Part shown: piece after piece, positions 1 through 6,128 of the stretch
Numbering within the stretch: position 1 is the first letter of the stretch
Layout: each line of letters begins with the position of its first letter
NCBI GenBank assembly: GCA_002688165.1
Contig: NZCB01000006.1
Coordinates: 25,097 to 31,224 of the forward strand
Direction: 5' to 3'
DNA length: 6,128 nt
Source: Candidatus Pacearchaeota archaeon
GTDB taxonomy: Archaea > Nanobdellota > Nanobdellia > Pacearchaeales > GW2011-AR1
Position numbers and translations under genes: made by a program
The notes under the pieces: model-generated
Database searches by the model: none
What the model saw: the letters and a program-made list of their open reading frames with translations, nothing else
Told to the model about the DNA's origin: nothing

Positions 1-18
1 GATAGTCATAATATTATA

Positions 19-258
19 ATGCAAGCAGCTACTATGGCTGCAATAAATTATAATAAAACTCATGAGGGTATTGAATGTTATTTAATAGAAGGTAGGTATG
101 AAGGACAATTAACACATATAGGGCATATGCCTATTTTTATTGAAGATAATTCTATTCATTTGTATGGAGAAAGGGATGAGGATAATGAGTTAATAGTGGA
201 AGAGATTGTTAAAAGATGTAAAAAGGATGGACTTGATGTTAAAATATTGCACGATTAA
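19..258 (+). CDS. hypothetical small acidic protein; possibly the 3' end of a longer gene that starts before the window
   Basis: 79-aa ORF from the track. Frame 1 has no stop between nt 1 and 19 (DSHNII precedes the Met), so the 5' end is unresolved. I recognise no family motif. It has an acidic C-terminal half (ERDEDNELIVEEIV). Confidence 0.4.
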   Translation: MQAATMAAINYNKTHEGIECYLIEGRYEGQLTHIGHMPIFIEDNSIHLYGERDEDNELIVEEIVKRCKKDGLDVKILHD

Positions 259-271
259 ATTAATATTAACA

Positions 272-279
272 TTTAAAAA
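272..279 (+). promoter_or_regulatory. TATA-like box (TTTAAAAA) about 26 nt upstream of the ATG at 301
   Basis: TTTAAAAA at 272-279 with no Shine-Dalgarno motif before 301. The spacing matches the archaeal TATA-to-start distance seen at other genes in this window, which implies a leaderless mRNA. Confidence 0.35.
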
Positions 280-300
280 TTAGTTTTACTTGAATAAATT

Positions 301-540
301 ATGGTGGTTTTAATTTATATAATAATTATATTGTTAGCAATACCTACTGGATTGTTTTTGGCAAAATTATGTGAAGAAGAATTGAATGATTGGAAATTAA
401 GATTTAAAATTATGATTATAATATCTTTTATTTTGTCTATTGGAATTTATTTTTCGTCATTAGAATATAAAATATCAATAATGGTTTCATTACTTTTTAT
501 AATAATGACTCTCTTAACTTTAATTAAAAAAACATTATAA
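301..540 (+). CDS. small integral membrane protein (about 3 predicted TM helices), function unknown
   Basis: 79-aa ORF with three hydrophobic stretches (VVLIYIIIILLAIPTGLFLA, IMIIISFILSIGIYF, ISIMVSLLFIIMTLLTLI). The hydrophobicity of an AT-rich ORF is weak evidence on its own. The TATA-like box at the right distance supports expression. Confidence 0.5.
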   Translation: MVVLIYIIIILLAIPTGLFLAKLCEEELNDWKLRFKIMIIISFILSIGIYFSSLEYKISIMVSLLFIIMTLLTLIKKTL

Positions 541-589
541 CAAATCATTTTTATACTCTATTTTCTATATATTGTTAAGAGGTGTTATA

Positions 590-946
590 ATGGCAAGTGG
601 ATTACATCATTTTCATAAAAGAAAAGGAAAATTAGTTATGAATCCAAAACCTATTAAGCGTCCATTTAAAACTCCTTCAAAAAACAAATTAAGGGGATTT
701 ATGGATACAATTATTTATATTGTTGCAGTTTTAGGTCCTTTAATTGCAATACCCCAGGTTTTAAAGATATGGCATTTAAAGGAAGCAACAGGAGTTTCAT
801 TAATTACCTGGATAGGTTATCTTTTTGGAGGTTTTTTTTGGTTAACCTATGGATTATTACATGAAGAAAAACCAATCATAATAACAAATGCCCTTTGGAT
901 ATTTGTTCAAATATTCATAATAATTGGAATTGTAAGATATGGATGA
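590..946 (+). CDS. SemiSWEET / PQ-loop (MtN3-type) three-TM transporter with a basic N-terminal extension
   Basis: The core MDTIIYIVAVLGPLIAIPQVLKIWHLKEATGVSLITWIGYLFGGFFWLTYGLLHEEKPIIITNALWIFVQIFIIIG has the PQ motif in TM1. It also has the W..YG.L....PI...N pattern typical of bacterial SemiSWEETs such as the Leptospira biflexa protein (recalled from memory). A strong SD, AAGAGGTG, lies at 577-584, 5 nt before the ATG at 590, so I prefer 590 to the tracked TTG at 572. An alternative internal start at ATG 701 (AAGGGGA at 691-697) would give a canonical 81-aa SemiSWEET. Confidence 0.8.
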   Translation: MASGLHHFHKRKGKLVMNPKPIKRPFKTPSKNKLRGFMDTIIYIVAVLGPLIAIPQVLKIWHLKEATGVSLITWIGYLFGGFFWLTYGLLHEEKPIIITNALWIFVQIFIIIGIVRYG

Positions 947-948
947 TT

Positions 949-1302
949 TTATCTATATGTTTGAAAACCAAGATTTTTTATCTCTATAATTTCTAAATCT
1001 ATAGTGTATTTTGGATGGCTTGTAAATCTTCTAGGAAATGTAAAATATTCTATATTCCATCCATTATTTTCCATTTGATGAATATCTTCATCAATAAGAA
1101 TTATTAATCCACTATTTTTAGGAGAATTTCTTTTCATAAAGTTATGAGCAATTTTGGGATTATGAAACATTGGAACGGTTATTTTATCTTCATTGTCTTT
1201 TAAAACTAAGATTGGTATCCATCCTTCTTTTTTGCATTCAAATTGAAAATCTTGTGCTTTTAAATTTCCATCATTGTATAAAACCGCATATTTCTCTTCC
1301 AT
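949..1302 (-). CDS. hypothetical protein (117 aa), directly downstream of rpl15e on the same strand
   Basis: Uninterrupted 117-aa ORF lying 21 nt after the L15e stop. It has a mixed, non-low-complexity composition and no family I recognise. No SD or TATA box is evident in the 21-nt spacer, so it is probably co-transcribed with rpl15e. Confidence 0.5.
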   Translation of the reverse strand: MEEKYAVLYNDGNLKAQDFQFECKKEGWIPILVLKDNEDKITVPMFHNPKIAHNFMKRNSPKNSGLIILIDEDIHQMENNGWNIEYFTFPRRFTSHPKYTIDLEIIEIKNLGFQTYR

Positions 1303-1323
1303 TTTCTAATAATATAAAATTAG

Positions 1324-1896
1324 TTATTTGCCTCTTCTCATACCTGCTCTTACACTAGGTCTGCTCTTGTTCATAGGATTTTTGCTTCTTAATCCTCTAG
1401 ATTTCTTTCCGGCAGATGTTAGTCCTCTTTGAACTCTATTTTGATTAGTTTTTTTTACTAACCATTTTGTGTCTTTATTCTTTGAAATTTCGGGTTTGCT
1501 CGGATCAACTAAAATAACTTCATAAAAATAATGTTTACCATCTTTAGCTAAATAATAACTGTTTAAGACTTCTAGATTTGCGAATTTTTTTTGAGCCCTA
1601 TTTTCAGCAACCCATCTGTAACTCATTTTTACAACTTTTCTTATAGTGTGTCTTTTTGATCTTCTACCTTTATTTGTCCTATGTCTTTGTCTTCCACCTC
1701 TAAGCATTCTAACTCTAACTATAACAAATCCTTTTTTCGCTTTATATCCTAGAGATCTAGCCCTATCTAATCTTGTAGGTTTATCAATTTTAACAATAGA
1801 ATTTTCTTTTCTCCAATCTATCATAAGCTTTCTAAGTCTCTCAGTATCTGGCTTTTTCCAAGCTTCTCTTAATTTATTGTATAATCCTTTTACCAT
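1324..1896 (-). CDS. rpl15e: 50S ribosomal protein L15e
   Basis: The 190-aa product is collinear with archaeal and eukaryotic L15e. Matching segments include YNKLREAWKKP, KPTRLDRARSLGYKAKKGFVIVRVR, GRRSKRH, NLEVLNSYY, YEVILVDP and RGLTSAGKKSRGL. The size and very basic composition are typical of the family. Confidence 0.95.
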   Translation of the reverse strand: MVKGLYNKLREAWKKPDTERLRKLMIDWRKENSIVKIDKPTRLDRARSLGYKAKKGFVIVRVRMLRGGRQRHRTNKGRRSKRHTIRKVVKMSYRWVAENRAQKKFANLEVLNSYYLAKDGKHYFYEVILVDPSKPEISKNKDTKWLVKKTNQNRVQRGLTSAGKKSRGLRSKNPMNKSRPSVRAGMRRGK

Positions 1897-1920
1897 TATA
1901 TTATTTTTACCAAAAGTTCA

Positions 1921-1928
1921 TTTAAAAA
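1921..1928 (-). promoter_or_regulatory. TATA-like box (TTTTTAAA on the minus strand) about 28 nt upstream of the rpl15e ATG
   Basis: The complement of 1921-1928 lies in the 45-nt spacer between the tRNA-Ile 3' end and the rpl15e start. No convincing SD is present, consistent with a leaderless rpl15e mRNA. Confidence 0.35.
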
Positions 1929-1941
1929 CCTTCTTATTAAA

Positions 1942-2016
1942 TGGTCCTGCACAGATTCGAACTGTGGACCCCTACCTTATCAGAGTAGTGCTCTAACCAG
2001 GCTGAGCTACAGGACC
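1942..2016 (-). tRNA. tRNA-Ile (anticodon GAU), 75 nt, no intron, CCA not encoded
   Basis: Manual cloverleaf on the minus strand:
- acceptor stem GGTCCTG / CAGGACC
- D arm GCTC-AGCCTGGTTA-GAGC
- anticodon stem CTACT / GGTAG (one G-U pair) with loop CTGATAA, giving anticodon GAT
- 5-nt variable loop GGGTC
- T arm CACAG-TTCGAAT-CTGTG
- discriminator A. Confidence 0.92.
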
Positions 2017-2039
2017 ATAGAATCTAGAATTATAATGGG

Positions 2040-2047
2040 TTTAAAAA
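2040..2047 (-). promoter_or_regulatory. TATA box for tRNA-Ile (TTTTTAAA on the minus strand), centred about 27 nt upstream of tRNA position 1
   Basis: The complement of TTTAAAAA at 2040-2047. The distance to the mature 5' end (2016) fits the archaeal -26/-27 rule. Confidence 0.45.
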
Positions 2048-2111
2048 TCTTTTGAGATGACTATATTTTCGAATTAAGGAATTTTAGAGTTTTTTTTGAT
2101 TTTATTTAACG

Positions 2112-2594
2112 TTATTTTCTATAAAATCTTGTACGCGCAAATTTTTCGCGGCGATCATATGGTCTAGGTTCATTGTTTCCATTGGCTTTAAGAAAATCTT
2201 CATTAGCCTGAGCTATTCCTGCAATAACATTTTCATCCTCACGATCTCCTTCTTTATATCTCCTAAAAGTATTTTTATCCATAATATTCTTTGCAAAATC
2301 ATCATAAGACCATCCTTTTTTTTCTTGCCTAAGTCTTCTTTTTTCTATCTTTTTAAATCTCTCAATATCTCCTATATCTTCGAGATGATTTAAACAATCC
2401 ATATGAAAATCAAGCTTAGATCTAAATTTTAATTTTTTTATTCTAGGAAGAGGTTTCATAATTCTTATATATCCTCCAAATCTAAAAAGTCTATCTAAAT
2501 AATTTTCTCCTACTTCAAAAATATGCATAATTTCATCTAGCATTGATTCAATTTGTTTTGGTTTCAAATTATCTTTATAGGTTCTAATATCCAT
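2112..2594 (-). CDS. hypothetical protein (160 aa) with a charged, Arg/Lys-rich C-terminal tail
   Basis: Long ORF of complex composition. An SD-like GAGAGTGAT (complement of 2604-2612) lies 9 nt upstream of the ATG, and a TATA-like AAATTTTTAAA (complement of 2635-2645) lies further upstream. I recognise no family. Confidence 0.55.
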   Translation of the reverse strand: MDIRTYKDNLKPKQIESMLDEIMHIFEVGENYLDRLFRFGGYIRIMKPLPRIKKLKFRSKLDFHMDCLNHLEDIGDIERFKKIEKRRLRQEKKGWSYDDFAKNIMDKNTFRRYKEGDREDENVIAGIAQANEDFLKANGNNEPRPYDRREKFARTRFYRK

Positions 2595-2647
2595 GTCATT
2601 GTTATCACTCTCTATTTTAATTCAAAAAATCTACTTTAAAAATTTAT

Positions 2648-3283
2648 CTATTTTGCCTGTAATTCAATAATAAGATTATCTTTAACTAAATGATATCTCA
2701 AAATGGGGAGATTAATATTAAGATTTTTTGAATAAACTTTATCCTTAGATAGGGCTTTTATTTCTACAGAATTTTCTAGTTGATTGATTAAAACATCTTC
2801 TATGTTGTCTACTCCTGGAACAACTAGCTCATAAATTATCTTGTCAGATAATCTTTTTATTCGGGATTTGGGTTCTGTTTTAGGTAATTTTGAGAATCTT
2901 TTTAATTTTTCATTAGAGATTGTGTTATTTATTTTAATTGGTTGAGAGTTTTGCATTTCATTCTCTGAAAAAACTTTTTCCCCATTAACAAAAAATTGAA
3001 CATTAAGTCCCGGATTTTTTTGTCTTTTATTATTTTGAGGATTATTCATTTCATTATTCATGTTTTTCATTTGTTTTTCTAATATTTTCATAGCACTATT
3101 AATCATCTTTTCCATAAAATTATCTGAGAAATTCATTTTTTCTTCAAGGGTAGAATCATTTATGCCTAACATTCCATAATCTTCTTGTTCATGTTTTCCT
3201 TTAAGATTTAGGCCACATGAGGGACAAAATCTATTATCGCTTTTAATTTTGCTTTCGCATCTAGAACATCTTTGACTAAACAT
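2648..3283 (-). CDS. zinc-ribbon protein with a C-terminal Hsp20/alpha-crystallin-like domain
   Basis: The N-terminus, CSRCESKIKSDNRFCPSCG, is a CxxC-x10-CxxC zinc ribbon. The middle is an Asn/Gln-rich low-complexity linker (NMNNEMNNPQNNKRQKN). The C-terminus, IIYELVVPGVDNIEDVLINQLENSVEIKA...NLNINLPILRYHLVKDNLIIELQ, resembles the sHSP pattern (..E..LPGV..EDI.V.V....L.I.....F.LP......A.Y.NGVL.I.LP). Confidence 0.6.
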   Translation of the reverse strand: MFSQRCSRCESKIKSDNRFCPSCGLNLKGKHEQEDYGMLGINDSTLEEKMNFSDNFMEKMINSAMKILEKQMKNMNNEMNNPQNNKRQKNPGLNVQFFVNGEKVFSENEMQNSQPIKINNTISNEKLKRFSKLPKTEPKSRIKRLSDKIIYELVVPGVDNIEDVLINQLENSVEIKALSKDKVYSKNLNINLPILRYHLVKDNLIIELQAK

Positions 3284-3307
3284 TTGGATATAATCAGTTC
3301 AATTTAG

Positions 3308-3315
3308 TTTAAAAA
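3308..3315 (-). promoter_or_regulatory. TATA-like box (TTTTTAAA on the minus strand) about 28 nt upstream of the ATG at 3283
   Basis: The complement of TTTAAAAA at 3308-3315. There is no SD before 3283, which suggests a leaderless mRNA. Confidence 0.35.
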
Positions 3316-3362
3316 CTTTATGATGCATGAAGTTTATTTTTAGAATTTGTTATTTATAAGAC

Positions 3363-3384
3363 TTAAAAACCGTAAGGTTTTTAA
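3363..3384. promoter_or_regulatory. perfect 9-bp inverted repeat TTAAAAACC-GTAA-GGTTTTTAA in a divergent intergenic region
   Basis: Arms at 3363-3371 and 3376-3384 are exact reverse complements. The right arm reads as a TATA-like TTTTTAAAA about 40 nt upstream of the nfi ATG, whose SD TAGGAG is at 3413-3418. Confidence 0.3.
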
Positions 3385-3424
3385 AAGAAATATATCCTCT
3401 ATAACTACCTATTAGGAGCTAAAA

Positions 3425-4117
3425 ATGGGAGAAAACTTATTAGATACACGTAAGGATGAACTATCAAAAAGATATGGAATAGATTTTGATAAACTTGAAA
3501 AGGAACAAATAAAATTAGCTAAAGATTTAACTATTAAAGATAAAATTGATTTTTCTTTAGTAGATAGATTTGGAGCTGTAGAAAATATTTTTATAAAAAA
3601 TAAGATTTTAAGTTGTTTTATAGTGGTTGATAAAGATTTTGAGATAATTGACCAAGCTTATGCATTTGAGAGGATTCCCTTTCCATATTTTCCAGGATTT
3701 AGGGGATATAGGGAACTTCCTGCAATGATTAAAGCTCTAGAAAGGCTAAATGAGAAACCAGATATAGTTTTCATTTCAGCACAGGGTATAATTCATCCGA
3801 GATTAGGTTTAGCAAGTCATTTTGGATTGGTTACTAATATCCCTTCAGTAGGAGTTTCAAGTTCTTTGATAGAATGTGAAGCTTCAAATGAAGATGCATC
3901 AGAAATTATAAATGATAATGAAGTTGTTGGAAAGGTTTTGATAAGTAAGAAAGAGAGTAATCCTCTTTATATAAGTCCAGGGAATAATATAACTGTTAAC
4001 TCTTCATATGATATTAGTAAGAAACTTATTAGATTGCCCCATAAAAGGCCTGAGCCGATTCATATAGCTGCAAAATATGCGAGGAACGTTAAAAAAGAGT
4101 TAGTAATTGAAGATTAG
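3425..4117 (+). CDS. nfi: endonuclease V family protein with a divergent active site
   Basis: The 230-aa product carries the family motifs PYFPGFRGYRE (the PYIPG wedge plus the FRE glutamate), KPDIVF, QGIIHPRLGLASHFGL (compare GIAHPR..GIASH.G), IPSVGV, NPLYISPG and RPEP. The SD TAGGAG lies 6 nt upstream of the ATG. See the findings for the missing catalytic residues. Confidence 0.88.
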   Translation: MGENLLDTRKDELSKRYGIDFDKLEKEQIKLAKDLTIKDKIDFSLVDRFGAVENIFIKNKILSCFIVVDKDFEIIDQAYAFERIPFPYFPGFRGYRELPAMIKALERLNEKPDIVFISAQGIIHPRLGLASHFGLVTNIPSVGVSSSLIECEASNEDASEIINDNEVVGKVLISKKESNPLYISPGNNITVNSSYDISKKLIRLPHKRPEPIHIAAKYARNVKKELVIED

Positions 4118-4443
4118 GTGAATTCCTTTAATCTAGGTAGAAAGAAAATTGAACTTAAGATAAAAATGCAAAACCCTAGAAATCCTAGAAGTATATAATA
4201 AATTAAGTATGATTTTTCAGTGTATAATTCTTCTTGTTCTTCTTCTTGTTCTTCTTCTTCTTCTTGTTCTTCATCATCTATTGCCAATCCTGTTAATTTA
4301 TTTTTGGCATTTATATTTTGTTCAGAAATCCCCTCTTCAACTATGTTTGATAAATTAAAAGATATTAACATTAGAACTACTAATATTGAAATAAACATGA
4401 ATGAGTTATAATACTCACTATCATAAATTTTTAATTTATTCAT
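4114..4443 (-). CDS. two-TM membrane protein with a central poly-Glu/Gln acidic tract, function unknown
   Basis: 109-aa ORF with an N-terminal TM (FMFISILVVLMLISF), the tract DDEEQEEEEEQEEEQEE, and a C-terminal TM (YLIYYILLGFLGFCIFILSSIFFL) followed by PRLKEFT. A strong SD, AGGAGG (complement of 4449-4454), lies 5 nt upstream of the ATG, and the ATG overlaps the stop of the upstream AbrB-like ORF. Confidence 0.65.
   Translation of the reverse strand: MNKLKIYDSEYYNSFMFISILVVLMLISFNLSNIVEEGISEQNINAKNKLTGLAIDDEEQEEEEEQEEEQEELYTEKSYLIYYILLGFLGFCIFILSSIFFLPRLKEFT
4228..4278 (-). repeat. in-frame triplet repeat: 17 consecutive GAA/CAA/GAT codons on the minus strand, TTC/TTG/ATC on plus
   Basis: The plus strand reads ttc ttc ttg ttc ttc ttc ttg ttc ttc ttc ttc ttc ttg ttc ttc atc atc. 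This encodes DDEEQEEEEEQEEEQEE within the 4114-4443 CDS. Confidence 0.9.
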
Positions 4444-4592
4444 TTGCCCCTCCTTATTTCATTAGTGTCTAAATTTATTGCTAAGAAATCTCCTTCATCG
4501 AGATCAAATCTATCTATGGTATCTTTGGGAATAGTGACTACAAAACTATTTCCTACCTTTCTCAATCTTACATCAAATTTTCTGTCATTCAT
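4440..4592 (-). CDS. SpoVT/AbrB-fold (MazE/VapB-like) DNA-binding mini-protein, 50 aa; absent from the supplied ORF track
   Basis: Manual minus-strand translation gives MNDRKFDVRLRKVGNSFVVTIPKDTIDRFDLDEGDFLAINLDTNEIRRGK*. The segment RKVGNSFVVTIPKD......L.EGD is the classic swapped-hairpin AbrB/MazE signature. The TGA stop (4442-4440) overlaps the ATG (4443-4441) of the next gene. Confidence 0.75.
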   Translation of the reverse strand: MNDRKFDVRLRKVGNSFVVTIPKDTIDRFDLDEGDFLAINLDTNEIRRGK

Positions 4593-4612
4593 TTTTTATT
4601 ATATTTATCTTC

Positions 4613-4629
4613 CTTAGAAATTTTCTAAG
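4613..4629. promoter_or_regulatory. 17-bp palindrome CTTAGAAA-T-TTTCTAAG, a candidate operator overlapping the expected TATA position of the AbrB-like operon
   Basis: The 8-bp arms are exact reverse complements. The centre (4621) is about 29 nt upstream of the ATG at 4592, the same spacing that TATA boxes show at other leaderless-looking genes in this window. Confidence 0.4.
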
Positions 4630-4661
4630 AAAAATAAAAACACTGGGGAAAATCCCCAGTG
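4630..4661 (-). terminator. GC-rich perfect hairpin (9-bp stem, 3-nt loop) followed on the minus strand by TTTTTATTTTT; terminator- or attenuator-like
   Basis: CACTGGGGA (4641-4649) and TCCCCAGTG (4653-4661) are exact reverse complements. The plus-strand AAAAATAAAAA at 4630-4640 reads as a T-tract immediately 3' of the hairpin on the minus strand. No minus-strand CDS lies upstream of it. Confidence 0.4.
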
Positions 4662-4682
4662 CACCTCTTTATCCCTTTCAGA

Positions 4683-4704
4683 GCTGTATATACTATGTAT
4701 ATAC
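4683..4704. repeat. operator-like module copy 1: GCTGTATATAC-TA-TGTATATAC, with two GTATATAC palindromes 11 bp apart
   Basis: GTATATAC occurs at 4686-4693 and 4697-4704. The 22-nt module recurs at 4744-4765 with 2 mismatches. Confidence 0.85.
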
Positions 4705-4706
4705 CC

Positions 4707-4716
4707 TATTTAAATA
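4707..4716. promoter_or_regulatory. palindromic TATA-like box TATTTAAATA, potentially bidirectional
   Basis: Perfect 10-bp palindrome. It is centred about 29 nt upstream of the ATG at 4741 on the plus strand. On the minus strand it is about 28 nt upstream of position ~4684. Confidence 0.35.
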
Positions 4717-4731
4717 TTTCTACAGGCGAAT

Positions 4732-5631
4732 ATGATTGAAATGGCTGTATATACATTGTATATACTATATATTTATAAAACTTTTTTTCTTAATATATTC
4801 AAGATGTGCTTTACACCAACAATATCTCTAACAACTGCAATAATAGAATTTCTCGTAGTTATTTACCTAATAAAACGAATTAAAGATAAAAGCCTAAGAG
4901 CCCTTCCTTGGATTATTTTAATTCTCGGATTATATCAATTAACTGAATTTTTTTTATGTACAACAAATAATCAGATATGGCCTAAATTAGGATTTATTAT
5001 GTATACTTTCTTACCTATTTTATTGATGCAATTGTTTTATGATTTATCTAATAAAAAATTAAATAAATTAACATATTTGGTTCCATTGACTTATGCGGCT
5101 ATTGCATTATTTTATCCTGGATTTAATATTTCTGCAACTTGTGAAACTTTTTTTCTAAATATTAAGAATTTATTTCTGTGGGGGAATAAGGCATTACTTT
5201 GGATTTATATATTATACTATGGACTATTTCCCTTATATGGAGCATATGTTTTTATTAATAATAAAAGTAAGATAAATGAAGAGAATAATCAAAAAATAAG
5301 GATTTGTTATATGTTGATTCCAGTAGCATTAATTTTGGCCCAGGCAATTTTAATTATAATGTTTAATAAAGTTAATAATTCTCCTATATGGATAGCAACA
5401 AGTGCGGTATTAATAATGGTCTCTATAATTTTAATGATTATGTCATTTACAAAAATAAAGATAAATGCGTTTAAAAATATATTATTAGTAGTTTTATTTG
5501 GTTCGGTAATGATGGCATATTTGTTATATCAGTTACTTCCAGAATTTGGAATAAGATTTGCATCAATTTATTGTCAATTCTCATTACTCTATGCAATAGC
5601 TGCAATTTTATATGTAGAATCAACTCATTAA
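4732..5631 (+). CDS. polytopic integral membrane protein (about 8 TM segments), function unknown; start codon ambiguous (4732, 4741 or 4804)
   Basis: The 299-aa ORF has many long hydrophobic stretches separated by short Lys/Asn-rich loops. I see no recognisable catalytic motif and almost no His. The first 24 codons are encoded by the duplicated operator and TATA module, so the true start is likely 4741 or 4804. Confidence 0.7.
   Translation: MIEMAVYTLYILYIYKTFFLNIFKMCFTPTISLTTAIIEFLVVIYLIKRIKDKSLRALPWIILILGLYQLTEFFLCTTNNQIWPKLGFIMYTFLPILLMQLFYDLSNKKLNKLTYLVPLTYAAIALFYPGFNISATCETFFLNIKNLFLWGNKALLWIYILYYGLFPLYGAYVFINNKSKINEENNQKIRICYMLIPVALILAQAILIIMFNKVNNSPIWIATSAVLIMVSIILMIMSFTKIKINAFKNILLVVLFGSVMMAYLLYQLLPEFGIRFASIYCQFSLLYAIAAILYVESTH
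4744..4765. repeat. operator-like module copy 2: GCTGTATATAC-AT-TGTATATAC
   Basis: GTATATAC occurs at 4747-4754 and 4758-4765, exactly 61 bp from copy 1. It is followed by the TATA-like TTTATAAAA at 4772-4780, which is about 28 nt upstream of the ATG at 4804. Confidence 0.85.
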
Positions 5632-5647
5632 AAATTATATCAACACA

Positions 5648-5655
5648 TATAAAAA
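5648..5655 (+). promoter_or_regulatory. TATA-like box TATAAAAA about 28 nt upstream of the ligase ATG
   Basis: TATAAAAA lies at 5648-5655. There is no SD before 5680, consistent with a leaderless ligase mRNA. Confidence 0.35.
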
Positions 5656-5679
5656 CTAATCTAACTTATTTTAAAAAAG

Positions 5680-6128
5680 ATGAAATATAATCTATTAGCA
5701 CAAACATATCAAGAACTTGAGAATAATTCTTCGAGATTGAAGAAGATAGAAATTCTATCTATATTTTTGAATAAGTTAAAAAATTCTAAACTTCCTGAAA
5801 CAATATATTTATTGCAGGGAAGGGCATTTCCAGATTATTCTGAGAAGGAATTTGGAATTTCTGAAAAATTAGCAATAAAGGCTTTAGCAAAGGCTTCAGG
5901 AGTTTCAGAAAATGAATTGGTATCTAAATGGAAGAAGTTAGGTGATTTGGGACTTGTTGCAGAGGAAGTTATTAAAAATAAAAAACAAGGAACTTTGTTT
6001 TCTCAAGAATTAACAACTAAAAAGGTTTTAGAAAATTTAAGGAAATTGCCTGAATTAATTGGAAGGGGAACTGTAAATCAGAAATTAGCTTTGATTTCAG
6101 AACTTTTAACTTCTGCTCATCCTTTAGA
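5680..6128 (+). CDS. lig: ATP-dependent DNA ligase, N-terminal DNA-binding domain; 3'-truncated by the window end and absent from the ORF track
   Basis: Manual translation from ATG 5680 gives MKYNLLAQTYQELENNSSRLKKIEILSIFLNKL...YLLQGRAFPDYSEKEFGISEKLAIKALAKASGVSENEL...GDLGLVAEEV...KQGTLFSQELTTKKVLENLRKL...G.GTVNQKLALISELLTSAHPL. This is collinear with archaeal Lig N-termini, for example the Pyrococcus MRYLELAQLYQKLEKTT...[23 protein letters not shown]...GDLGE...FFSQPLTIKRV (recalled from memory). The frame stays open to the last base of the window. Confidence 0.9.
   Translation, partial: MKYNLLAQTYQELENNSSRLKKIEILSIFLNKLKNSKLPETIYLLQGRAFPDYSEKEFGISEKLAIKALAKASGVSENELVSKWKKLGDLGLVAEEVIKNKKQGTLFSQELTTKKVLENLRKLPELIGRGTVNQKLALISELLTSAHPL

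Follow-up and report, generated by a model that had tools for sequence, protein, structure and literature searches.

Among characterised systems, the AbrB-type Phd antitoxins of Phd-Doc modules (TIGR02609), as represented by EFPhd-EFDoc of E. faecalis (PDB 9vx7, 9vyb and 9vzc), are the nearest relatives of the small archaeal gene pair described here. Residues 1-55 of EFPhd constitute its DNA-binding domain and bind TGTATATACA, as established by EMSA and by crystal structure, with K8, R10 and N14 being needed for binding and the C-terminal region taking no part in it (PMC13034048). A second relative, Sso7c4 from Sulfolobus (PDB 2l66, 5itj and 5itm), has been described as a chromosomal DNA-compacting protein (PMC5222340, PMC3159460) and is made up of an AbrB domain only. 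A regulatory role of antitoxin homologues in diverse operons was proposed by Makarova et al. (2009), who also considered membrane proteins encoded beside antitoxin-type repressors as possibly novel toxins, a point they left open (PMC2701414), and an AbrB/MazE-like gene located upstream of archaeal hgcAB has been proposed as an hgcAB regulator (PMC10349881).

Further comparison is afforded by the MazE-MazF and VapB(AbrB)-VapC type II toxin-antitoxin (TA) systems, which share with the present pair the PF04014 domain, an antitoxin gene in first position and autoregulation at palindromes (predicted here), but whose antitoxins possess a disordered C-terminal tail wrapping around RNase toxins; neither tail nor RNase is present in our pair. 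Membrane toxins combined with protein antitoxins occur in CptA/YgfX-CptB, SpoIISA-SpoIISB and GhoT-GhoS, where, as here, a small protein with TM helices is encoded beside a small soluble one. Those systems are sporadic, whereas the present pair is lineage-wide and syntenic, and it shows no similarity to any of the three in Pfam, NCBIfam or PADLOC.

The AbrB-fold protein

In the 6,128-nucleotide stretch of DNA analysed here (the window), two overlapping genes on the minus strand encode a protein of 50 residues (4440-4592) and one of 109 residues (4114-4443), the former exactly as quoted in the earlier note from which this study started. The smaller ORF is genuine: it had been called as a gene on every contig fetched from public assemblies, and comparison of the window lineage with its sister species (dS = 0.94, dN = 0.017) yields the dN/dS value that the note had suggested estimating, namely 0.018, and hence coding constraint. 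The SpoVT/AbrB signature recognised from the sequence is likewise borne out, with PF04014 (MazE_antitoxin) matching residues 11-37 at 29.8 bits versus a gathering cut-off of 24.7, and with the same family being precomputed for all 74 homologues, which comprise 49-85 residues and in nearly all cases 49-60.

The top NCBIfam match is TIGR02609 (doc_partner), although its 41.6 bits fall under the cut-off of 55.9 and cover only profile positions 2-40 of 74. Profile matches in the PDB are Sso7c4 (E 2e-5) and E. faecalis Phd (E 8e-4). With the latter the 50-residue protein has the KLRKVGNS hairpin in common, so that its R9, R11 and N15 are the alignment partners of the DNA contacts K8, R10 and N14, while the hairpin differs from that of Sso7c4 (VKVSRNYQVTIP versus LRKVGNSFVVTIP). 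Across 30 homologues R11, K12, V13, G14, N15 and S16 are invariant. The AF2 monomer (pLDDT 79, pTM 0.47) exhibits strands at residues 9-13 and 16-20; a Foldseek search of this model against the PDB gave no match at E<=0.001 (best E 0.35), probably because the fold exists solely as an intertwined dimer, and the weak matches include MazE, VapB and Sso7c4.

The protein stops at residue 50, and no C-terminal toxin-neutralising extension was found; in the homologues, merely a short, variable, K-rich basic tail follows the DNA-binding domain. This sets them apart from EFPhd, which has 79 residues including a toxin-binding C-terminus, and from the bacterial (Chloroflexota) relatives, which have 71-76 residues and are followed by a protein of 133-136 residues. 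The one such downstream protein tested (locus L056) matches PF02661 (Fic/Doc) with 56.5 bits, whereas the partner in the window is a membrane protein with two TM helices (2-TM protein), in which Pfam and NCBIfam detect no Fic match. Taken together with the sub-threshold TIGR02609 score, these comparisons suggest that the 50-residue protein is most likely the swapped-hairpin DNA-binding AbrB domain of the AbrB-type Phd or 'doc-partner' antitoxin lineage, the tail of which is gone. The link to antitoxins drawn in the earlier note thus holds as one of ancestry.

Putative promoter and operators

A TATA box, TTTAAATA (4707-4714, minus strand), is located 2 nt upstream of a putative proximal operator, GTATATAC-ata-GTATATAC (4686-4704), which consists of two 8-bp palindromic boxes with a centre-to-centre distance of 11 bp. 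On the basis of the usual archaeal spacing between TATA box and start site, transcription is predicted to start near 4684-4685. The arrangement is duplicated 61 bp further upstream, where a putative distal operator with two boxes, GTATATAC-aat-GTATATAC (4747-4765), is directly preceded by a TATA-like stretch, TTTTATAAATATATA (4766-4780, minus strand), and an exact TGTATATACA is found in the distal operator region (4746-4755, minus strand). This may represent a second, tandem promoter-operator unit. Tandem units of TATA box and palindrome are found in several other lineages (e.g., L041 and L050), and both operator copies are kept in L003, which lacks the neighbouring gene for a 299-residue protein, and in L011, which has another gene in its place. 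All four exact GTATATAC boxes of the window fall within 4686-4765, versus 0.05 expected by chance, and none of 200 shuffles reached this number.

The module TTTAAATA-N2-3-palindrome precedes AbrB in most DPANN loci, and in L016 and L052 it stops 3-4 nt before the ATG, a spacing as in a leaderless promoter. In each of the 23 loci first fetched, the 19-bp palindrome pattern is present ahead of AbrB, with no occurrence elsewhere. As an exclusive mark of AbrB promoters the palindrome had nonetheless to be rejected: among 85 metagenomic sites with the exact 19-mer, 20 are followed by a co-oriented AbrB gene, about 20 others are linked to AbrB otherwise (in reverse orientation, at greater distance or with an intervening gene), 8 lie at contig ends and about 40 have no AbrB nearby, so that the motif is not exclusive to the AbrB protein. 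Some of the sites lacking AbrB are located upstream of unrelated small TA-like genes, both bacterial MazE-like and RHH-type, and the exact palindrome GTATATCTTTTGTATATAC precedes two bacterial MazE-like/MazF-like pairs (L102 and L140).

The resemblance to Phd-Doc extends to these elements. The operator cores are alike (TGTATATACA for EFPhd versus GTATATAC(A) boxes in the window), the operator lies beside the TATA box or promoter, and the antitoxin gene comes first in the operon and overlaps the next gene. GTATA(TA)C boxes are moreover located ahead of 16 of the 22 Chloroflexota Phd-like/Doc modules, in GC-rich DNA. The window locus differs in that it is chromosomal, syntenic and vertically inherited, and in having an archaeal host and an archaeal-type promoter.

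The membrane protein and its linkage to AbrB

The two genes are joined by the sequence AGGAGG-GGCAA-ATGA (4440-4454, minus strand), in which AGGAGG (4449-4454) is separated by a 5-nt spacer from the ATG (4441-4443) of the second gene, and this ATG overlaps the TGA (4440-4442) of the first. The features on which translational coupling had been proposed are thus all in place. Of the 44 distinct AbrB sequences with a downstream 2-TM gene, 24 show the same 4-nt overlap of start and stop, the other gaps being mostly small (range -89 to +86 nt), and a GGAGG-like purine-rich motif is present at the junction in other lineages as well.

The 109-residue protein comprises TM1 (residues ~13-35; 4339-4407, minus strand), a predicted external loop, TM2 (residues ~79-102; 4138-4209, minus strand) and a short basic C-terminal tail, PRLKEFT. 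AF2 agrees with the two TM helices described previously: helices are confidently predicted over the TM segments (10-50 and 76-108), and residues 40-72, which contain the acidic tract, are disordered (pLDDT <50). The density of K+R per residue is 0.21 at the N-terminus, 0.12 in the loop and 0.31 at the C-terminus, which favours an N-in/C-in topology. The statement that the protein belongs to no recognised family stands, since Pfam and NCBIfam searches with it and four relatives returned no curated family but only sub-threshold matches on the TM segments (T2SSF, E 0.007; MFS_1_like, E 0.037), which we dismiss as composition artefacts, and PADLOC defence models gave zero matches to the same proteins. 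At E<=1e-3, 156 cluster representatives were collected, every one with 53-181 residues; they define an uncatalogued family of ~100-residue two-TM proteins with a clear genomic signature.

A poly-Glu tract had been singled out in this protein, and it is indeed present (DDEEQEEEEEQEEEQEE, residues 56-72; 4228-4278, minus strand). Its coding sequence is, however, a (GAA)n/(CAA) trinucleotide array, for which TRF reports a period of 3 and 15 copies at 4228-4272. The tract differs in length and composition even between close relatives and is absent from most, and the loop, with between 1 and 25 D+E across the family, is of low complexity and evolves rapidly. The tract is thus a lineage-specific (GAA)n microsatellite and no family trait, and its interpretation as a functional hallmark (e.g., for cation binding or DNA mimicry) was rejected because the array is variable and missing from most relatives.

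Adjacency of the two genes in related genomes, which the earlier note had proposed to survey, turned out to be strict. An AbrB gene is located directly upstream in 46/46 distinct 2-TM homologues from Pacearchaeota-like DPANN archaea, a group of tiny marine organisms, and each of the three homologues found independently of AbrB likewise has AbrB upstream; conversely, 44 of the 61 distinct AbrB genes have a 2-TM gene downstream, and the pair is present in 26/30 DPANN species representatives. In the window, the 2-TM gene and the endonuclease V gene (endoV; 3425-4117, plus strand; PF04493, 148 bits) converge with a 4-nt overlap of their 3' ends (4114-4117). EndoV adjoins 34 of the distinct AbrB loci surveyed (61 distinct AbrB genes) and lies on the far side of the operon in 23/30 DPANN species representatives, in 22 of these 23 convergently. 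With DNA ligase, TBP, MCM and L15e being further neighbours, the locus is chromosomal, vertically inherited and syntenic among housekeeping genes.

In 22/61 distinct loci, and in 15/30 DPANN species representatives (i.e., about half of the relatives), the operon continues with an MFS gene, as called from MFS_1 Pfam matches. Such loci resemble repressor-controlled MFS operons in having a repressor gene, a promoter operator and a downstream MFS gene, but differ in that the repressor is devoid of a ligand-binding domain and that an obligate small 2-TM protein is encoded between repressor and transporter. The coupled MFS gene weakly suggests a role for the 2-TM protein, which would then most likely be membrane- or transport-associated, with its dosage controlled by the repressor. 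In the window and its sister species, however, no MFS gene is found between the 2-TM gene and endoV, so that a transporter link fails to explain the pair in this lineage.

A probable autoregulated operon and its alternatives

Considering the observed gene structure, conservation and linkage, along with the operator motif and its position, we suggest that the pair is probably not a TA module but an operon of Pacearchaeota-like DPANN archaea in which an AbrB repressor controls its own expression along with that of a small membrane protein. An 'autoregulated membrane or envelope module' was the fallback of the earlier note, and it is this interpretation that the sequence evidence appears to favour. 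By homology to Phd, the 50-residue protein would bind DNA and act as a repressor: its dimer would read the 8-bp GTATATAC boxes via R9, R11 and N15 of the β-hairpin. Since two boxes are located one helical turn apart, directly after the TATA box, the bound protein would block transcription initiation, and its own operon might thereby be held at a set level. The transcript would start near 4685 and carry a conserved structured leader. After completing the AbrB gene, ribosomes would reinitiate at the overlapping ATGA with the aid of the AGGAGG, such that the 109-residue protein would be made in step with the repressor. This partner protein would then insert into the membrane as a helical hairpin in N-in/C-in orientation, its disordered loop facing outwards.

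It is conceivable, although rather unlikely, that control is instead exerted from the membrane. The 2-TM protein would then serve as a sensor or anti-repressor, the cytoplasmic N-terminal motif of which binds the AbrB dimer at the membrane or, in a variant of the same reading with inverted topology, the acidic loop of which acts as a DNA mimic. By being released or captured, the repressor would link expression of the operon to an envelope signal, in parallel to the toxin acting as co-repressor in TA modules, minus the toxicity. The strict 46/46 linkage is in agreement with such a role, as is translational coupling, which favours matched amounts of the two proteins. The N-terminal cytoplasmic segment, with the consensus motif K-I-F-x-S-x-H-Y-P, is among the better conserved parts of the 2-TM family, and for a repressor without its own ligand-binding domain a partner protein is plausible as signal input; the downstream protein of the ancestral system modulates the repressor as well (PMC13034048). 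However, save for the short variable basic tail, the AbrB protein has no extension past its DNA-binding domain, the loop is predicted to face the cell exterior, and the acidity of the loop is not conserved, its net charge ranging from -18 to +4. Moreover, one locus (L043) keeps AbrB, operator and leader while lacking the 2-TM gene.

Distinctly less probable is the TA-like or abortive-infection-like module which the earlier note had placed first, that is, a membrane-damaging 2-TM toxin restrained by the AbrB protein. Overproduction of small hydrophobic proteins frequently results in toxicity, and the pair indeed consists of two small genes that overlap, the first of which encodes the DNA-binding protein and is preceded by a predicted palindromic autoregulatory operator of TA type. 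The AbrB protein belongs to an antitoxin lineage, as its best NCBIfam match (TIGR02609) and the pairing of its relatives with Doc indicate, and novel membrane toxins are among the possibilities left open by Makarova et al. (PMC2701414). Against this, the toxin-binding tail is missing and the TIGR02609 score is under the cut-off; in 26/30 species representatives the pair occupies a syntenic, vertically inherited position among core genes; and the 'antitoxin' is ~14 times more constrained than the 'toxin' (dN/dS 0.018 versus 0.26, with 0.13 for endoV, in the comparison of window lineage and sister species), the loop of which evolves fast and is of low complexity. The operon often extends into an MFS gene, and pairs belonging to larger operons were discarded by Makarova et al. 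(PMC2701414). A scan of viral contigs yielded only four distant AbrB relatives, with no 2-TM homologue and no such pair, and neither toxin models nor PADLOC matched. Hence, the pair shows neither the sporadic or mobile distribution nor the self-contained two-gene operon by which TA modules are recognised (PMC2701414).

Were a tail-less Phd-type AbrB protein nevertheless to control the 2-TM protein as a true effector, be it a membrane toxin or an envelope sensor capturing the repressor, for which we see little likelihood, the pair would represent a domesticated, lineage-wide descendant of Phd-Doc in which the Doc toxin was swapped for a membrane protein. Among type II-like pairs, it would then be the first that includes a membrane component and forms a core DPANN gene pair, and the conserved leader RNA would constitute a second control layer.

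That the 50-residue protein serves chiefly as a general nucleoid-associated protein in the manner of Sso7c4, with the adjacent membrane gene being devoid of regulatory meaning, appears very improbable: although Sso7c4, a chromosomal AbrB-fold protein of equal size (48-54 residues) and archaeal origin, is its best PDB sequence match and its sequence conservation is extreme, a conserved putative operator upstream of its own gene corresponds to the proven site of the relative with the closer hairpin, its net charge is ~0 (10 K/R, 10 D/E) in contrast to the basic protein expected of a chromatin component, and the 46/46 linkage to an obligate membrane-protein partner gene would be unexpected for a chromatin protein.

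The autoregulated operon favoured here would exemplify how an antitoxin can be put to new use. From bacterial Phd-Doc modules to DPANN archaea, its DNA-binding half would have been retained along with the operator, while the toxin and the tail that binds it are missing, a new, strictly linked membrane partner having replaced them. Small archaeal AbrB genes should thus not be annotated as 'addiction module antidote'. With one 50-residue protein and one 19-bp site, the locus also offers a cheap test case for archaeal gene regulation in uncultured, genome-reduced symbionts.

A conserved leader RNA

The region between the predicted transcription start and the AbrB gene (4593-4685, minus strand) forms a conserved 5' leader, as indicated by its fold energy (-22.1 kcal/mol, z = -3.55) and by its recurrence: 15 distinct instances were found in 1.2 Mb of fetched loci, all between operator and AbrB. 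On the minus strand it comprises P1 (CAGCUCU..AGAGGUG, 4662-4686), the P2 hairpin (CACUGGGGA-UUU-UCCCCAGUG, 4641-4661), for which three compensatory versions of the stem are observed, a T5AT5 run (4630-4640) and a further palindrome (CTTAGAAA-A-TTTCTAAG, 4613-4629). A search of the whole window against Rfam (E<=1) gave tRNA-Ile as the sole match, which places the leader outside known RNA families; it represents a separate lead. An interpretation of its hairpin and T-run as the terminator of an upstream gene was also considered but is rejected, since the genes on either side are transcribed away from each other and the AbrB leader retains this element as a conserved component. With the T5AT5 run following the leader hairpin, much transcription could end ahead of the AbrB gene.

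Results

Everything described in the earlier note is present in the sequence: a 50-residue ORF (AbrB gene; 4440–4592, minus strand), an ORF for a 109-residue protein with two transmembrane helices (2-TM gene; 4114–4443, minus strand), and a junction at which AGGAGG (4449–4454, minus strand) is followed by GGCAA and then by ATGA, so that the AbrB stop codon overlaps the 2-TM start codon. The AbrB-type signature attributed to the 50-residue protein is borne out by Pfam PF04014 (MazE_antitoxin, SpoVT/AbrB domain; 29.8 bits, gathering threshold 24.7), while the best NCBIfam match is TIGR02609 ('doc_partner, putative addiction module antidote'; 41.6 bits, cut-off 55.9). No curated family was found for the 109-residue protein in Pfam, NCBIfam or PADLOC. 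Nei-Gojobori comparison of the window lineage with its sister species (locus L011) yields dN/dS values of 0.018 for the AbrB gene (dS 0.94; one amino-acid change in 50), 0.26 for the 2-TM gene and 0.13 for the endonuclease V (endoV) gene, the first of which identifies the 50-residue ORF as a real gene; both members of the pair are genuine genes.

On its 54-kb contig the pair neighbours genes for FtsZ, MCM, TBP, DNA ligase, endoV, ribosomal protein L15e and a Sua5/YciO/YrdC-family protein; these surroundings are a housekeeping region, not an island. The endoV gene (3425–4117, plus strand) is convergent with the 2-TM gene, with a 4-nt overlap of the 3' ends. Identical copies of the 109-residue protein occur on 23 marine metagenome contigs, from Tara Oceans for most, and one 2-TM homologue is labelled Candidatus Pacearchaeota. 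Homologues of the AbrB protein (n = 74) nearly all comprise 49–60 residues at 67–98% identity and are mostly from Pacearchaeota. The 2-TM protein diverges fast, with only 26–32% identity to relatives in other lineages; a profile search at E ≤ 1e-3 yields 156 cluster representatives, each of 53–181 residues, and despite their quick divergence the 2-TM proteins are a coherent family.

The adjacency of the two genes is conserved. When all fetched loci are pooled, an AbrB gene lies directly upstream of all 46 distinct 2-TM homologues, a 2-TM gene lies downstream of 44 of the 61 distinct AbrB genes (with a 4-nt overlap in 24), and the operon runs on into an MFS transporter gene in 22. Likewise, a 50-residue AbrB gene precedes all three 2-TM homologues that were identified independently of AbrB. 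Scanning the AbrB alignment against one genome per GTDB species yielded 30 high-identity DPANN loci, 3 more distant archaeal loci and about 42 from Chloroflexota. Within the 30 high-identity loci, a 2-TM homologue follows immediately 3' of AbrB in 26, an MFS gene comes next in 15, often overlapping or abutting, and endoV lies beyond the operon in 23 (convergent in 22 of these).

AlphaFold2 predicts for the 109-residue protein two confident helices that coincide with the hydrophobic segments, and disorder for residues 40–72 (pLDDT below 50), which include the acidic tract. The poly-Glu stretch highlighted in the earlier note turned out not to be a family feature: it is coded by a period-3 (GAA)n array of 15 copies (4228–4272), its length and composition vary even between close relatives, with length differing among five near-identical proteins (P0001–P0005) as expected from replication slippage, and across the family the inter-helix loop comprises 25–81 residues with 1–25 acidic ones and a net charge of -18 to +4. 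What is conserved is a short N-terminal motif, both helices, N-K-[IL]-[TS]-G-[FYL] after the first helix, and an L-P-R-[IL]-K tail. Family-wide densities of Lys plus Arg per residue (N-terminus 0.21, loop 0.12, C-terminus 0.31), read with the positive-inside rule, favour an N-in/C-in topology with an external loop. In the species set, a small sample, operons without an MFS gene seem to encode longer, more acidic loops.

The best solved sequence relatives of the AbrB protein are Sso7c4, a stand-alone AbrB-fold protein of 48–54 residues from Sulfolobus (E 2e-5), and an E. faecalis 'addiction module antidote' (PDB 9vx7, 9vyb, 9vzc; E about 1e-3), which shares with it the hairpin KLRKVGNS. Residues 1–55 of the 79-residue E. 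faecalis protein form an AbrB-like N-terminal domain; EMSA and a crystal show it bound to the operator 5'-TGTATATACA-3'. K8A/R10A/N14A abolishes binding, the C-terminal region has no part in it, and residues 54–57 were mutated as a probe of the Doc interface (PMC13034048). In the archaeal protein the DNA-contacting K8, R10 and N14 correspond to R9, R11 and N15; R11 and N15 are invariant among 30 AbrB homologues, and position 9 is Lys or Arg. Chloroflexota relatives have 71–76 residues including a C-terminal tail, and the gene downstream encodes a protein of 133–136 residues (the one tested matches Fic/Doc, PF02661, with 56.5 bits), whereas the archaeal protein has 50 residues and is tail-less. 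Sharing the DNA-binding domain but not the tail, it therefore corresponds to that half of AbrB-type Phd antitoxins which binds DNA; the toxin-binding half is missing, and no Doc gene is present. Antitoxin ancestry thus holds, the relatives being AbrB-type Phd antitoxins.

Four exact copies of the palindromic 8-bp box GTATATAC occur in the window, all within 4686–4765 (0.05 expected; none of 200 shuffles reaches four). They make two 19-bp units, GTATATAC-N3-GTATATAC, in which the boxes are spaced 11 bp, each unit standing directly after a TATA-like element (TTTAAATA, 4707–4714; TTTTATAAATATATA, 4766–4780, followed by the distal unit), and the distal unit holds an exact TGTATATACA at 4746–4755. 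In all 23 loci first fetched the 19-bp pattern is found upstream of AbrB and nowhere else, and nearly all DPANN lineages have the TATA-palindrome module, frequently as a tandem of two or three. In loci L016 and L052 the palindrome ends 3–4 nt before the ATG which, given the usual archaeal spacing, places it between the TATA box and a leaderless transcript start, where archaeal repressors classically have their sites. Tandem GTATA(TA)C boxes stand just upstream of 16 of 22 Chloroflexota Phd-like/Doc modules, in GC-rich DNA. We conclude, by homology and position, that the 50-residue protein probably acts as the repressor of its own operon by binding the GTATATAC boxes.

AbrB promoters are not the only places where the exact 19-mer occurs. 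Among 85 metagenomic sites, 20 precede a co-oriented AbrB gene, about 20 further ones are AbrB-linked otherwise (in reverse orientation, further away, or via an intervening gene), 8 are at contig ends and about 40 are without a nearby AbrB gene; among the latter, two precede bacterial MazE-like/MazF-like pairs and several precede small genes of RHH type. Specifically, the exact palindrome GTATATCTTTTGTATATAC was seen directly 5' of MazE-like (MQTHLQKWGNS...) plus MazF/PemK-like pairs (L102, 472–1071; L140, 167–788) and upstream of RHH/BrnA-like small genes on the GC-rich contigs L134, L139, L146, L148, L156, L164 and L170. Either several toxin–antitoxin families have this operator type in common, or the matches arose by chance, the database being very large.

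Between operator and AbrB start codon lies a conserved leader (4593–4685, minus strand), the 5' part of which, AGCUCUGAAAGGGAUAAAGAGGUG, hardly changes between lineages in which the AbrB protein is only 66–84% identical to that of the window. A hairpin of 9–14 bp follows, differing in sequence by lineage, with one stem in three compensatory versions; z-scores of the predicted folds are -2.8 to -4.4 in 8 of 9 lineages tested. In 1.2 Mb of fetched DNA all 15 distinct leader instances lie between operator and AbrB, and the leader also occurs in L021, L029, L032–L034, L041–L043, L047, L128, L135, L145 and L181. In the window T5AT5, which could stop transcription, directly follows the hairpin. A search of Rfam gave no match to the leader, which might act as an attenuator, as a small RNA or as a binding site for a protein. 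A perfect 8+1+8 palindrome, CTTAGAAA-A-TTTCTAAG (4613–4629, minus strand), was also noted between hairpin and AbrB start codon, with one mismatch in the sister species.

Discussion

We rate the locus as encoding a tail-less AbrB repressor that derives from an antitoxin and has a conserved operator; in Pacearchaeota-like archaea its gene is fixed as one of a core pair, together with that of a small, uncatalogued membrane protein. Dimers of the 50-residue protein would occupy the GTATATAC boxes beside the TATA box and thus limit initiation, with the transcript starting near 4685. Ribosomes ending at the TGA would restart at the overlapping ATG, assisted by AGGAGG, and the 2-TM protein would therefore be made in step with the repressor and insert in the membrane with its loop outside; where an MFS gene is present downstream, it would be coupled likewise.

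The 2-TM protein may serve transport or the envelope as an accessory component, or may equally be a partner in the membrane through which the repressor is modulated, the rival reading that we rate second; against the latter, locus L043 keeps AbrB gene, operator and leader but has no 2-TM gene, so that the repressor can exist without the 2-TM protein. As for the toxin–antitoxin or abortive-infection module considered in the earlier note, the pairing and the antitoxin ancestry stand but the function does not, since the doc_partner score is below cut-off, a neutralising tail and a known toxin are absent, the distribution is neither sporadic nor mobile, and the operon often exceeds two genes. Antitoxins tend to evolve faster than toxins; in the pair this asymmetry is reversed, the DNA-binding protein being about 14 times more constrained than the 2-TM protein. 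The pair matches no defence models and is absent from viral contigs, although the 2-TM protein may nonetheless be toxic. Makarova et al. set aside repressor–membrane protein pairs, and pairs inside larger operons, and proposed antitoxin homologues as recruited regulators of diverse operons (PMC2701414); the same group described another toxin–antitoxin-derived gene, unusually conserved and in housekeeping context in DPANN (PMC6393860), and an AbrB/MazE-like gene has been proposed as regulator of archaeal hgcAB (PMC10349881).

Turning to neighbouring genes, those of a 211-residue protein (2648–3283, minus strand; N-terminal zinc ribbon, rest of the body without family assignment) and a 160-residue protein of no family (2112–2594, minus strand) show conserved synteny with the pair across Pacearchaeota, lying between endoV and L15e. 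A 299-residue multi-TM ORF (4732–5631, plus strand) has no family match; the listed start codon is placed ahead of the distal GTATATAC operator, which would thus fall within the coding sequence, and translation may really begin at a downstream Met (MCFTPT, about 4804). Contig L003, otherwise near-identical, does not have this gene, and in L011 a peptidase S8 gene takes its place; the multi-TM gene is therefore a variable insertion beside the conserved pair.

One MAG (JAFCDH01) carries two AbrB/2-TM/MFS operons of differing sequence (L030 and L037), and several such operons lie directly 3' of a tRNA gene and not beside a methionyl-tRNA-synthetase-like gene (also L049–L051); paralogy, strain mixing or local rearrangement may account for this. 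Other DPANN AbrB mini-genes, one subfamily with IPADFVERF, overlap genes for large N-terminally anchored or pilin-like proteins (L016, 4001–6707; L048, 4947–5862; L105, 9519–12292; L157, 7177–9704; L055, 731–2258; L064, 3332–5045). These partners have 258–851 residues, some with Ig-like domains, and one adjoins T2SSE/T2SSF genes. A GTATATAC-type palindrome is found upstream in the loci checked (L016, L105, L157), and this AbrB family may have a wider role in controlling surface-protein genes.

What the first reader, a model, noticed from the sequence alone, without database searches (positions are those of the whole stretch)
4683..4806. Tandemly duplicated ~61-bp promoter/operator unit carrying four GTATATAC palindromes at 11-bp phasing
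The self-complementary octamer GTATATAC occurs four times, at 4686-4693, 4697-4704, 4747-4754 and 4758-4765. The copies form two pairs with exactly 11 bp (one helical turn) within each pair and 61 bp between pairs.

Each pair sits in a 22-nt module (GCTGTATATAC-NN-TGTATATAC). Each module is followed by a TATA-like box (TATTTAAATA at 4707-4716, TTTATAAAA at 4772-4780), and each box is about 28 nt upstream of an in-frame ATG (4741 and 4804). The tails of the two units also resemble each other (AATATGATTGAAATG versus AATATATTCAAGATG). The whole region therefore looks like a degenerate tandem duplication of operator plus promoter plus start codon.

The second copy lies inside the tracked ORF that begins at 4732. 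The annotated N-terminus (MIEMAVYTLYILYIYKTFFLNIFK) may therefore be regulatory DNA rather than protein.

Same-face phased palindromes next to TATA boxes are what a dimeric or tetrameric archaeal repressor or activator site looks like. The divergently encoded AbrB-like protein is the obvious candidate ligand.
Basis: seen in the sequence. Interest (0 to 1): 0.62.

Follow-up and report, generated by a model that had tools for sequence, protein, structure and literature searches.

The report
Self-repressor binding sites at archaeal promoters
The four GTATATAC palindromes are real and conserved, and are almost certainly docking sites for the neighbouring 50-residue antitoxin-derived DNA-binding protein; a bacterial relative has been shown experimentally to bind the same sequence, here re-used on an archaeal TATA-box promoter.

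Summary
GTATATAC occurs four times, at the stated coordinates. About 0.05 copies are expected in the window, and the whole 632-kb genome has only eight.

The two GTATATAC-N3-GTATATAC modules belong to the 50-aa SpoVT/AbrB gene (4592-4440, minus strand), not to the 7TM gene. In 41 DPANN loci retrieved by protein alone, 56 such modules lie within 400 bp upstream of the abrB homologue. Only one lies in the other 100 kb.

Chloroflexi Phd-Doc homologues carry the same words. E. faecalis AbrB-type Phd was shown by EMSA and crystallography to bind TGTATATACA through K8/R10/N14. The window protein has the same hairpin (RLRKVGNS).

Module 1 sits between a palindromic TATA box (4707-4716) and the inferred minus-strand start (~4685). 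That is the position of an archaeal autorepressor site. Module 2 abuts a second palindromic TATA box (4772-4779), which lies 24 nt before ATG 4804, the true start of the 7TM protein.

A conserved, covarying 5' leader RNA follows module 1 on the minus strand.

It was wrong about strand and about the ATG at 4741. This is a new variant of a known kind.

The parts
4686..4704 (.). Module 1: two TGTATATAC palindromes (4686-4693 and 4697-4704) with centres 11 bp apart. Core autoregulatory operator lying between the TATA box and the inferred minus-strand transcription start.
   Evidence: The same 19-bp module sits 1-4 nt downstream of the TATA box in every proximal abrB promoter examined. A homologue binds TGTATATACA.
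4747..4765 (.). Module 2: second pair of palindromes (4747-4754 and 4758-4765). Either an auxiliary operator or a tandem promoter-operator cassette. It lies 6 bp from TATA box 2.
   Evidence: It is conserved in L001, L003, L005, L007 and L010 at variable distance from module 1.
4707..4716 (-). TATA box 1, the perfect palindrome TATTTAAATA. On the minus strand TTTAAATA runs 4714->4707. Inferred promoter of the abrB operon.
   Evidence: Read from the sequence. TTTAAATA or TTTATAAA with an A-rich upstream tract is present in all DPANN abrB promoters examined.
4717..4723 (-). BRE-like purine/A-rich tract (minus strand GTAGAAA) directly upstream of TATA box 1 in the abrB direction.
   Evidence: The 8 nt on this side are 59% A across 22 non-redundant promoters. 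Inferred, not measured.
4630..4685 (-). Conserved 5' leader RNA of the abrB transcript. Inferred start at A4685 or G4684. An invariant 26 nt (AGCUCUGAAAGGGAUAAAGAGGUGCAC) contains helix 1 (4680-4685 with 4663-4668). A covarying GC-rich hairpin follows at 4640-4662.
   Evidence: Invariant block and covariation. Fold z-score -6.4. One strong hit (E below 1e-18) of model R1 in each of 8 relatives, and the three checked against module coordinates all lie beside a module. No Rfam family matches.
4604..4638 (-). Third, AU-rich hairpin in the leader. It pairs a U-rich arm with a purine-rich AAGGAAG arm.
   Evidence: (I2). By eye, pairing is kept with changed sequence in L003, L005 and L007.
4440..4592 (-). 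50-aa SpoVT/AbrB-type protein, related to the Phd/doc_partner family but lacking the tail. Proposed ligand of the octamers.
   Evidence: PF04014 at 29.8 bits, above the 24.7 cutoff. TIGR02609 at 41.6 bits covering only profile positions 2-40 of 74. PDB hits to Sso7c4 and EFPhd. 54% identity to Chloroflexi Phd.
4114..4443 (-). Small membrane protein gene overlapping the abrB stop by 4 nt (ATGA). Second gene of the autoregulated operon.
   Evidence: A homologous partner is present in most DPANN loci.
4772..4779 (.). TATA box 2, the perfect palindrome TTTATAAA. Its end lies 24 nt before ATG 4804, so it fits a leaderless 7TM promoter. It also has an A-rich BRE-like tract on its right, facing the abrB direction.
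   Evidence: The TATA-to-ATG distance is 24-25 nt in L003, L005 and L007. A 7TM homologue without abrB keeps the TATA but has no operator (L093).
4804..5631 (+). 7TM membrane protein with a corrected start (MCFTP...). Positions 4732-4803 are promoter and operator DNA, not coding sequence.
   Evidence: Homologues are 276-285 aa and carry MCFTP at or within 6 residues of the N-terminus. Some hit PF16927.

Best explanation
Each TGTATATAC palindrome is a binding site for one dimer of the 50-aa AbrB-type protein encoded at 4592-4440. This protein is a Phd-family antitoxin DNA-binding domain that has lost its toxin-binding tail and its Doc partner.

Two dimers sit on the same face of the helix in each 19-bp module, because the palindrome centres are 11 bp apart.

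Module 1 (4686-4704) fills the space between TATA box 1 (minus strand 4714->4707) and the minus-strand transcription start at about A4685. Bound protein would therefore block RNA polymerase recruitment or promoter opening. The result is autorepression of the operon, which consists of the structured leader RNA, abrB and the small membrane protein gene.

Module 2 (4747-4765) is a second copy of the same cassette, 61 bp further upstream. It abuts the palindromic TATA box 2, which also serves the divergent, leaderless 7TM gene (true start 4804). Module 2 reinforces repression of abrB, either as an auxiliary operator or as a tandem promoter. It may also couple the 7TM gene to the same switch.

Shown: the sites, their conservation, their linkage to the abrB gene, and the identity of the DNA-contact hairpin with a homologue proven to bind this sequence.

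Inferred: the transcription starts, the direction of the TATA boxes, repression rather than activation, and the stoichiometry.
For: 1. Statistics. There are four exact octamers against 0.05 expected. The genome holds only two modules, both here. In the 7 of 41 genomes (G000 included) that carry an exact module, there are at most two and they lie at one locus.

2. Linkage to abrB across DPANN. In 41 loci retrieved through the protein alone, 56 modules fall in 15.9 kb upstream of abrB and 1 in 100.6 kb elsewhere, about 237-fold enrichment. The gene on the other side varies: 7TM, MetRS, a 1042-aa protein, or ligase. 7TM homologues away from abrB have no operator.

3. Conservation across domains. 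Chloroflexi homologues (71-72 aa, each followed by a Doc toxin gene) carry GTATAYAC words between promoter and SD, with 52-fold enrichment.

4. Experiment on a homologue. The EFPhd(1-55) dimer binds 5'-TGTATATACA-3' by EMSA, SEC and crystal structure, and a K8/R10/N14 triple mutant loses binding (PMC13034048). The window protein has RLRKVGNS against EFPhd KLRKVGNS.

5. Geometry. The proximal module always lies 1-4 nt after TTTAAATA or TTTATAAA. It is followed by A in 18 of 22 promoters, and an A-rich tract lies upstream of the TATA box. Many orthologues are leaderless, with the ATG directly after the operator.

6. Strand. The conserved hairpin just downstream keeps 100% standard pairs only on the abrB strand, where G-U pairs occur that would be A-C mismatches on the other strand.
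Against:
- Homology to EFPhd is short: 20 aligned residues, E 0.0025. The monomer model (pLDDT 71.5) gave no significant fold match.
- The E. faecalis protein recognises a single palindrome, not phased pairs.
- The position of module 2, just upstream of the BRE and TATA of the 7TM promoter, would also fit an activator site.
- Both TATA boxes are perfect palindromes, so their direction is inferred only from flanking composition and from conservation.
- Module-to-module distances are not helically phased, so looping between modules is not supported.
Confidence: 0.78

Rival explanations
1. Module 2 exists mainly to control the divergent 7TM gene. The AbrB-type protein bound at -37 to -55 relative to the leaderless start would either recruit TFB and TBP (activation) or clash with them (repression). 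On this view 7TM is the real regulatory target and the region is a two-gene divergon.
For: - TATA box 2 lies 24-25 nt before the 7TM ATG in W, L003, L005 and L007.
- Module 2 is kept 6 bp from that TATA box in all four.
- A site just upstream of BRE and TATA is the usual position of archaeal activators (general knowledge of Ptr2 and TFB-RF1).
- The plus-direction BRE is weak.
Against: - Distal modules occur just as often where no 7TM gene is present (L008-L012, L014, L015, L028, L030, L033, L039). They often have their own A-rich BRE and TATA in the abrB orientation.
- 7TM homologues away from abrB keep the TATA box but have no operator.
- In L010 the module is retained although 7TM has been replaced by another gene.
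Confidence: 0.4
2. Both units are rightward promoters with an upstream operator, giving starts near 4741 and 4804.
For: - Both TATA boxes are palindromic, so they could fire rightward.
- ATG 4741 lies 24 nt after TATA box 1.
Against: - ATG 4741 and the short frame behind it are not conserved.
- The A-rich BRE-like tract of TATA box 1 lies on the minus-direction side in all orthologues.
- A conserved, strand-specific RNA begins on the minus strand right after module 1.
Confidence: 0.08
3. The octamers are bound by a different, unlinked transcription factor, and the AbrB-like gene is only a regulated neighbour.
For: No binding data exist for this protein.
Against: - Gene and operator travel together across DPANN lineages and into Chloroflexi, despite entirely different promoter types.
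- A homologue with the same contact residues binds the same decamer in vitro.
Confidence: 0.06
4. The element is not a protein operator. It could be a (TA)n low-complexity artefact, an RNA hairpin formed by adjacent self-complementary octamers, or a replication-origin repeat.
For: - The genome is AT-rich.
- Two adjacent octamers could fold into an 8-bp hairpin if transcribed.
- The nearby hairpin contains CCAGTG, which is vaguely ORB-like.
Against: - There are only 8 octamers in 632 kb and no other module.
- The arms are sequence-invariant across loci with no covariation, whereas the neighbouring true RNA hairpin covaries in the same loci.
- No orc1/cdc6 gene is adjacent, and the motif follows abrB even in bacteria.
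Confidence: 0.03

Closest known systems
[quoted passage not shown]
   Same: - The DNA-contact hairpin is the same: (K/R)LRKVGNS, with K8, R10 and N14 matching R9, R11 and N15 here.
- The operator core is the same, TGTATATAC(A).
- The operator sits at the protein's own promoter, giving autoregulation by a dimer that reads about 8 bp.
   Different: - This protein stops at residue 50, so it has no Doc-binding tail.
- No Doc/Fic gene is next to it, and none was found in the 74%-complete genome.
- The partner gene encodes a small membrane protein.
- Operators come as phased pairs, two modules per locus, rather than a single palindrome.
- The promoter is an archaeal TATA/BRE type.
- A structured leader RNA follows.
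Chloroflexi Phd(AbrB-type)-Doc toxin-antitoxin loci (L045-L087)
   Same: - 54% identity over the DNA-binding domain.
- GTATAYAC words at roughly 11-bp spacing lie between promoter and start codon.
   Different: - These are bacterial sigma-70-type promoters with an SD.
- The antitoxin is 71-72 aa and has the tail.
- A Doc toxin gene is present downstream.
Sso7c4 (Sulfolobus SpoVT/AbrB mini-protein; PDB 2l66, 5itj, 5itm)
   Same: It is an archaeal, roughly 50-aa, single-domain AbrB-fold dimer, and it is the best PDB sequence match (E about 1e-4).
   Different: Sso7c4 is described as a general chromatin or DNA-bending protein with no defined operator. The GNS hairpin motif is not shared (KVSRNY in Sso7c4).
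Archaeal repressors that bind between TATA and the transcription start (for example MDR1, LrpA, Phr)
   Same: The operator position, -2 to -20 downstream of TATA, predicts a block of RNA polymerase recruitment after TBP and TFB have bound.
   Different: The protein fold is unrelated (swapped-hairpin AbrB rather than wHTH or DtxR). The mechanism here is inferred from geometry only.

Membership tests
SpoVT/AbrB (MazE-type) DNA-binding domain, PF04014 | Profile match above the curated threshold | tested here: met
   29.8 bits against a cutoff of 24.7, E 6e-7
SpoVT/AbrB swapped-hairpin fold | Predicted 3D fold matches solved AbrB, MazE or Sso7c4 structures | tested here: inconclusive
   The monomer model has pLDDT 71.5 and shows a beta-hairpin followed by a helix. 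The top Foldseek hits are RIFT, MazE, VapB and Sso7c4 chains, but none reaches E <= 0.001. The fold is an intertwined dimer, which could not be modelled here.
AbrB-type Phd / doc_partner antitoxin (TIGR02609; EFPhd) | N-terminal DNA-binding hairpin with the contact residues K8, R10 and N14 | tested here: met
   RLRKVGNS against EFPhd KLRKVGNS. R11 and N15 are invariant in 8 DPANN sequences (residues named).
AbrB-type Phd / doc_partner antitoxin (TIGR02609; EFPhd) | Cognate operator TGTATATACA at its own promoter | tested here: met
   There are four TGTATATAC copies upstream of the gene. Binding by this particular protein was not tested.
AbrB-type Phd / doc_partner antitoxin (TIGR02609; EFPhd) | C-terminal toxin-binding tail, that is, a full-length profile match | tested here: not met
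   The protein ends at residue 50. TIGR02609 scores 41.6 bits, below the 55.9 cutoff, and covers only profile positions 2-40 of 74.
Phd-Doc type II toxin-antitoxin module | Doc/Fic toxin gene immediately downstream | tested here: not met
   The downstream gene is a 109-aa membrane protein. PF02661 has no match in the 74%-complete genome. Chloroflexi homologues do have Doc.
Archaeal TATA-proximal repressor operator | Site lies between the TATA box and the transcription start of the regulated gene | tested here: inconclusive
   The geometry fits: TATA, then a 2-nt gap, then the 19-bp module, then A.
Known RNA families (Rfam 15), tested for the leader | Covariance-model match | tested here: not met
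   Only the tRNA at 1942-2016 was found at E <= 1.

The most novel reading that the evidence does not exclude
The 5' leader begins exactly where module 1 ends. It consists of an invariant 26 nt with an SD-like GGGAUAAAGAGGUG loop, followed by a covarying GC hairpin. It may be a previously undescribed cis-regulatory RNA of Pacearchaeota-type DPANN archaea that adds a post-transcriptional layer to the circuit, for example premature termination at the following U-tract, a ribosome stand-by site, or a protein-binding site. If so, a domesticated, toxin-less antitoxin would be controlled at both the DNA and the RNA level, and the same protein-DNA code would work under bacterial and archaeal transcription machineries.
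Probability: 0.3. Interest if true: 0.65.

Novelty: new variant of a known kind. Interest (0 to 1): 0.5.

Why it matters
Almost nothing is known about gene regulation in DPANN archaea. They cannot be grown alone and have very few transcription factors. This locus offers a complete circuit that can be tested directly, because three things are defined here or by a characterised homologue:
- the operator sequence;
- the residues that contact the DNA;
- the promoter geometry.

It also shows that a repressor and its operator, a pair normally found in bacterial toxin-antitoxin modules, can lose the toxin and be re-mounted on a TATA-box promoter with the recognition code unchanged.

On the practical side, it corrects the start of the 7TM gene by 24 codons. 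It also flags an unannotated conserved leader RNA.

Tried and rejected
- (TA)n artefact. Rejected by genome-wide counts.
- A regulon elsewhere in the genome. None was found: no other module in G000, and in the 7 of 41 genomes (G000 included) that carry an exact module there are at most two, at one locus.
- Replication origin or ORB repeats. Rejected because no orc1/cdc6 gene is nearby and the motif follows abrB even in bacteria.
- Octamers acting as RNA hairpins. Rejected because the arms are invariant rather than covarying, in contrast with the leader hairpin.
- A known riboswitch or sRNA for the leader. There is no Rfam hit.
- A K-turn or K-loop in leader helix 1. By eye the tandem G-A pairs are not canonical, so this was dropped.
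- A small ORF behind the SD-like GAGGUG. There is no start codon, and the frame is not conserved.
- The leader hairpin as an obligatory terminator. The U-tract is absent in L009, L012 and L022.
- Helical phasing between modules 1 and 2. Distances range from 37 to 211 bp with no common phase.
- Fold-level confirmation. The Foldseek search gave no significant hit.
- Literature search for the bare octamer. It returned only primers and unrelated uses.

Full report
**Observation.** GTATATAC occurs at 4686, 4697, 4747 and 4758, exactly as reported.
- The window expectation is 0.05, and none of 200 shuffles reached four copies.
- The window lies in a 631,855-bp, 30.6%-GC, 74%-complete DPANN genome. 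That genome holds eight copies in total, against 4-6.6 expected from Markov models, and four of them sit within 80 bp here.
- A scan for octamer pairs at 9-13 bp spacing with up to two mismatches in total finds only these two modules in the genome.
- The 11-bp and 61-bp spacings, the TATA-like boxes at 4707-4716 and 4772-4779, and the ATGs at 4732, 4741 and 4804 are all correct.

**Surroundings.** The 139-bp intergenic region (4593-4731 as annotated) separates two genes.
- On the minus strand lies a 50-aa SpoVT/AbrB protein (4592-4440; PF04014 at 29.8 bits, above the 24.7 cutoff). Its stop overlaps the start of a 109-aa membrane protein gene (4443-4114).
- On the plus strand lies a polytopic membrane protein annotated from 4732.
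- Twelve homologues of that protein were examined. They are 276-285 aa, eleven begin MCFTP, and P0018 carries MCFTP after a 6-residue extension (MYINLI). The true start is therefore ATG 4804.
- The 24 'residues' MIEMAVYTLYILYIYKTFFLNIFK are the translated operator and TATA box.
- TATA box 2 (TTTATAAA, 4772-4779) ends 24 nt before ATG 4804. The same 24-25 nt distance holds in orthologues L003, L005 and L007. There is no SD, which indicates a leaderless mRNA.

**Which gene owns the operator.** Orthologous loci with 87%, 69% and 59% protein identity keep both modules.

A search with an invariant 24-mer beside module 1 found six more DPANN MAGs. In these the element always lies upstream of the abrB homologue. 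The gene on the far side varies: 7TM, MetRS, a 1042-aa protein, or DNA ligase.

To avoid circularity I then retrieved loci through the AbrB protein alone. Across 41 archaeal loci, 56 modules (two octamers 11 bp apart, up to three mismatches) lie within 400 bp upstream of abrB. Only one lies in the other 100.6 kb, and that one is at -403. The density ratio is about 237. The more distant Woesearchaeota loci fall just outside this criterion but still read TTTAAATATATACAAAATATATCTTTTGTATATAC-ATG.

Conversely, 7TM homologues that are not next to abrB (L093, L095) keep a TATA box 21-25 nt before the ATG but have no octamer.

Among 40 relatives plus this genome, 7 of the 41 carry exact modules. Each has at most two, always at one locus.

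The operator is therefore a property of the abrB gene, and the circuit is local.

**Who binds it.** The 33 bacterial relatives analysed are mostly Chloroflexi; the six whose ORFs I read encode a 71-72-aa protein whose N-terminal domain is 54% identical to the window protein. A Doc toxin gene (FLDGNKR motif) follows immediately.
- In these high-GC genomes, GTATAY/RTATAC words are 52-fold enriched in the 170 bp around the antitoxin start. They often occur as GTATAC-N3-GTATATAC.
- The closest solved structures include the E. faecalis 'addiction module antidote' 9vx7, 9vyb and 9vzc.
- The paper describing those structures (PMC13034048) shows by SEC, EMSA and crystallography that the EFPhd(1-55) dimer binds Oln1, 5'-TGTATATACA-3'.
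- The same paper reports that the dimer reads about 8 bp through its beta-hairpins, and that a K8A/R10A/N14A mutant no longer binds.
- The aligned hairpin is KLRKVGNS in EFPhd and RLRKVGNS here, with R11 and N15 invariant in the DPANN set.
- All four window sites read TGTATATAC.

It has not been tested for this protein itself.

**Promoter geometry (inferred).**
- In every proximal abrB promoter examined, the order in the abrB direction is the same: an A-rich tract, then TTTAAATA or TTTATAAA, then a 1-4 nt gap (2 nt in 15 of 22), then the 19-bp module, then A (18 of 22).
- With a TATA 8-mer at -30 to -23, the nucleotide after the module is +1.
- In the window this places the minus-strand start at A4685 or G4684 and the operator at about -2 to -20. 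That is the position from which archaeal repressors exclude RNA polymerase.
- Many orthologues are leaderless, with the ATG directly after the operator. This independently supports that start position.
- TATA box 1 is a perfect palindrome, but its A-rich flank (GTAGAAA on the minus strand) lies on the abrB side.
- ATG 4741 is not conserved.

**Leader RNA.** From the inferred start, 26 nt are invariant in loci whose proteins are only 55-70% identical. A GC-rich hairpin follows.
- The hairpin covaries: CACUGGGG/CCCCAGUG changes to CACUAAGGG/CCCUUAGUG.
- All 180 pair cells are standard pairs on the abrB strand. These include interior G-U pairs that would be A-C mismatches on the other strand.
- None of 500 shuffles reached the observed covariation.
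- The 97-nt leader folds with z = -6.4.
- A covariance model finds one strong hit (E below 1e-18) in each of 8 relatives. In the three checked against module coordinates (G000, G007, G013) the hit lies beside a module.
- Rfam has no match.
- Divergent loci have a looser version (AGGGAAAAGGAGUGUG plus a hairpin) or no leader at all.
- Its function is unknown. It confirms the transcribed strand and is recorded as a separate lead.

**Module 2.** In the abrB direction it reads GAAAAAAAG-TTTTATAAA-TATATA-[module]-AGCC. This is the same cassette as module 1 with a 6-nt gap.
- Other lineages have clear tandem cassettes in that orientation, each with its own A-rich tract and TATA. These are L014, L015, L028, L030 (three copies at a 68-70 bp period), L033, L039 and L043.
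- In the window clade the palindromic TATA box of this cassette coincides with the leaderless 7TM promoter. The protein bound at -37 to -55 could then also repress or activate the 7TM gene.
- I rate co-regulation of 7TM at about 0.4.
- Distances between modules range from 37 to 211 bp without a common helical phase, so strict looping is unlikely.

**Comparison with known systems.** The pair works like, and is homologous to, the AbrB-type Phd operator system. It fails two defining features of a Phd-Doc module.
- It has no C-terminal tail. TIGR02609 covers only profile positions 2-40 of 74 and scores 41.6 bits, below the 55.9 cutoff.
- It has no Doc gene. PF02661 is not found in the genome.

It also differs from the E. 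faecalis system in using phased double palindromes in two modules on an archaeal promoter. A monomer AlphaFold model (pLDDT 71.5) shows the hairpin-helix start of the fold but gave no significant Foldseek match.

**Verdict.** This is a real, conserved, cross-domain repressor-operator pair. It is a new variant of a known kind and of moderate interest.

The main uncertainties are the unmapped transcription starts, the role of module 2 at the 7TM promoter, and the function of the leader RNA.

Noticed in passing
window 4630-4685 (minus strand): A conserved leader begins with an invariant 26 nt (AGCUCUGAAAGGGAUAAAGAGGUGCAC), followed by a covarying GC hairpin. A covariance model gives one strong hit in each of 8 relatives, beside a module where checked, and there is no Rfam family. 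The SD-like loop has no start codon behind it.
   Followed up: partly
window 4604-4638 (minus strand): A long AU-rich third hairpin in the leader pairs a U-tract with AAGGAAG. By eye the pairing is kept with different sequence in L003, L005 and L007. It could switch between a terminator-like U-tract and an antiterminator.
   Followed up: no
L030 (= L008) positions about -252, -184 and -114 relative to abrB: Three near-identical promoter-operator cassettes (aaaacaTTTAAATAtaGTATATACTTTGTATATAC) repeat at a 68-70 bp period. This points to recurrent tandem amplification of the whole unit.
   Followed up: partly
L045-L087 (Chloroflexi loci): Phd(AbrB-type)-Doc modules in high-GC Chloroflexi carry GTATAC-N3-GTATATAC-type operators between the -10 region and the SD. 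This is the same recognition code as in DPANN archaea and E. faecalis.
   Followed up: partly
window 4804-5631 and homologues P0003-P0022: In all twelve 7TM homologues examined the sequence MCFTP lies at or within 6 residues of the N-terminus (eleven begin with it), and the Cys after the Met is conserved. Some members hit PF16927 (HisKA_7TM), yet none has a kinase domain. The function is unknown.
   Followed up: no
L011 (= L018), about 60-110 nt beyond module 2: AAAATGTGACATTGC follows a TATA-like box at the position where the 7TM gene starts in the window clade, and the ligase gene follows soon after. This may be a remnant of a deleted 7TM gene.
   Followed up: no
window 1941-2017 (minus strand): tRNA-Ile(GAT), found by both ARAGORN and Rfam. 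It is unrelated to this finding.
   Followed up: yes
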